Source: Saccharospirillum sp.
Lineage (GTDB): Bacteria > Pseudomonadota > Gammaproteobacteria > Pseudomonadales > Natronospirillaceae
DNA length: 64,000 nucleotides
NCBI RefSeq assembly: GCF_039982735.1
Contig: NZ_JBDWXV010000003.1
Span: forward strand, 76,898-140,897
Reading direction: 5' to 3'
Part shown: one piece after another, positions 1 through 64,000 of the stretch
Numbering within the stretch: the stretch's first letter is position 1
How the letters are laid out: each line of letters begins with the position of its first letter
The notes under the pieces: generated by a model
Told to the model about the DNA's origin: nothing
The model's input: the letters and a program-made list of their open reading frames with translations, nothing else
Database searches by the model: none
Made by a program: the position numbers and the translations under genes

Positions 1-233
1 TGGCCGACTGGTGGCCCCCAAACACTAGCCTGCCGGCGCGCATTCTGTGTGGCGATCAGGACACCATTACCACTCCCGAGACAGTACAGGCGCTGGCTAC
101 AGAGCTCTCTCTCCAATACCGGAGTATCGCCTGTGCAGGGCATGCCAGTTACCTCGATGCGCCCGAGGCTTTTGCCCGGGAACTGATTGACCTTGCTGGC
201 CAGACCAACTTTGAAATGGAGCACCAACCATGA
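1..233 (+). CDS. alpha/beta hydrolase, C-terminal fragment (5'-truncated by window)
   Basis: Frame from nt 3 reads ...ARILCGDQDTITTPETVQALA...AGHASYLDAPEAF..., the GxxD and GH acid/His motifs of alpha/beta hydrolases. Its TGA (231-233) overlaps the next ATG (ATGA). Not in the ORF track. Confidence 0.75.
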   Translation, partial: ADWWPPNTSLPARILCGDQDTITTPETVQALATELSLQYRSIACAGHASYLDAPEAFARELIDLAGQTNFEMEHQP

Positions 234-1024
234 GTTTTATGATTGAACAGCGCGTCGCGGTGGTAACCGGTGGCTCATCTGGAATCGGACTTGAAACCGT
301 TCGTCTGTTGTTGTCACAGGGTGCAAAAGTGGCTTTTTGCGGACGCAATGAAGACCGTCTAAACACCGCGCACGATCAACTCAAAAACGAGTTTCCCGAC
401 GCAAACATCGTCGCCTTGCAATGCGACGTACTCGATGCGGATTCCTGCAAGCAGTTAGCGGCGAATGTGGTTTCAATGCTCGGTCCGGTCGACATGCTGA
501 TTGCCAATGCAGGCCAGGGTTTTGTAGCTCGTTTCGACGACACACCCAGTGACGCCTGGCTATCGGAAGCCAACTTGAAATTGTTTGGAGTTATCAACCC
601 GCTGAATGCGTTTCGGAGCCAGCTTGCGGCATCCGAGATTGGTTCACTGACCTGCGTCAATTCTCTACTGGCTGTTCAACCCGAGCCGCATATGATCGCG
701 ACCTCCGCCGCCAGAGCCGCACTGTTAAACATGACTCACTCTTTAGCCGACCAACTGGTCTCCGAGGGTATTCGCGTTAACTCGATTCTGCTAGGTGTCG
801 TTGAATCCGGCCAGTGGCGTCGACGGTTTGAACGGCGCGGCGATCCCAGCCAGAGCTGGGAAGAGTGGACCGCAGGCATCGCCACTGATCGCGGTGTTCC
901 CATGAAACGTCTCGGCAAACCGGAAGAGCCAGCACGAGCGCTGGTGTTCCTGGCTTCGCCGCTGGCCTCTTTTACCACTGGCGCCGCGCTGGACGTTTCC
1001 GGCGGGTTTAACCGGCACATATAG
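230..1024 (+). CDS. short-chain dehydrogenase/reductase, atypical active site
   Basis: TGGSSGIG cofactor motif, ANAG motif, C-terminal TGAALDVSGG. TSAAR stands where YxxxK is expected. Confidence 0.9.
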   Translation: MSFMIEQRVAVVTGGSSGIGLETVRLLLSQGAKVAFCGRNEDRLNTAHDQLKNEFPDANIVALQCDVLDADSCKQLAANVVSMLGPVDMLIANAGQGFVARFDDTPSDAWLSEANLKLFGVINPLNAFRSQLAASEIGSLTCVNSLLAVQPEPHMIATSAARAALLNMTHSLADQLVSEGIRVNSILLGVVESGQWRRRFERRGDPSQSWEEWTAGIATDRGVPMKRLGKPEEPARALVFLASPLASFTTGAALDVSGGFNRHI

Positions 1025-1037
1025 GAGAACCCGCACA

Positions 1038-1832
1038 ATGACACAACGCATCATGATGATTGGCTATGGCGCCATGGGACGGGAAGTTCACCGCCTGCTG
1101 CCTGAAGGTCTATCTCTGGGCTGGCTGGTGCTGCCAGAAGCAGACATCGAAAAAGTCACCGCCGAATTACCGGCCAGCACAAAAATACTCAGCCGCATTG
1201 ACCAGTGCGACGCCGAGCCCACGCTGGTGGTTGAATGCGCCGGACATCCTGGTCTAGCCGCACACGGTGAGGCGGTATTAAGCCGCGGCTGGACCCTGGC
1301 CGTGGTATCCATCGGTGCTCTGGCCGACCCGGCCCTGTATCAACGGTTGCGACAGGCAGCAGTTGACGGAGGCGGACGGTTGCAGATTCTCTCAGGCGCT
1401 GTCGCCGGTATGGATGGTCTCGCATCAGCCCGCGAAGGCGGGCTGACCTCGGTTACCTATGAGGCCCGAAAAGCGCCGAAAAGCTGGAAGGGCTCACCGG
1501 CGGAATCAATGATCGACCTGGACTCAGTCACCGAGGCGACGGCCTTTTTCGAAGGCAGCGCGGGTGAGGCTGCCCATCAGTTTCCGGCCAATGCCAATGT
1601 GGCAGCGACCATCGCGTTGTGTGGACTCGGCATGGACGACACAAGGGTCCGCTTGATGGTAGACCCGGATACAAAATGCAACACCCACCGCATTCATGCC
1701 GTAGGCGAGTTTGGTGAATTTCAGGTTGAAATGCATGGCAATCCGCTCGCCAGCAACCCAAAAACCTCCATGCTGGCTGCACTGTCTGTTGTGCGTGTCT
1801 GCCGGCAATTACTCGACCCGGTGGTCCTGTAA
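1038..1832 (+). CDS. nadX: L-aspartate dehydrogenase-like (NadX family)
   Basis: GYGAMG Rossmann motif, VECAG, SIGAL, SGAVAGMD, FPANANVAAT and NPKTS motifs typical of the family; 264 aa. Confidence 0.88.
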   Translation: MTQRIMMIGYGAMGREVHRLLPEGLSLGWLVLPEADIEKVTAELPASTKILSRIDQCDAEPTLVVECAGHPGLAAHGEAVLSRGWTLAVVSIGALADPALYQRLRQAAVDGGGRLQILSGAVAGMDGLASAREGGLTSVTYEARKAPKSWKGSPAESMIDLDSVTEATAFFEGSAGEAAHQFPANANVAATIALCGLGMDDTRVRLMVDPDTKCNTHRIHAVGEFGEFQVEMHGNPLASNPKTSMLAALSVVRVCRQLLDPVVL

Positions 1833-1862
1833 ATCCTTTAACCGACCTGACGGAGAACGGAC

Positions 1863-3329
1863 ATGTCACACCCAATCTACATTGGAGGCCACTGGCGCGA
1901 AGGCCGCGGCGACGTCATCGTTTCCCGGTTTCCGGCAGACGATTCGATCAATGCCGAGCTGCGCGCGGCCAGCCTTGAAGACGTCGAAGACGCGGTCACC
2001 GCCGCCGATGCCGCCTGGCGCGACCCGGGCTGGGCTCAACGACTGCCACACCAACGGGCCGAAGTATTATACCGGGTCAGTGACCTGATCATGCAGCAGT
2101 TGGATACGCTCTCACGGCTGCAAACCCGCGACAACGGCAAGCCACTGTCGGAAACGCGCGCCCTGGTCGCCAGTGCCGCCGGAACAGCACGTTATATGGC
2201 CGCGGCCTGTGAAACGCTCGAAGGCGAATTGCCGACCCGGCGCAGTGCCGAGTTCATGACCTTCAGTGAATACGAACCCCTGGGTGTCATCGCTGCAATC
2301 ACACCCTGGAATTCACCAATAGCCAGCGACATGCAAAAAGTAGCTCCGGCATTGGCCGGCGGAAATGCCGTTGTATTAAAGCCGGCTGAAGCGACCCCTT
2401 TGATGGCGCTTAAACTGGCTGAGTTGTTTGAACAGGCCGGTTTACCAAAAGGTCTGCTGAGCGTATTGCCCGGGCGCGGCAGTGTCATCGGTGACGCACT
2501 GGTACGGCACCCAAAAGTTCGCAAGATTTCTTTTACCGGTGGCACCTCTACAGGCCGCCACCTGGCTCACATTGCGGCCGACAAACTGATTGGCACCTCG
2601 TTGGAACTGGGCGGCAAGTCGCCAACCATCGTCTGCAAAAGTGCGGATGTGGAACAGGCGGTACGTGGTATAGCCTACGGCATCTTCAGCTCGGGCGGTC
2701 AGGCGTGTATTGCTGGTTCCCGGCTGTTCATACACGAGCGTCAGTACAATGCTGTCATGGCTCGGTTGCTGGAAGTTACCTCGGGTCTGCGTGTAGGGCA
2801 TCCGGAGACTGATGGCGTTCATATTGGGCCGCTGATCAACACAGCCCACCGCGACAGTGTCTCGGCCTATGTTGATCAGGCAAGGCAGGAAGGCGGCAAG
2901 GTGTTGATCGGTGGCCAGGCACCCGATGATCCCGACCTGGCGGGTGGTAGTTATTACCTGCCCACCATTATTGAAGGCTTGCCGGCCAACAGCCAAGTCT
3001 GCCGCGAAGAAATCTTCGGGCCCGTGCTGGTCGCCCTGAAATACAAGGACGAAGCCGACTTGATACGTCAGGCCAACGACAGCGTTTATGGCCTGGCAGC
3101 GGGCATTTGGACGCAGGATTATCGTCAGGCCCTGACCCTGGCGCGTCAACTGGAGGCCGGAACTATCTGGATCAATACCTACAAAAAGTTTGCTATTTCA
3201 ACCCCGTTTGGTGGTTTCAAAGAGAGTGGGCTCGGCCGCGAAAAAGGCCGACAAGGTATTCAGGCCTACATGCAACAGAAAAGCATCTACCTGGGGCTGG
3301 ACTCGACACCCATGGGCTGGAGCCAATAA
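1863..3329 (+). CDS. NAD(P)-dependent aldehyde dehydrogenase
   Basis: ITPWN, KPAE, FTGGT, ELGGKSP, catalytic Cys in GQACIAG, EEIFGPV, PFGGFKESG. Confidence 0.95.
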   Translation: MSHPIYIGGHWREGRGDVIVSRFPADDSINAELRAASLEDVEDAVTAADAAWRDPGWAQRLPHQRAEVLYRVSDLIMQQLDTLSRLQTRDNGKPLSETRALVASAAGTARYMAAACETLEGELPTRRSAEFMTFSEYEPLGVIAAITPWNSPIASDMQKVAPALAGGNAVVLKPAEATPLMALKLAELFEQAGLPKGLLSVLPGRGSVIGDALVRHPKVRKISFTGGTSTGRHLAHIAADKLIGTSLELGGKSPTIVCKSADVEQAVRGIAYGIFSSGGQACIAGSRLFIHERQYNAVMARLLEVTSGLRVGHPETDGVHIGPLINTAHRDSVSAYVDQARQEGGKVLIGGQAPDDPDLAGGSYYLPTIIEGLPANSQVCREEIFGPVLVALKYKDEADLIRQANDSVYGLAAGIWTQDYRQALTLARQLEAGTIWINTYKKFAISTPFGGFKESGLGREKGRQGIQAYMQQKSIYLGLDSTPMGWSQ

Positions 3330-3356
3330 CAACACCCCTGTTTCAGAGGACATCGT

Positions 3357-4991
3357 ATGAGCACAATTACAGTGGGTGAGGCCATCGCCCGGACCCTTGA
3401 AGTCTACTCGGTCACCGCCGTTTACGGCGTGATCTCCATCCACAACTTACCCATCGCCGATGCGCTGGGGCAACGTGACCGAATCCGTTTTGTTCCAGCC
3501 CGCGGCGAGGCAGGTGCTGTCACCATGGCCGACGCTCATACCAGAGTCGGTTCACTGGGGGTTGCATTGACCAGTACCGGCGCTGGCGCTGGTAACGCTG
3601 TCGGTGCCTTACTTGAGGCCATGAACGCCGGTACGCCTATGGTCCATATTACCGGCCAGGTTGAAAAAGCTTACCTGGACAGAGATGCGGGCTTCATACA
3701 CGAGGCCCGTGATCAAATGGGCTTTTTACGGGCCAGCTCCAAACAGGCCTATCGGGTCTGTACGCCTGAGCAGGCAGTACCGATGCTGCACAGGGCCATT
3801 CAAGATGCGACGACGGCACCTTGCGGCCCGGTCAGCATTGAAATTCCCATCGACATTCAAGCTGCGCAAGTCGAATGGCGTGACACCACACCGCCCGCGG
3901 CAGCGCCCATGGCCAACCTGGCAGAAGAAACGATCACTGAACTGGTGAACGCAATACGTGAGGCGCGTCGCCCAGTGCTCTGGGTCGGTGGAGGCGCCCT
4001 GGACGCGGGTGTGGCCGTTCGCAGACTGGCCGACCTGGGTGTTGCGGTTCTATCCACCACTCATGGCCGTGGCATTCTGCCAGACAGCCATCCACGCAGC
4101 TTACGTGCATTTCACAATGCCGAACCGGTTCAGACCTTGCTTGCCAACTGCGACCTGATGCTCGTCGCTGGTTCACGCCTGCGCAGCAATGAAACACTGA
4201 CCTACTCATTGGCATTACCCCGCCCACTGCTGCAAATTGATATAAACCCGGCCGCTAATCAGCGCAACTACGACATCGACGGTTTCTTCTGCGGTGACTG
4301 CAACGATGCGTTAACCAGACTGGCCGACGCACTTGAAGGCAACTGGCAAGCAGATACTACCTTTGATGCTGACATCGCAAGCGCCGTGCAAAGCTCGGAG
4401 GACGCATTGCGCATTCAGGTGGGAGCCTACGCACGACTGTCGGATGCAGTGCACAAAGCGCTGCCCGTCAACGGCTTGTTTGTCCGTGACATCACGGTCT
4501 CAGGCAGTACCTGGGGAGCCCGACTGCTGCCTGCCGAAGCACCTCTGGGTAATATCCATTCCCTGGCGGGCGCCATTGGCATGGGACTGGCCATGGGTAT
4601 TGGCTGCGCTGTTGCTCAACCTGAGCGAAAAGTCGTGACACTGGTCGGCGACGGTGGGCTTGCTCTCGGACTCGGCGAGATAGCCACCCTGGCTCAGGAA
4701 CAAGCTGATATGGTGCTGCTGATCATGAATGATGGTGGTTATGGCGTCATGCGCGGCATCCAAACTAAATACTTCGAGGGTCGGCAGTACTTTAACGAAC
4801 TCCATACGCCAGACTTCGGAAAAATCGCTGAAGCAATGCAGCTACCCTTCTGGAAGGCGAGCCATGCCGACGATTTTTCAGCAATAATGACTGAAGCGGT
4901 TAATACAGCTGGCCCGGCAATCGTAGAAGTCGATATGAAGAGTGTTGGCGAACTTAAATTCTCAGGGCCACCTCAGAAGAAACTGTACTAA
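3357..4991 (+). CDS. thiamine pyrophosphate-binding enzyme (acetolactate synthase/decarboxylase-like)
   Basis: N-terminal RGEAGA Glu, TSTGAG, and the TPP motif GDGG...NDGGYG; 544 aa. Confidence 0.92.
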   Translation: MSTITVGEAIARTLEVYSVTAVYGVISIHNLPIADALGQRDRIRFVPARGEAGAVTMADAHTRVGSLGVALTSTGAGAGNAVGALLEAMNAGTPMVHITGQVEKAYLDRDAGFIHEARDQMGFLRASSKQAYRVCTPEQAVPMLHRAIQDATTAPCGPVSIEIPIDIQAAQVEWRDTTPPAAAPMANLAEETITELVNAIREARRPVLWVGGGALDAGVAVRRLADLGVAVLSTTHGRGILPDSHPRSLRAFHNAEPVQTLLANCDLMLVAGSRLRSNETLTYSLALPRPLLQIDINPAANQRNYDIDGFFCGDCNDALTRLADALEGNWQADTTFDADIASAVQSSEDALRIQVGAYARLSDAVHKALPVNGLFVRDITVSGSTWGARLLPAEAPLGNIHSLAGAIGMGLAMGIGCAVAQPERKVVTLVGDGGLALGLGEIATLAQEQADMVLLIMNDGGYGVMRGIQTKYFEGRQYFNELHTPDFGKIAEAMQLPFWKASHADDFSAIMTEAVNTAGPAIVEVDMKSVGELKFSGPPQKKLY

Positions 4992-5190
4992 CGTCGGTGA
5001 AAGCCTCAGGTGTCTTAATGAACTTGAGGCTCCACAACAGCAACACCTTATCAGTAGTAAAGTTAGAGTCTCGCCAGCCACCTGAAGCGGTTCAGGTAGT
5101 GAAGAAAATATAGGGAACAGGAATACAACCCGCTCTCTACCGGGCATTCAGATGAGGTGGCGGGTAATCACAAGTGCCCCCCCCTACAGG

Positions 5191-5895
5191 TCAAAACCCC
5201 TGAGATACCTCGCCCAACGACATGAGCAACTCGGTCTCACTGTCTTTATTAATGCCCAGGTAAACATCCACTGTCTTCACTACCCATGCCGATCTGGGCA
5301 TGGGGTAGCCCGCCTGGCGGGCGATGCTCTCTGCGTTCACGTTATAGGTTACCCAGGCATCAATATAGCCCAGGGTCAACTTTTTGAGGTTCAATGCATC
5401 GTAGGGCAGTTCATCCACATTTACCCCCCGCTCCGTCAGGTACTCGGTAATGGGCGAGTTCTGATACCCACCCACTCTCATACCCTGCAAGTCATCCAGA
5501 CTGCTGATCTCACGGTCACTGCTTGCCCGGGTGTAAACAACCCACTGGTACTCCGCTAAAGGCCCTATGAACTCAAAGGTGCTTTCGAGGTCGTCATGCC
5601 GTTCCAATGGAAAAATGCCATACCCTGGTCTTTCGGAAGCACGCCGGTAGGAGATCGGCCAGGTGCGCATCTGGATACTGTAGTCAACATCCACCTGATT
5701 CAGTATCTGCCGTACTCGCTGTGTTGTCTCGTCCTCCAGATCAATGGCACCGGTCTGACTCTGCAAATCGGTATTATAGTGAAACTGGCCATAATCCTCT
5801 TTCATAACCCTGAGTTCGGCAGCGGACAATGAACTGCACAAGGCCATCAGAACGGCAAACCACGTGAAATACTTCAATTCTGCACAAAAAGTCAT
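5191..5895 (-). CDS. periplasmic substrate-binding protein (polar amino acid/family 3-like)
   Basis: Start moved to the ATG at 5895 (aa 68 of the track ORF), which gives a signal peptide (MTFCAELKYFTWFAVLMALCSSLSA). Contains PLxR...FxGP, SLDDLQGMRVG, KLTLGYIDAW and YLGINK motifs. Confidence 0.75.
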   Translation of the reverse strand: MTFCAELKYFTWFAVLMALCSSLSAAELRVMKEDYGQFHYNTDLQSQTGAIDLEDETTQRVRQILNQVDVDYSIQMRTWPISYRRASERPGYGIFPLERHDDLESTFEFIGPLAEYQWVVYTRASSDREISSLDDLQGMRVGGYQNSPITEYLTERGVNVDELPYDALNLKKLTLGYIDAWVTYNVNAESIARQAGYPMPRSAWVVKTVDVYLGINKDSETELLMSLGEVSQGF

Positions 5896-5908
5896 ACCTA
5901 CCCCCAGA

Positions 5909-7993
5909 CTACAACTGGAATCGTTTAATCGCCTGGTCAAGATGATCGGCGATTTCATTAAGTTCGGCGGTTCTCTGAACAGTCGACTCAAAGTCTGCTG
6001 CCACGACGGCACCAGTGTCACTAATGGTATTGGTGCGTTTGGTGATGTCTTCCGAGACCGCCTGCTGTTCGTCCGTGGCCACAGAAACCTGCCCATTAAG
6101 TTCGCTTACACGGGCGATGAAAGTGAGGTATTCGCTGAATGCTCCTTGCACATCGCCGACGCGACCGGAAATGTCATTCGCATCTTTTACGCTGGTAGAG
6201 ATAGACGCTACCGCCTCCCGGGACCCTGCCATCACACAGTCTATTTTTTCCGCAATTTCCTGGGTGTAGGTTTGCGTGCGACTGGCCAGTGTACGAACTT
6301 CATCGGCCACAACGGCAAACCCTCTTCCCTGCTCGCCAGCTCGTGCTGCTTCAATAGCAGCGTTGAGAGCCAGAAGATTGGTTTGCTCTGTGATATTTCT
6401 GATTACGTCGAGAATCTGGTCAATACCGGCTACTTCGCCATCAAGCGTCTCTATAACACCGGTCGCTTCCTGCATGGAAACGGTCAGTTTTTGATTGGAA
6501 TTAACGGCGGCTCTGACCGCCGTTTCTATATCATGAGCTCGCTCCTCGCTGCGCACCATTTCACCTGCAGCCTGCCGGGTATTATGTGCCACGTCACGAA
6601 CACTGGCTGCCATTTCAGTGACCGCCGCCGCCACCGAGTTGAGATCTTCACTCTGAAGGTTTAGGCGGGACCGCACAGACTTCGTTGATTCAGCAGTATC
6701 TGTGGAAATTGCATTAATATCGCGGTTAAGGTCAGCAATCCTGACGATCATCTCTCTTATCTTGTCGACCAGTTGCTCGGTCGAGTGAAAAATCTCGCCA
6801 ATTTCATCATTAGGGTAATTACCCACCCTGGCGCTGAAATCACCGTTACCCACCTGCTTCATATACTTGCTCAGCCTGTGAATGGGACGGCGCACACTGC
6901 GCACCACAACCCAGGAGACCGCCAGACACAGCAGCAGTATGACAATTGTAGCCACGATGACGATGTAGCGACCAACCGCTACCTGATCCAGCGCCGCCTC
7001 ACTGATGCCTGTTACTGCGGTATCGACTTGCTGTGACAGTGCCTGAAGGTTTCCGCCCGTATTGGCAAGACTGGCTTGAACGGCCTCTATCTTACCGGGC
7101 AATTCTGAGCGTATATCCACAAAGAGGTTGGTTTGCCGGGCGATCAGTCCATCGTTGGCGGTTGCCAGACTGTTAACCTGGTCAAACAAGGGATCGATTG
7201 CATCGTTATAGTCAGCAAAAGCAGGGTCAGCATCGACCTGATCGAAGATATCAAAGGTTAGAGTGGCAACCGCATCCAGGCTGTCTCTAAGGTCTGCCTG
7301 GGCAGACTCAATAACATCCAGACTGTCAGCCAGGGAGGCATTGATCGCCAGCAAGCTGACAGTGTCGAACAGTCTCTGTAGCCGAAAGGCAAGGGTTACT
7401 GCTTCAGGCGCTTCCATTCGAGCGAGGTTGGTGTCAAATGCCGGACCGGCTTCGGCACGCAGCCGGTCTATTTCCCCTCTGACCTCGGTAATGCGGGTTT
7501 CGGCTTCTATGGAACGCTCGTGGGTATTCATGTTCAGCGCTACCCGTTCGAACTGCTCCCGCGCCTGCTGCACTGACTGCGTTAACCGCGCTTCTAGCTC
7601 TGGCGACTGACTCAGTAAGGGAAAGTCAGTCGCCAGTCTGTCTGCCCTCTCATTGAAAGCCTGGATGTCTGACTCGACTCTGCCACGAATGGTCGCCATG
7701 ACATCCGCTTGCCTCGCGTTATAGTGCTCGGCCGCACCGGTACTGATGTCTTTCAACGTCAACCTGGCATCTGCCAGTGCTTCCTTTACCGGCAAGGCCT
7801 CAGTAACAAGGGAGTTCACACTCTGGCTGGACTGTTGCAAACTGAACAGACTCACACCGAGCATACACAGCACACCAATACCGACTAGTCCAAAGCCGAC
7901 ACTCAGACGGGTCACCAGCGTCAGCCGCGGTAAACTGAGGTACTTTTTCAACACTGTGATCCGGGTCATTCCAAGGGAACTGACAACCATCAC
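5909..7993 (-). CDS. methyl-accepting chemotaxis protein
   Basis: Two TM helices flank a helical periplasmic domain, followed by HAMP (DEIGEI) and the signalling hairpin QTNLLALNAAIEAARAGEQGRGFAVVADEVR. AGGAGG RBS upstream; the start may be the ATG at 7990. Confidence 0.95.
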   Translation of the reverse strand: MMVVSSLGMTRITVLKKYLSLPRLTLVTRLSVGFGLVGIGVLCMLGVSLFSLQQSSQSVNSLVTEALPVKEALADARLTLKDISTGAAEHYNARQADVMATIRGRVESDIQAFNERADRLATDFPLLSQSPELEARLTQSVQQAREQFERVALNMNTHERSIEAETRITEVRGEIDRLRAEAGPAFDTNLARMEAPEAVTLAFRLQRLFDTVSLLAINASLADSLDVIESAQADLRDSLDAVATLTFDIFDQVDADPAFADYNDAIDPLFDQVNSLATANDGLIARQTNLFVDIRSELPGKIEAVQASLANTGGNLQALSQQVDTAVTGISEAALDQVAVGRYIVIVATIVILLLCLAVSWVVVRSVRRPIHRLSKYMKQVGNGDFSARVGNYPNDEIGEIFHSTEQLVDKIREMIVRIADLNRDINAISTDTAESTKSVRSRLNLQSEDLNSVAAAVTEMAASVRDVAHNTRQAAGEMVRSEERAHDIETAVRAAVNSNQKLTVSMQEATGVIETLDGEVAGIDQILDVIRNITEQTNLLALNAAIEAARAGEQGRGFAVVADEVRTLASRTQTYTQEIAEKIDCVMAGSREAVASISTSVKDANDISGRVGDVQGAFSEYLTFIARVSELNGQVSVATDEQQAVSEDITKRTNTISDTGAVVAADFESTVQRTAELNEIADHLDQAIKRFQL

Positions 7994-8187
7994 GGCCTCC
8001 TATTTGTTATTTTGGCCAGTGGTCTATAGATATTTTCTGTCACTGTTTGCTTTATCAGCAAGCCCCGGTTTCAGGCCGTTGCCACCGACATAGCACGCTA
8101 TCTCGATGGCTCAACATCCCTTGAACCGGGGTTGATATCAACGTGTTGGCTGTCCCCCCCCAGAAATGGAATATTACGCGCTTATCG

Positions 8188-8586
8188 TTAATGCTTGTGA
8201 CCACAGCTACCGCCTGAACCATGGCTGTGACCGCAGCTGCCGCCGTGACTGTGGCTATGTCCTTTAGCCGACCCGGTACTGACACCCCCGTGCACGGTGC
8301 GTCTACTGTTGACCGAGCCATAGACCGGGGTTTCCCGGCTATTGCTGTACATCTGTTGTGCTAGTGCAACGTTAGAGGCACAACCACAGGCAGTGGCAGC
8401 GGCACTTTTGTAGTTGACCTGGACGTGCTTTTTGAGCCCTTTCATGTGCAGTGCCGGAGCACCCATGATAACGCGCTCCAACAATTCTCCCGTCTCCGGA
8501 TGAGAGGTCAGTGCCGGGTCATGAATGCTGTGGGAGATCTCAAAGATCTCCCCGGAGTCGGTTGCCCGATAGGTGTAGGTAGGCAT
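8188..8586 (-). CDS. FmdB-like zinc-ribbon protein lacking canonical Cys, with His/Cys-rich tail
   Basis: MPTYTYR...GEIFEISHSIHD...HPETGELLERVI matches the FmdB pattern without the CxxC pairs. C-terminus is GHSHSHGGSCGHSHGSGGSCGHKH. Lies 22 nt downstream of the M24 gene. Confidence 0.75.
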   Translation of the reverse strand: MPTYTYRATDSGEIFEISHSIHDPALTSHPETGELLERVIMGAPALHMKGLKKHVQVNYKSAAATACGCASNVALAQQMYSNSRETPVYGSVNSRRTVHGGVSTGSAKGHSHSHGGSCGHSHGSGGSCGHKH

Positions 8587-8608
8587 AGTGTTTCCTCAAT
8601 TCCAATAC

Positions 8609-9913
8609 TTAATAGGGGTTCGCCACGAACAGATCCTGGGCTGGGAAAAGCGTGATGACCCGACAGCCATCAGCCGTCACCACAACTTCCTCTTCGATAC
8701 GGGCGGCGCCATTGCCATCTGCTGCCGGGCAGTAGGTCTCAAGGGCGAACACCATGCCTTCCTGCAGTTCAAACGGGTTCTCAAAGGAAACCAGTCGGCT
8801 GATGATGGGACGCTCATGAAGCGCAAGTCCAAGTCCATGCCCGAACTGCAGACCAAAGGCTTCCATTTCGCTTTGAAAGCCAAACTCGGTTGCTGCCGGC
8901 CATACGGCTGCAATCTTATCGGTGGTCATCCCCGGTCTGACCAGGTTAATAGCAGCGTCGATCCATTCGCGGGCTTTGCGATAGGCATCCACCTGGGCAA
9001 GCGTTTTACTGCCCACATTCAGCGTTCGGTAATAACAGGTGCGATAACCCATGTAAGACTGGATGATGTCAAAAAAAGCCTGATCGCCCGGACGATACAT
9101 GCGATCAGTAAAGTTATGTGGGTGTGGGCTGCAACGCTCCCCTGATACAGCGTTTATCGCCTCTACATCGTCCGACCCATTGTCATAAAGAAACTTGTTG
9201 GCGATGGCAACGAGCTCGTTCTCTCGTTTGCCTGGTTTCAGGTTGTCCGCTATCAACTGGTAACATCCATCGACCATCGATGCTGACTGATTCAGCAGGA
9301 TGATCTCATCCATGCTTTTGATCTGACGTGCATTCAGCATCACTTGCTGTACATCTCGAACATCGAGCCCTTGCTTTTGCAAGGCGAACAACATGGGCGG
9401 TTCACAGACATCCACACCGATGGGCATATCGGCAACCCCTTCGGACTGAAGAATATCGCGAATTTCTTTTGCCGCATTTTCGAATAGCCCGGCTTCTTCA
9501 GCCACGGAACCGCGCAAGCCCAACATGCCGGCACGCCAGTGATCGTTATCGAACCAGGGGTTATTCAATCGGTGGTGTGCCGCGGCACTGCCAAAGTCCC
9601 ACAGATAAGGGTCGGAATTACCCGTAAACAAGGCATACCGGCATATTTTGTCCCGCGACCACTCACCAATGACGCTGCTGGTGAGGTAACGAATGTTGTT
9701 GTTGTCGAAACACAACATGGCACCCAGGTCAGACTCACGAAGTGCCTGTCTGGCGCGTTCCACGCGATACTTGTGCAAACGTTTGAAGTCGACACGTTCT
9801 TCAAAATCAACATTCATACGCCCGGGTGCCGGTATAGGACGGCTCCAATCCCAGCGGGGGTCAAGTGCGTCGGTGTCAATGATGCTCGGCTCTACAATAA
9901 TGTTGTTACTCAT
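8609..9913 (-). CDS. M24 (Xaa-Pro peptidase/creatinase-like) metallohydrolase
   Basis: Creatinase-like N-domain plus pita-bread domain: FDIIQSYMGYRTC, GHGLGLALHERP, FALETY, RIEEEVVVT. Start moved to the ATG at 9913 (GAGAGG RBS). Confidence 0.88.
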   Translation of the reverse strand: MSNNIIVEPSIIDTDALDPRWDWSRPIPAPGRMNVDFEERVDFKRLHKYRVERARQALRESDLGAMLCFDNNNIRYLTSSVIGEWSRDKICRYALFTGNSDPYLWDFGSAAAHHRLNNPWFDNDHWRAGMLGLRGSVAEEAGLFENAAKEIRDILQSEGVADMPIGVDVCEPPMLFALQKQGLDVRDVQQVMLNARQIKSMDEIILLNQSASMVDGCYQLIADNLKPGKRENELVAIANKFLYDNGSDDVEAINAVSGERCSPHPHNFTDRMYRPGDQAFFDIIQSYMGYRTCYYRTLNVGSKTLAQVDAYRKAREWIDAAINLVRPGMTTDKIAAVWPAATEFGFQSEMEAFGLQFGHGLGLALHERPIISRLVSFENPFELQEGMVFALETYCPAADGNGAARIEEEVVVTADGCRVITLFPAQDLFVANPY

Positions 9914-9978
9914 GGTATTCCTCTCGCCCACGGTGTTGTGCCTGGCCACATCCCGGCACTTCACCACAGTGTCTTTGG

Positions 9979-11481
9979 TTATTTTGGTGTGATTCCGGAG
10001 ATCGCCTGGATCAGCTTATCTTCCGTTACATCTTCTGAGGTGAACGTTTTTATTATTTCGCCTGAGTACATGGCAACGATTCGGTCGGCAACATGCAATA
10101 CTTCGGGCATTTCCGAACTGATCACGATAACGGCGTAGCCACCGGCTGCGAGCTCCCGTATCAGCTTGTGAATTTCGGACTTGGAGCCTACGTCTATGCC
10201 TCGCGTTGGCTCATCAACAATCAGGACTTTCGGATGCATTGACAACCACTTGCCAATGACGATCTTCTGCTGGTTACCACCGGAGAGATTGCCCACGGTT
10301 TGTCGCCAGCCCGGTGTGCGAATATCCAGCCGATCCCGATACAGGTCGAAAAGCGCTACTTCTGCACCATCGGATACGAAAGGCCCTGCTTTCATGTCAT
10401 CAATCTGTGGCAACGTCATGTTGTCGCGACAGTTCATGCCAAGCACCAGGCCTTGCGTTTTACGGTCTTCAGGAACCAGGGAAATCCCTTCTCTAATAGC
10501 AGTAGCAGGCGAATTGATGACTGTTTCTTTGCCTTCCAGAAAGATCGCTCCTGAACTGGGTTGTCTGAGTCCAAACAGTGTTTCCGCTATTTCCGTTCTG
10601 CCCGCGCCCACCAAACCGTAAAACCCCAGGACTTCGCCGCACCGAACCTGAAAGCTAACGTTGTGGAATGAAGCCCCACAACTGAGATCTTTAACCTCAA
10701 TGGCAATCTCACCCAGCTCATGGTTAACAGGAGCACGGGACAAGTCGAGATTACGGCCAATCATCATTCGAGTAATGGCTTCCTCAGTGGTATCCGCCGT
10801 CAACACAGAATCCTGATACTGGCCGTCACGGAGCACACTGACCCGGTCGGTAATCTTGAAAATCTCCTCCATGCGATGGGATATATAAACAATGCCAACC
10901 CCCTGGCTCTTCAAGTCGTCGATTACTTCAAACAGGACCAGCTTCTCGGCATCGGTCAGTGAGGCGGTTGGTTCATCGAAAATCACCGCTTTGGCGTCCA
11001 CCGTCAAAGCCCGTGCAATCTCGACCATTTGCTGGTTGGCAATGGATAAATCCCCGACCCGGGTACGCGCATCGAAGTTCACTTTCAGGCGTGTTAGAAT
11101 CCCATCGGTTTTTTCAAAGAGTGTTTTCCAATCAACCCGACCCATCGACTTTCTCGGTAACTCACCCAGGTACACGTTTTCTGCCACAGACAGCTCTTCA
11201 GCGAGGCTGAGCTCCTGATGGATAAAAACGATGCCCTTATTCTTGGCATCGAGCGGGTTGGACATGACAACCGGCGTTTCAGCAACGTAGATCGTTCCAG
11301 CATCGGGTTGATAGATTCCGCCGAGTACTTTCATCAGCGTCGATTTTCCGGCACCGTTCTCTCCCATCAGCGCATGAACTTCACCTGCCATCACAGAAAG
11401 AGATACGTTATCGAGCGCCTTAACACCCGGAAATGCTTTGACAATGCCCTCCAGACGCAGGGCTGGCGTTGACTGAGTCAT
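9979..11481 (-). CDS. sugar ABC transporter ATP-binding protein (RbsA/CUT2 type)
   Basis: GENGAGKS Walker A, LSIANQQ, DEPT, and a second domain with LSGGNQQK and DEPTRGID. Confidence 0.95.
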   Translation of the reverse strand: MTQSTPALRLEGIVKAFPGVKALDNVSLSVMAGEVHALMGENGAGKSTLMKVLGGIYQPDAGTIYVAETPVVMSNPLDAKNKGIVFIHQELSLAEELSVAENVYLGELPRKSMGRVDWKTLFEKTDGILTRLKVNFDARTRVGDLSIANQQMVEIARALTVDAKAVIFDEPTASLTDAEKLVLFEVIDDLKSQGVGIVYISHRMEEIFKITDRVSVLRDGQYQDSVLTADTTEEAITRMMIGRNLDLSRAPVNHELGEIAIEVKDLSCGASFHNVSFQVRCGEVLGFYGLVGAGRTEIAETLFGLRQPSSGAIFLEGKETVINSPATAIREGISLVPEDRKTQGLVLGMNCRDNMTLPQIDDMKAGPFVSDGAEVALFDLYRDRLDIRTPGWRQTVGNLSGGNQQKIVIGKWLSMHPKVLIVDEPTRGIDVGSKSEIHKLIRELAAGGYAVIVISSEMPEVLHVADRIVAMYSGEIIKTFTSEDVTEDKLIQAISGITPK

Positions 11482-12482
11482 ACTTTTAACTCCTGTGCGC
11501 CCTTCACGTTGAGCTGGCGATCAATGAACAGAACCACAATCAGGATAAGGCCGAGAACCAGATTCACGGTTGAGGTATCAGCCCCAATGTAGCCCAGCCC
11601 TGTTCGCAGCAACTGGATAGCAATGACCCCTCCCAGGGTACCGATGATCGAGCCCGAACCACCGGCCAGCTTGGTACCACCCAGCACCACGGCGGTGATG
11701 ACCCACAATTCATACAACATGCCGTCATTCGGGTTTACCGAGCCCGATCCGGCGTAGAAAACGACCGCAGACAAGGCAGCCAGAAAGCCTATTAGCGCAA
11801 AATTGATCAACATATGCGGGCCTACCCGAATGCCTGCGTTGACGGCCGCATTCCGGTTGTCGCCTATCGCATACGCATTACGCCCGTGGACTGTGTAGCG
11901 GGTGATCAGCCAAACAACCAGAACGGTCAGCCCAAACACCCAGGTGGCTGTGTGTAATCCAAGAAATCGAGCCTCGGCAAGGTCGACCAGCGTCCAGTTG
12001 AGGTTTGACGTTGGGTTTTCACCGTTGAACATAAATACAAGACCACGATAGCCCAACATGGAACCCAGAGTGACGATGAAGGCATCGACGCCTGTCTTCC
12101 ACACGATCAACCCGTTTAAAGCGCCAAGTAAAACCCCGGTGGTCAAAGCAAGTAATACACTGGCAACAATTACCCAGTCGCCAATGCCCGAGAAAATACT
12201 CCAGGACAAACTGTCCAGCAGGATAATTCCCGCCATGGCAAAGATGGCCCCAACGCTCAAGTCAATGTTTCCGTTCACCATGACAATGGTCATACCGACA
12301 GCAATGATGCCAATGGGAGCGGACTGTTTGAGCAGAAGTAACATGTTTCCGCCATCCATGAACGCGACATCCGTTAACGACAAGTATTTTCCCGCAATAC
12401 TGAAAAATATGAGCTCAACAACAATGAACAACCAAATTGCGCTCGTGCTTAGGTTGCGTTTTATAAAATCAGAATTCATCAC
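11478..12482 (-). CDS. sugar ABC transporter permease (CUT2)
   Basis: Multiple TM helices; IDLSVG, FIVTLG, GRNAYAIGDN, AVVLGG motifs. Confidence 0.92.
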   Translation of the reverse strand: MMNSDFIKRNLSTSAIWLFIVVELIFFSIAGKYLSLTDVAFMDGGNMLLLLKQSAPIGIIAVGMTIVMVNGNIDLSVGAIFAMAGIILLDSLSWSIFSGIGDWVIVASVLLALTTGVLLGALNGLIVWKTGVDAFIVTLGSMLGYRGLVFMFNGENPTSNLNWTLVDLAEARFLGLHTATWVFGLTVLVVWLITRYTVHGRNAYAIGDNRNAAVNAGIRVGPHMLINFALIGFLAALSAVVFYAGSGSVNPNDGMLYELWVITAVVLGGTKLAGGSGSIIGTLGGVIAIQLLRTGLGYIGADTSTVNLVLGLILIVVLFIDRQLNVKGAQELKV

Positions 12483-12488
12483 CCGCTC

Positions 12489-13460
12489 CTATATCGTGGC
12501 CCAGAACTTGCCACGCTTGACTGAGATATCGAGCCACACCGCCAGGATGATAATGATCCACGTGATGACATACTGGATATAGAAGGGCCACCCAATCAGC
12601 AGGAGTCCGTTTTGAATGAAACCCAGAATCAATACGCCGATGACTGTCTTGAGAACCGTACCTGAACCCCCCAGAAGCGATGCACCTCCGAGAATGACAG
12701 CCGCGAGCACTTCCAGCTCCAGGCCTTGGCCAACCGTATTTTGGCTACCCATTGAACGACTGGCCTGAATCAACCCGGCCGTTGCCACGCAAAACGCTGA
12801 AATGAGATAACAGGTAAATACGGTACGGGCTCTGGGTATGCCAGAAAAAGACGCGGCGGTTGAGTTGCCACCGACGGCATAAACCTTCCTTCCGAACGGA
12901 GTTTTTGCCAGGAGTACGCCAAGAAATGCAGCCAGTGCGACAAACAGGATAATCGGCACGGGCAAGCCAAGAATTTCCCCCTGCCCGAAGAAGCTGAACC
13001 AGGTGCCTGCTTTGTCGTCAATATCCATGTTCTTACCGCCTGAATAGGTCAGCGTCAGTCCATGGATGGCCGAGAGCATGCCAAGGGTTACAATCAGGGA
13101 GTTGAGTCGTAGATAACCAACCAGGAAACCGATGGTCCCGCCCAAACCGAGTGTCATTAAGTACATGGTTGGAATGGCCAGGCTGGGCCCTAATTTATCG
13201 TGCAGATCAAGCACCACAATCGTGGAGAAAGACATCATGGAGCCGACCGACAAGTCGAGATTCCCGCTGATGACGACAAAGGTCACGCCAAGAGCCATCA
13301 CACCCAGAATCGCCGATGATCTGACCACGCTTTGTAGATTGTCCAACGACAGAAACTTGGGACTAGCAAGCGCAAAAACCACCATAAACACCACGAATGC
13401 GATGAGAATGCCTTGATTGCCAATCACCGTAAGAATTCGTTTTCTGGCTAGATTTGCCAT
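12489..13460 (-). CDS. sugar ABC transporter permease (CUT2)
   Basis: LDLSVGS, LIVTLG, FGRKVYAVGGN, AAVILGG motifs. Confidence 0.92.
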   Translation of the reverse strand: MANLARKRILTVIGNQGILIAFVVFMVVFALASPKFLSLDNLQSVVRSSAILGVMALGVTFVVISGNLDLSVGSMMSFSTIVVLDLHDKLGPSLAIPTMYLMTLGLGGTIGFLVGYLRLNSLIVTLGMLSAIHGLTLTYSGGKNMDIDDKAGTWFSFFGQGEILGLPVPIILFVALAAFLGVLLAKTPFGRKVYAVGGNSTAASFSGIPRARTVFTCYLISAFCVATAGLIQASRSMGSQNTVGQGLELEVLAAVILGGASLLGGSGTVLKTVIGVLILGFIQNGLLLIGWPFYIQYVITWIIIILAVWLDISVKRGKFWATI

Positions 13461-13504
13461 ATGGGTATCCCTGAAACCGTATTGTTTTTATTAAGGTTAA
13501 AGAG

Positions 13505-13537
13505 TGCCCCAGGCATTCGATTGAACGCCTTGGGGCA
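13505..13537 (-). promoter_or_regulatory. stem-loop between SBP and permease genes (mRNA stabiliser or partial terminator)
   Basis: TGCCCCAGGC...GCCTTGGGGCA hairpin with one bulge, in the SBP-permease spacer. Confidence 0.5.
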
Positions 13538-13589
13538 TTGACTTTTGGGAGTTTTAGGGCACCACTGGGCACCCCACCCAAAACCGGTA

Positions 13590-14543
13590 TCAGAATACTG
13601 GACGGGTAAACTCATCCATATTGTCTTGAGTGATTTTCGGCGTATCGAAATAGTTCAGGAAAGGAACGTCATTTCCTTCCAGAATTTCAATGGCGGTCAG
13701 CAGAGCCGCTTCTGCGTCATCTACAGGAGACTGGTAGATTGAACCCCAATAGTCGCCTTCAGCCATGGCATCGTAGCCGACAGAGAAATTGGTGGCGCCA
13801 ACGAAAATGATGCCATCGCGACCTGCTGCGCGAGCAGCGTTCAGTGCGCCAACACCCATGTTGTCGTCGCCTGAATAGACGCCGTCGATGTCATCGTACT
13901 TGGTCAAGAAGGCTTCCATCACCTGTTGAGACCGCTCCCGGTTCCAGTCACCAGGTTGCGTTTCCATCAGGTCTACATTGGGGCAAACCTCGGGCAGACG
14001 GTCCTCAAAACCAGCCGCACGTTCAATAGCCGTGGTGTAACCAGGTTGTCCTGAGATTTGTACAACTTTGGCTTCGTTCTCGATCCCCATGTCCTTGAAC
14101 TTGTCGCACATGATCTCGGCAGAGCGGCTGCCCTGGGTCACGTTATCCGGACCTGAGAAGGAGCGAATGAAATCAAAGCCCTGTTCAGCAATGTTTGAGT
14201 TGGTTACAACCACAGGGATACCGGCATTGTGGGCTCTGCGGACGGCCGGAATGACAGCTTCGCCATTGGTTGGCCAGATGATAATCGCGTCAACTTCCTG
14301 TTGAATGAGTGAATCCACCTGGGCAATTTGACGTGCAACATCACCCCCGGCGTCAAGCACGACGGCGCGAACCTCATCATTGGCGTCTGCGGCCGCGATA
14401 AAGGCGCTTTCATAGGTCGTCTGGTAGCTATCAACACCCACGTTATTCTGTGTGATACCAATTCTCATTTCGGCCACCGCCAGGGCTGGACCCATTAACA
14501 CGGTGGCAGTTACAGCGGTTGCTAGTAGTGTTTTAGTGCTCAT
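13590..14543 (-). CDS. sugar ABC transporter periplasmic binding protein (RbsB-like)
   Basis: Signal peptide, DAGGDVARQIAQV, VDAIIIWP, IPVVVTN, SGDDNMGVGA. Rich in acidic residues. Confidence 0.92.
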   Translation of the reverse strand: MSTKTLLATAVTATVLMGPALAVAEMRIGITQNNVGVDSYQTTYESAFIAAADANDEVRAVVLDAGGDVARQIAQVDSLIQQEVDAIIIWPTNGEAVIPAVRRAHNAGIPVVVTNSNIAEQGFDFIRSFSGPDNVTQGSRSAEIMCDKFKDMGIENEAKVVQISGQPGYTTAIERAAGFEDRLPEVCPNVDLMETQPGDWNRERSQQVMEAFLTKYDDIDGVYSGDDNMGVGALNAARAAGRDGIIFVGATNFSVGYDAMAEGDYWGSIYQSPVDDAEAALLTAIEILEGNDVPFLNYFDTPKITQDNMDEFTRPVF

Positions 14544-14678
14544 TTTTACTCTCCGTTATTTTTGTTCTGCTTTACTGCGTTACTGCTGCATCAGCTCGGT
14601 CAACGGCAAGTTACGCATTCCCAGTTTGAAACGGGCTGGATAACCATACCCCCGGCCGCATGTTGAAAAACCCCCCAA

Positions 14679-14753
14679 TATATCCAGTTTGGATATACCA
14701 TATCCATTTTGGACATCATAATGGTTAATATACTTACGCTCTCGGAGTATATT
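14679..14753. promoter_or_regulatory. divergent promoter region with tandem palindromic operators
   Basis: TATATCCA-GTT-TGGATATA (14679-14697, perfect), ATATCCA-TTT-TGGACAT (14700-14716, one mismatch), and AATATACT-N11-AGTATATT (14727-14753, perfect). Confidence 0.65.
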
Positions 14754-14825
14754 CAGTTCCCTAATAAGAACTAATTGCGGTCCACTGCATTTCAGTCGGC
14801 CCAGGCTAGGCACGGAGCGGTCTTT

Positions 14826-16571
14826 ATGTCGTCAATGCACCACAACTCGGTAGACAGAATTTCGGTGTTGGCCGCCCCGGATGAAGGCGTATTGCGCTTC
14901 CTCGACTACATGGACGAGCACATGCTGGCCTTCGAGTCGGCTCATTCACTGTTCAAACCGAATGCCCATATTCGTATGTGTGTTGAGCTCCTGAGGCGTC
15001 ATTTTCAGGGAAAAGTCACCTCGCCAACGCTGCTGATCGATATCAGTGGCGTACCCTATGCCACCGCTACCCGCCGGTTAAATGAACTGGTCGAATCAGG
15101 CTTGATTAACCGCAGAGCGCGCCACAAAAGCGAACGCAGCTTCACCTTGCACCCCAGCGATCAGCTTCTGTCTCTCTGGATCCAAATGGCCAAAGACAAC
15201 AACCTGCTGATCAACAGTACGGTCAATCTGGCGGATCAAAAGCATGAGCCCGACGAACGTTTCTTTGGCAGTGACTACTTCACTGAACGCCTGGGGCCAC
15301 CGCTGAATGTGCTGAGTACACCCCTGTCTCTGGCCGGCGGCCTGCGTATGCTGTCGCACAGCGACCCTACCTTCCTGATCATGAACAACCTCAAACGTCA
15401 TTTCGAACTGATTGTTGGCTGCCCCATCCATCACCGTTCCTACTCCCTGGATAAGCTGTATGACGAAGCTGTTGAAAATTCGAGTCGTGACAAAAGCAGT
15501 TACGATCTGGTTGCAGTGAACTTCCCGTGGATTGGCGAATTTGCCGAGCGCGGCATGCTATTGCCACTGGATACACTGATCGACATCGAGGCACTGAGCC
15601 CGACAGACTTTCACGCAGCCAGCTGGCGGGCATCCCACTGGGGTGGCCGTTGCTATGGCATTCCGGTAGAGACGACCTCCGAAGTATTGATGTACCGGAC
15701 CGATCTCTTTGCTCAGGAAGGCATTGAGCCGCCTACCACGATCGATGAGTTGTTAGCCGTTGCGGAAAAACTGCATAAACCGGAAAAGCAGATCTATGGT
15801 ATCGCCTGGAACGCAGCGAGAGGCACCGCGCTGAGCCATACCTTTATGATGGCGATGGCCGATTTTGGTCAACCGATCATTGATTTGGCCCCGGATGGCG
15901 AAGAGTTTTCAATTGCGGGCCTGGGCAGTCACAAGTATCGATCAATGATCGATTCAGAGGCGGGCCTGTCTGCTGCAAGATTCCTGCTGGAGCTTCTGAA
16001 GTACTCGCCTCCGGGCATTCTGAACATGTCCTGGTATGAGCGCACCAAAAGTTATGCCCAGGGCCAGGTCGCAATGACCTACAGTTTTTCCCAGATGACG
16101 CCCTACTTCGAAGATGACGACAATTCCCCGGCCAAAGACAATACCGGCTTCATCGCGCACCCGGCCGGTTCGGGCAAGAAACCCATTTCTCCACTGGGCG
16201 GCTTTGTGCTGGGCATTCCCAGCAATTTAAGCGAGCGGCGCAGGCAGGAAGCCGCCATCGCACTGGAAACATTCACCTCAGAACGGGCTCAGAGCCTCTA
16301 TGTCAAAAATGGCAGCCGCGGTTGTTCACGGTATTCGGCGAGCGAAGACCCCAACATCCGCATTAACTCACCGATCTTCGATGCGGTGGACCAATTGGCC
16401 ATTCAGGACCAACTGCAGGCATGGCCAAGACCACCCACTCCCGAGTTTGGCGCGATAACCCAGTTCTGCGGCGTTGTATTGCACGAAATGCTGCGCGGGG
16501 TCATCACACCCGAAGAGGCCCTGTCTCGGGCTCACGAAGGTGTCCAAAAACTCATCGAAAACTGGCAATAA
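14826..16571 (+). CDS. winged-helix DNA-binding domain fused to family-1 solute-binding domain (probable one-component regulator)
   Basis: N-terminal SGVPYATATRRLNELVESGLINRR helix-turn-helix/wing, then an SBP_bac_1-like domain (YDLVAVNFPWIGEFA, YGIPVET, LMYRTDLF, GQVAM). No signal peptide. Start moved to the ATG at 14826. Confidence 0.75.
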   Translation: MSSMHHNSVDRISVLAAPDEGVLRFLDYMDEHMLAFESAHSLFKPNAHIRMCVELLRRHFQGKVTSPTLLIDISGVPYATATRRLNELVESGLINRRARHKSERSFTLHPSDQLLSLWIQMAKDNNLLINSTVNLADQKHEPDERFFGSDYFTERLGPPLNVLSTPLSLAGGLRMLSHSDPTFLIMNNLKRHFELIVGCPIHHRSYSLDKLYDEAVENSSRDKSSYDLVAVNFPWIGEFAERGMLLPLDTLIDIEALSPTDFHAASWRASHWGGRCYGIPVETTSEVLMYRTDLFAQEGIEPPTTIDELLAVAEKLHKPEKQIYGIAWNAARGTALSHTFMMAMADFGQPIIDLAPDGEEFSIAGLGSHKYRSMIDSEAGLSAARFLLELLKYSPPGILNMSWYERTKSYAQGQVAMTYSFSQMTPYFEDDDNSPAKDNTGFIAHPAGSGKKPISPLGGFVLGIPSNLSERRRQEAAIALETFTSERAQSLYVKNGSRGCSRYSASEDPNIRINSPIFDAVDQLAIQDQLQAWPRPPTPEFGAITQFCGVVLHEMLRGVITPEEALSRAHEGVQKLIENWQ

Positions 16572-16653
16572 CAACAACGCAGTAACACGGAAATTTTAAA
16601 ACCAATAGACGGTTAACAACCCACTTCAAACAACAACAAGACTGGAGAGAAAA

Positions 16654-17463
16654 ATGGATCCGAAAAGACTGGCAGGAAAAAACATCGTCATCACCGGTGC
16701 AGCTCAAGGTATGGGCGCAGCAAATGCCATGTACTTTGCCGCGCAAGGCGCCAACGTGGTACTGGGCGATTTGAATCTCGACGGTGCTCAAGCCGTGGCC
16801 GAGAGTATCAATGCAGCCGGCGTAGGCAAAGCCGTTGCAGTGTCCATGAACGTCACCAAACGCGAAGACCACACAGCCGCGGTTCAAGCCTGTGTTGATG
16901 CCTTTGGTTCAATCAATGTTTATCTGAACAATGCGGGTGTGAACAAGCCCAAGATGTTTCTGGACATTGATGACGACAACTGGGACCTGATCATGAATGT
17001 CAACGCCAAGGGTGTGCTCTATGGCATGCAGGAAGCGACTAAGCAAATGATCAAGCAAGGCCCAATGGAGGATCACCCGTACAAGATCATCAACGTTGGT
17101 AGCATTCTGTCCCGTGCCGCCTTTCTGGACGTCATCCCCTACTCTTGCTCGAAACATGCGGTGCTGGCCATGACTACGGGCGGTGCTAAAGCGCTCTGGG
17201 AGCATAAGATCACGGTTAACGGCTACGGCCCCGGGGTTGTAAAAACCGAATTGTGGGAACAACTGGACAAAGACCTGGTCGAGATCGGGATGTTTGAGAA
17301 AGAAGGCCAGTCGATGGACCACCTGGCCGAAACCATGATTCTGATGAAAAAACTGTCAACACCGGATGATGTCATCGGCACCGCAGCCTTCCTGTGCTCG
17401 GATGAAAGTGACTACATGACCGGCCAGCTACTGATGATTGATGGCGGCATCATCATGCAGTAA
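16654..17463 (+). CDS. classical SDR, acetoin/diacetyl reductase or polyol dehydrogenase-like
   Basis: TGAAQGMG, NNAG, catalytic YSCSK, PGVVKTELW, YMTGQLLMIDGG. Confidence 0.92.
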   Translation: MDPKRLAGKNIVITGAAQGMGAANAMYFAAQGANVVLGDLNLDGAQAVAESINAAGVGKAVAVSMNVTKREDHTAAVQACVDAFGSINVYLNNAGVNKPKMFLDIDDDNWDLIMNVNAKGVLYGMQEATKQMIKQGPMEDHPYKIINVGSILSRAAFLDVIPYSCSKHAVLAMTTGGAKALWEHKITVNGYGPGVVKTELWEQLDKDLVEIGMFEKEGQSMDHLAETMILMKKLSTPDDVIGTAAFLCSDESDYMTGQLLMIDGGIIMQ

Positions 17464-17643
17464 AGCCAACCGGCAATCAGCGCAGTACCCTGAGACACAG
17501 CGATCAGGCAGACAGGCTCTAACCTGACCGTTCCCGGTACTGCGCTGCGGCCACCTGGCTTGATGCACTTGCCCTCAATTTTCGCCATGCCGGACTTGCT
17601 GGCCGATGTCACAGAGCCGCCTGACCAACCACAGAGGTTTGCA

Positions 17644-18645
17644 ATGAGTAACTCGAAGAAAAAATTGAGTGCGGACGAAGCGTTGAGAATGTTTCGCCAG
17701 ATGGTTCGTATACGCACCTTTGAAAATAACGCGAATCAGCTCTATTTATCGGCAAAAATGCCCGGACTGACACACATGTATTCCGGGGAAGAAGCGGTCG
17801 CTGTTGGCATTTGTGAAGCACTGCTGCCAACCGACAAGATTACATCGACCCACCGCGGCCATGGCCACTGCGTAGCCAAAGGCGCAGACTTTAAAGCCAT
17901 GTTCTGTGAGTTGCTCGGAAAGGAAGAGGGCTATTGCCGTGGTAAGGGCGGCTCCATGCACATTGCGGATCAGTCAAACGGAAACCTTGGCGCCAATGCG
18001 ATTGTCGGCGGCTCGATGGGTATCGCAACCGGAGCAGCACTGACCTCCAAATTGAAGAAGACGGGCGATGTTGCCGTTTGTTTCTTCGGCGATGGTGCTA
18101 CCGCCCAGGGGTTAATGTACGAAGTGATGAACATGGCTGCCCTATGGAACCTTCCGGTCATCTACGCCTGTGAAAACAATGGCTATTCGGAGTACACAAA
18201 AACTGAAGAAATTGCAGCCGGCTCCATTACGGCTCGAGCTGAAGCCTTTGGAATTGAATCGTATCAGGTCGATGGGCAGGACGTTATAGCCGTTAACGAG
18301 CTGTCGCAAAAACTGGTCGATCGAGCTCGAAAAGGTGAAGGGCCTTTTTTCCTCGAACTGATGACCTACCGGTACCACGGTCACCATGTGGGCGATATTA
18401 ACCGTGAGTATTATCGTGCCAAGGATGAAGAAGCAGACTGGAAGGAAAACCGGGACCCAATCATTCGCATGCGCGCCTGGCTGGTTGACAACGGATATGC
18501 CACAGAGGAGGCATTGGATGAGCTTCACAAAGAAGTGACAGAAGATGCCGAGAATGCAGTCGAATATGCACTGAACGCCCCCTACCCGGATGTCTCGGAG
18601 GTGGACATGCACGTCTACACCGATATTGAGCATGTCTTAGCCTGA
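17644..18645 (+). CDS. TPP-dependent dehydrogenase E1 alpha subunit (AcoA/PdhA-like)
   Basis: GEEAVAVG, HRGHGH, GKGGSMH, GDGA...ENN TPP motif, TYRYHGH. Start moved to the ATG at 17644. Confidence 0.93.
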   Translation: MSNSKKKLSADEALRMFRQMVRIRTFENNANQLYLSAKMPGLTHMYSGEEAVAVGICEALLPTDKITSTHRGHGHCVAKGADFKAMFCELLGKEEGYCRGKGGSMHIADQSNGNLGANAIVGGSMGIATGAALTSKLKKTGDVAVCFFGDGATAQGLMYEVMNMAALWNLPVIYACENNGYSEYTKTEEIAAGSITARAEAFGIESYQVDGQDVIAVNELSQKLVDRARKGEGPFFLELMTYRYHGHHVGDINREYYRAKDEEADWKENRDPIIRMRAWLVDNGYATEEALDELHKEVTEDAENAVEYALNAPYPDVSEVDMHVYTDIEHVLA

Positions 18646-18655
18646 GGAGAACAGT

Positions 18656-19651
18656 ATGCGGAAAATTACGTTATCAAAGGCCGTCAACGAAGCACTGGCT
18701 GAAGAGATGCGCCACGACGAGACGGTCATCATTCTCGGCGAAGACGTGGCAGAAGCCGGTACGCCGTTCAAGGTTCTATCAGGCCTGGTCGAAGAGTTTG
18801 GTACGGAACGCGTTATTGATACCCCCATTTCCGAACCCGGCTTTATGGGTATTGGGGTAGGTGCCGCCATGACGGGGATGCGTCCGGTTGTCGATTTGAT
18901 GTTCGGTGACTTTATTTTTCTGATCATGGATCAGCTTTGCAACCAGGCCGCTAAAACTCACTACATGTCCGGTGGCAAACTGAGTGTCCCTCTGGTGCTG
19001 CGCACCAACATGGGGGCAACACGGCGCTCAGCGGCCCAGCATTCACAGTCGTTACACGCCATTGTTGCTCATATACCGGGCTTGAAAGTAGCGATGCCGT
19101 CTTCTGCGTATGAAGCCAAGGGCCTGCTGAAAACGGCCATTCGCGACAATAACCCGGTGGTCATTTTCGAAGACAAGCTGATGTATCAGGACTCAGCCGA
19201 AGTCCCTGAAGAGGAGTACAGCATTCCTTTCGGTGAAGCCTGCGTGAAACGCGAAGGCACAGACATCACCCTCATCGGCACCTCGTCGATGGTTCAGGTC
19301 TGTGAGAAAGCCGCTGAAATGCTTCAGGCGGTGGGCATCAGTGCCGAAGTCATCGACCCCCGCACCATAGTACCGCTCGATGAAAAAACCCTGGTTGAAT
19401 CGGCCAAGAAGACCGGTCGGGTCATCGTGGTTGACGAAGGTCACCAGAGCTTTGGTGTGACCTCTGAAATCGCCAGCCGGATCAATGAAAAAGCCTTTTA
19501 TCATCTGGATGCACCCACCACCCGAATCGGGGCGATGGATGTTCCGATTCCGTTCTCACCGGCCCTGGAGGACATTACTGTTCCGACACCGGAGCGGGTG
19601 TTCGAACAGGCCAAAAAGCTGGTCAGCGGGGAGCTAATCGATGCGGCATGA
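18656..19651 (+). CDS. TPP-dependent dehydrogenase E1 beta subunit (AcoB/PdhB-like)
   Basis: GEDVAEAG, DTPISE, QHSQSL, IPGLKV, GLLKTAIRDNNPV, EVIDPRT. Confidence 0.93.
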   Translation: MRKITLSKAVNEALAEEMRHDETVIILGEDVAEAGTPFKVLSGLVEEFGTERVIDTPISEPGFMGIGVGAAMTGMRPVVDLMFGDFIFLIMDQLCNQAAKTHYMSGGKLSVPLVLRTNMGATRRSAAQHSQSLHAIVAHIPGLKVAMPSSAYEAKGLLKTAIRDNNPVVIFEDKLMYQDSAEVPEEEYSIPFGEACVKREGTDITLIGTSSMVQVCEKAAEMLQAVGISAEVIDPRTIVPLDEKTLVESAKKTGRVIVVDEGHQSFGVTSEIASRINEKAFYHLDAPTTRIGAMDVPIPFSPALEDITVPTPERVFEQAKKLVSGELIDAA

Positions 19652-20954
19652 CATCATCATGCCCGCGTTGGGCATGGCACAGGATACCGGAACCCTGCTC
19701 GCCTGGCACAAATCGGAGGGTGAGGCGGTAACTCAGGGTGAAACCCTATTCGAGGTGGAAACCGACAAAACCACCATGGAAGTGGAGGCGCCGGCCAGCG
19801 GCTTCCTGGTTGGCATTACGGCCAGTGACGGGGATGAGGTACCGGTGGGCCAGGTCATCGCCATCATCAGCGATTCGGCCGACACACCGGCCAAGGAACC
19901 TGACGCTGGAACCGAGTCTGCCAAAGCGGACGCCCCCGCGCAGGCCCTGCCAGAAGGTAAGCCGGTTATCATGCCCGTGCTCGGCATGTCTCAGGACTCG
20001 GGCGTGCTGGTCGGGTGGAACAAGGAACCCGGTGACGCCGTCAAACAGGATGACATTTTGTTCGAAGTGGAAACGGACAAAAGTGTGGTTGAGGTGCCTG
20101 CTGGCCTGGATGGCTACCTGGCTGCCCGACTGGCGGCCGCTGGCGATGACGTACCCACGGGTGAAACCATCGCCATTATCAGTGAAGGAAAGGTCGCTGA
20201 CCCGGTTGACCGGGCTTATTCGCAATCGGCTACAACAACCGCCAGTACCGAAGAGCCGCCGGCCGAACAGGCGGCAACGCCCGCCGACACATCGCCTGCG
20301 CCCAAAAAGCCAGAAACCGCCAAGCGGCCTGCGCCTGCACCGGGTGATAAAATACTGGCCTCTCCCAAGTTGAAGCGCCTGGCCTACCAGGCTGGCTACG
20401 ACCTGGCGTTGCTCGCCGCCACGGGTCACCCCCAACCCTTTCATGCCAGCGACTTTACAGCGCTCAAAGACGCTAATACATCGGCACACAAACGCACAGG
20501 AACGGCCGTAACCCATGAAGCGGTTACCCGGCTGTCCGCACGGGTATCACCGGTTGAACTCGACGCCTTTCTTGGCTGGGCTTCCGACCATGTTGAAGCG
20601 GCCAACGACGCGAGTGTCATTGCTGCCTTTGCCGGGGCCAGCCTGGGCGATCATTCGACGGTGCGAATTCACAGGCGAGGCATCAGTGAAACCTATGCTG
20701 CACACACGCAATTGTCGAAAACCGTGGCCACGGAAGGCGAGCCTGACCTGATCGTACACGATCTGCGGGGAACCCTAATATCCTCGGCGGAACTCCCACC
20801 CGACTCGGCTCCTGTCATCTCTATTGTGGGCTCTGGCAATGAATTGATACTGACACTGACCAGTATTGATTCTCTGTTGGCCGGAAAAGACGCCGCCGTC
20901 GTACTCGACAACTTTGCCGGACGCATGGCAGATCCACTTCGGCACCTCTTCTAA
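19641..20954 (+). CDS. di-lipoyl carrier protein with PSBD and degenerate E2 core-like C-terminus
   Basis: Two lipoyl domains (EVETDKTTME, EVETDKSVVE), Ala/Pro linkers and PSBD (ILASPKLKRLA). The short C-terminal domain ends like an E2 (NFAGRMADPLRHL) but has no DHRxxxG. Confidence 0.8.
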   Translation: MRHDIIMPALGMAQDTGTLLAWHKSEGEAVTQGETLFEVETDKTTMEVEAPASGFLVGITASDGDEVPVGQVIAIISDSADTPAKEPDAGTESAKADAPAQALPEGKPVIMPVLGMSQDSGVLVGWNKEPGDAVKQDDILFEVETDKSVVEVPAGLDGYLAARLAAAGDDVPTGETIAIISEGKVADPVDRAYSQSATTTASTEEPPAEQAATPADTSPAPKKPETAKRPAPAPGDKILASPKLKRLAYQAGYDLALLAATGHPQPFHASDFTALKDANTSAHKRTGTAVTHEAVTRLSARVSPVELDAFLGWASDHVEAANDASVIAAFAGASLGDHSTVRIHRRGISETYAAHTQLSKTVATEGEPDLIVHDLRGTLISSAELPPDSAPVISIVGSGNELILTLTSIDSLLAGKDAAVVLDNFAGRMADPLRHLF

Positions 20955-20968
20955 AGAAAGGTATTGGT

Positions 20969-22426
20969 ATGTCACAACATAACGATTTCATCAAAACGGT
21001 TCCAACCGACCTTTATATCAATGGTCAGTTTGTTTCAGCGTCTGAAAATGGCCGCTTTGGCGTATTTAATCCGGCGACGGAAGAAGCGCTGGCATCCGTC
21101 GCATCAGCAGAAATTGCTGACGCCGATGCTGCCCTTGATGCCGCTGAAAAAGCCATGGTTGAGTGGGCAGCAAGAACACCGCGTGAACGCTCAGAAGTGC
21201 TTCGAAAAGCCTGGGAGTTGATTCAGGATCGGCTCGAAGAGTTCGCCTATCTGATCACACTGGAAAACGGCAAAGGTAAAACCGATGCCATGGGCGAAAT
21301 TCGCTATGCCGCCGAATTCTTTCGCTGGTTCGCGGAAGAAGCCGTTCGGGCAGACGGCCTGATTGCCCATGCACCGGCTTCCGGCGCAAGAATCATCGTG
21401 CAACACAAGCCCGCGGGCTTAGCTGTGCTGGTCACACCCTGGAATTACCCGGCCGCGATGGGCACCCGGAAAATTGCGCCTGCGCTGGCCGCCGGCTGCG
21501 GTGTCATTATCAAACCCGCCGCTGAAACACCGCTGACGATGCTGGCACTGATGCCATTGCTTGAAGAGGCGGGTGTACCGGCGGGTCTGGTAAACGTCTT
21601 GCCCACCAGTAAGCCAGCCGAGGTTGTCGATCATATGATGCACGACCCTCGCGTTCGTGTTGTGTCTTTCACAGGCTCAACAGCGGTTGGTCGCAAGCTG
21701 CTCAAATCAGCGGCGGATCAGGTACTCACGCCCGCAATGGAGCTTGGTGGCAATGCCCCTGTCATCGTATTCGAAGATGCCGATATGGATACCGCCATTG
21801 AAGGCGTGATGCTCGCCAAAATGCGCAACCTGGGTGAAGCCTGTACAGCTGCCAACCGGGTTTACGTGCATAAAGATGTGGCTGACGAATTCACCAAACG
21901 CCTGACGCAAACAATGTCGGCGTTAAAGATCGGTAATGGTGCAGACCCGGATGTTGACGTAGGTGCACTGGTTAATCTGGATACGCTTGAAAAGGTGGTG
22001 GGCTTTGTCAACGATGCGGTCGCGAAAGGCGCCAAAGTAGAATGTGGCGGACAGCGGCTACCAGGAAAAGGCTTTTTCTTTCCGCCAACGGTGCTCTCCA
22101 ATGTGCCGGAAAACGCTGACTGTGTGCACGATGAAATATTTGGGCCGGTCGTTGCCATTCAAACATTCGAAGATCAGGACGACGTGATTCGCCGGGCAAA
22201 CGATACCGAGTATGGCCTTGTGGCCTACGTTTTTTCCGAAAACATGAAGCGTGCCATGCAAGTATGCGAACGGCTGGACTACGGCATGGTCGGCCTGAAC
22301 CGTGGCCTTGTCAGCGACCCGGCTGCTCCGTTTGGTGGCAGTAAACAATCCGGCCTTGGTCGTGAGGGCGGTCATGAAGGCATGCTGGAATTCATGGAAA
22401 CCCAGTACATCTCGGCAACCTGGTAA
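20969..22426 (+). CDS. NAD(P)-dependent aldehyde dehydrogenase, succinate-semialdehyde dehydrogenase (GabD) type
   Basis: TPWNYP, KPAAETP, SFTGST, MELGGNAP, GEACTAAN, DEIFGPV, PFGGSKQSG. Confidence 0.92.
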   Translation: MSQHNDFIKTVPTDLYINGQFVSASENGRFGVFNPATEEALASVASAEIADADAALDAAEKAMVEWAARTPRERSEVLRKAWELIQDRLEEFAYLITLENGKGKTDAMGEIRYAAEFFRWFAEEAVRADGLIAHAPASGARIIVQHKPAGLAVLVTPWNYPAAMGTRKIAPALAAGCGVIIKPAAETPLTMLALMPLLEEAGVPAGLVNVLPTSKPAEVVDHMMHDPRVRVVSFTGSTAVGRKLLKSAADQVLTPAMELGGNAPVIVFEDADMDTAIEGVMLAKMRNLGEACTAANRVYVHKDVADEFTKRLTQTMSALKIGNGADPDVDVGALVNLDTLEKVVGFVNDAVAKGAKVECGGQRLPGKGFFFPPTVLSNVPENADCVHDEIFGPVVAIQTFEDQDDVIRRANDTEYGLVAYVFSENMKRAMQVCERLDYGMVGLNRGLVSDPAAPFGGSKQSGLGREGGHEGMLEFMETQYISATW

Positions 22427-22443
22427 AGAGAGAGGATGTTCGC

Positions 22444-23325
22444 ATGCACACTGTTGTTGCATCACCAAGCGTTCGAGCGCAAGCGCGTCGCTTATCGATC
22501 GATCTTCAAGCTCTGGCCGACCGACTGGGCAGAACCCAACTTACCATGGATGACCTCAACGGCCATCAGACACCGGAGCAGCCTGTGAACGGTTATAGCA
22601 GCTATTGGAACGTGGATCACCGTCAATTCGGACCGGTTGACGAGCAAAAGACCAGCAAAATCGACCGGGTTGCCGCTGCGAATTTGACCGCTGCCAATGC
22701 GGTGATTCCCCAGGTCACTCATCACGATGAGGTGGATGTCAGTGAAATCGAACGCCTACGCGCTCAGTATCGCAGTGAATCCTCCGCACGAGGGGTGAAA
22801 CTGACGACACTGCCTTTCTTCGTGAAGGCATTGGCCGTTTCATTGAAAAAGTTTCCAAAGTTCAATGCGTCCCTGAGTTCAGACGGTGACATCCTCCATA
22901 TGAAGAACTACGTTCATATCGGCATTGCAGTGGATACCGAACACGGACTGATGGTCCCGGTTATTCGGGATGCTGACAAAAAAGGCTTGTGGCAGATTGC
23001 GGCAGAGATCGTCGATCTGGCAACCCGCGCCAAGTCGAGAAAGCTGGGCCCGGATGAAATGGGGGGTGCCTCCATGACGATCACCAATCTTGGGGGAATA
23101 GGCGGTACTGGTTTCAGCCCAATCGTAAACCCGCCAGAGGTTGCGATTCTGGGTATTACCCGTATGCAGCAACAACCGGTATGGAATGGCGAAGCCTTCG
23201 TTGCAACACCGATAGTGCCACTGGACTTGAGTTATGATCATCGCGTCATTAACGGTGCCGTTGCCGCCCGTTTTCTCAATGACTATGCACGCAGCCTGGC
23301 GGACCCTCGTTTACTGTTGATATGA
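22444..23325 (+). CDS. E2 dihydrolipoamide acyltransferase catalytic subunit without lipoyl domains
   Basis: PSBD-like N-terminus (VASPSVRAQARRL), IGIAVDTEHGLMVPVI, ITNLGGIGG, PIVNPPEVAILG, LSYDHRVINGA. Confidence 0.9.
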   Translation: MHTVVASPSVRAQARRLSIDLQALADRLGRTQLTMDDLNGHQTPEQPVNGYSSYWNVDHRQFGPVDEQKTSKIDRVAAANLTAANAVIPQVTHHDEVDVSEIERLRAQYRSESSARGVKLTTLPFFVKALAVSLKKFPKFNASLSSDGDILHMKNYVHIGIAVDTEHGLMVPVIRDADKKGLWQIAAEIVDLATRAKSRKLGPDEMGGASMTITNLGGIGGTGFSPIVNPPEVAILGITRMQQQPVWNGEAFVATPIVPLDLSYDHRVINGAVAARFLNDYARSLADPRLLLI

Positions 23326-23407
23326 AGGGGGTCACCCTTTCGTATACGGTGAGTCAGTGCTGCCTGCTCGGGCGCGCTGTCACCATAACGTGTCCTCGCT
23401 GCAAACG

Positions 23408-23818
23408 TCAGGGCGCCTCGTTTTCACTGCCCGAGCGAAGCCGAAAGGTCCCTTCGCCAAAGGCGATCAGAGTACCGTCGGCATCGAACACCTCGCCACT
23501 GGACATAAAGGTTTTGCGACCACCACCACGCACCCGGCCAACGACAGTCAACATTCTTGACTGTACCGGGCTCACAAAGGTCGTGGTCATCGACAGCGTT
23601 ACCGCCTTTCGTATCCAGTTCGGATCGGGGCTGTATAGCCCCGCAAAGCTCATGGCGGTATCCAGAAGCGATGCCAGAACACCCCCGTGAACGTAATCAC
23701 TGCGGTTCAGGTGGTGCGCCTCAAGCTGCAGTTCAAGGGTTACGGTGCCGGGCTGCCGCTCTTTGACCACCCAGCCTATGAGTGCCTGATAGCCTGAGTA
23801 CGGTTGTTCATCTGTCAT
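23408..23818 (-). CDS. PaaI-family hotdog thioesterase
   Basis: NRSDYVHGGVLASLLDTA motif, RGGGRKTFM; 136 aa. Confidence 0.88.
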   Translation of the reverse strand: MTDEQPYSGYQALIGWVVKERQPGTVTLELQLEAHHLNRSDYVHGGVLASLLDTAMSFAGLYSPDPNWIRKAVTLSMTTTFVSPVQSRMLTVVGRVRGGGRKTFMSSGEVFDADGTLIAFGEGTFRLRSGSENEAP

Positions 23819-25423
23819 TCACTGCTCACCCTTATTGGCCAGATCACGCAGCCGGCCTTTCAGAATTTTACCGGTAGCGGTCGCCGGCAATTGCTCCATG
23901 ATGGTAATTTCACTGGGCCGTTTGTAGGGCGCCAGCTGATCGGTGATGAAGTCTTGCAGTTCCGCACCGCTCACGATAGACCCTGGGTCACACTGTACGT
24001 AAGCCACCACTTCTTCATTGCCCGACACTTGCCTGCCAACCACCGCCGACATGATGACCGACGGGTGTCGATTGAGCGCGGCTTCTACATCGGGCGGGTA
24101 AATATTGAAGCCTGAACGGATGATCAGCTCCTTGCTGCGGCTGACGATGTACAGCTGGCCTTCCCCATCAACCCTGGCGATGTCACCGGTATTCAGCCAA
24201 CCGTCAGCGGTCAGACACCCCGCCGTTACCTCCGGCTGCCGATAGTAGCCCAGCATGATATTCGGGCCCCGTACCCACAGTTCGCCGGGTTCGACATCAC
24301 TGGCTGGCTGGTTAGGCGCAGCCGCAGTGTCCAGAGGCTGTAGCCGGTATTCAAGCATGGGCAATACGGCGCCTACGGTGTTGTCTTCTGGCTGCTGATC
24401 GATCCGGGTCTGGCTGATGGTCGGGCTGGCTTCGGTGAGCCCGTAGCCGTTGTGCAAGGTCAGGTTGAATACCGCTTCCACCCGCTGCTTTGTTTCCAGG
24501 TCCAGCGGCGAACCGCCGGCGGACATATAGACCAGTGAGTCTTTGTTCAGTGGTTGCTTGCGGGTACGCAGGTGTTCGAGCATTTTCGCGTACATGGCCG
24601 GAACGCCTTGCAACACCGTGATCGATTCCTGATCGAGCGCTTCAAAAACGGCTTCAGGCGTGAACCTGGGTACGGCATACAGGCAAGCTCCGTTGTAGAG
24701 TGAGCCCATGCACACCGACGACAAACCAAACACATGGGACATCGGCAATACGCCATACACCCGCTGACCTTCCGTCAGGTGTCGCATCCCCCCGGAAATG
24801 GAGGCAATGTAGAGAATGCCACGATGGCTGAGCATCACGCCTTTTGGGCGACCCGTAGTACCGGAGGTGTAAATCAGAGCGGCCAACTGACGATGCCCTT
24901 CCGGATACACCGGGTCGGGTTGTACGTCCTGAACCGCACTGATCATGAGCTCACCCAGGCTTGGGTGCCTGTAAGGTTCTGCCTTATGCCGCTGACCGTG
25001 GTTCGCAGCCTCGGTGGATACCCCTGAGGTGAAGTAGATACGCTTGGGCAAACAGTCGTCAGCAATGGCGTCAACCTCGCTGGCTGACAAGCGCGGATTG
25101 ACGATGGCAACGCTGGCATCAAGCTCGGTTGCGGCCAGTAACAGCACCACCAGTGCCCGACAGTTTTCGCTGACCACCATAATGCGATCACCCGGTTTAA
25201 CCTGCTGTTCCGTCAACCAGGTTTTCGCCGTCACAATCTTGGCCGACAATTGCCGATAGTTCCAGCGAACCGACCCTTCCACCAGGGCGGGCTGCTCGGG
25301 TATGCGTTTCGCGTTGTCGTGAATACGAGTACTGAGCCGATCCGGCAATTCGGCCACGAGGTCGCTAGCCCAGCGACCGAAAATCAATTCATCCGGTGCC
25401 TGACGGGGAGTCGACCAGTCCAT
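23819..25423 (-). CDS. AMP-dependent acyl-CoA synthetase
   Basis: YTSGTTGRPKG, NGYGLTE, GWLNTGD, SKELIIRSG, TGKILK. Confidence 0.93.
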   Translation of the reverse strand: MDWSTPRQAPDELIFGRWASDLVAELPDRLSTRIHDNAKRIPEQPALVEGSVRWNYRQLSAKIVTAKTWLTEQQVKPGDRIMVVSENCRALVVLLLAATELDASVAIVNPRLSASEVDAIADDCLPKRIYFTSGVSTEAANHGQRHKAEPYRHPSLGELMISAVQDVQPDPVYPEGHRQLAALIYTSGTTGRPKGVMLSHRGILYIASISGGMRHLTEGQRVYGVLPMSHVFGLSSVCMGSLYNGACLYAVPRFTPEAVFEALDQESITVLQGVPAMYAKMLEHLRTRKQPLNKDSLVYMSAGGSPLDLETKQRVEAVFNLTLHNGYGLTEASPTISQTRIDQQPEDNTVGAVLPMLEYRLQPLDTAAAPNQPASDVEPGELWVRGPNIMLGYYRQPEVTAGCLTADGWLNTGDIARVDGEGQLYIVSRSKELIIRSGFNIYPPDVEAALNRHPSVIMSAVVGRQVSGNEEVVAYVQCDPGSIVSGAELQDFITDQLAPYKRPSEITIMEQLPATATGKILKGRLRDLANKGEQ

Positions 25424-26574
25424 CAGCTGGCATCCCGCACCATGTTTCTGGCAATCACCAATTGCTGGATCTGACTGGTGCCTTCATAGATGCGGAACAA
25501 GCGAACGTCCCGGTAGAAGCGTTCGACCGCGTATTCGGCCATGTAACCGGCGCCGCCGTGAATCTGGACGGCCCGGTCTGCCACCCGGCCGACCATCTCC
25601 GAGCAGAACAATTTGCTGCAGGAGGCCAGGGTCGAGACGTTTTCGCCGGCGTCTTTGCGGCGGGCGCCATCGAGCACCATGCATTCGGCGGCGTAAGTTT
25701 CGGTTTTGCTGTCAGACAGCATCGCCTGTACCAGTTGCTGATCGGACAGGGGCACACCGAATTGCTTGCGCTCCATGGCATACCGCAGCGACTCGTCGAT
25801 CAGGCGATTCGCCACGCCAACACACACCGCGGCAATGTGCAGTCGGCCACGGTCGAGCACTTTCATCGCCGTCTTAAAGCCCTGCCCTTCTTTGAGACCA
25901 ATGATGTTGGCCGCCGGTACCCGACAGTCCTCAAAAATGATGTCGCAGGTATGAGAACCTTTCTGCCCCATTTTTTTGTCGATCGCCCCGCGGGATAAAC
26001 CCGGGGTATTGCCTTCGACCACAAAGGCCGTAATGCCGCCTGCGCCTTTATTCGACGGGTCGGTCCGTGCCATAACGGTGAACAGATCCGCTTCAGGGCC
26101 GTTGGTAATGTAGCGTTTGGTGCCATTCAACACATAGTGATCACCATCGCGTATTGCCGTGGTTCTCAGGCTGGCCGCATCTGAACCGGAATCGGGTTCG
26201 GTCAGACAAAACGCACTGATGATCTCGCCAGTCGCCATTCGAGGGACGTAATAGTCTTTTTGTTCATCGGTGCCATCAATCAGAATGCCCTGGGCACCAA
26301 TGCCGTTATTGGTGCCGAAAATGGAACGAAAGGCGGGCGATGTCTGCCCGATCTCCATCGCGACCCGGACTTCCTCTTCCATGGTCAGACCCAGACCGCC
26401 GTAGGCTTCCGGAATGGCCAGCCCAAACAGGCCGATGTCTTTCATTTCCTGAACGATGTCTGCCGGTACCTGATCGGTTTCAGCCAGCACGGCTTCATTG
26501 GGAATCAGTCGCTCACGCACAAACTTTCGCAGCGTACCCAGTATTTGGTCCAGTGTTTCCTGATCTCTGATCAT
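25423..26574 (-). CDS. acyl-CoA dehydrogenase
   Basis: FCLTEPDSGSDA, LNGTKRYITNG, KMGQKGS, AVQIHGGAGY, RIYEGTSQIQ. Confidence 0.95.
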   Translation of the reverse strand: MIRDQETLDQILGTLRKFVRERLIPNEAVLAETDQVPADIVQEMKDIGLFGLAIPEAYGGLGLTMEEEVRVAMEIGQTSPAFRSIFGTNNGIGAQGILIDGTDEQKDYYVPRMATGEIISAFCLTEPDSGSDAASLRTTAIRDGDHYVLNGTKRYITNGPEADLFTVMARTDPSNKGAGGITAFVVEGNTPGLSRGAIDKKMGQKGSHTCDIIFEDCRVPAANIIGLKEGQGFKTAMKVLDRGRLHIAAVCVGVANRLIDESLRYAMERKQFGVPLSDQQLVQAMLSDSKTETYAAECMVLDGARRKDAGENVSTLASCSKLFCSEMVGRVADRAVQIHGGAGYMAEYAVERFYRDVRLFRIYEGTSQIQQLVIARNMVRDAS

Positions 26575-26604
26575 GGTTGATCGTCTCCGCGTGCTATTTT
26601 TGTT

Positions 26605-26621
26605 ATTCCGCTATGCGGTAT
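26605..26621. promoter_or_regulatory. putative IclR operator in divergent promoter
   Basis: ATTCCGC-TAT-GCGGTAT (one mismatch from perfect). Related half-sites occur at 33853-33869 and 33949-33965. Confidence 0.45.
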
Positions 26622-26759
26622 CTTCTTCCGCATATATTGCGCCAAACTTTTACATAGCCTAGGATGTCAGTCAATCATTAGAATCCAGTTTTTCAGAGCG
26701 GAACCCATCCACCGGGTCCGCCATAACAATAAAACGCATAGGTCACAGGAAATTCCATT

Positions 26760-28301
26760 ATGTCGAGTGAACACCCTACTTCGACGCCAGCGTCACTGAC
26801 GGTCAAACGTCTGGGCATCGTCGGTACCGGCGCCATGGGTCGGGGCATTGCCCAAATTGCCGCTGAAGCGGGGCTTGAGGTCATCTTGTACGATCAAAAT
26901 GCCCGGGCGACGACCGCCGCAATCGACTTCGTCTCGGGCCTCTGGCAGAAGAAAGTCAGTAAGAACAAGCTGACCGAGGCAGACCACGACCGACTGCTGG
27001 CCCACCTGATACCCGGAGCCGAGCTTGCCAATCTGGCCGATTGCGACGTCATCATCGAGGCCATTGTTGAAAAGGTAGAGGTCAAACAAAGCCTGTTTTC
27101 AGAGCTGGAAGGCCTGGTCGGCGACGACACCATTCTGGCAACCAACACCTCATCGCTGTCGGTGACCGACATCGCCTCTGGCTGCAAGCGGCCGGAACAG
27201 GTGATCGGGTTTCATTTCTTCAACCCGGTGCCGCTGATGAAGATCGTCGAAGTGATTCCGGGCATCAAAACCGCACCTGAAGTCACCGGGCGCATGACAG
27301 CGCTCGGGCAGCAGCTTGGACATTTCACCGCACACACCACCGACACACCGGGGTTTCTCGTGAACCATGCTGGCCGCGCCTTCGGCACCGAAGCCTTGCG
27401 GATACTGTCAGAAGGCAGCGCCAGCTGTGCCGACATCGACCGCATCATGACCGACCAGGGCGGGTTCAGAATGGGCCCTTTTACCCTGATGGATCTCACC
27501 GGGCTCGATGTTTCCAGTGCCGTTATGGAATCCATTTACCACCAGTACTATCAGGAACCCCGGTATCGACCAGCGCAATTGATACGCCCGCGTGTCAGTG
27601 CCGGGCTGCTGGGTCGAAAGACGAGCGCGGGCTTCTACGCCTACGAAAATGGGCAGCAAGTGATGCCCGACGAACCCCCCATCGAGCGCACCCCGCCCTG
27701 CCCGGTCTGGATCAGCTCCGAGGATGAACCCAGCCATGCCCTGCTAACATCGCTGGTCGAAACGGCTGGCTGGCCCCTGGCCGATACAGCTCAGGACCCT
27801 CAGGCACTGTGCCTGATAACACCCTGGGGTGAAGACATCACCGGCTGCGCCCTGCGGCAAGGGCTGCCACCGGCACGTACCCTGGGTATCGACATGCTGG
27901 CGGGTCTCGATAAACGCCGCAGCGTCATGACCAGCCCGGCTACGGAACCTGGTTTCACCCGGGCCGCCACGACGCTGCTCAGTGAGGATGGCAGCGCCAT
28001 CACCCGCCTGAAAGACAGCCAGGGGTTCGTGTTGCAACGCATCATCGCTTGCATCGTCAACATCGGCTGCGATATGGCGCAGCAGGGCATTGCAGAACCC
28101 GCCACCATCAACCGGGCCGTAGAACTGGGCCTGGGCTACCCCAAAGGCCCCCTGGCCTTGGGCGACCACTTCGGCCCGGGCCTCATTCTCGAGATATTGA
28201 ACAACCTGTTGAACGTCACCGGTGATCCGCGTTACCGCCCCAGCCCCTGGCTGCGCCGCCGGGCCTTGCTTGGCCTGCCGCTGACGACTGAAGAACGCTA
28301 A
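26760..28301 (+). CDS. 3-hydroxyacyl-CoA dehydrogenase (PaaH-like, duplicated C-domain)
   Basis: GTGAMGRGIA, IEAIVEK, ATNTSSL, GFHFFNP, PGFLVN, GFRMGPF, LGYPKGP. Confidence 0.93.
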   Translation: MSSEHPTSTPASLTVKRLGIVGTGAMGRGIAQIAAEAGLEVILYDQNARATTAAIDFVSGLWQKKVSKNKLTEADHDRLLAHLIPGAELANLADCDVIIEAIVEKVEVKQSLFSELEGLVGDDTILATNTSSLSVTDIASGCKRPEQVIGFHFFNPVPLMKIVEVIPGIKTAPEVTGRMTALGQQLGHFTAHTTDTPGFLVNHAGRAFGTEALRILSEGSASCADIDRIMTDQGGFRMGPFTLMDLTGLDVSSAVMESIYHQYYQEPRYRPAQLIRPRVSAGLLGRKTSAGFYAYENGQQVMPDEPPIERTPPCPVWISSEDEPSHALLTSLVETAGWPLADTAQDPQALCLITPWGEDITGCALRQGLPPARTLGIDMLAGLDKRRSVMTSPATEPGFTRAATTLLSEDGSAITRLKDSQGFVLQRIIACIVNIGCDMAQQGIAEPATINRAVELGLGYPKGPLALGDHFGPGLILEILNNLLNVTGDPRYRPSPWLRRRALLGLPLTTEER

Positions 28302-28325
28302 TCGCCCTACTGACCGAGGTACATT

Positions 28326-29531
28326 ATGCAAGACGCCTACATTTACGACGGAATTCGAACGCCCTTTGGCCGGTTTGGCGGAAAACTCTCCAGCGTGCGG
28401 CCAGACGACCTGCTCGCCCTGGCGATCAGCACCCTGGTGCAACGCACCCCCTTTAACCCCGACCACTATGAAGATGTGGTGGCAGGCTGCACCAACCAGG
28501 CCGGTGAGGACTCCCGTAACGTCGCGCGGCATGCCGGGCTTCTCTCTGGTCTACCCGTTTCTGTGGCCGGCCAGACCGTCAACCGGCTGTGCGGCAGTGG
28601 CCTGGCCGCCGTCATCGATACTTCCCGTGCCATTCGCTGTGAAGAGGGCGGCCTGTACATTGCCGGGGGTGTTGAGAGCATGAGCCGTGCGCCCTACGTT
28701 CTGGCCAAAGCCGAAAGCCCCTTTGCCCGCAACCAGACGATGTATGACACGGTGATCGGTGCCCGTTTTGCCAACCCCCGCATTCAGGAACAGTTTGGTC
28801 TCGACAGTATGCCTGAAACCGCCGACAACATTGCCGCCGACATGGGTCTGCCGCGCGACCAGGCGGATGCCTTTGCGGCCCGCTCCCAGGCGCTCTATCA
28901 AAAAGCACTGGCTCAGGGCTTTTACGACGAAGAGTTGCTTGAGGTGGAAGTCAGCCAGGGACGGAAAAAGCCCGCGCTTCAGGTTACCCGGGATGAACAC
29001 CCGCGCGCAGAAAGCACTGCTGACACGCTCGCAAGACTGCCACCCTTATTCACGGATGGAGTGGTTACCGCGGGGAATGCCTCCGGCATCAACGATGGTG
29101 CGGCGGCCCTGATTCTCGGCAGCCAGCAGGCCGGCAACGATGCCGGCATCAAACCCCGGGGTCGTATCGTCAGTTGCGCGGTAGCCGGCGTTGAACCCAG
29201 AGTCATGGGACTGGGCCCGGTGCCCGCCTCGCGCAAGGCACTGGCGCTGGCCGGTTTGACATTGAACGATATGGACGTGATTGAAATCAACGAAGCCTTT
29301 GCGGTGCAGGTGATGGGTTGTGCACAGCATCTGGGGCTGGCCTTTGATGACGCTCGCCTGAATGCCCATGGTGGTGCCATTGCCATCGGTCACCCTCTGG
29401 GCGCTTCCGGTGCCCGGCTCGCGCTGACGGCCCTGAGACACCTTGAAGCACAGCAAACCCGATACGCTCTGGTCACCATGTGCATTGGGGTGGGCCAGGG
29501 TATTGCTGTGATCATTGAGCGTTGTCGCTGA
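28326..29531 (+). CDS. beta-ketoacyl-CoA thiolase (PcaF/PaaJ-like)
   Basis: NRLCGSG, GGVESMS, GNASGINDGA, EINEAFA, GHPLGASG, MCIGVGQG. Confidence 0.95.
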   Translation: MQDAYIYDGIRTPFGRFGGKLSSVRPDDLLALAISTLVQRTPFNPDHYEDVVAGCTNQAGEDSRNVARHAGLLSGLPVSVAGQTVNRLCGSGLAAVIDTSRAIRCEEGGLYIAGGVESMSRAPYVLAKAESPFARNQTMYDTVIGARFANPRIQEQFGLDSMPETADNIAADMGLPRDQADAFAARSQALYQKALAQGFYDEELLEVEVSQGRKKPALQVTRDEHPRAESTADTLARLPPLFTDGVVTAGNASGINDGAAALILGSQQAGNDAGIKPRGRIVSCAVAGVEPRVMGLGPVPASRKALALAGLTLNDMDVIEINEAFAVQVMGCAQHLGLAFDDARLNAHGGAIAIGHPLGASGARLALTALRHLEAQQTRYALVTMCIGVGQGIAVIIERCR

Positions 29532-29547
29532 TGTTACCAAACAATGG

Positions 29548-29698
29548 CTGAGTTACCATGTGGCAATGGGCCGCGCCGAATGCCGGTAGTGCCTCTGAGG
29601 GGTCGGCGTAGATCCATCCGTGGAGCCTAGGCCGCAGCATCCCTGCTGCGGACTCCCCCTCAGAGGCACTACCGGCACTCGTCGCTCGTCAACTCAGC
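29548..29698. repeat. intergenic palindromic repeat, copy 1 (REP/MITE-like)
   Basis: 22-bp perfect IR (29581-29602/29656-29677), internal hairpin CCGCAGCA-TCCC-TGCTGCGG, and outer GCTGAGTT/AACTCAGC. The core is shared with the copy at 35462-35610. Confidence 0.8.
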
Positions 29699-29741
29699 AA
29701 ATCCAAAACTTGAGTTAATATCTAAAGAGTGATGCCTTCAC

Positions 29742-30527
29742 ATGCAAGACGATCAACCCGAAGAAAAAGACCGTAATTTTGTCACTGCCCTGGCTCGTGG
29801 GCTTGAGTTACTGCGCGCCTTTGAAGCGGGTGAAACCTACCTGGGTAATGGTGAACTGTCGAAACGCACCGGTATTCCCAAACCCAGTGTGTCTCGTCTC
29901 ACTTACACACTCACCCAACTGGGCTACCTGAAATACAACAGCCACCTGGAAAAATATCTGCTCGGCCCGGGTGTGCTGGCGCTGGGTTACCGGTTTTTCG
30001 CCAGCCATGGCATTCGCCAGCTGGCTCGGCCCTATATGCAGGAGCTGGCCAATTCGACGGACTGTGCCATTGCGCTGGGCGATGTCGACCGCAACGCAAT
30101 TACCTATGTGGAAGTGTGCCAGGGTACTGGCCCGCTGGTGATGCGTCTGGAGGCAGGTTCGCGCCTGCCTGTAGTGAGCACGGCGATTGGCCGGGCGTGG
30201 TTGTGTGGCGTTAGTGAGCAGCGTCGCACTGCATTTCTGGAACAGCTCAAGACAGCCGACCCAAAGCAGTGGGAGGCGGCACAGGGCGTCATTGACAAGA
30301 GCCTGGCGGATTATCAGCGCTATGGTTTTGTGTTTTCCGAGGGCGATTGGGAGAACGAAATCAGCGCCGTTGCCGTGCCGTTAATTCTTGAAGGCGGTTC
30401 TGAGGTAATGGCCATCAACTGCGGCGGCGCGTCGCTCAGGTTGACCCATCAGATTCTGACTGAAAAGCTGGGGCCGCGCTTAAAACGTCTGGCCAGCTCC
30501 ATTCAGGATCAATTGAAACACGGCTAA
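29742..30527 (+). CDS. IclR-family transcriptional regulator
   Basis: FVTALARGLELL, TGIPKPSVSRLTYTL HTH, GSRLP...TAIGRA, EISAVAVP. Confidence 0.95.
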   Translation: MQDDQPEEKDRNFVTALARGLELLRAFEAGETYLGNGELSKRTGIPKPSVSRLTYTLTQLGYLKYNSHLEKYLLGPGVLALGYRFFASHGIRQLARPYMQELANSTDCAIALGDVDRNAITYVEVCQGTGPLVMRLEAGSRLPVVSTAIGRAWLCGVSEQRRTAFLEQLKTADPKQWEAAQGVIDKSLADYQRYGFVFSEGDWENEISAVAVPLILEGGSEVMAINCGGASLRLTHQILTEKLGPRLKRLASSIQDQLKHG

Positions 30528-30583
30528 ACCGATGACTGCGCAGCCCGTTGCTGCGCGATCATTCTACCCAGCGATGTCACCCA

Positions 30584-32602
30584 CTACGCGACCGCTTGTT
30601 TCCCCTGGCCCCACCGGGCCAGCCCGATCGCGGGCAGCAAGCAGGCCGCGGCTATCAGCAGCAATTGCCACTGTGTCACTGGAATCAAATCCCCCCCGCC
30701 CGGCAAGGCCAGTGCAAGGCCGGCAATCAGGACCAGACCACGAACGACAATTTCCTGGGCAATGCCATAGCCCAATCGACCCACGCCAATCATGTACCCT
30801 TGCATGGCCGATGCGAAAAAGACAATACCGACCACCGCCTGCACAAAGACAATCGCAATCTCCAGTGCCTCGCCCTGCATAATCAGCGCCGGGTTCAATA
30901 CAAACAGAAACGGGATAAAGTAAATGACACTGCCCAGCTTCATCGCCTGAAGACCGGTTTCTATCGGACGAGCGCCGGCGACTGTTGCCGCTGCGAACGC
31001 GCCAAGCGCCACCGGCGGTGTGATAAAGCTAAGCATGCCCCAGTAGAGAATGAACAGGTGCACCGCCATTGGGTCCAGACCCGCTCCCCGTGTCAGCGCC
31101 GGAGCCAGGGCAACGGCCAGAAAAATGTAGGCCGCCGTTACCGTCATGCCAATACCGAGTACGAAACTGGTCAGCGCACCCATCAACAGCAGCAGCAACA
31201 CACTGCCACCGGCCAGGAAAATCAGATCATTGGCGATGGTTCCGGACAAGCCGGTGATCGACAAGGCCCCTACCAACAAGCCGACACCGACCAGGATCGC
31301 CGTTAACTCAGCAAATAATTTCGCGCCATCCGTCAGGGCCATGTAAGCCTGCTTCCAGCCCCACCGATGTTTCTTCGAAAACTGATTCAACACCAGCAAC
31401 AACGCCGTTGCATAAAACGGCGCAACGGCTTCACGCTGCATCACCAGCAACATCCAGATCAACAGGGCAAACACGAAAATGAAATACCAGCCTTCCTTCA
31501 ACGTAGTCGACAAGGTCGGCAGATCTTCCTTTGGCAACCCCTCCAGCTCATTGCGAGCCGAATAAGCGTCTATTTGAATAAAAAGCCCGAGAAAATACAA
31601 AACGGACGGGATAATCGCGGCCAGCACGACGGCTGAATAGGGGACGTTCAGAAACATCGCCATAACAAAAGCGGTTGCCCCCATTACCGGGGGCATAAGC
31701 ACACCACCGGTAGACGCACAGGCCTCGACACCGGCCGCAAAAGACCGCTTCATGCCGATGCGCCGCATGGCAGGAATGGACAACGTACCGGTGGTCAGAA
31801 CATTGCTGATCACACTGCCACTCATCGAGCCCATCAACCCGCTTGAAAAAATGGACACCTTGGCCGGACCGCCTCTAACGTGGCCCAGTACCGAGAACGC
31901 CAGGTTGATAAAAAACTCGCCGCCACCGGTTTTCTGCAACACTACGCCAAACACCAGAAAGCCAACCACCAGGCTGGCGAACGCTTGCAGTGGAATGCCC
32001 ATGACACTTTCGGTGCTCATGGTGTGATACATGGCGGTTTCCGACAACGAGCTTGAAAACGCCTGAATCGGGCCAGGCATAACGTCAGCAACCAGCGGAT
32101 ACAGAGAAAAAACAGCCGCGATAATGGCGATTGGCCAGCCACCGGCACGGCGCGCCGCTTCAATAATCAGCACCCAGAACAGGTAGCTGAAATAGATGGC
32201 CAAGTCGGGTGCGGCAAATGCCCAGCCACGCTCAAGAATCGGTTCGGCGTGTATGACAAAATACGCGCCGGTGATCAGCGTCAGAAGGCTCAGCGCATAG
32301 TCATACCAGGGCACCGGCTTTGACGCCAGGGAAGGCACTGCAGGCCACAACAGAAAGACCAGTGGCAACAACAAGGTCACCACCGAATAATAGAATTGCG
32401 TTTCCAGACTGGAGACGAACAAAAACCAGCCAAAATTGAATAAGTAATCCAGTGTCATGACCAACAACAGGCTGGTTATCGCGGCCGGCAACCATGCCAG
32501 GAAAGTGGGTAAGGCGCGGATGCTGATGGTTTTTTCTGAATCTGGCGCGTTATGGTCTGTCTCGTCGGGACGGACAGGGTTACCCTGAGCCTTGGTCGTC
32601 AT
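30584..32602 (-). CDS. TRAP transporter fused 4TM/12TM permease (TAXI type)
   Basis: RGGPAKV, GSMSGSVISN, ASTGGVLMPPVMG, GMTVTAAY, ITPPVALGAF; 672 aa hydrophobic. Confidence 0.93.
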   Translation of the reverse strand: MTTKAQGNPVRPDETDHNAPDSEKTISIRALPTFLAWLPAAITSLLLVMTLDYLFNFGWFLFVSSLETQFYYSVVTLLLPLVFLLWPAVPSLASKPVPWYDYALSLLTLITGAYFVIHAEPILERGWAFAAPDLAIYFSYLFWVLIIEAARRAGGWPIAIIAAVFSLYPLVADVMPGPIQAFSSSLSETAMYHTMSTESVMGIPLQAFASLVVGFLVFGVVLQKTGGGEFFINLAFSVLGHVRGGPAKVSIFSSGLMGSMSGSVISNVLTTGTLSIPAMRRIGMKRSFAAGVEACASTGGVLMPPVMGATAFVMAMFLNVPYSAVVLAAIIPSVLYFLGLFIQIDAYSARNELEGLPKEDLPTLSTTLKEGWYFIFVFALLIWMLLVMQREAVAPFYATALLLVLNQFSKKHRWGWKQAYMALTDGAKLFAELTAILVGVGLLVGALSITGLSGTIANDLIFLAGGSVLLLLLMGALTSFVLGIGMTVTAAYIFLAVALAPALTRGAGLDPMAVHLFILYWGMLSFITPPVALGAFAAATVAGARPIETGLQAMKLGSVIYFIPFLFVLNPALIMQGEALEIAIVFVQAVVGIVFFASAMQGYMIGVGRLGYGIAQEIVVRGLVLIAGLALALPGGGDLIPVTQWQLLLIAAACLLPAIGLARWGQGKQAVA

Positions 32603-32616
32603 AAGATCTACTCATT

Positions 32617-32657
32617 AAAAAAACAGATCAGCCAACCAGCCGGGGGCTGGCTGGCTG
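32617..32657 (-). terminator. hairpin followed by U-tract between TAXI SBP and permease genes
   Basis: CAGCCAACCAGCC/GGCTGGCTGGCTG stem, followed on the minus strand by ATCTGTTTTTTT. Confidence 0.5.
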
Positions 32658-32666
32658 CACAGCCGA

Positions 32667-33824
32667 TTACTCGAATACCAGATCCATACCCGCAGCGTTC
32701 AAGGCGTCTGCGCGTGCCTGCATCCAGGCTACGGTAAAGGCATCGTTATCGCTTGGGGCATCGTCGATGAACGCATTCCAGGCGTCCAGAATCAGATTCT
32801 GGCGGTTGACCAGGTAATCCTGATGAGCCTGAAGATCATCGTTCCAGATGCCGATTTCCTGATAGTAACGAACCACCCCTTCATGGAACGGAATCACCCA
32901 TTTCAGGTTCTGATTGTCCAGTGCATAGCCGTTAGCACCGGGCGCCGAATCCTTGTACGCGTCAAACTTTTCCTGCATGGCCTTGATCAGGCTGTAAGCC
33001 ACATCGTCATCCAGCGTCTCATTACCAATGACAATCGGGTAAGGGTAACTGGCACTCGGAACCGGATTGTCAGCACTGACGCCGCCGGCACCCGCGGTCA
33101 CCTGGTGAGGCTGAAAGTAAGGCGCAACCGCTCTCATGCGCTCCCAGCCTTCGGTATCGTTCGGGTCAAGCACCGGCCAGCTGATGCCCCGGGGGCTGCT
33201 GGCCAATTGCTGGGCTGGCGGTGTCACCGATGTCGTGAAGGAGGCATCAACGTTCCCCGCAATGATCCCGTCGAACGACCGTGCGTAGCCGGGAAAATCG
33301 ACCCGCTCCACGTCATCCCAGGTCAGGCCACCGAACGCCAGGTACGCCTCGGTGCCTTTGTTCAGGGCATCGTCACCGCGAATGTAAGCCACCCGCTTGC
33401 CTCGTAAGTCAGCCGGCGTCTCAACGCCCATGTCACCTGCTACTGCAATCGATAAACCAAACGATGCCTTGGACGTTGTAATCAGACGAATCGGCTGAGG
33501 GCCCCAGTCCCGGTCGGCGAACATCAGCACACCTTCAGCCCCGTAGTAACTGGCAATACCGCAGGCGCACAGGTCGACGCGGCCGGTTTTCAACGGCGTC
33601 ATGCGCGATACATCGTTGTCACCCGGCAATATGCGAACCGAGGTACCGTATTGGGATTGCAGCATGTTGCCAATGGCAACCACCTGAGCGTAACCACTGG
33701 AATTCGTGCCGTAGGCCGTCCAGGCCATGGTAGAGGGTAATTCAACCTCGGATGCCAGGCTGGCGGATGCACCAAAAATCAGTGGCAAGCTGGCAACAGC
33801 AAGGCGTAGCGCAAAACGTCTCAT
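32667..33824 (-). CDS. TAXI-family TRAP solute-binding protein
   Basis: Signal peptide, YGTNSSGY, DLRGKRVA, GLTWDDV, GNVDA, IPFHEGVVRYYQEIG. Confidence 0.9.
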   Translation of the reverse strand: MRRFALRLAVASLPLIFGASASLASEVELPSTMAWTAYGTNSSGYAQVVAIGNMLQSQYGTSVRILPGDNDVSRMTPLKTGRVDLCACGIASYYGAEGVLMFADRDWGPQPIRLITTSKASFGLSIAVAGDMGVETPADLRGKRVAYIRGDDALNKGTEAYLAFGGLTWDDVERVDFPGYARSFDGIIAGNVDASFTTSVTPPAQQLASSPRGISWPVLDPNDTEGWERMRAVAPYFQPHQVTAGAGGVSADNPVPSASYPYPIVIGNETLDDDVAYSLIKAMQEKFDAYKDSAPGANGYALDNQNLKWVIPFHEGVVRYYQEIGIWNDDLQAHQDYLVNRQNLILDAWNAFIDDAPSDNDAFTVAWMQARADALNAAGMDLVFE

Positions 33825-34060
33825 AGTTCACTCCTGAGTGCTTCTTGTTTTTGTTTTGCTGTGCGGAATTATCTTTCGCATGCAGAGGTTATCCTAGCCC
33901 TCGCTGATTCCCCCTGTCAATGGCTGGCGGCGTTCAGGCACCCCAGCTGTTCCGCTCTGCAGTTTGGTATTTTGTTTCTATTGACTATTGATGCCGGGCT
34001 GACCACCCTAAACAGCAAATTCCGACGGCACCGTTAAGCGCGCAAACATAGAGGGTTAGG

Positions 34061-35449
34061 ATGAGCCAGACTGTTTACTTGAGCTGCCAGGGTGACACGG
34101 CCCTGATCGAGATTGATAACCCACCGGTCAACGCCCTGTCACAGTCCGTCCGTGCCGGTTTGCTGGAGGCACTGGACAAGGCGGAAACAGACCCTTCGAT
34201 CAACGTGATTGCCCTGATGGGACGCGGCAAGGTGTTTATTGCCGGCGCTGACATCAAAGAATTCGGCAAACCGCCCCAGTCACCCATCCTTCCGGATGTG
34301 ATCGCGACGCTGGAGCAAAGCACGAAAGCGGTAATTGCCGTCCTGCATGGTGTGGCCCTTGGCGGGGGCCTCGAAGTGGCCCTGGGTTGCCACTACCGGG
34401 TTGCTCTCAATGACACTCGCCTTGGCTTGCCGGAAGTAAAGCTGGGTCTGCTGCCCGGCGCCGGTGGCACCCAGCGCCTGCCCAGACTGACCGGCCTGGC
34501 AACCGCTGCCGACTGGATCACCCGGGGTAAACTGGTCGATGCCAAGACGGCGCTGAGCTCGGGTCTGGTCGACGCCATCAGCGATGCGGATTCCGCGCAG
34601 GAAGCAGCACTGGCTGTTGCCAGACAATGGCAAGAAGGGCGTATTGCGCTGCGCAAAACCGGCGCCCTGCCCAACCCCCAAGACGACAGCCATGTCATCG
34701 ACCGTGCTCGCCAGCAATTGCTCGACGAATGCCCGGAGCTTTATTCCCCGTTTCGCATTCTGGATGCCCTTGAAGCCAGCTGTAATTTACCTCTGTCAGA
34801 GGGTCTGACACTCGAGCGCGAACTGTTTTTTCAATGCATGGACTCACCGCAGCGCGCCGGGTTGATACATCATTTTCTTGCCAGCAAAGCCATCGGCAAG
34901 GTGCCGGGAGCAGACGGTCCAGCCAGGATCGCAAGCGTCGTTGTGTCCGGTGAGCATTCAGTAGTTAAAGCCCTGGCCGATCAGCCGCTGGTGGAGCGGT
35001 CTGAATCCGGTTCACCGGGGATGAGCGTCTGGCTGACTTCAGACGACAACGAAAGCGCTGACACCCCTGTTACCGTCACCTTTCTCGATCCGGATTCAGC
35101 ACAGGCTGACGTGGCGAGCGACTTTTCATTACTGCTCATTCCCCATAGCCAGTGGGCAGAACTGATTGACCACGGAGCACAGCCCGGCGCACAACAAGCT
35201 CTGCTCAACCTGCTCAAATCTTCCGGCTTGTCGGTCATTCCAAGCAAGCAATACAGTCTCTATCGCGCCTTAAAGGACAGCACAAAAGCATCAGAGGGCG
35301 ACAGAAACGCGCAGGAAAAAGCCGCCCTGAGTAGCTGGGAAGCCGGGCTGTGCTATCGCGGTTCTGACATAGACGTACTGGCCATTGAAACCCTGGGCTA
35401 CCCAAAACATCTGGGTGGGCCACATTACAAGGCTACTTTGTCGAAGTAG
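34061..35449 (+). CDS. enoyl-CoA hydratase domain fused to a shortened, degenerate 3-hydroxyacyl-CoA dehydrogenase domain
   Basis: Intact crotonase motifs (DNPPVNAL, FIAGADIKEF, GGGLEVAL, PEVKLGLLPGAGGTQRLPRL). C-part lacks GxGxxG but retains DIDV...LGYPKHLGGP. Confidence 0.8.
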   Translation: MSQTVYLSCQGDTALIEIDNPPVNALSQSVRAGLLEALDKAETDPSINVIALMGRGKVFIAGADIKEFGKPPQSPILPDVIATLEQSTKAVIAVLHGVALGGGLEVALGCHYRVALNDTRLGLPEVKLGLLPGAGGTQRLPRLTGLATAADWITRGKLVDAKTALSSGLVDAISDADSAQEAALAVARQWQEGRIALRKTGALPNPQDDSHVIDRARQQLLDECPELYSPFRILDALEASCNLPLSEGLTLERELFFQCMDSPQRAGLIHHFLASKAIGKVPGADGPARIASVVVSGEHSVVKALADQPLVERSESGSPGMSVWLTSDDNESADTPVTVTFLDPDSAQADVASDFSLLLIPHSQWAELIDHGAQPGAQQALLNLLKSSGLSVIPSKQYSLYRALKDSTKASEGDRNAQEKAALSSWEAGLCYRGSDIDVLAIETLGYPKHLGGPHYKATLSK

Positions 35450-35461
35450 CCTGGTAACACA

Positions 35462-35610
35462 AGTTTCGGAGTTCGGATTAATAGGGTGGCTGTAGCCCGC
35501 GGCGGATACCGGTGGTGCTTCTGTGGGGTCGGCGTTAATCCATCCATGGAGCCTAGACCGCAGAAGCACCACCGGCACCCGCCGCTCGTATTGTGCAAAC
35601 TCCGAAACCT
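35462..35610. repeat. intergenic palindromic repeat, copy 2 (internally deleted variant)
   Basis: 15-bp perfect IR CCGGTGGTGCTTCTG/CAGAAGCACCACCGG (35509-35523/35561-35575) and outer GTTTCGGAGTT/AACTCCGAAAC. Core is 35/39 identical to copy 1. Confidence 0.8.
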
Positions 35611-35633
35611 GAACTCGTAATTTATCGACCTGC

Positions 35634-36938
35634 TTAAGCGTCGAATGCCTCTCGCGTCAGGTTACGATGGCCGGTTGCGGTCACCAGCACATTGTCTTCA
35701 ATCCGAATGCCACCGAAAGGCTTAAGCTGTTCGATCAGCTCCAGATCCAGCCCGTGCTGTGGCTCGGCTTCGATCAGTTTGTTCAGCAACATCGGAATAA
35801 AATACAAGCCGGGCTCAATGGTAATCACCATGCCCTCTTCGAGTGTGCGGGTCAGCCGCAAGAAGGGATTGTCCGGATCGTTACGAACATCACCTTCGGG
35901 GGTTTGCTGATGACCGGCGACGTCGTGAACGTGCAAGCCCAGCAGATGCCCCAATCCGTGCGGGTAAAACGCCTGGGGAACTTTCTTGCTCAGTTGCTCC
36001 TCGACTGGGAGGCTGCAAATCTTGTGGTCGAGCAACAGCTGTGCAACACCCGCCTTGGTTTTTCGATGCAGGTCGGTCATTTTCACGCCGGGTTTGATGG
36101 CCGCATTGATGTCTTGTTGCAGCGCATCCACACCCGCCAGCAAAGCAGCGAAACGACCGGTATCGGTAGTGTGCGTACGGGTAATATCACTGGCGTAGCC
36201 ATTCACCTTGGCACCGGCATCGATCAGCAGGGTTCGGTGTTGGGCCGGTACTTCAAACGAGCGTCGTTCGTAGTGCAGCGTCGCCGCTGATTCGTTTAAC
36301 GCAATGATGCCGCTGTAGGGTTCGGTGCTTTCCAACTGACCACTGGCGGCCAGATAATCGCGATACACGCCGGCTTCAGACTGGCCGGCAAAAAAGGCGT
36401 CACGCGCTGCCCGGTGTCCGCGTACCGCGAGCCGGTTTGCCTCAGCCAGGCATTCAACTTCAAACTCGGTTTTATAGGCGCGGTCATAGGCCAATAGGGA
36501 TCTCAGCTCCGTCGGGTTTAGTTCGACCGCATTAGTAAACTGACTCAATGCAGGATGCTCCGGACCAACCCAGGCGATGCGACCGGTCAGCGAGGGCAGC
36601 CAATCATCCAGGCTTTCAGCCGGTTGAAGGCGCCACATGCCTGCCCAGTCGCCACTCGGTTCGGTGGGCGAAATATGCCAGAAATCCTGACGGGCTGGCC
36701 ACAGCAAACGCGGCTTGTCGCCAGGTTTGAAAACGATGAAGGTGTCGGGCAGGACGTCGTAGGGTAACCACTGCTGAGCGTAGGCTCTCGGCGTATAAGG
36801 GTAAGCGCGGTCGTCCTCAGCCACCATGACGAGGCTCCCTGCGCTGATAACAACCTGGTCGTACCCGGTTGTCGCAAGGGCTCGTTCATAGCGTTCCATC
36901 AGGGTGGCCAGGTGGCGGCTGTAGTGTTGTGTATTCAT
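35634..36938 (-). CDS. pepQ: Xaa-Pro dipeptidase (prolidase)
   Basis: LLIDAGA...GYASDITRT, YPHGLGHLLGLHVHDV, TIEPGLYFI, GGIRIEDNV, plus a PepQ-type N-terminus. Confidence 0.92.
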   Translation of the reverse strand: MNTQHYSRHLATLMERYERALATTGYDQVVISAGSLVMVAEDDRAYPYTPRAYAQQWLPYDVLPDTFIVFKPGDKPRLLWPARQDFWHISPTEPSGDWAGMWRLQPAESLDDWLPSLTGRIAWVGPEHPALSQFTNAVELNPTELRSLLAYDRAYKTEFEVECLAEANRLAVRGHRAARDAFFAGQSEAGVYRDYLAASGQLESTEPYSGIIALNESAATLHYERRSFEVPAQHRTLLIDAGAKVNGYASDITRTHTTDTGRFAALLAGVDALQQDINAAIKPGVKMTDLHRKTKAGVAQLLLDHKICSLPVEEQLSKKVPQAFYPHGLGHLLGLHVHDVAGHQQTPEGDVRNDPDNPFLRLTRTLEEGMVITIEPGLYFIPMLLNKLIEAEPQHGLDLELIEQLKPFGGIRIEDNVLVTATGHRNLTREAFDA

Positions 36939-36989
36939 GGTGTCTCCAGCGGGCCAGTCACTCAGCCCTGTCAGTAAAAAAGGTCACGA

Positions 36990-37721
36990 TTAAAAACTTT
37001 TCGACAGCAATTCGTTTCCGTATTCGCTGTTGAACTGCTGTTGTTTCAGCTGGTCAACGGTGGCAAGCTCAATTAATTGGCCCTGCTGCAAAATGCCCAG
37101 GTTGTCACACAGAAAGGACACCACGGGCAGATCATGAGTCACCAGAAAATACGTGAGCCCGCGCTCTTCCCGTAGCGTTTTCAACAGGTTCAGCACTTCA
37201 GCCTGTACCGACACATCCAGTGCCGAGGTCGGTTCATCGAGCAGCATGACCGGCGGGTCGAGCATCAGGGCACGCGCGATCGCTACGCGCTGGCGCTGAC
37301 CGCCCGACAATTGGTGCGGCAAACGAAACCGGAATTTGCGGGCCAGCCCAACGGCATCCAGCGTCTCCAGTACTCGCTGGTTCTGGTCACGAATGCCATG
37401 AATACTGAGCGGTTCACTGAGAATGGTATCGACCGTTTTGCGCGGGTGCAGCGAGCCAAACGGGTCCTGAAACACCATCTGACACAAACGGACCAGAGCC
37501 GGGTCACGGCCGTGCTGCAGGTCGTGCTCGCCCAGCCGAATCCGGCCGGTCCAGTTGGTGATCTGGCCGGCAATGGCTTTGAGAATGGTGGATTTACCCG
37601 ACCCACTCTCGCCCACCAACGCAAAGCTACCGCCTTCCGGTACGTGCAACGTCACGTCTTTGACCACTGAGGTTTCCCCATAGGCAATCGACAGGTGCTT
37701 GAGATCAATCATGTTAGACAC
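36990..37721 (-). CDS. dipeptide/oligopeptide ABC ATP-binding protein (DppF-like)
   Basis: GESGSGKS, VFQDP, LSGGQRQR, LDEPTSALD. Confidence 0.93.
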   Translation of the reverse strand: MSNMIDLKHLSIAYGETSVVKDVTLHVPEGGSFALVGESGSGKSTILKAIAGQITNWTGRIRLGEHDLQHGRDPALVRLCQMVFQDPFGSLHPRKTVDTILSEPLSIHGIRDQNQRVLETLDAVGLARKFRFRLPHQLSGGQRQRVAIARALMLDPPVMLLDEPTSALDVSVQAEVLNLLKTLREERGLTYFLVTHDLPVVSFLCDNLGILQQGQLIELATVDQLKQQQFNSEYGNELLSKSF

Positions 37722-38544
37722 CTCCCAGCTGGGTGCGGTCTAGTACCGGCAGGCGGTCCCGGTGTTCATCGAGCGTTGGCATTGAGGCGAGCAGACCCTG
37801 GGTATAGGGATGCCGGGCATTGGCCAGCTCACTGGCTTGACAGCTTTCCACTATTTCACCGTTGAACATCACCAGAATGCGGTCGCAATAACGGGCGACC
37901 ATATTCAGATCGTGACTGATGATGATCAACCCCATGCCGGTGCGGGTGACCAGGTCATCCATAATATCCAGCACCTGAGCCTGTACCGACACATCCAGTG
38001 CAGAGGTGGGTTCGTCGGCAATCATCAGGTCAGGCTCAAGAATCACCATCATGGCAATCATGATGCGCTGGCCCATACCACCCGACACTTCATGCGGGTA
38101 CAGCTTGTACACTCGCTCCGGGTCGGTAATGCGCACAGCTTCGAGGGACTCCAGCACGCGCTTGCGTCGTTCGCGTGCATTTAATGTGCTGTGAAAGCTC
38201 AGCACCTCGGCGATCTGATCACCAATGCGCATCACCGGGTTCAATGAAAACTTGGGGTCCTGCATCACCATGGACATGCGAGCGCCGCGCAGGGCCCGCA
38301 TTCGCTTGTTGGACAGCGTCATCAGATCCAGGCCATCGAACTCCATCCGGTCGGCCGTCACTTTACCCGGCTTTTCGATCAGGCGAAGGATGGAACGACC
38401 GGTCATCGATTTTCCGGACCCACTCTCACCCACAATTCCCAGACGCTCTCGCCCCAGTTCAAAACTGATGCCCTTTACAACCTCAATGGCACCCTGTTCG
38501 CCGGGAAAGCTGACGCGCAGGTTTTCTATGGTCAATAAACTCAT
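37714..38544 (-). CDS. dipeptide/oligopeptide ABC ATP-binding protein (DppD-like)
   Basis: GESGSGKS, YPHEVSGGMGQR, ADEPTSALD, HPYTQGLL. Confidence 0.93.
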   Translation of the reverse strand: MSLLTIENLRVSFPGEQGAIEVVKGISFELGRERLGIVGESGSGKSMTGRSILRLIEKPGKVTADRMEFDGLDLMTLSNKRMRALRGARMSMVMQDPKFSLNPVMRIGDQIAEVLSFHSTLNARERRKRVLESLEAVRITDPERVYKLYPHEVSGGMGQRIMIAMMVILEPDLMIADEPTSALDVSVQAQVLDIMDDLVTRTGMGLIIISHDLNMVARYCDRILVMFNGEIVESCQASELANARHPYTQGLLASMPTLDEHRDRLPVLDRTQLGGV

Positions 38545-39449
38545 TATCGGGTCCTGTTACGGGGGTCGAGTACGTCACGCAGACCGTCGCCAAAGAGACA
38601 AAAGCCAAGACTGACAATCACGATGGCAAAACCGGGCATGGTGGCTACCCACCACTGGTCAAGAATAAACGCCCGACCACTGGAAATCATCGCACCCCAT
38701 TCGGGCAACGGCGGCTGTGCACCCAGGCCAAGAAACCCCAGGCCGGCGGCGGTCAAAATGATGCCGGCCATATCGAGCGTTACCCGCACGATGGTGGACG
38801 ACAAACACAACGGCATGATGTGTCTGAGAATCACCCGGGTATGGCTGGCACCCTGCATTTGAATCGCAGAGATAAACTCTGCATTGCGAAACGTCAGGGT
38901 CTCGGCCCGGGCAATTCGGGCATAGACCGGCCAGGTGGTGATGGCAATGGCGATCACCGCGTTTTCAATGCCAGGCCCCAGAGCAGCGACAAACGCCAGC
39001 GCCAGAATCAGCTTCGGCATCGACAGGAAGACATCGGTCAGCCCCATCAATACGCGGTCAACCCAGCCACCAAAATAGCCGGCGACCGTACCGACCAGCA
39101 AACCCACCGGCGCCGAAATTACGGCGACTAACAGCACGATCATCAGGGTGATGCGCGCACCGTGGATGATGCGCGAAAGAATGTCGCGACCCAGCTCATC
39201 GGTGCCCATCCAGTGATCGGCAGAGGGTGCCAGAAGGCGGGCACCAAGGTTGCTTTCTATCGGAGAATAAGGTGCCAGTACCGGAGCGAAGGCGGCAACG
39301 ATGAGCAGACCAATGATGATCACCAGCCCGACCACCGCCAGCGGATTCCGCAGCAGCGCCCGTACCATCCGATAGGTTTGTCCGGCCCCGGCCTGAAAGC
39401 GGGTTTCCGGGTTTTCATCCACTAACCATGCGTGTGACAGCTGCATCAT
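38544..39449 (-). CDS. dipeptide/oligopeptide ABC permease (DppC-like)
   Basis: HWMGTDELGRDILSR, EAA-like loop, LGFLGLGAQPPLPEWG. Confidence 0.93.
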   Translation of the reverse strand: MMQLSHAWLVDENPETRFQAGAGQTYRMVRALLRNPLAVVGLVIIIGLLIVAAFAPVLAPYSPIESNLGARLLAPSADHWMGTDELGRDILSRIIHGARITLMIVLLVAVISAPVGLLVGTVAGYFGGWVDRVLMGLTDVFLSMPKLILALAFVAALGPGIENAVIAIAITTWPVYARIARAETLTFRNAEFISAIQMQGASHTRVILRHIMPLCLSSTIVRVTLDMAGIILTAAGLGFLGLGAQPPLPEWGAMISSGRAFILDQWWVATMPGFAIVIVSLGFCLFGDGLRDVLDPRNRTR

Positions 39450-40522
39450 CGTGCCCTCGGATCCAGTATGCGATACAACAGGTCGGAGACCTTGTTGACG
39501 CCAATAAACACAGCGCCAATCACCAGCGTGGCGCCCAGCACCGAGTTCATGTCGGCATTAAGCAGAGCATTGGTCAGGTAGTTGCCAATGCCGGGCCAGG
39601 AGAAAACCGTCTCGATCATCACGGACCCTTCCAGCAACTGGGCGAAGGACAGGCCAATCACCGTTACCAGTTGGATCCGAATCGGGCGAAACGCATGCCG
39701 CCAGATCACAACCCGTTCCGGCGCACCCTTTACCCGCGCGGTAATCACGTATTCCTGACTGAGCTGTTCGAGCATGAATGACCGCGTCATCCGGGCGATG
39801 TAGGCCAGGCTAAAGAAGCCGAGAATCGTGGCGGGCAAAATAATATGAGACCAGGCACTGCGGAACACCGCCCAGTCACCCGAGAGCATGCTGTCGATCA
39901 GCAACAGGCCGGTTCGGCTCGGTACGATGCCTTCCATAAATATATCGATCCGGCCCGGCCCGCCCACCCAGCGCAGGTTGGCGTAAAACAGGGCCAGGCC
40001 CACCAGGCCCAGCCAGAAGGCGGGTATGGCGTAGCCCGCCAGGCCAAGCACCCGAATAACCTGATCAATCCAGGAACCCTGACGAGCGGCCGCCAACACC
40101 CCGGCTGGTACACCGACCAGCACGCCAATCAGAATACCCAGCGTGGCCATTTCCAGTGTCGCCGGAAACACTCGCGCCAATTCTTCAGCGACTGGCCGCT
40201 GACTGGTGACAGCCATGCCCAGATCACCGCTGATTACCGCTCCAACGTACTGCACGAACTGAACGATCAGCGGACTGTCGAGCCCCATCTCAGCCCGAAC
40301 GGCGTCGTAGACATCCTGCGGGGCACGGTCGCCCACCACGGCTAGAACCGGGTCGATGGGTACCACTCGGCCGATTACGAAGGTAATGGCCAGCAGGCCC
40401 AGAAAGGTCATCGCGATGGTAGCCGCAAAGCCGCCCAGCGAAACCAGCCAGCGCAGTGACTGCTGACGCCGCCTTTTCCAGGGGTCGTCAGCGGCTGGGT
40501 TTGTCAGCACAAGGCTTTTCAT
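39446..40522 (-). CDS. dipeptide/oligopeptide ABC permease (DppB-like)
   Basis: PATLEMA, RSFMLEQLSQEYVITARVKG, ETVFSWPGIG. Start taken at the ATG at 40522. Confidence 0.92.
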   Translation of the reverse strand: MKSLVLTNPAADDPWKRRRQQSLRWLVSLGGFAATIAMTFLGLLAITFVIGRVVPIDPVLAVVGDRAPQDVYDAVRAEMGLDSPLIVQFVQYVGAVISGDLGMAVTSQRPVAEELARVFPATLEMATLGILIGVLVGVPAGVLAAARQGSWIDQVIRVLGLAGYAIPAFWLGLVGLALFYANLRWVGGPGRIDIFMEGIVPSRTGLLLIDSMLSGDWAVFRSAWSHIILPATILGFFSLAYIARMTRSFMLEQLSQEYVITARVKGAPERVVIWRHAFRPIRIQLVTVIGLSFAQLLEGSVMIETVFSWPGIGNYLTNALLNADMNSVLGATLVIGAVFIGVNKVSDLLYRILDPRAR

Positions 40523-40544
40523 GGAAGACAAAATCCTTTGTTGT

Positions 40545-40605
40545 TGTAAAAAACATTTTTTGACTTAACTAAATTTTTTTACTAGTGTCAAATAACTTTC
40601 ATAAA
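40545..40605. promoter_or_regulatory. AT-rich overlapping divergent sigma70-type promoters
   Basis: Plus strand TTGACT-N16-TAGTGT (40561-40588); minus strand perfect TTGACA (40591-40586); A/T tracts. Confidence 0.45.
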
Positions 40606-40618
40606 AACAGGTAGCCCG

Positions 40619-41227
40619 ATGAACGACCCGAAACCGGCTCAAGTCCTCGAAAAACCGCCCCTCAGCGGCCAACGCATTCGCGATTTGCGACGCCGGGCCG
40701 GGCTCACGCTTCAGGCGCTGAGTGATCAGGCTGGGATTTCAGTGGGATTTCTCAGCCAGGTGGAACGTGACAAGGGCACACCTTCGCTTGGGACGCTGGC
40801 TCAATTGGCATCAGCACTGGGCGTTAGCATTGAATACTTCATCGCCACACCGCGCGCCAATGACAGCATTACACGGGGACAAGAGCGGGAACGGTTTGCC
40901 ATTGCCGATTCCTCGCTACAGTACGAACGCCTGTCGACAGACCTGCCAGGGGGCACCCTGACGTCGCTCATGATTCACATTCCGGTCGGATACAGCTCCG
41001 AACTCACCAAGCACGCCGGGGAAGAACTGATCGTTCTTCTGGAAGGCACTGTCCGACAGACATTGGGTGACAGCGCCTTTGTTCTGAATGCCGGGGACAC
41101 CCTGCATTTTATGGGTGATACCCCACACAGTTTCGCCAATATTGGAGACGTACCGGTCCGTATGGTCTGGACCGGCACCTCACCCCGACTGATTGGCCAA
41201 AAAAGAACCCCGCTCGCTCGGGGCTAA
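40619..41227 (+). CDS. XRE-cupin transcriptional regulator (PuuR/SutR-like)
   Basis: IRDLRRRAGLTLQALS...SVGFLSQVERD HTH, followed by cupin HAGEE...GDTLHF...PHSF. Confidence 0.93.
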   Translation: MNDPKPAQVLEKPPLSGQRIRDLRRRAGLTLQALSDQAGISVGFLSQVERDKGTPSLGTLAQLASALGVSIEYFIATPRANDSITRGQERERFAIADSSLQYERLSTDLPGGTLTSLMIHIPVGYSSELTKHAGEELIVLLEGTVRQTLGDSAFVLNAGDTLHFMGDTPHSFANIGDVPVRMVWTGTSPRLIGQKRTPLARG

Positions 41228-41264
41228 ACGATAAAAACGGTAAACACTCTGGAGAGCTATAACT

Positions 41265-42851
41265 ATGGTTAACCGCTTTAAAACCGTCGCAGCTGCTGCG
41301 CTGCTGACGCTGACTGGTGCGTATGCATCGGCGGCCACGCCCGATAATGCGTTGGTCGTCGCACAGAACATCGATGACATCGTCAGCATTGATCCGGCTC
41401 AGGCCTATGAATTTTCATCCGGTGAGTTTGTCGCCAACGTCTACGACCAGCTGGTGCAATACGACGCTGAAGACACCACCACCCTGGTCGCCGGCCTGGC
41501 TTCTGATTGGGAAATCGATGCAGCCGATCAGGAAATTGTGTTCACCTTGCGTGATGGCGTGACCTTTCATTCCGGCAATCCACTGCGCACCGACGACGTG
41601 CTCTACTCGTTCGAGCGGGTTATCAAACTGAACAAGGCCCCGGCCTTCATCCTGACCCAGCTCGGCTGGACACCCGACAACGTGCTGGACATGGTCACTG
41701 CTGATGGCAACCAAGTGACGGTGCGTTATGAAGGCGAGTTTGCGCCTTCGTTCGTAATGAACGTGCTGGCGTCTCGCCCGGCATCCATCGTCGATGCAGA
41801 GACCGTCAAGGCCCAGGCCGTTGATGGCGACATGGGCAACAGCTGGCTGAACCGGAACTCCGCCGGCACCGGTCCCTTCAAGCTGCGCACCTACCGCCCC
41901 GCCGAGCTGCTGATTATGGATGCAAACCCGGATTACTTTGCCGGCGCGCCGGAAATGGATTCGGTGATCATTCGTCACGTCGCAGAAGCCGCCACCCAGC
42001 GGCTGCTACTGACCTCCGGCGATGTCGACATCGCCATGAACCTGACGCCAGACCAGGTCAGCGGCCTGGCCGGCAACGACGAGGTTCGGGTTGAAACCTT
42101 TCCGCAAGCCGCCGTGCACTTCCTGTCGTTTAACCAGATGAACGATACACTGACGTCTGAAGCCTTGTGGGAAGCGGCCCGTTACCTGGTCGACTACAAC
42201 GGCATGGCCGACTCCTTCCTGAACGGTCAGATGCGCGTTCACCAGGCCTTCTGGCCCGCTGGCTTCCCCGGTGCGGTCACTGAGACGCCCTTCAACTACG
42301 ATCCGGAACGGGCTCGGAGCATTCTTGAGGACGCCGGTTTTGACTTGCCGATGACGATGACGCTGGATGTCATCAACTCGGCGCCGTTTACCGATATGGC
42401 TCAGGCACTGCAAGCTACCTTCGCGCCCATAGGCCTGAACTTTGACATTCTGCCCGGCACCGGTGCCCAGGTGATCACCAAATACCGCGCCCGCACCCAT
42501 GAAGCCATGCTGCTTTACTGGGGCCCGGATTTCATGGACCCGCACTCGAATGCCAAGGCGTTTTCCTACAACAGCGACAATTCAGACGACAACTACCAGA
42601 GCACCACAACCTGGCGCAACGGCTGGCAGCCATCTGATGCGATGAATGAAATGACCATGGCGGCACTCAGTGAACAGGACGCGGACCAGCGCCTGGCCAT
42701 GTATGAAGAATTGCAACGGGGTGTACAAGAGTCATCACCCATTGTGATCATGTTCCAGGCAACCAAACAGGTCGCCATGGCGAACCAGGTGCAGGGCTTT
42801 GTTAACGGTGCCATTTCCGACTATGTGTTCTACCGTCTGGTCACCAAGTAA
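41265..42851 (+). CDS. peptide ABC transporter periplasmic binding protein (family 5)
   Basis: Signal peptide, SIDPAQ, FTLRDGVTFHSGN, AGTGPFKL, YWGPDFMDP. Confidence 0.93.
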   Translation: MVNRFKTVAAAALLTLTGAYASAATPDNALVVAQNIDDIVSIDPAQAYEFSSGEFVANVYDQLVQYDAEDTTTLVAGLASDWEIDAADQEIVFTLRDGVTFHSGNPLRTDDVLYSFERVIKLNKAPAFILTQLGWTPDNVLDMVTADGNQVTVRYEGEFAPSFVMNVLASRPASIVDAETVKAQAVDGDMGNSWLNRNSAGTGPFKLRTYRPAELLIMDANPDYFAGAPEMDSVIIRHVAEAATQRLLLTSGDVDIAMNLTPDQVSGLAGNDEVRVETFPQAAVHFLSFNQMNDTLTSEALWEAARYLVDYNGMADSFLNGQMRVHQAFWPAGFPGAVTETPFNYDPERARSILEDAGFDLPMTMTLDVINSAPFTDMAQALQATFAPIGLNFDILPGTGAQVITKYRARTHEAMLLYWGPDFMDPHSNAKAFSYNSDNSDDNYQSTTTWRNGWQPSDAMNEMTMAALSEQDADQRLAMYEELQRGVQESSPIVIMFQATKQVAMANQVQGFVNGAISDYVFYRLVTK

Positions 42852-42891
42852 CACGGCATGACGAACGCATTACCTTCATAATGTACGACTT

Positions 42892-42917
42892 GGGGCGCTC
42901 TGCGCCCCCTTTTTTTT
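42892..42917 (+). terminator. intrinsic terminator
   Basis: GGGGCGC-TCT-GCGCCCC followed by a T-run. Confidence 0.8.
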
Positions 42918-42952
42918 GACCGAATTTTTTCTCTAATAATGCTGGATACGCA

Positions 42953-43408
42953 ATGACACTCGATTCATCCGCTCCAATTTATAAGGCACTGCATCAGGAA
43001 GCGAAAACCATCGCAGGCGCCAAACTGTTTACCATCATGGTGTTGGACAACGACGCTGGGCTAGCGCACAGAGCTTACACCTCTCATCCAACCGACTATC
43101 CGGCAACCGGCTCCAAGCCAATGCGACAGGACCGTTGGAGTGCCCAGGTCATCGACGCCAAGCAGTCGTTTGTTGCCAACTCAACCGACGGTTTTTCCGA
43201 TGTGTTTTCCGACCACCCGCTGATTAATCAACTCGGTTGCGAGTCCGTACTGAACGTTCCGGTCATTGAACAGAACAGGGTTGTCGGTACCGTGAACTTT
43301 CTGGATGGCAAAAACCATTTCACACCAGAACGCGTTACCGCCCTCGAGAATCTGGTCAACGCTCATCATCAGTCGCTGGTTACCGCGCTGGCAAAGGAAC
43401 TGGGCTGA
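42953..43408 (+). CDS. stand-alone GAF-domain protein
   Basis: LFTIMV, FVAN...VFSDHPLINQLGCESVLNVPV...VVGTVNFL is the GAF beta-sheet pattern; 151 aa. Confidence 0.8.
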   Translation: MTLDSSAPIYKALHQEAKTIAGAKLFTIMVLDNDAGLAHRAYTSHPTDYPATGSKPMRQDRWSAQVIDAKQSFVANSTDGFSDVFSDHPLINQLGCESVLNVPVIEQNRVVGTVNFLDGKNHFTPERVTALENLVNAHHQSLVTALAKELG

Positions 43409-43431
43409 GGCCTGGCGACGCTAAAATGTAA

Positions 43432-43447
43432 CGGGGCAACTGCCCCG
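43432..43447 (-). terminator. short hairpin between convergent genes
   Basis: CGGGGCA-AC-TGCCCCG, followed on the minus strand by TTACATTTT. Confidence 0.4.
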
Positions 43448-43448
43448 C

Positions 43449-46148
43449 TTACCCCTTCCTTTTTTCCCACCGTTTTAAAAACTCAATGGCTATAAAGCTC
43501 GGGAAAAAACACGCCAGAATATAGGGCCACCATGCCAGCGGAAAAGGCGCCGTGCGAAACAGCTCGTTGGCAGCCGGTATCGCCGTTGGTATCAGCCGAA
43601 TCCCTATGCTGATGGCAATGCCGCCCAGCAGCCAGGGGTTGCTGAAGGGGCTGAAGCTGAAGGCCGACTGTTTCAGCGACCGGGCAGACACCACATAGCC
43701 GATATGCGCCAGCAAGATACCCCAGAATGCGGCGGTCTGCGCCTGGGTCAGCAGTAACGCATCGACCCGTTGACCACCCACCACCGCTGGTGCCCCAAAA
43801 TAGTAATAGAGCGCAAAGCCCGGTAGCGAAATGGCCAGCCCCATAATCAGCAATCGCTGAACAAACCGTGCATTGATGATGCCCTCGTCTGCCGCCCTGG
43901 GGGGTGCCTTGAGCAAGTCGCGCTCCTTGCGTTCCATCACAAGAGGCATGGTGAGCAGCACCGAATCGAGCAGGTTGATCCAGAGTATTTGCACCGGCTC
44001 CAGAACAAACCGTACGCCAAACAGTGGCACCTGAGCGGCAAGTAGCACTGCTCCCAGAATCAGAAACGCCTGGGCGGCGTTGGTGGGCAGGGTATATAAA
44101 ATGGCCTTCTGTACATTGTTCCAGGCGTGTCGGCCTTCCTCGACCGCCGCGACGATGGTGGCAAAGTTATCATCCTGCAGCACCATATCGGCGGCTTCCC
44201 GGGCGACCTCGGTGCCACTGCGGCCCATGGCGATGCCAATATCGGCGGCTTTCAGGGCGGGTGCATCATTAACGCCGTCGCCCGTCATCGCGACCACGTG
44301 CCTGTTAGCCTGCAGCGCCTGAGCTATGGCCTTCTTGTGCTCCGGCGCCACCCGGGCAAATACCGACACCGTTTCAACCAGGGTGCGCAGGTCGGCTTCG
44401 TTCATGCCGGTCAGTTCAGCGCCAGTGACGGCCCTGCTAGCTTCAATGCCCAACAGATGCGCCACCGCCCGGGCGGTATCCGGGTGGTCACCGGTAATCA
44501 TCATGGTCCGGATGCCCGCCTCCTTGCAGATTGCCACGGCGTCTTTCGCTGCGGCCCTGGGCGGGTCGATCATGCCCTGAAGGCCGACAAACACCAGACC
44601 GGACAGGTCTTCATGGCGCAGGTCGGCGTGATCTAAAGACACCGATTTCATGGCAAACCCAAGGGTACGCAGTGCGTTGCTGGCGAAGGCGGTGGCCTGA
44701 CCGGCAACACGGGCGCTGTCGAGACTGGTCGGCTGACCCTGTGCATCTAGGGATTGATCGCACATACCCAGCACCACTTCCGGGGCTCCTTTCACCCACA
44801 CCTGACGACCCTGGTCGGTATCTACCAGCACCGCCATGTATTTGGTGCTGGAGTCGAATGGAATTTCCTCCACCCGACGGATCTGCTCGAGGCGGACACC
44901 CCCCTTGTGACCGGACTGACGCAAGGCAATCTCCGTCGGATCACCCGTACCACCGTCGCCGGACAGGTGGGCGTTATTGCAGTAGCTACCGGCCGTCAGC
45001 AACGTCGACAAGGCAGGATGACCCGTTACATCGACGGGCGCTTCAAGGCTGAACTCGCCCTCGAGTGGCGTCGCGCCGGTGCTGACGTCATACACCCGGT
45101 CACCGGCGTATACCCGGGTCACCGTCATTCGGTTTTCGGTTAGTGTGCCGGTTTTGTCGGAACAGATGACCGTGGTTGCACCCAGCGTTTCAGCGGCGGG
45201 TAAATGGCGAATCAGTGCCTTACGCCGGGCCATCACCACGCCCGAGAGTGCAAGAATGGAGGTCATCAGCGCGGGCAGCATTTCAGGAATAGAAGCCACC
45301 ACCAGCGAGACCGCCCCTAGAAAACCGTAGCTGATGCTGAACCCGAGATAAAGGGTATAGAAGAAGCTGACCGTACCCACCGCCAATATGGCGATGATCA
45401 GACTGCGAACAAACTCATTCAGCTTGCGTTGCATCGGGGTGATTTTGACCTGGGCGGACTTCACCATACCCGCGATCTGGCCAAAAACGGTCTGATGGCC
45501 GGTGGCAATCACCACCGCTGTGGCGGTTCCCTGGCTGACGTACGTGCCGGAAAAGCCGGTATTACGCTGATCGCCGGGTACCAGATCCTGGCCCGCCAAA
45601 GCACCGGTTATTTTCTGCACTGGTACGGATTCGCCGGTTAGCGACGACTCATCGACATGCAGATTACTGACACGAACAAAACGAACATCTGCCGGGATTT
45701 TATCGCCGGCTTCAAGAGCTACCAGATCCCCCGGTACCAGTTCTCGGGCGGGCAAGCGGTGCTCGGTGCCGGCTCGAATGATCAGGCACTCCTGTACCAG
45801 CAGGGTGCGCAATGCATCGAGGGCCCCTTCGGCTTTGCCCTCCTGAACAAACCCGAGCAAGGCGTTTAGCACCACCACACCGATAATCACCAGGGTGTCT
45901 GGCAACATGTGCTCACCCAGTAACGTCAGGGTGGTCGTTATGCCCGCGGTCACCAGCAGAATAATTACCATCGGGTCGTAAAACTGCGCCAGCAACCGGC
46001 GCCAGGCAGGTGTTTTCCGAAAGGTGATTTCGTTGGCACCAAAGCGCGCGAGGCGCTCTGCCGCCTCTGCTGCGCTCAGCCCTTCGGCGCTGGTTTCCAG
46101 GTGCGCAAAGACGGTATCCAGATCCTGTGAGTAGTCGACGGCCTTCAT
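43449..46148 (-). CDS. cation-transporting P-type ATPase (type II, Ca2+-ATPase-like)
   Basis: TGES, IPEMLP, DKTGTLT phosphorylation site, KGAPE, MITGDH, TGDGVNDAPAL. Confidence 0.95.
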   Translation of the reverse strand: MKAVDYSQDLDTVFAHLETSAEGLSAAEAAERLARFGANEITFRKTPAWRRLLAQFYDPMVIILLVTAGITTTLTLLGEHMLPDTLVIIGVVVLNALLGFVQEGKAEGALDALRTLLVQECLIIRAGTEHRLPARELVPGDLVALEAGDKIPADVRFVRVSNLHVDESSLTGESVPVQKITGALAGQDLVPGDQRNTGFSGTYVSQGTATAVVIATGHQTVFGQIAGMVKSAQVKITPMQRKLNEFVRSLIIAILAVGTVSFFYTLYLGFSISYGFLGAVSLVVASIPEMLPALMTSILALSGVVMARRKALIRHLPAAETLGATTVICSDKTGTLTENRMTVTRVYAGDRVYDVSTGATPLEGEFSLEAPVDVTGHPALSTLLTAGSYCNNAHLSGDGGTGDPTEIALRQSGHKGGVRLEQIRRVEEIPFDSSTKYMAVLVDTDQGRQVWVKGAPEVVLGMCDQSLDAQGQPTSLDSARVAGQATAFASNALRTLGFAMKSVSLDHADLRHEDLSGLVFVGLQGMIDPPRAAAKDAVAICKEAGIRTMMITGDHPDTARAVAHLLGIEASRAVTGAELTGMNEADLRTLVETVSVFARVAPEHKKAIAQALQANRHVVAMTGDGVNDAPALKAADIGIAMGRSGTEVAREAADMVLQDDNFATIVAAVEEGRHAWNNVQKAILYTLPTNAAQAFLILGAVLLAAQVPLFGVRFVLEPVQILWINLLDSVLLTMPLVMERKERDLLKAPPRAADEGIINARFVQRLLIMGLAISLPGFALYYYFGAPAVVGGQRVDALLLTQAQTAAFWGILLAHIGYVVSARSLKQSAFSFSPFSNPWLLGGIAISIGIRLIPTAIPAANELFRTAPFPLAWWPYILACFFPSFIAIEFLKRWEKRKG

Positions 46149-46335
46149 GGCGGAATCCTGCTTGGGCGGTGTAACATGGGTTAACCGGTTTCAGTATCCC
46201 GGGATCGACAGCCGGTTGCAAAGCCCGTTCTCAGGCCCATCGTACACCCATTCAGACAGCAGCGTTCCAGCGAGGTCTGCCTTTCTGCGATATAGTGCTG
46301 CAACGCTTACGCTCACCGACAAGGACCGACTTTTA

Positions 46336-47535
46336 ATGGCTCTAAACCCTGCTTTTCTGATCCTGATTCTGACGCTCCTGCTGGGTTTGCAGCCGTTCAC
46401 GACCGACCTTTACCTGCCTGCCCTGCCGTACATCACCGAGTCGTTCGATACCACGATCGCCCATGCCCAGTTAACCCTGTCGGTTATGCTGCTCGCTTTC
46501 GGCGGGTCCCAACTGATTTGGGGGCCAGTGTCCGACCGGTATGGCCGCAGGCCTGTCTTGATGGCAGGCCTGGGCTTATACGCCTTATCGGCCATAGGCG
46601 CGGCACTGGCACCGGCCATGGAGTGGCTGATTGGCTGGCGCCTGATTCAGGGCATTGCTTTGGGCGCGGCAGTGATGTGTGCCCGGGCCCTGGTGCGCGA
46701 TTTGTTTGACGACCCGGTACAGTCGGCGCACGCGCTCAGCCGGGGCTTATCCGGCCTTGGCGTTCTGGCCTGTATTTCCGCACCGCTCGGTGCCCTGTTA
46801 ACCGCCTATCTCGGCTGGCAGTTTACCTTTGTGTTTCTGGCGGTATTCAGCTTTGCGGTTTTGCTGCTAATTGCTTTTCGCCTTGACGAGACACTGCGCG
46901 AGCCACGCACCCAGTCGTTGCGACCGAGCCGCCTGGTGCGCACCTGGGCCGGCATTCTCACCCACCACACGTTCTGGTCTTACGCGCTGCTTCAGACCGC
47001 CACTTACGGGGGCCTTTATGTATTCCTTGCGTCGTCTTCGTTTGTGTTTATGGACTACCTGAGCCTGTCGGCAACGCATTACGGCATCATCATGTTTTCG
47101 ATGTCTGCGTCTTACATCAGCGGCACATTACTGTGCCGTCGTCTGCTGCTGCGCGTCAGCATTCAGCGAACGGTTGTGGTCGGTGGTGTGTTTGCACTGA
47201 CGGGCAGTTCGGCGATGATTCTGCTGGTTGTACTGGGCTTTACCTCACTCTGGGCGTTGCTGCTGCCGTTTTACGTCTTCATGATTGGGCACGGCATAAA
47301 CCAGCCCTGTGCACAAAGCGGCGTTATGGGGCCTTTCCCTCAGGCCGCCGGGGCAGCATCGGCACTCAGCAGCCTGGTGATGGTGATCGGCTCGTTTCTG
47401 ATCGGGCTCTGGCTGGGCCAGGCCATGGATGGGTCACCGCTGCCGATGGCGCTGGGCATCTGGTTTTGCGGCATTGCGGTGGCCATCTTTGGCTGGGGCT
47501 TTGCCGCCCGGATTCGAATGGCCGCTACAGCGTAA
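46336..47535 (+). CDS. Bcr/CflA-family MFS efflux transporter
   Basis: TDLYLPALP, GPVSDRYGRRPV, about 12 TM helices, AGAASAL. Start moved to the ATG at 46336. Confidence 0.9.
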   Translation: MALNPAFLILILTLLLGLQPFTTDLYLPALPYITESFDTTIAHAQLTLSVMLLAFGGSQLIWGPVSDRYGRRPVLMAGLGLYALSAIGAALAPAMEWLIGWRLIQGIALGAAVMCARALVRDLFDDPVQSAHALSRGLSGLGVLACISAPLGALLTAYLGWQFTFVFLAVFSFAVLLLIAFRLDETLREPRTQSLRPSRLVRTWAGILTHHTFWSYALLQTATYGGLYVFLASSSFVFMDYLSLSATHYGIIMFSMSASYISGTLLCRRLLLRVSIQRTVVVGGVFALTGSSAMILLVVLGFTSLWALLLPFYVFMIGHGINQPCAQSGVMGPFPQAAGAASALSSLVMVIGSFLIGLWLGQAMDGSPLPMALGIWFCGIAVAIFGWGFAARIRMAATA

Positions 47536-47547
47536 TCAGGTTTCAAT

Positions 47548-48780
47548 CTAGTTCACCTGCCCTCCTTCGGTTCTGATCCGTATTTCCCGGGTCAGGGTTT
47601 TATGCACCGGGCAGCGATCGGCGATTTCCAGAAAACGTTGCTGTTCGGCCTCGGTCAGGTTGCCCTGGTAGCTTATGTGGCGCTCCAGTTGTTCGATCTG
47701 TCCGTTCTTCGACTCGCACTCCTGGCAGTCTTCGGCGTGAATCCTCGAATGCCGCAGCCGCACCCGAATGTCGCTGACAGCCAACGATTTGTGATTGGCG
47801 TACATGCGCAAGGTCATTGAGGTGCAGGCGCCAAGCGACATCAGCAACAGATCATAGGGGGTTGGGCCCTGGTCGGTGCCGCCATTGCTTTCAGGCTCAT
47901 CGGCCAGTACTTCATGTCGTGTTGTGTACAGGCCTCGCAAAAAGCGGGCGTCCTGTTCGGTTACGATGACCTCGTCTTCTGCGACCTTCGGCCGATCTGT
48001 CGGAGTGGCTTCATCGCCAAATTCCAGGTACCGGCTGGCCCAGGCCGCCAGTGTCGCCGCCACATAGTCAGCGTCTGCGCGCTTTGACAACAGGTGATCG
48101 GCGTTGTCGAGTGACACAAAACTCTTTGGATGCATGGCCGCCTGATAAAGTTCGGCGGCTTCACTGACGGGCACTACGGCATCGACCGGTGAATGGAAAA
48201 TCAGCAAGGGTTTGCGCAAGGTGGCAACCAGGTTGCGTGACGACCAGTCCTCCAGGTCTTCCAGTAATTGCGACCTGATGTTGAAGTGGCGACCGCCAAT
48301 ATCCACCTCGGCCTGGCCATCCCGGGTAATGTCGCAGTGCTGGTCGGCAAATAAATGCTGAACGTGCGAAGGCGTAGAAGGGGCGGCAATGGTCACCACT
48401 GCTTCTACCGATTCAAGCCGGGAGGCCGCGACCAGTGCAGCCGCGCCACCCAGGCTATGGCCAATCAGCAATTTGGGGGCCTGGTAGTGTTCAGTCAGAA
48501 ACTCAGCGGCATCAAGCAGATCTTCAACATTGGAACTGAAATTGGTGTTGCCGAAATCGCCGTCGCTGCCACCCAGGCCGGTAAAGTCGAAGCGAAATAC
48601 GGCGATGCCCTGCTCGGCCAACGCACTGGCAATGCGAGTCGCGGCGACCACGTCCTTGCCGCAGGTGAAACAATGGGCGAACAGGGCCATCACCCGAACA
48701 GGGCCGGCATCCGGTTGTTCCAGTGCACCGGTCAGGGTATGCCCCTCCCGGTTGGTAAACTCGATTTTACGGCGTGTCAT
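47548..48780 (-). CDS. bifunctional alpha/beta hydrolase-OsmC protein
   Basis: AHCFTCGK, GHSLGG, HSPVD, ADHLL; C-terminal OsmC domain with LGACTSMT and IADRCPVH. Start moved to the ATG at 48780. Confidence 0.92.
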   Translation of the reverse strand: MTRRKIEFTNREGHTLTGALEQPDAGPVRVMALFAHCFTCGKDVVAATRIASALAEQGIAVFRFDFTGLGGSDGDFGNTNFSSNVEDLLDAAEFLTEHYQAPKLLIGHSLGGAAALVAASRLESVEAVVTIAAPSTPSHVQHLFADQHCDITRDGQAEVDIGGRHFNIRSQLLEDLEDWSSRNLVATLRKPLLIFHSPVDAVVPVSEAAELYQAAMHPKSFVSLDNADHLLSKRADADYVAATLAAWASRYLEFGDEATPTDRPKVAEDEVIVTEQDARFLRGLYTTRHEVLADEPESNGGTDQGPTPYDLLLMSLGACTSMTLRMYANHKSLAVSDIRVRLRHSRIHAEDCQECESKNGQIEQLERHISYQGNLTEAEQQRFLEIADRCPVHKTLTREIRIRTEGGQVN

Positions 48781-48903
48781 GGTGGCTCCCGGAAACAGAT
48801 AACAGACCAGCACACTAGCACATTCGCCAGGGCCTAAGGGAAACCGCCCTCAACCGACCATCCTCTGGTAGGCTACTCCAAAATCTCTAACTGAGGACAA
48901 TCG

Positions 48904-50415
48904 ATGAGCAGTAATCTGCTGAATCTGGGCCTGATCGCACTAGCCGCGTTGGGGCTATTACTCGTGCTGGCGTTGCTGGTTGGATTGATCACTCTGGCGG
49001 TTTTGTATCTGATCGACCGCAATCAGAGTAAACACAGCATTCGCCGCAACTACCCGGTGGTGGGTCGCTTCCGGTATTTCTTTGAACACATGGGTGAATT
49101 CTTTCGACAGTATTTCTTTGCCATGGACCGTGAGGAGCTGCCTTTCAACCGGGCAGAGCGCAGCTGGGTGTACCGGGCAGCCAAAAACCTCGATAACACC
49201 ATTGCCTTCGGGTCCACCCGCTCACTGGAGCCAACCGGAACGGTGATGTTCATGAATTCGGCCTTCCCGACTCTGAGCGACACCGCCGCCCACTGGCAAC
49301 CCAAACGCATTGGCCCGGGCTGCCGTCACCCCTATGAACCCCAGTCTTTCTTTAACATCTCCGGCATGAGTTACGGGGCCCTGTCCAAGCCAGCCGTCCA
49401 GGCGCTTTCCCGGGGGGCCAAACAGGCCGGCTGCTGGATGAATACCGGCGAAGGCGGTTTGTCACCGTTTCACCTCGAAGGTGGCTGTGACCTGGTGTTT
49501 CAAGTGGGTACCGCCAAATATGGCGTTCGGGACCAAACGGGTGAACTCAGTGACGACAAGTTGCGCGCACTGGCAGCTCACGACCAGATCCGCATGTTCG
49601 AGATCAAGCTCAGCCAGGGGGCCAAACCAGGGAAAGGAGGCATTCTGCCCGGCGATAAGGTAACTGAGCAAATCGCAAAGATCCGGGGCATCCCCATCGG
49701 TCAGGATTCAATCAGTCCGAACCGCCATCTGGACATTACCTCGAACGCTGAACTGTTGGCGATGATCCACCGGGTCAGAGAAATCACCGGCAAACCGGTT
49801 GGCTTTAAATGCGTGCTGGGTGATACCGACTGGCTGGTTGCGTTGTTCGAGCTGATTCGCGAACGCGGCCCCGAGTACGCTCCAGATTTCATTACTCTCG
49901 ACAGTGCCGATGGGGGCACCGGCGCGGCGCCACAGCCGCTGATGGATTACGTCGGTCTGCCAATCCGGGAAAGCTTGCCATGGCTCGTAGACCAGCTTAT
50001 CGCCAGTGGCCTGCGCGAGCGTATCCGGATCGTCGCGTCCGGCAAGTTAATGGTACCCAGCAAAGTCGCCTGGGCGCTGGCGACCGGCGCTGACTACGTG
50101 GTATCGGCCCGGGGCTTCATGTTTTCGCTCGGGTGTATTCAGGCATTGCAGTGCAACCGAAATACCTGCCCGACGGGCGTCACCACGCACGACCCCAAGC
50201 TGCAACGCGGCCTGGTGCCGGCCGACAAAGCCGCCCGGGTGGCCCATTACCATCGACAGATGGTGTATTTTCTGGAAATGATTGCCCACTCCTGTGGCGT
50301 TTCCGGCCCCTCCGAGCTGGAACGCAAACACGTGCGCATGGTGACCGACAATGGCTTTTCGGCGCCGCTGGATTATTTCTACCAAAACCGCATACCGTTG
50401 CATTCGGTTAAGTAG
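48904..50415 (+). CDS. FMN-binding glutamate synthase-family protein with N-terminal TM helix
   Basis: SGMSYGALS, NTGEGG, EIKLSQGAKPGKGG, and the [3Fe-4S] motif GCIQALQCNRNTCPTG. Confidence 0.9.
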   Translation: MSSNLLNLGLIALAALGLLLVLALLVGLITLAVLYLIDRNQSKHSIRRNYPVVGRFRYFFEHMGEFFRQYFFAMDREELPFNRAERSWVYRAAKNLDNTIAFGSTRSLEPTGTVMFMNSAFPTLSDTAAHWQPKRIGPGCRHPYEPQSFFNISGMSYGALSKPAVQALSRGAKQAGCWMNTGEGGLSPFHLEGGCDLVFQVGTAKYGVRDQTGELSDDKLRALAAHDQIRMFEIKLSQGAKPGKGGILPGDKVTEQIAKIRGIPIGQDSISPNRHLDITSNAELLAMIHRVREITGKPVGFKCVLGDTDWLVALFELIRERGPEYAPDFITLDSADGGTGAAPQPLMDYVGLPIRESLPWLVDQLIASGLRERIRIVASGKLMVPSKVAWALATGADYVVSARGFMFSLGCIQALQCNRNTCPTGVTTHDPKLQRGLVPADKAARVAHYHRQMVYFLEMIAHSCGVSGPSELERKHVRMVTDNGFSAPLDYFYQNRIPLHSVK

Positions 50416-50480
50416 TGGCTGCAGTGTGCTGAAACCGGTGATCTGCAGTCGATTTTTAAGGCAATCGCCGCAGGCAGCTA

Positions 50481-50500
50481 CTATTATCAATTACTAATAT
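50481..50500. promoter_or_regulatory. 7-6-7 palindrome, site C (upstream of diguanylate cyclase)
   Basis: CTATTAT-CAATTA-CTAATAT, 12/14 match to ATATTAG-N6-CTAATAT. Confidence 0.55.
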
Positions 50501-50526
50501 GTTTGTCGGCTGTGGTAGTGCCCCTG

Positions 50527-52821
50527 ATGCAAAATTTTTATGTGCGAACGCTGCTGATCGCTGCCGCCCTTAGCCTGGGGTTGCTGTCGCTTCAGGCGCA
50601 GGCGTCAGGGCAACCGCTGGACGAAGGCTGGCAATACCGCTGGGGCGATTCCCCCTTCAACGCAGACGGCGTGCCAGCGTGGACAGACGACCCAGCCGAC
50701 AGCAGCGAGTGGCAGGCCATCGATTTTCCGTCCAACCCGCCCGATCGCGATGGCCAGACCAATGTGTGGTATCGGGTCACCCTGCCTGCGGATGAATGGC
50801 GGGACCCAATTCTCTATATTTACAGCGTTGATCTGATTACCGAGGTCTACCTCGAGGGTGAGCAGATCTACCATTATGGCGCCTTCGATGAACAGGGCCA
50901 GGGGTCTTTTGAAGGCTGGCCCTGGCATATGGTGCCTCTGCCGGAGGGGTATAGCGGCAAAACCCTGTATTTCAGAATCTTTTCGAGCTACAGCGACATC
51001 GGCCTCTGGGGCGAGGTGAGACTGAACAGTCGGCAGGATCAGATTCTCACCCTGCTGATCGATTCGGCGGATGCGCTAGCCGCCAGTGCCTTTTCCCTGA
51101 TCATAGCCGTGCTTGCCTTGTTTTTCGCCTTGATCGAAACCCAGCGTCGAACCTTTGTCAGCGTGGGCCTGTTTTCTCTGGCCTCGGCACTGATGGTCAC
51201 CGCCGAAAGTCCCGCCAGCTTGTTGCTGTTGTACCAGCCTATTGTCTGGGACTACGTCGCCGCGGGCGCTTACTTCACGTTGCCAGTGGCCATTGCTTTG
51301 CTGCTGGAACAATGGCTGCCGGAATCCCGAATCGGGCTGATTCGCAAACTGTGGCAAGGGCATGTGTTGTACGTGATTGGTGCCCTTGGCTTGTCGTTGC
51401 TCGGTGTCATTATTCTGCCCTCGGCGTTCTATGTATTTGACTATCTGCTGCTAGCGACACTGACCCTGCTGTTTGTATTAGTCGCACCTAACCTGCGCCG
51501 GGTAAGCCGGGAGCAACAGGCAGTCATCGCCACCTTCGCGCTCTACTCGGCCCTGCTGATTATCGATATGGCAGTCGCCCACGGCTTCTTGCCCTGGAAT
51601 CGAACCCCACTGAGCTGGGGCGGACTGGCGTTTTCTCTGGTCATCAGCCTGGTGTCGCTGCGCCAATATCACCAAACCCGCCAGGAACTGTACGCGCTCA
51701 ATCAACAATTGGAACTGAGAGTCGATGAACGCACCCGCAAGCTTGAAACGCTGGCTGACGAGGAGCGCTTGCGTACCCGAATTCTGTCTTATGAGCATGA
51801 AAAAACCCTCCTGCTCAATGACATGGTCACCCGCCTGCACGCCAGCCAATCACTGGAGCAGGGCTTTGACAACCTCGCCGCTGATCTGCCGGCTTACACT
51901 CGACCTCTGGTTGGCGCACTCTATCGTCGCCTTAACACCAAACCGGTATTCACGTTACTGTCGCAATGGGGCGAACACGGACTGGAGCTGCCTGAAACCT
52001 GGTCAGGAAGCGATTTCCCCGGCATATCAGCCTCTGCCTACCTGGACCCGATGAGCCAGGCACGGGTCGATCTTGACGGTTATCCATACTGGGTATTCCC
52101 CATTACTGTTGAAGATGTCGACCGGGGCTCTGATGTGCTGGGCCTGCTGATAATCGCCTTGCCTGAACTGGTCGCCGAAGGCGAACGTCGCAGCGGTCGC
52201 GGCCATTTGTTTCAATCTGTCCGCCAGGCAATGGACAAGGTAGGCGTGGTTTTGTCGAGCCTGATTCTGAGACAACGGCTGGAGACGCTATCGTATGAGG
52301 ACTCGCTCACCGGTCTGAAGAACCGGCGTTACTTTAACGAACTCTATGCCCGGGAGTCGGCCATTGCACTGCGTACCCAGGTGCCACTGAGTTTCATCAT
52401 GGTCGACCTCGACCACTTCAAACAGTTCAACGACCAATACGGGCACCAGGCCGGCGACGAAGCCCTGCGCCTGGTCGCTGATACCATGCGCATCCGGTTT
52501 CGTGAAACCGATGTGGTGTGCCGCTATGGTGGCGAAGAATTCATTGCCATTTTGCCCGGTGCCAGTTCGGCCGATGCCGAAGCCCTGGCCGGAGAAATTC
52601 GCATTGCCGTAAATCAGGTGCCCATCTTTCATGAAAACCGGAACCTGGGGCATCTGACGCTATCAGCCGGCATTGCAACCTGGCCCGAGCACTGCACCGA
52701 CCCGGACAAACTGCTGGTTCTGGCCGACAATGCCCTGTACCTCGCAAAGGATTCCGGTCGTAACCGGGTTTGCACCCCCGCCCGTCCGGCGCACAGCACT
52801 GCCCCCAGCCCCGCAAACTGA
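50527..52821 (+). CDS. membrane diguanylate cyclase (sugar-binding-like periplasmic domain, 7TM, GAF-like, GGDEF)
   Basis: Signal peptide, beta-sandwich (GWQYRWG, VWYRVTLP), about 7 TM helices, and RETD I-site before RYGGEEF. Start moved to the ATG at 50527. Confidence 0.9.
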   Translation: MQNFYVRTLLIAAALSLGLLSLQAQASGQPLDEGWQYRWGDSPFNADGVPAWTDDPADSSEWQAIDFPSNPPDRDGQTNVWYRVTLPADEWRDPILYIYSVDLITEVYLEGEQIYHYGAFDEQGQGSFEGWPWHMVPLPEGYSGKTLYFRIFSSYSDIGLWGEVRLNSRQDQILTLLIDSADALAASAFSLIIAVLALFFALIETQRRTFVSVGLFSLASALMVTAESPASLLLLYQPIVWDYVAAGAYFTLPVAIALLLEQWLPESRIGLIRKLWQGHVLYVIGALGLSLLGVIILPSAFYVFDYLLLATLTLLFVLVAPNLRRVSREQQAVIATFALYSALLIIDMAVAHGFLPWNRTPLSWGGLAFSLVISLVSLRQYHQTRQELYALNQQLELRVDERTRKLETLADEERLRTRILSYEHEKTLLLNDMVTRLHASQSLEQGFDNLAADLPAYTRPLVGALYRRLNTKPVFTLLSQWGEHGLELPETWSGSDFPGISASAYLDPMSQARVDLDGYPYWVFPITVEDVDRGSDVLGLLIIALPELVAEGERRSGRGHLFQSVRQAMDKVGVVLSSLILRQRLETLSYEDSLTGLKNRRYFNELYARESAIALRTQVPLSFIMVDLDHFKQFNDQYGHQAGDEALRLVADTMRIRFRETDVVCRYGGEEFIAILPGASSADAEALAGEIRIAVNQVPIFHENRNLGHLTLSAGIATWPEHCTDPDKLLVLADNALYLAKDSGRNRVCTPARPAHSTAPSPAN

Positions 52822-52872
52822 GCCTTTGAATCCCGCAGTTGACGTTTTAACCAAGGCGCCCTATTCTTCTTT

Positions 52873-52892
52873 ATATTAGTTTTTACTTATTT
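52873..52892. promoter_or_regulatory. 7-6-7 palindrome, site B (upstream of sqr)
   Basis: ATATTAG-TTTTTA-CTTATTT, 12/14 match. Confidence 0.55.
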
Positions 52893-52938
52893 AATGAGAT
52901 GCAACTGTGATGACTCGCCCATACACAAGGAGAACAGG

Positions 52939-54141
52939 ATGAAGACCTACCAGATACTGATCGCCGGTGGAGGGGCTGCCGGCCTGTCCGTCGCGGCGTC
53001 GCTGAAGCGACGCGATGCGTCACTGACCATTGCGATAATCGAACCGTCTGAGACCCACGTTTACCAGCCTGGTCAGACGTTGGTTGGGCGAGGCGTTATG
53101 TCGCTGGAGGAACTGAAAAGACCGACTCAGTCGTTTATTCCAGCGGGTGTCGACTGGATCAAAGCCTCGGTCACCGCATTCAACCCTGAAGCCAGCGAAA
53201 TCGATCTCGACAACGGCACTACCCTGGCCTACGAACACCTGGTCGTCAGCCTGGGCCTGAAACTGAACCTCGAGGGCATTGAAGGCCTGGCGGATACACT
53301 GGGCCAGAATGGGGTGACGTCAAATTACGTCACCGAGTTATCGGCCTATACCTGGGATCAGGTGCAACAACTGAAGACGGGCCGGGCTCTGTTCACCCAG
53401 CCACCCATGCCGATCAAATGTGCCGGGGCGCCGCAAAAAGCGATGTACCTCAGTTGCGATTACTGGCTAAAGGAAAATCGCTTGTCTGGCGTTGATGTCG
53501 AGTTTCACAATGCTGGAGCGGTCATGTTCGGCGTCGCCGAGTTTGTGCCGGTACTCGAAAGCTATGTTAAAAAGTACGGCGTAAAAACCTGCTTCAGCAG
53601 CACGCTAGTCAAAGTGGATGGCCCTGCCAGGAAAGCCTGGTTCAAACAGGGCGATGGCAGCGTTGAAGAAACCACGTTTGACCTGCTGCATGTAACACCG
53701 CCGCAATGTGCGCCGGATGTAGTCGCCTCCAGCGCACTGGCCAACGAAGCTGGCTGGGTCGATGTCGATCAGACAACACTGCAACACACTCGATTTACCA
53801 ATGTCTTTTCGCTTGGTGACGTGTGCTCAGCACCCAATGCGAAAACGGCGGCCGCAGTACGCAAACAGGTTCCGATTGTCGCCGACAATCTGTTAGCTGC
53901 CAGAAAGCAGGAGGCAATGCCTGGCGTTTACGATGGGTACGGCGCCTGCCCACTGACCGTGGAAGTTGGGAAAGTCGTGCTCGCTGAGTTTGGTTACGGT
54001 GGCAGCCTAAAACCCAGCTTTCCACTGGACCCAAGAGTACCGCGCAGCCTCTACTGGTGGATGAAAACCACGGGTTTTCCTTGGGTTTACTGGAACCTGA
54101 TGATGCGTGGCAGAGAATGGCTGGTGAAAACCAACCCTTAA
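52939..54141 (+). CDS. sqr: sulfide:quinone oxidoreductase (type II-like)
   Basis: GGGAAG FAD motif, YQPGQTLVG, IKCAGAPQK and YGACPL redox Cys motifs, FSLGD, AKTAAA. Start at the ATG at 52939. Confidence 0.85.
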   Translation: MKTYQILIAGGGAAGLSVAASLKRRDASLTIAIIEPSETHVYQPGQTLVGRGVMSLEELKRPTQSFIPAGVDWIKASVTAFNPEASEIDLDNGTTLAYEHLVVSLGLKLNLEGIEGLADTLGQNGVTSNYVTELSAYTWDQVQQLKTGRALFTQPPMPIKCAGAPQKAMYLSCDYWLKENRLSGVDVEFHNAGAVMFGVAEFVPVLESYVKKYGVKTCFSSTLVKVDGPARKAWFKQGDGSVEETTFDLLHVTPPQCAPDVVASSALANEAGWVDVDQTTLQHTRFTNVFSLGDVCSAPNAKTAAAVRKQVPIVADNLLAARKQEAMPGVYDGYGACPLTVEVGKVVLAEFGYGGSLKPSFPLDPRVPRSLYWWMKTTGFPWVYWNLMMRGREWLVKTNP

Positions 54142-54143
54142 TT

Positions 54144-54173
54144 AAAAAACCCCGGTTAACCGGGGTTTTTTTT
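54144..54173. terminator. bidirectional intrinsic terminator
   Basis: AAAAAACCCCGG-TTAA-CCGGGGTTTTTTT between the convergent sqr and peroxiredoxin genes. Confidence 0.9.
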
Positions 54174-54186
54174 GCCTGATTGGAAA

Positions 54187-54813
54187 TCAGACTTTGGTGG
54201 TGCGCAAGTAGGGACGAATTTCGTTCCAGCCTTGTGGGAAGATGTCTTTGGCTTCCTCGTTGCTGATCGACGGCGGAATAATAACGTCCTCACCCGGACG
54301 CCAGTCGGCCGGCGTTGCAACCCGCTTGGCATCGCCCAACTGCAGGGCATCGATAACACGCAAAATTTCATCGAAGTTACGACCCACCGACATCGGGTAG
54401 GTCAGCGTCAGCCGAATCTTTTTATTCGGGTCGACAATGAAGACAGAGCGAACGGCCGCTGTCTGGCTTTCGCCGGGGTGAATCATATCGTACTGCTTGG
54501 CAATCGACAGGTCTGCATCAGCGACGATCGGAAAGTTCAGGGTAGTGTTCTGAGTGTCGTTGACGTCGAAGATCCACTTGTTGTGCTCTTCAACGGTATC
54601 AGTCGACAGCCCCAACGGCTTGACGTTGCGCTTGGCAAATTCGTCAGACAGCTGCGCCGTGCGTCCCATCTCGGTGGTGCACACGGGCGTAAAGTCAGCG
54701 GGGTGGCTGAAGAAGAAGGCCCAGGAATCGCCCAGCCACTCGTGGAAGGTGATCTTTCCCTGAGTGGTCTCAACGGTAAAATCGGGTGCGGTATCGCCTA
54801 AACGTAGTGTCAT
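54187..54813 (-). CDS. 1-Cys peroxiredoxin (Prx6/LsfA-like)
   Basis: SHPADFTPVCTTE, VRSVFIVDP, YPMSVGRNFDEILR, ATPADW. Start moved to the ATG at 54813. Confidence 0.93.
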   Translation of the reverse strand: MTLRLGDTAPDFTVETTQGKITFHEWLGDSWAFFFSHPADFTPVCTTEMGRTAQLSDEFAKRNVKPLGLSTDTVEEHNKWIFDVNDTQNTTLNFPIVADADLSIAKQYDMIHPGESQTAAVRSVFIVDPNKKIRLTLTYPMSVGRNFDEILRVIDALQLGDAKRVATPADWRPGEDVIIPPSISNEEAKDIFPQGWNEIRPYLRTTKV

Positions 54814-54877
54814 CGTCTTGCTCCTGTTTACAGTGAGAACATGAAAGCACGGTGATGTGCCATCCTTATAACTCATT

Positions 54878-54897
54878 ATATTAGGTTTATCTAATAT
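54878..54897. promoter_or_regulatory. 7-6-7 palindrome, site A (upstream of peroxiredoxin)
   Basis: Perfect ATATTAG-GTTTAT-CTAATAT. Confidence 0.65.
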
Positions 54898-55145
54898 TTA
54901 TGCAATTCTATTACTATACTGTCGATAGTGACTGACTATCCAGCGTTATACTGATCCACATCAGGCTGGCATCCTGGCTGCACCGCGATGCGGCCCTCGT
55001 GTTCTTCCCTACATCTGGTCCCTGTGGCACTTTTTAAAGGCCTTTTACATTTGCTGACAACGCCACCCTGAGTCAAAACCCGTTCAGTGGCCCGAATCCG
55101 AGAATCGCCCGTATATGGTTCAAACGATAGTCAATCGGAGTCATC

Positions 55146-55322
55146 ATGCTCAGTTTTTTGAAACGAGATACCACCAAGTCTTTGCAAAAAGCCTACGAAA
55201 AAAAGCTGACGGAAGCCCAGCAGGCACAACGCAACGGCGATATCCGCAGCTATTCAATGCTGTCTGAAGAGGCCGATAAGCTGTACCAGATGCTGCAGAC
55301 GGCTCAACAAGACAAGTCGTAA
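55146..55322 (+). CDS. small helical protein (DUF6435/Lacal_2735-like), 58 aa
   Basis: MLSFLKRDTTKSLQKAYEKKLTEAQQAQRNGDIRSYSMLSEEADKLYQMLQTAQQDKS; GGAG upstream. Below the ORF-track length cutoff. Confidence 0.75.
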   Translation: MLSFLKRDTTKSLQKAYEKKLTEAQQAQRNGDIRSYSMLSEEADKLYQMLQTAQQDKS

Positions 55323-55348
55323 CCACCCGCTTCACTGCCAGCCCGGTT

Positions 55349-56635
55349 TTAGGGTTTTGTTGTTTTGACAAACGGATCGTCACCCGCTTTGAAATGACCT
55401 GCTTTGCGGCGTTTCATCACCGAGTTGATGTAATCTTCCGTCGCTGCCGCCTGACCGACATCCCGTCCGGCGGCCTGGCTCAGATACCAGCGATGCTCGA
55501 GAATTTCATGGAAAACCTCGGCGTCATCGAGACTGCCTTTCAGATCGCTGGAAATGCTCTGCAAGCTGGGGTTAAACACCTCGGATAACCAGCGATAGGC
55601 AGCCACTGGCTCGGGAATGTCCCGGCCTTCGTGTTCGGCGAGAAAGGCTTTGTAGCGGCTCAGGTCATTTAGCAACCGGCGTGCCTGGTTTTCCTGCACT
55701 TGCAACCCGGTCAGGCTGTTCAGGCGGCGTCGGTGATGCCAGTGTTCCACCACTCGCGGCACCATGCGTACGCGTTGGCCATCGTCGACCGTGGTTATCT
55801 CCATTTCCTCGACATCGAAGCCCAGGTCATTCAGCCGTCGCACCCGCTGTTCAATTTTGAACTGATCTTCGGGTTCGAAGACCTCATCATGGGTCAGTTC
55901 CTGCCAGAGCTTGTTGTAACGGTCGACCACCGAATTGGCCAGTTCAACCGGGTCGGAGCCCGCCGGGAGCTGTTCGGCCGCCTCCAGATCCATCAGATCG
56001 CCGGCCAGATTTAACTCGGCCAGTTCCAGATCGTAGGCACGCTGGCCATCACTCAGCGTCGGGTAGATTTCACTGGTTTCAGCGTCGACCAGGTAGGCCG
56101 CCATCAGGCCCGCATCACGCCGGAACAGCGTATTGGAGAGTGAGCAATCGCCCCAGTAAATGCCACTGAGATGCAGCCGGGCGAGCAACTCAACCAGAGC
56201 GTCCAGCATCTGGCCGAGCTGCTCCATGGTGATGCCTTGCTGGATAATGATGCGGTAAGGCAAGGCGCCTTCCAGATAGTGTGTAACCAGCAGCGCACGG
56301 TTGCTCATGTCCATGCTATCCCCCACCAGATCGAAGTTCGATCGGGCCTGGGAGACGCCCTCATCCCGGTTGGTGACCAGGCCGACAGGTTCGACTACTG
56401 GCAAGCCCATTTCCTCCATCTCACGCAATAAGTTGTATTCATTGCGGGCGATGGGCGTCATCAGTTCCTTGAGTGCATAGACCCGCCCCTTGTTGCTGAT
56501 GAAACGAACCACGTTGCGATGAATTCCTCGCGCCACCTCAACAAAAAGATCCGGCGGCCATTGCGTCAGGTGCTTGGACCAGGGGTATCGCAAGTCGGTT
56601 ATGTAGTGGCTTGGCGAGTGAATCTGAATTTTCAT
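55349..56635 (-). CDS. DUF4032-type protein with protein/small-molecule kinase-like N-domain
   Basis: GIHRNVVRF, YALKE, LHLSGIYWGDCSLSNTLF catalytic-loop-like segment, LVDAET, and C-terminal HEILEHRWYLS. Start moved to the ATG at 56635. Confidence 0.8.
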   Translation of the reverse strand: MKIQIHSPSHYITDLRYPWSKHLTQWPPDLFVEVARGIHRNVVRFISNKGRVYALKELMTPIARNEYNLLREMEEMGLPVVEPVGLVTNRDEGVSQARSNFDLVGDSMDMSNRALLVTHYLEGALPYRIIIQQGITMEQLGQMLDALVELLARLHLSGIYWGDCSLSNTLFRRDAGLMAAYLVDAETSEIYPTLSDGQRAYDLELAELNLAGDLMDLEAAEQLPAGSDPVELANSVVDRYNKLWQELTHDEVFEPEDQFKIEQRVRRLNDLGFDVEEMEITTVDDGQRVRMVPRVVEHWHHRRRLNSLTGLQVQENQARRLLNDLSRYKAFLAEHEGRDIPEPVAAYRWLSEVFNPSLQSISSDLKGSLDDAEVFHEILEHRWYLSQAAGRDVGQAAATEDYINSVMKRRKAGHFKAGDDPFVKTTKP

Positions 56636-56658
56636 GAAGGGATCCCTGACACTGAAAC

Positions 56659-56686
56659 AAAAAAACCGGCTAACAAGCCGGCTTTC
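56659..56686 (-). terminator. intrinsic terminator between ABC ATPase and DUF4032 genes
   Basis: Minus strand CCGGCT-TGTT-AGCCGG followed by TTTTTTT. Confidence 0.65.
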
Positions 56687-56724
56687 GAGGGGCACTACAC
56701 ACGGTGGTTAACGCCAAACCGACC

Positions 56725-57819
56725 TTACAGACGGTTGGTGGTTTCACCGTCAAAAATGTGCAGTTTGTCGGCGTTCACATACAACACCAGGTCGTCGCCA
56801 ACCTTCGGTGTCTTATGCACATCCATTTTGGCAACGATGCTTTTATCGTCATTGGCCAACTTAGAGTGGACAACCACTTCATGACCCAGGGTTTCGACGA
56901 TTTGAGCCTTGGATTTAATTTCAGCAACGTTTTTCCAGTCGTGTTCGCCTTCGCCGCGAATGTGCTCGGGACGGAAACCAACATAGACCATCTTGCCTTT
57001 ACGTTCGCTGACGGACGCTTTCCACGCCTCTGGCGTTTTGTAGGTGATGTCCGGGTGCGTCAGTTCGGACCCGTCGTCCGACACGGTCATCTTCAGGATG
57101 TTCATGTTCGGGGTGCCGATAAACTGCGCAACAAAAACGTTTTGCGGATTGTCGTACAGATCGAGCGGTGTACCCACCTGACGCAGGTTACCGTCGTGCA
57201 ATACCGCGATGCGATCGCCCATGGTCATGGCTTCAACCTGGTCATGCGTTACATAAACCGAGGTGATGGAAAGACGCTTCTGCAGGTTGGCGATTTCAGC
57301 ACGCATGTGAACCCGCAGTTCGGCATCAAGGTTCGATAACGGCTCGTCAAACAGAAACACCGATGGTTTGCGCACAATGGCGCGACCCAGCGCTACACGC
57401 TGACGCTGACCACCGGACAAGGCTTTGGGCTTACGATCCAGCAAGGGCGTCAGGCCCAGAGTGTCGGCGGCTTCGCTGACCAGGCGGTCAATCTCGTCTT
57501 TGGGGAGCTTGCGCAAACGCAGACCAAAGGCAATGTTTTCATAGACCGACATGTGCGGATAGAGGGCGTAGCTCTGGAACACCATGGCAACGTCACGGTC
57601 TTTGGGATGGACGTTGTTAACCACCCGGTCGCCGATAAACAGCTTACCATCGGTGATCTCTTCCAGGCCGGCAATCATCCGCAGCGTGGTTGATTTACCA
57701 CAACCAGACGGGCCAACCAGAACCATAAATTCCTTGTCGCGGATCTCCAGATCGAGACCCTTGATGATGTCTACGTCGCCGTAGCTCTTCACTACGTTGT
57801 CAAATTTTATGCTAGCCAT
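56725..57819 (-). CDS. carbohydrate ABC ATP-binding protein (MalK/MsmX/UgpC type)
   Basis: GPSGCGKST, VFQSYALYPHM, LSGGQRQR, DEPLSNLD, FVAQFIGTP, C-terminal TOBE domain. No cognate permeases nearby. Confidence 0.95.
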   Translation of the reverse strand: MASIKFDNVVKSYGDVDIIKGLDLEIRDKEFMVLVGPSGCGKSTTLRMIAGLEEITDGKLFIGDRVVNNVHPKDRDVAMVFQSYALYPHMSVYENIAFGLRLRKLPKDEIDRLVSEAADTLGLTPLLDRKPKALSGGQRQRVALGRAIVRKPSVFLFDEPLSNLDAELRVHMRAEIANLQKRLSITSVYVTHDQVEAMTMGDRIAVLHDGNLRQVGTPLDLYDNPQNVFVAQFIGTPNMNILKMTVSDDGSELTHPDITYKTPEAWKASVSERKGKMVYVGFRPEHIRGEGEHDWKNVAEIKSKAQIVETLGHEVVVHSKLANDDKSIVAKMDVHKTPKVGDDLVLYVNADKLHIFDGETTNRL

Positions 57820-58017
57820 CAGCTTCCACTCATTTTTGTCGTTATACGAACCCAGTGCCGGGGCAAAGGATGTTTCAAGTGCCTTTGTAGTTTTCTTACA
57901 GGCATTTTCGACTCATCCGACGAATGGCTCCATTATAGCCGTAATAATACTACCAATTGCAAGCCCGAATCCGGACCTAACGCTGTAATTTCCTTCCAAA
58001 CCGCTCTGGAATGGGCC

Positions 58018-60231
58018 TTAGCCATCACCTCTTAGGGTGTTCAACTGCTGGCAAAAGGCCTTTATCGACGGTTTTGAGAACAACTCCGGCAGGGTTTCAG
58101 TCAGTTTCCGACGCCAGTTGGGGTATTCATCGCTGGTTCCGGGGATATTGACCGGCGCGTTGATCAGCATCAGATCCTCCAGTTGCACCGCCACAATTTG
58201 CGAGTGGCAGGCCGCCAGATGCCGGTGGATAGCCAGGCACAGTGGCAGCGTCATTTCGGGTACCTGTTCGGCATCGCTGGAGATACCGTCCGGCAGTCGA
58301 TTATGGGCGACAAGGGCATCGATGATTGCTTGTTTGGCTTTCGACCTGGCGTCGCGTTCGCCCTGAAAATCCGCCTCGGTGGCAAACATACCCAATTGCT
58401 GGCGCAGATCCAGATCCGACATGGCCCAGAAGGCATGCACGGTCGGCATGTCGTGGTTGCAGACGATGGCAAGGGCCCGCTGGGCGTAGTCTTCCGGCGG
58501 TGTACAGACGCCATCGGCCATTTCAAAGTAAAAGACCTTGTTTGAATAAAGCTGCGCACGCGGAAAAGTGTCGATCACCTCGTCCGGAACAGTGCCCAGG
58601 TCTTCAGCGATGACCATGCACTGGTTGCGCTGCGACTCCAGATTCAGAATACCCAGCAAATCGTACAGGTCGTAATACACATAAGCGCCATAAGCCGCCG
58701 ACTCGCCGGGCGGGCACCACCACAGACGCAACAGCGCCATGGCATGATCGATTCGCAGGGCACCACAGGCACGCATGTTGTTGCGCAACAGTGTAATGAA
58801 AGACTGGTAACCCTGGGCTTTCAGTTTAACCGGGTCAAATGGAGGCAACCCCCAGTTCTGACCGTTGGGCCCCAGAGCATCGGGCGGGGCTCCGACCGCT
58901 GCATTCAGGCAAAAACTCTCCCGGTTGCCCCAGACCTCCGCCCCACCGCGGTCGGCACCTACGGCGAGATCACGGTACAAGCCGATGCGCATACCGCGCG
59001 CTTTGGTTTGCCGGTCAACCGCCTGAAGCTGTTCGTCAGCCACAAACTGCAGGTACTGAAAGTAGCTAATGTCGTCGTCATGCTCGGCGGCAAACGCCTG
59101 CACCGCATCGCTGTGATGGTCCTGATACGCCTGCGGCCACTTTGGCCAGCCCCATGCCATGGGGTCTTGCTGGCGAAAATGGGCCAGTAGGGCTTCGAAG
59201 GTGGCATGCTCACGCAAGGGGTCACCCTGCTGCTCGACAAACGCCTGAAAGGCACGGTCACGATCGGTACCCCGCCCCAGATGGTCTCGCTGAAATACCC
59301 GATAGAGTGCATTAAGTGCCTGGTATTTGAGGGCACTGACGCCACTGTAATCGACCATGGGCAGTTCGCGCAGACGGCTCAGTTGTGCTTGCGTTTCAGC
59401 GCCAGCCAGTGTCTGTTGCAGCTCGGTCGCCGACTGGAATTCGGGCACCTGCTCAATAACCACGTAGAGCGGATTAACGTAGCTGCGGTTCGACGGGCTG
59501 TAGGGGCTGGCGTGTTCGGGACTGATCGGATAGAGCGAGTGAATCGGGTTCAGGCCGATCACATCCGCCCCCTGATCGGCCAGGGTATCAACCAGCTCGG
59601 CCAGATCCCCAAAATCGCCCATGCCCCAGTTCTTCGACGAGCGCAGCGTATACAACTGAATGGCCGTACCCCAGACACGATCGCCCCGTGCCATGGGTTC
59701 AGGCTGAAAACTGGTGGCCGGGGTCACGATCAGGGCGGTTTCATCGGTTTGACCGGCCAGAGTCAGATAAATGCGATGGTAGCCTTCGGGCAAATCTACA
59801 GGCAACGGCAGTGCCAGCCGCAGGTGTTCGATGTCGCCAATCCAGTAATCGCCGGTTTGCGTCAGTTCAGAGGGGTCAAACTGCCCTTCGCGCGCGGATG
59901 CATCGTGCTCAAATTCAATACGCCAGTGGCCGGTCTGCTGGCATTCATCACGGGTCAGGTAGAGGTTCAGGTCGTGACCGCGCAGCGGGTTAAGCACCAC
60001 CACCGGCTCAAGACGTTGCCGCCATTGCTGCTGATCCAGCTGCATGGCGCGCTGTGCCAGCCCGGCGTCATCGTCGAGGTCATAGCCCATGGCGGCGAGA
60101 ATGCGTTCAATGTTGGCCGCGTCGACTTGCGTGGCGACCCCACGATAGTCCTGAAAGGTGGAGGAAATGTTTCGCAAGTGAGCAAGCTTGCTGACCAGCT
60201 CCCCATTCGTCATAGAAACCCCAGTCGCCAT
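58018..60231 (-). CDS. malQ: 4-alpha-glucanotransferase (amylomaltase, GH77)
   Basis: WGMGDFGDL, SPYSPSNR, DLAVG, GAPPD, RIDHAMAL, AEDLG, CNHDMPT, NIPGT...YPNWRRKL. Start at the ATG at 60231 (GAGG RBS). Confidence 0.95.
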   Translation of the reverse strand: MATGVSMTNGELVSKLAHLRNISSTFQDYRGVATQVDAANIERILAAMGYDLDDDAGLAQRAMQLDQQQWRQRLEPVVVLNPLRGHDLNLYLTRDECQQTGHWRIEFEHDASAREGQFDPSELTQTGDYWIGDIEHLRLALPLPVDLPEGYHRIYLTLAGQTDETALIVTPATSFQPEPMARGDRVWGTAIQLYTLRSSKNWGMGDFGDLAELVDTLADQGADVIGLNPIHSLYPISPEHASPYSPSNRSYVNPLYVVIEQVPEFQSATELQQTLAGAETQAQLSRLRELPMVDYSGVSALKYQALNALYRVFQRDHLGRGTDRDRAFQAFVEQQGDPLREHATFEALLAHFRQQDPMAWGWPKWPQAYQDHHSDAVQAFAAEHDDDISYFQYLQFVADEQLQAVDRQTKARGMRIGLYRDLAVGADRGGAEVWGNRESFCLNAAVGAPPDALGPNGQNWGLPPFDPVKLKAQGYQSFITLLRNNMRACGALRIDHAMALLRLWWCPPGESAAYGAYVYYDLYDLLGILNLESQRNQCMVIAEDLGTVPDEVIDTFPRAQLYSNKVFYFEMADGVCTPPEDYAQRALAIVCNHDMPTVHAFWAMSDLDLRQQLGMFATEADFQGERDARSKAKQAIIDALVAHNRLPDGISSDAEQVPEMTLPLCLAIHRHLAACHSQIVAVQLEDLMLINAPVNIPGTSDEYPNWRRKLTETLPELFSKPSIKAFCQQLNTLRGDG

Positions 60232-60452
60232 AAAAACCTCAGTCAAAGTGCGGTTCAAACCTGACCGGCTGCGGACGCTGCATGCGACGATGTGTGTAGT
60301 CGTTGGTATCGCACCAGGCTCCGGGGCCAGTCACCCGTCTAGCCAGTGTAGCGAGCCTTGGCCCGGTTTTCGCGGTTCGTCCGCACCGGGCCGGAAGGAT
60401 TTATCGCCAGGAGGATTTCCCCGGCCGGGTGCAGCCGCACCAGCGCGCCTTA

Positions 60453-63400
60453 TCAGGCCATTTCCGGTGCATTCTCAACCAGGTAGGCGAGCGATTCCAG
60501 TAACCAGTACCGCACGGTCTCCGGCGGTGCCTGATAAAACTGCTGCCAGGCTTCACCTCGGAACTGGTTGTAGGCATCCGCCTGGCTGGCATGTTGGTGC
60601 TGCCAGCTTAAGCGCACGGCATGGGAAATCACCACATCGAGAATCACGAAGTCGTCGAGTTCCAGCAGCGGGTTCGCTTCCGCAAAAGCCATCAGTGCCG
60701 CAAGCGCTTCAACCGACATCTGGCGATACTCTGCACTTTCTATCTGGCTGAGCAATCGCTCAACCAGTTGGGCAAACTGGGGTTCGCCCCCGGTCATGTG
60801 ACTGGTCACCAGATCACTTTGCAGTCGGCTACGCGGATCAAACCGGTCGCCCACGACAACGCCCCGGCATTGTTGCAAAACCGACCATAGCCGCTGATGG
60901 AAGGATTCAGGGAAGCGAGGCATAACGCCCTGTTCTTCACGCCAGCTCTGCCAGTCAGCAACGTCGCTCTCGACCGTGGCGCCCGGCAAACCCTCCGCGC
61001 CCGAGTCGGCCCGATGCAGAACACCCGGCAGGCTGCGCAAATGCAGCGCTTCGGTGGAAAACAATCGACCCACTTCCTCGGTATAGCTTTCCAGAATGTC
61101 GCGAATCCGGCTCTGAATGTCGAAGGGGCTCATCGCCGCCAGGCGCTCAAAGGCCTGGTCAGGCTCCAGTGAGGCTTCCTGGGCAAATCGGCCCATCATC
61201 AGTTGGGCCAGGTGGCCCGGTCGTATGGTCATCATGCCGTCGAACAGTTCAGGCTCGCCTCGCATAATGACCGACAGAATGACGAGAATTTCCTGGTTGA
61301 GTATGGCCTCGCGCACATCGGCACCGCAGTTCTGGCGAATCAGCGCCAGCGTTTCCCGGTTGCTCAGCGGCATGCGAATAAGCCCCTGATCGGAGTAGGC
61401 CCGGCCGACATTGATGATGCGCTGACGCGCCAGTATTTCGGCCACTGAATCTTCCAGGCCACCCCAGTACTTGCCGAGCACCCCGGCGGCCTTGCGCAAC
61501 ACGCTCCATTCGTGGCGACAACTGGCTTTGCGATAGACCTCTTCCAGCAATACCTTAACCGTGACCCGCGGAGCAATGCCGGGCTCGAAATCCAGCCCAT
61601 GCACCTGGGCCCAGTCGGTGATGATGTCCATCTGTTCGCGCAGGTTCGTGCTGTTTTGCAGTCGGTCGCGTTGCTGATCGAGGTTTTCGCTCGGCTCCAG
61701 TAACGACAATACTGAGGGCTGAACCGGCTGACACTGATCGGCCTCGGGCAACCAGTTTTTACGGCGCAGTCGAACCAGGCTCAGTGCATCGGGTACGTAA
61801 TAATCGTTCAGGTCATCAATGCGTTCTGTGCCGACGTCATCCAGCAGTTCAAGCAAAGGACCGGTGCGCACGGTGACGCCGTTGCAGCTACCGGCGCTCA
61901 GCTCGGCAACCAGATCGAATACCGCCCCGGCGTCACGGGCGGTTGTCATGGTGTCCGTCAGGTAGAGCATCATCAGCGGTTGCTTGTCCTGATTCCAGTG
62001 ACGGCTGACGTACTTCAGCTCTGCCTGGACTTTTTCACACAGCAATTGGTTATCGGACGCCAGATAAAAAGTATCCCGATTCTGGAACTGGGGCAGAAAC
62101 ACGCAGCTCTCGCCACCCAGCTGATAAAGCTGTGCCGTTGCCAGCGAGCGCGGCCGGCGTTGTGGGCGACCGGTGAGGCCAAGCGTTCGGTTCTGACCGA
62201 CCACATTGAAGACTCGCGCCAGTTCCAGCGGTGGCAACACCCGCACCGGGTCCAACTGGTCGACGGTTTCCGACCAGAGGCCGCGCGCCGCCAGCCGGTC
62301 TTTCACCGCCTCGTTCTCGGCCAGCAGACCAACCAGCACCGGTGACCGCTGCTTGCGGCCAATGCGTTTGTGCGCGGCAACCGGGTCGAGTTCTTCGGTG
62401 GTGACCAGACCTTCGTGCACCAGACAACCGAGTACATAGAGCGACTGGGTCCACACCAGTGGCACGTTGGCATTGGCCACGCGTGGCTGGCTGCCCGGGT
62501 CTGCCCGTTCGGCATCGATGTGTTCCTGATCGACGTAGTACAGCTCGGGCAGCAGCCACAGGCCGTCTTTTTCGACGCGCAACGCATCCAGCTTGAGCCG
62601 GTATTCGTCGCTGCGTTCACGGTCTTCGGCGAACAGTGCATCGAGATACAGAAACGCAAAAAACAGCGGCCATTCAGATTCTATGTTTTCGAAATTACGC
62701 AGTTCGTCCGGCTCGTAATGCAGCCGGTCGTGGTTTTCCAGCACGGTCTGGTGTCCATCGAGCAGAAAACGCTTGCAGCCATAGCGACCGGCCAGTTTGT
62801 CGAGTATGTGTTCGCGGGTGGTATTGACCAGGCTCTTCTTTTCCACGGCAAACGCCGGGTAACCGATGACCGACAGACAGGCGGCATCGACTTCCTTCGA
62901 CAGGGATTCGCGCGGCAATAGGTTTTCGAGCGTCGTCCGGCAGCGGGCTATTTCATCCGGTACCACATGAATAACACCGCGGTAGCTGTGAGCGTCGTGC
63001 AACAGGTTCAGGCCACGCATCGCCTGCAGTGCAGCTTTTACCATGCCAACCGAAGACGCATTGATTTCAACGTGACCGTTGTTGATCTTGTTGCCCCGCT
63101 CCCAGATCCCGTAATCCGGTGTGCGGTAACCACGGCCGATGTACCAGACCAGGTTCTGGACAAAATTCACTTCGTCAACGCTGTGAATCAGGCGCAACCC
63201 GGAGCGTGTCATCTGTGCCAGCATCAACAGAAATATCGAGGTGGCATCGAGTTGCAGATGGCCCCATTTGTCGTCGTCGACCACGACGTCGCCACTTTGG
63301 GTGCCGTACTTGGCGTGCAGTGCATCCATAGGGTTCTGGGTGTATTTGAACCGCTCGACTTTGTGCGACTGGCGCAACATGGCCGACAACAGGCCGCGCA

Positions 63401-63671
63401 TCAGCCGGGTCACACAGTCGCCCAGGTATTCGGTACGCCCCGGGTTATGGTTGGTGCGCCGATAGCCGAGCCAAAGGCCCCAGACTGCCTGAACGGAATA
63501 AACGTTGTCACGCACCCAGGCATCGGTGTAGTCACCGTGACCGTTTACGTCAGTACTGGCCGGAAACAGACCGGTTTTGGCATCCTGACGGCTTAAAATG
63601 GTGGCGTAGACTTCGTCGAAATACTGATCAAGGCGCTCGCTCGCGCCCTGTTGATCGATAGCATCGTTCAT
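60453..63671 (-). CDS. phosphorylase kinase alpha/beta-subunit-like protein (GH15-like)
   Basis: DAWVRDNVY, WGHLQLDATS, PDYGIWERGNK, YGCKRFLLDG, ESEWPLF and C-terminal MTGGEPQFA...EYRQMSVEAL match eukaryotic PHKA/PHKB motifs as recalled; 1072 aa. Confidence 0.88.
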   Translation of the reverse strand: MNDAIDQQGASERLDQYFDEVYATILSRQDAKTGLFPASTDVNGHGDYTDAWVRDNVYSVQAVWGLWLGYRRTNHNPGRTEYLGDCVTRLMRGLLSAMLRQSHKVERFKYTQNPMDALHAKYGTQSGDVVVDDDKWGHLQLDATSIFLLMLAQMTRSGLRLIHSVDEVNFVQNLVWYIGRGYRTPDYGIWERGNKINNGHVEINASSVGMVKAALQAMRGLNLLHDAHSYRGVIHVVPDEIARCRTTLENLLPRESLSKEVDAACLSVIGYPAFAVEKKSLVNTTREHILDKLAGRYGCKRFLLDGHQTVLENHDRLHYEPDELRNFENIESEWPLFFAFLYLDALFAEDRERSDEYRLKLDALRVEKDGLWLLPELYYVDQEHIDAERADPGSQPRVANANVPLVWTQSLYVLGCLVHEGLVTTEELDPVAAHKRIGRKQRSPVLVGLLAENEAVKDRLAARGLWSETVDQLDPVRVLPPLELARVFNVVGQNRTLGLTGRPQRRPRSLATAQLYQLGGESCVFLPQFQNRDTFYLASDNQLLCEKVQAELKYVSRHWNQDKQPLMMLYLTDTMTTARDAGAVFDLVAELSAGSCNGVTVRTGPLLELLDDVGTERIDDLNDYYVPDALSLVRLRRKNWLPEADQCQPVQPSVLSLLEPSENLDQQRDRLQNSTNLREQMDIITDWAQVHGLDFEPGIAPRVTVKVLLEEVYRKASCRHEWSVLRKAAGVLGKYWGGLEDSVAEILARQRIINVGRAYSDQGLIRMPLSNRETLALIRQNCGADVREAILNQEILVILSVIMRGEPELFDGMMTIRPGHLAQLMMGRFAQEASLEPDQAFERLAAMSPFDIQSRIRDILESYTEEVGRLFSTEALHLRSLPGVLHRADSGAEGLPGATVESDVADWQSWREEQGVMPRFPESFHQRLWSVLQQCRGVVVGDRFDPRSRLQSDLVTSHMTGGEPQFAQLVERLLSQIESAEYRQMSVEALAALMAFAEANPLLELDDFVILDVVISHAVRLSWQHQHASQADAYNQFRGEAWQQFYQAPPETVRYWLLESLAYLVENAPEMA

Positions 63672-63755
63672 TCACTGACACTCCAGAGTGGCGCAGTACA
63701 ACAACCCATTGTGCAACCTTTATGCCTAACGGGTACCGAGCTCAAAAAAGCATGA

Positions 63756-64000
63756 TCAGTTCTGATTCGCCAACTCACAGGCTTCACGGGCGAGTTGCTC
63801 AATGCGATCCCAGTCGCCCTGATTCAGCGCATCGGCCGGCACCACCCAGGAGCCACCAACGCACACCACATTGGGCAGCGCCAGGTACTGGGTAAAGTCG
63901 TTCACTGAAATGCCGCCTGTGGGGCAGAATTTCACATCCGGGAAAGGCCCGGCAAAGGCCTTCAGCGCCGAAACACCGCCCGAGGCAGCAGCCGGGAAAA
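63756..64000 (-). CDS. eda: KDPG/KHG aldolase, C-terminal fragment (truncated by window end)
   Basis: [30 protein letters not shown]...[10 protein letters not shown]. Not in the ORF track. Confidence 0.9.

Follow-up and report, generated by a model that had tools for sequence, protein, structure and literature searches.

A phosphorylase kinase alpha/beta homologue, a probable cytoplasmic glucosidase, next to MalQ, MalK and a kinase-like DUF4032 protein in a glucose/alpha-glucan gene array of Saccharospirillum

The stretch of DNA analysed here is the distal part of a glucose/alpha-glucan catabolic gene array of Saccharospirillum. The window, i.e. the whole stretch of 64,000 nucleotides, encodes a phosphorylase-kinase-like (PHK-like) protein followed by MalQ, MalK and a DUF4032 protein. 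It was judged moderately probable that the array unites a PHK-like glucosidase, a stand-alone MalK and a separate DUF4032 kinase or ATPase, and that no complex resembling phosphorylase kinase (PhK) is involved. Since the PHK-like protein is likely a glucose-releasing enzyme and the DUF4032 gene travels with malK, the locus is not regarded as a bacterial phosphorylase kinase; as far as sequence and gene distribution indicate, the four genes form no complex of that kind.

The original prediction had described four co-oriented genes, and all four open reading frames were found on the minus strand of the window with matching domains. The gene order is zwf-pgl-edd-glk-eda-PHKlike-malQ-malK-DUF4032, with the block in the window forming its tail. 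The remainder of zwf-pgl-edd-glk-eda lies just upstream, past the window edge, and in the organism's own genome these genes were typed by Pfam as Aldolase, Glucokinase, ILVD_EDD, Glucosamine_iso and G6PD. The hexR gene (HTH_6 and SIS domains) and gap are divergent from them. The features of the locus are as follows.

63756..64000, minus strand: 3' end of eda (KDPG aldolase), final gene of zwf-pgl-edd-glk-eda, read from the sequence
60453..63671, minus strand: PHK-like protein of 1072 aa, from Pfam GH15 and KPBB_C and the PHKA1/PHKB matches
58018..60258, minus strand: malQ, long (E. coli-type) GH77 4-alpha-glucanotransferase, from Pfam and NCBIfam
57886..57900, no strand assigned: HexR-type operator candidate TGTA-N7-TACA, AT-rich in its centre and some 65-80 nt ahead of malK
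56725..57819, minus strand: malK/msiK-type sugar ABC ATPase, from Pfam and NCBIfam
56661..56686, minus strand: intrinsic-terminator-like hairpin with an 11-bp stem and a T-run in the malK/DUF4032 interval, from the sequence
55349..56635, minus strand: DUF4032 protein, 428 aa from the most likely start ATG 56635, from Pfam DUF4032 and Kdo

Each gene has its own spacer: the PHK-like gene and malQ are about 195 nt apart, malQ and malK 198 nt. Spacers of this size, a terminator and the absence of glgP from the window had all been anticipated, and each was found as described; the single glgP of the genome is on a different contig. The genome also holds glgC-glgA and a tandem CBM48 GH13 pair of the sizes expected for GlgB and GlgX; from the presence of these genes and glgP it follows that glycogen is both made and degraded. 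The malQ product showed MalQ_N (PF21226, E 1e-11) and Glyco_hydro_77 (PF02446, E 8e-119), and it scored 563.8 bits with NCBIfam TIGR00217 against a cut-off of 205.65; its start may be ATG 60230 instead. The malK product contains ABC_tran, OB_MalK and TOBE_2 (Pfam), and the NCBIfam model of the UgpC subfamily was matched over its cut-off.

The TGTA-N7-TACA palindrome, which we take to be the HexR operator consensus, is matched perfectly at 57886..57900 and nowhere else in the 64-kb window, and a second box with one mismatch is present at 57984-57998. The perfect box resembles the one upstream of gap in the same genome. Candidate HexR-type boxes upstream of malK are conserved in Saccharospirillum and Reinekea, and similar candidates precede zwf, glk and gap; the PHK-like gene, malQ and the DUF4032 gene have none ahead of them. 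malK is probably HexR-controlled, judging from these boxes. No sigma-70 consensus site emerged from the promoter scan of 55000-64000; ahead of malK a TTGCAA-19 nt-TATAAT candidate was noticed by eye only and carries no weight here. A GC-rich hairpin with a T-run equivalent to that at 56661..56686 follows malK in nearly all examined Saccharospirillaceae loci.

The domain composition of the PHK-like protein (63671..60453) was analysed. Glyco_hydro_15 (Pfam PF00723) was matched over residues 13-817 with E 1.8e-71, and KPBB_C (Pfam PF19292) over residues 832-1069 with E 4.3e-80, covering profile positions 2-235 of 238. Human PHKA1 and PHKB (PDB sequences) were matched along the whole length of the protein with E 1.5e-195 and E 3.5e-152. 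The comparison with PHKA1 gave three collinear stretches, and about 600 residues align at a domain E of 5.5e-164. The expectation that a 1072-aa protein carries N-terminal GH15-like together with C-terminal PHKA/PHKB motifs was thus borne out by Pfam and by PDB matches over the full length. The GH15-like (alpha/alpha)6 domain, the KPBB_C domain and the full-length collinearity make the protein a member of the phosphorylase kinase alpha/beta family. Its AF2 model superposed on PHKA and PHKB chains with TM 0.70-0.72, the A. niger glucoamylase being the next-best match, and the fold alignment of about 1090 columns showed 35% identity to PHKA1 and 29% to PHKB. The model has low confidence in two loops near the active site, residues 188-200 and 295-328. 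Outside GH15 the protein shares domains D2-D5, about 600 residues, with eukaryotic PhK, a conservation which a simple glucosidase role leaves unexplained.

The active site was compared residue by residue with that of PHKA1. E191 (WERG) and E376 (LPELY) align with E185 and E371 of PHKA1, which were named as the catalytic pair (PMC10978961). The glutamates of WERG and ESEW had been proposed as targets for mutation; the first was retained, while the second gave way to E376 of LPELY in the PHKA1 alignment. Residues W52, R54, D55, Q140, D142, W190, E191, R301, E376 and W407 do not vary among 20 homologues, which come from several phyla. The protein possesses the acid and base glutamates and the substrate-binding Trp, Arg and Asp which a GH15 enzyme requires. 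It also looks cytoplasmic, because its N-terminus is hydrophilic and its C-terminus (...NAPEMA) carries no CaaX box. A profile built from 20 bacterial PHK-like proteins and run against the PDB reached only PHKA/PHKB at E 0.01 and no classical GH15 structure, and hence no residue-level sequence alignment to a characterised glucoamylase was obtained.

The gene context of the PHK-like protein was surveyed in 76 genome loci. Glucokinase was located within 5 kb of the PHK-like gene in 16 of the 76 loci, which belong to several lineages (Saccharospirillum, Halarcobacter, Sulfuricurvum, Sulfurimonas, Sulfurospirillum, Thiotrichales and Cellvibrionales), and two Campylobacterota loci also carry zwf, edd and eda. 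Seven loci have GlgB near the PHK-like gene and four have a GlgC-PGM fusion there. MalQ recurs as a neighbour too, alongside Entner-Doudoroff genes and GlgB. The PHK-like protein is most likely a glucose-releasing enzyme, probably a cytoplasmic exo-alpha-glucosidase, for the breakdown of glycogen or maltodextrin. In the proposed mechanism MalQ would rearrange the maltodextrin or glycogen-derived chains, the cytoplasmic PHK-like protein with its preserved GH15 machinery would take glucose off them, and the released glucose would pass through glucokinase into the Entner-Doudoroff pathway. The first reading of the original prediction, an active GH15 hydrolase beside MalQ, is the best supported one, by the invariant active site and by the glucokinase, Entner-Doudoroff, GlgB and MalQ neighbours, and the activity is a predicted one. 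The gene neighbourhood is correlative, and it would equally suit a glucose-releasing GH15 enzyme with a different preference, e.g. for trehalose, isomaltose or the alpha-1,6 stubs left in limit dextrins. A role in indirect debranching, in which MalQ moves the chain and the PHK-like protein then clips the alpha-1,6 stub in the manner of the eukaryotic debranching enzyme, was considered; it may operate but is not needed, since the tandem CBM48 GH13 pair of the genome fits GlgB and GlgX in size. The searchable literature gave no enzymology or functional study of any bacterial PHK-like member, and none of cyanobacterial phosphorylase-kinase homologues, K07190 or cyanobacterial GH15.

The DUF4032 protein was analysed in the same way. 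The open reading frame 56695..55349 matched DUF4032 (Pfam) over residues 262-426 with E 4.5e-65, and a Kdo/WaaP-type kinase with E 7.5e-9 (PF06293, 35.8 bits, cut-off 21.3), together with a weak APH match; with the NCBIfam models for Kdo kinase and for Bud32 it fell far under the cut-offs. The homologues begin with MK(I/F)Q and a start at GTG 56695 would read through the terminator, so that ATG 56635 is the most likely start. In the 428-aa numbering K56, E66, D163 and N168 (GDCSLSN) and D184 (VDAET) are invariant in 20 homologues. The protein-kinase-like set of beta3 Lys, alphaC Glu, catalytic-loop Asp...Asn and metal-binding Asp is complete, the fold is that of a bilobal kinase, and the kinase-like motifs claimed for the protein are all there. 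The AF2 model (pLDDT 75.5) matched WaaP (6dfl) and PRPK (6wqx) best, with APH and MAP kinases also among the top Foldseek matches, all at a probability of 1.0; no PhK gamma chain occurs among the 50 fold matches listed. The protein is composed of an N-terminal kinase-like domain of the Kdo/WaaP-RIO-Bud32 type and a conserved helical C-terminal DUF4032 domain. It looks like a separate, catalytically competent kinase or ATPase of the WaaP/Bud32 type, and its RIO/Bud32-like catalytic loop would fit an ATPase as well. The protein search gave at least 8000 matches to the family, and the terms DUF4032 and PF13224 returned no paper in the searchable literature. Other neighbour clusters of DUF4032 genes (MFS, XdhC-like, beta-helix, PLP-enzyme) are lineage-specific and have no common theme.

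The alternatives to a glucose-releasing enzyme were weighed against the same data. The PHK-like protein could be no enzyme but a structural or regulatory protein that binds glucans or oligosaccharides and whose 'catalytic' residues only bind ligand, as the animal alpha and beta subunits appear to be. The same glutamate pair is present in human PhK alpha, which showed no activity on maltose, isomaltose or glycogen, and acarbose binds PhK and activates it (PMC10978961). The conservation of about 600 residues past the GH15 domain from bacteria to humans likewise suggests a non-catalytic role, e.g. oligomerisation. This account was considered rather unlikely, because the full GH15 catalytic constellation, beyond the binding residues, is invariant in distant bacterial phyla, the gene repeatedly adjoins glucokinase, whose substrate is free glucose, and the fetched loci revealed no recurrent gene across lineages that could be the regulated partner. 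The second reading of the original prediction made the PHK-like protein a glucan-sensing scaffold for the DUF4032 kinase acting on glycogen phosphorylase or another glucan enzyme, a prokaryotic analogue of PhK. Saccharospirillum, some Reinekea and Gynuella have both genes together in a single co-oriented cluster, and otherwise the two are rare among Gammaproteobacteria; every kinase catalytic residue is kept in DUF4032, and D2-D5, the non-catalytic domains that build the animal PhK scaffold, are kept in the PHK-like protein. Phylogenetic profiling, however, was in disagreement with a coupling of the two, and the reading thus fails the check on co-occurrence which the original prediction had itself named as able to refute it. 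Outside Saccharospirillum a DUF4032 gene was within 10 kb of the PHK-like gene in 0 of 69 loci. Among 400 Gammaproteobacteria KPBB_C was present in 9, and the genome of the window alone had a strong DUF4032 and alone had both; three PHK-like-bearing genomes of other phyla were devoid of DUF4032. The control genomes for the profile searches, Synechococcus for KPBB_C and Thermus and Corynebacterium for DUF4032, responded differently. The linkage is limited to Saccharospirillaceae and is broken even there: of 38 genomes, 13 carry DUF4032 but no PHK-like gene and 2 show the opposite pattern, a distance of 855 kb separates the pair in one genus, and glk/eda-malQ-malK-DUF4032 occurs without a PHK-like gene in 10 genomes. 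At the locus itself two genes and a terminator intervene, glgP is placed elsewhere, and the fold of DUF4032 is nearest to WaaP and Bud32/PRPK, with no PhK gamma chain among the matches listed. The PhK holoenzyme has a catalytic gamma kinase acting on glycogen phosphorylase; the sole kinase-like neighbour here is the DUF4032 protein. The scaffold reading is highly improbable on these counts, and the label of a phospho-regulated alpha-glucan system is therefore not established. A lineage-specific functional link may exist between the two proteins, as both genes are rare in Gammaproteobacteria yet clustered here.

The distribution of the DUF4032 gene pointed to another partner. malK is its immediate upstream neighbour, in the same orientation, in 16 of the 20 family genomes outside Saccharospirillum and in all Saccharospirillum loci, and this adjacency is repeated in unrelated metagenomic lineages (loci L092, L145, L150, L163/L164 and L170) and in L199, a genome from the phylum of G438 with a MalK 56% identical. 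In a sister clade malQ takes the place directly upstream (L094, L097, L100 and L105). Within the tree branch that contains the DUF4032 protein of the window, malK or malQ adjacency was found in 14 of 21 loci, several of the others being short-flanked. Judged from adjacency, the evolutionary partner of DUF4032 is malK, and malQ in another clade, not the PHK-like gene; the link is patchy elsewhere. It is quite possible, if short of probable, that the role of DUF4032 lies in carbohydrate uptake or in the metabolism of alpha-glucans, as a functional pair with malK and independently of the PHK-like protein, either as a WaaP-like small-molecule (sugar) kinase, in line with the sugar kinase WaaP as best fold match, or as a kinase/ATPase switch on the multitask MalK or on MalQ. 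Against such a pair, most DUF4032 loci outside that branch lack a nearby alpha-glucan gene (1 of 9 has one in the G438-phylum sample), and the two genes are kept apart by a terminator in Saccharospirillaceae, where the HexR-type boxes belong to malK alone. Synteny inside one family may also reflect mere inheritance, and sequence alone reveals no substrate of DUF4032, the loop being open to an ATPase reading. It is proposed only tentatively, as a somewhat doubtful generalisation, that DUF4032 proteins are widespread WaaP/Bud32-like kinases tied to MalK or MalQ in several unrelated lineages, where they would phosphorylate a sugar or switch MalK-dependent uptake and alpha-glucan turnover.

The sugar ABC ATPases MsiK of Streptomyces, MsmX of Bacillus subtilis and MalK1 of Thermus thermophilus are multitask proteins. 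The malK product resembles them in having OB_MalK/TOBE domains and in being encoded apart from permeases; no permease open reading frame is adjacent to malK at the locus. Sharing is suggested by a rough tblastn count, which misses distant ATPases (e.g. on contig C15), in which 13 of 15 CUT1-like permease loci had no MalK-type ATPase within 6 kb. MalK is a probable stand-alone multitask ATPase powering several CUT1 sugar importers. A conserved DUF4032 gene behind a multitask sugar ATPase is, to our knowledge, undescribed, and no description of one behind an MsiK/MsmX-type ATPase was found in the literature searched.

The proteins were also compared with the systems which they most resemble. The PHK-like protein is like human PHKA1 and PHKB (PDB 8JFK, 8JFL, 8Z5M) in full-length collinearity, in the GH15-like D1 domain, in KPBB_C and in both PHKA1 glutamates. 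Human PhK has gamma kinase and calmodulin partners, which are missing here, and PHKA1 residues ~609-768 and ~965-1047 have no aligned counterpart. The animal-type regulatory phosphorylation loops and the CaaX farnesylation box were not found in the bacterial protein, which ends in ...APEMA and is encoded in a context of glucokinase, Entner-Doudoroff and glycogen genes. The GH15 glucoamylases (A. niger, PDB 6FRV and 1GAH), with their (alpha/alpha)6 fold, are the next-best match after PhK and share the acid/base glutamates and the WxRD, QxD and WE motifs. The PHK-like protein differs from them in lacking a starch-binding or N-terminal beta-sandwich domain, in carrying about 600 extra PhK-type residues and in appearing cytoplasmic, not secreted. 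The N-terminal domain of DUF4032 is best matched by WaaP (LPS heptose kinase, 6DFL) and Bud32/PRPK (6WQX), at 14-17% identity and a TM of about 0.3 against the whole model. Its GDCSLSN resembles the GDLxxxN loop aligned from kinase chain 8k20_B (HGDLTTSN). Unlike these kinases the DUF4032 protein has a large, highly conserved C-terminal helical domain, and its gene is not surrounded by LPS or KEOPS genes.

The notion of a phosphorylase kinase in prokaryotes can thus be laid to one side for this locus. The bacterial PHK-like proteins offer a tractable system for asking whether the glucoamylase-like domain of PhK has, or once had, enzymatic activity, and their context of glucokinase, Entner-Doudoroff genes, GlgB and MalQ predicts release of glucose from storage glucan. 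The position of malK or malQ directly ahead of DUF4032 is an unreported regularity and a first functional lead for a family with thousands of members. If DUF4032 is indeed wired to MalK or MalQ, this would add a new layer of control to bacterial carbohydrate import, and the DUF4032 gene of Saccharospirillaceae would adjoin a PhK alpha/beta homologue through a shared pathway only.

The four genes at the 3' end of the window were checked for ORF coordinates and typed with Pfam and NCBIfam. They are co-oriented ORFs on the minus strand, matching the originally predicted coordinates exactly, and the PHKA/PHKB-like protein, MalQ, orphan MalK and DUF4032 kinase-like protein recognised earlier were each borne out by domain typing. 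The closest homologues were those of Saccharospirillum, with 97-98% identity to S. alexandrii.

Domain typing of the four genes, in gene order
63671..60453, minus strand: PHK-like protein, 1072 aa; Glyco_hydro_15 (E 1.8e-71) with the C-terminal domain of phosphorylase b kinase, KPBB_C (E 4.3e-80) (Pfam)
minus strand: malQ, long form; MalQ_N and GH77, TIGR00217 at 563.8 bits against a cut-off of 205.65 (Pfam, NCBIfam)
minus strand: malK; MalK/UgpC-type ABC ATPase with OB_MalK and TOBE_2 (Pfam, NCBIfam)
minus strand: DUF4032 protein; N-terminal half above threshold for the Kdo/WaaP kinase family (Pfam, NCBIfam)

A small 58-aa ORF on the plus strand (55146-55322), helical-looking and with many charged residues, sits between the DUF4032 gene, to which it is convergent, and the peroxiredoxin region.

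The PHK-like protein matched human PHKA1 (E 1.5e-195) and PHKB (E 3.5e-152) in collinear stretches spanning its whole length, and it is a further member of a family already labelled in databases. Its AlphaFold model (pLDDT 80) gave TM values of 0.70-0.72 to the PHKA and PHKB chains, the next structural matches being Aspergillus glucoamylase catalytic domains. The GH15 active-site residues W52, R54, D55, Q140, D142, W190, E191, R192, R301, E376 and W407 did not vary among 20 homologues drawn from several phyla. E191 and E376 align to PHKA1 E185 and E371, which were named as the catalytic glutamates in the cryo-EM study of human PhK (PMC10978961). The glutamates of the ESEW motif, earlier put forward for mutation, are conserved, yet they are not the pair aligned to these PHKA1 residues. 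The N-terminus is hydrophilic and the protein therefore looks cytoplasmic; its C-terminus carries no CaaX box.

One proposal for this protein was that of a glucan-sensing scaffold for the DUF4032 kinase, the two forming a bacterial phosphorylase kinase, and lack of co-occurrence of their genes had been set as the refuting observation. The order PHK-like, MalQ, MalK, DUF4032 occurred only in 7 Saccharospirillum loci among the 76 genome loci encoding PHK-like proteins, and no DUF4032 gene was found within 10 kb of the PHK-like gene in any of the other 69, which belong to cyanobacteria, Abditibacteriaceae, Campylobacterota, Alteromonadaceae, Cellvibrionaceae, Burkholderiales, Polyangiaceae, Saprospiraceae and others. 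DUF4032 was also absent from three PHK-like-bearing genomes of other phyla, and Synechococcus elongatus was the only control genome with KPBB_C, while Thermus thermophilus and Corynebacterium glutamicum were the only ones with DUF4032. Within the family the two are uncoupled as well: 23 of 38 Saccharospirillaceae genomes carry the PHK-like gene and 34 carry DUF4032, with DUF4032 alone in 13 and PHK-like alone in 2; the genes lie 855 kb apart in one genus, and ten genomes, e.g. Salinispirillum marinum, have glk/eda-malQ-malK-DUF4032 with no PHK-like gene intervening. The nearest folds to the DUF4032 model (pLDDT 75.5) were WaaP and PRPK/Bud32, and no PhK gamma chain appeared among the 50 fold matches listed. 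The missing co-occurrence outside Saccharospirillaceae, the uncoupling within the family and the WaaP/Bud32 fold leave the scaffold proposal unsupported, and a bacterial phosphorylase kinase made of these two proteins is considered highly improbable.

The other proposal, an active glucosidase working with MalQ, is the best-supported one, although unproven, and draws on the invariant residues and the gene context. Neighbour clustering over the 76 loci placed a glucokinase gene within 5 kb of the PHK-like gene in 16, from several independent lineages, the distance being at most 400 nt in 8 of these. GlgB was near in 7/76 loci and a GlgC-PGM fusion in 4/76, while zwf, edd and eda were also near in two Campylobacterota loci and MalQ in two loci outside Saccharospirillaceae. 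The organism's own genome carries glgC-glgA, one glgP and a tandem pair of CBM48 GH13 genes sized like GlgB and GlgX, and is thus predicted to make and degrade glycogen. The most economical mechanism is most likely that of a cytoplasmic exo-acting glucosidase, in which MalQ would disproportionate maltodextrins or glycogen-derived chains, the PHK-like protein would release glucose from them, and Glk would then feed this glucose into the Entner-Doudoroff pathway. Against this weigh the human PhK alpha subunit, for which no activity could be detected with maltose, isomaltose or glycogen as substrate (PMC10978961), the ~600 conserved non-GH15 residues which a glucosidase leaves unaccounted for, and a literature search that returned no biochemical study of any bacterial PHK-like member. 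A review from 2024 on the alpha-glucan enzymes of prokaryotes treats GH15 for archaea only and, in its available part, never mentions phosphorylase kinase.

Of 400 evenly sampled Gammaproteobacteria, 9 genomes contained KPBB_C and the organism's own genome alone had a strong DUF4032 match, so that both are rare there, whereas Saccharospirillaceae genomes often carry them; after these, the closest PHK-like proteins come from cyanobacteria (~49% identity). This rarity and the cyanobacterial relatives suggest that the family gained both genes horizontally.

Beyond the window edge, eda, glk, edd, pgl and zwf continue on the same strand, with hexR and gap divergent, and the array therefore reads zwf-pgl-edd-glk-eda followed by the PHK-like gene, malQ, malK and DUF4032. 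The spacers among the last four genes are ~195, ~198 and ~89 nt in gene order, the first two agreeing with the predicted 200-nt spacing. The predicted terminator is present in the third spacer as a strong terminator-like hairpin (56686-56661), and almost every Saccharospirillaceae genome inspected has a like hairpin and T-run behind malK. DUF4032 homologues begin at MK(I/F)Q, and the gene start is hence most likely ATG 56635, 3' of the hairpin. In three other Saccharospirillum genomes (G425, G427 and G432) the KPBB_C and DUF4032 matches are only ~2.2 kb apart, a gap that fits malK and not malQ, so malQ seems to be placed elsewhere there.

A perfect TGTA-N7-TACA box, which we take to be the HexR consensus, lies 5' of malK (57886-57900); it is the sole perfect match in the 64-kb window and closely resembles the box before gap. 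A second HexR-type box lies 5' of malK at 57984-57998, and others were found in the own-genome stretch beyond the window (L175) in the zwf/hexR intergenic region (5990-6055) and before gap (7176-7190). The boxes 5' of malK are kept in Saccharospirillum and Reinekea, and such boxes also occur before zwf and glk; in all of ~20 relatives, the PHK-like gene, malQ and DUF4032 lacked one. From the spacers, the terminator-like hairpin and this distribution of candidate boxes, the four genes do not look like a single operon.

The malK gene has no adjoining permease genes. A rough count gave 15 CUT1-type permease loci in the same genome, and at 13 of them no gene for a MalK-type ATPase lies within 6 kb. 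This suggests a single shared ATPase, under HexR control, serving several permease loci, and the protein fits the MsiK/MsmX-type multitask ATPases in this respect.

The DUF4032 family is large (at least 8000 matches) and strongly conserved. The kinase-like Lys, GDCSLSN loop and D-x-E motifs noticed in the original prediction all proved invariant among homologues, namely K56, E66, D163 and N168 (GDCSLSN) and D184 (VDAET), together with much of the C-terminal DUF4032 domain. With this catalytic motif set the protein has the appearance of an active Kdo/WaaP-RIO-Bud32-type enzyme, either a kinase or an ATPase. Every Saccharospirillum locus, and 16 of the 20 other genomes of the family, has malK immediately 5' of the DUF4032 gene and on its strand; in Reinekea blandensis (L086, 15200-16429) the DUF4032 gene 3' of malK was called as three pieces of 148, 33 and 243 aa, which reflects either errors in the sequence or a frameshift that has made the gene a pseudogene. 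The adjacency recurs in unrelated metagenomic lineages (L092, L145, L150, L163/L164 and L170) and in locus L199, from the phylum of genome G438, with a MalK 56% identical; six further loci have a MalK-type gene within 8 kb. A sister clade has malQ directly 5' instead (L094, L097, L100, L105). At the first of these loci (L094, 1-3770), from a metagenomic lineage, DUF4032 and malQ are preceded by genes for two proteins with a Glucodextran_C domain and for one of 699 aa with no Pfam match, and the group may be another alpha-glucan module.

When 87 DUF4032 proteins were placed on a maximum-likelihood tree, malK or malQ adjacency was seen at 14 of the 21 loci in the branch that includes the window's protein, and some of the remaining loci had too short a flank for it to be assessed. 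In the other, larger branch adjacency was sporadic, and in the sample from the phylum of G438 it was seen in 1/9. The link of DUF4032 to alpha-glucan and sugar-uptake genes is recurrent and far above chance expectation, and is not universal. The protein may phosphorylate a sugar, act on MalK or MalQ, or merely share inherited synteny. Save for the unexplained malK-DUF4032 pairing, nothing in the cluster departs from an ordinary array for glucose and alpha-glucan catabolism, and this pairing is the one lead from it worth following.
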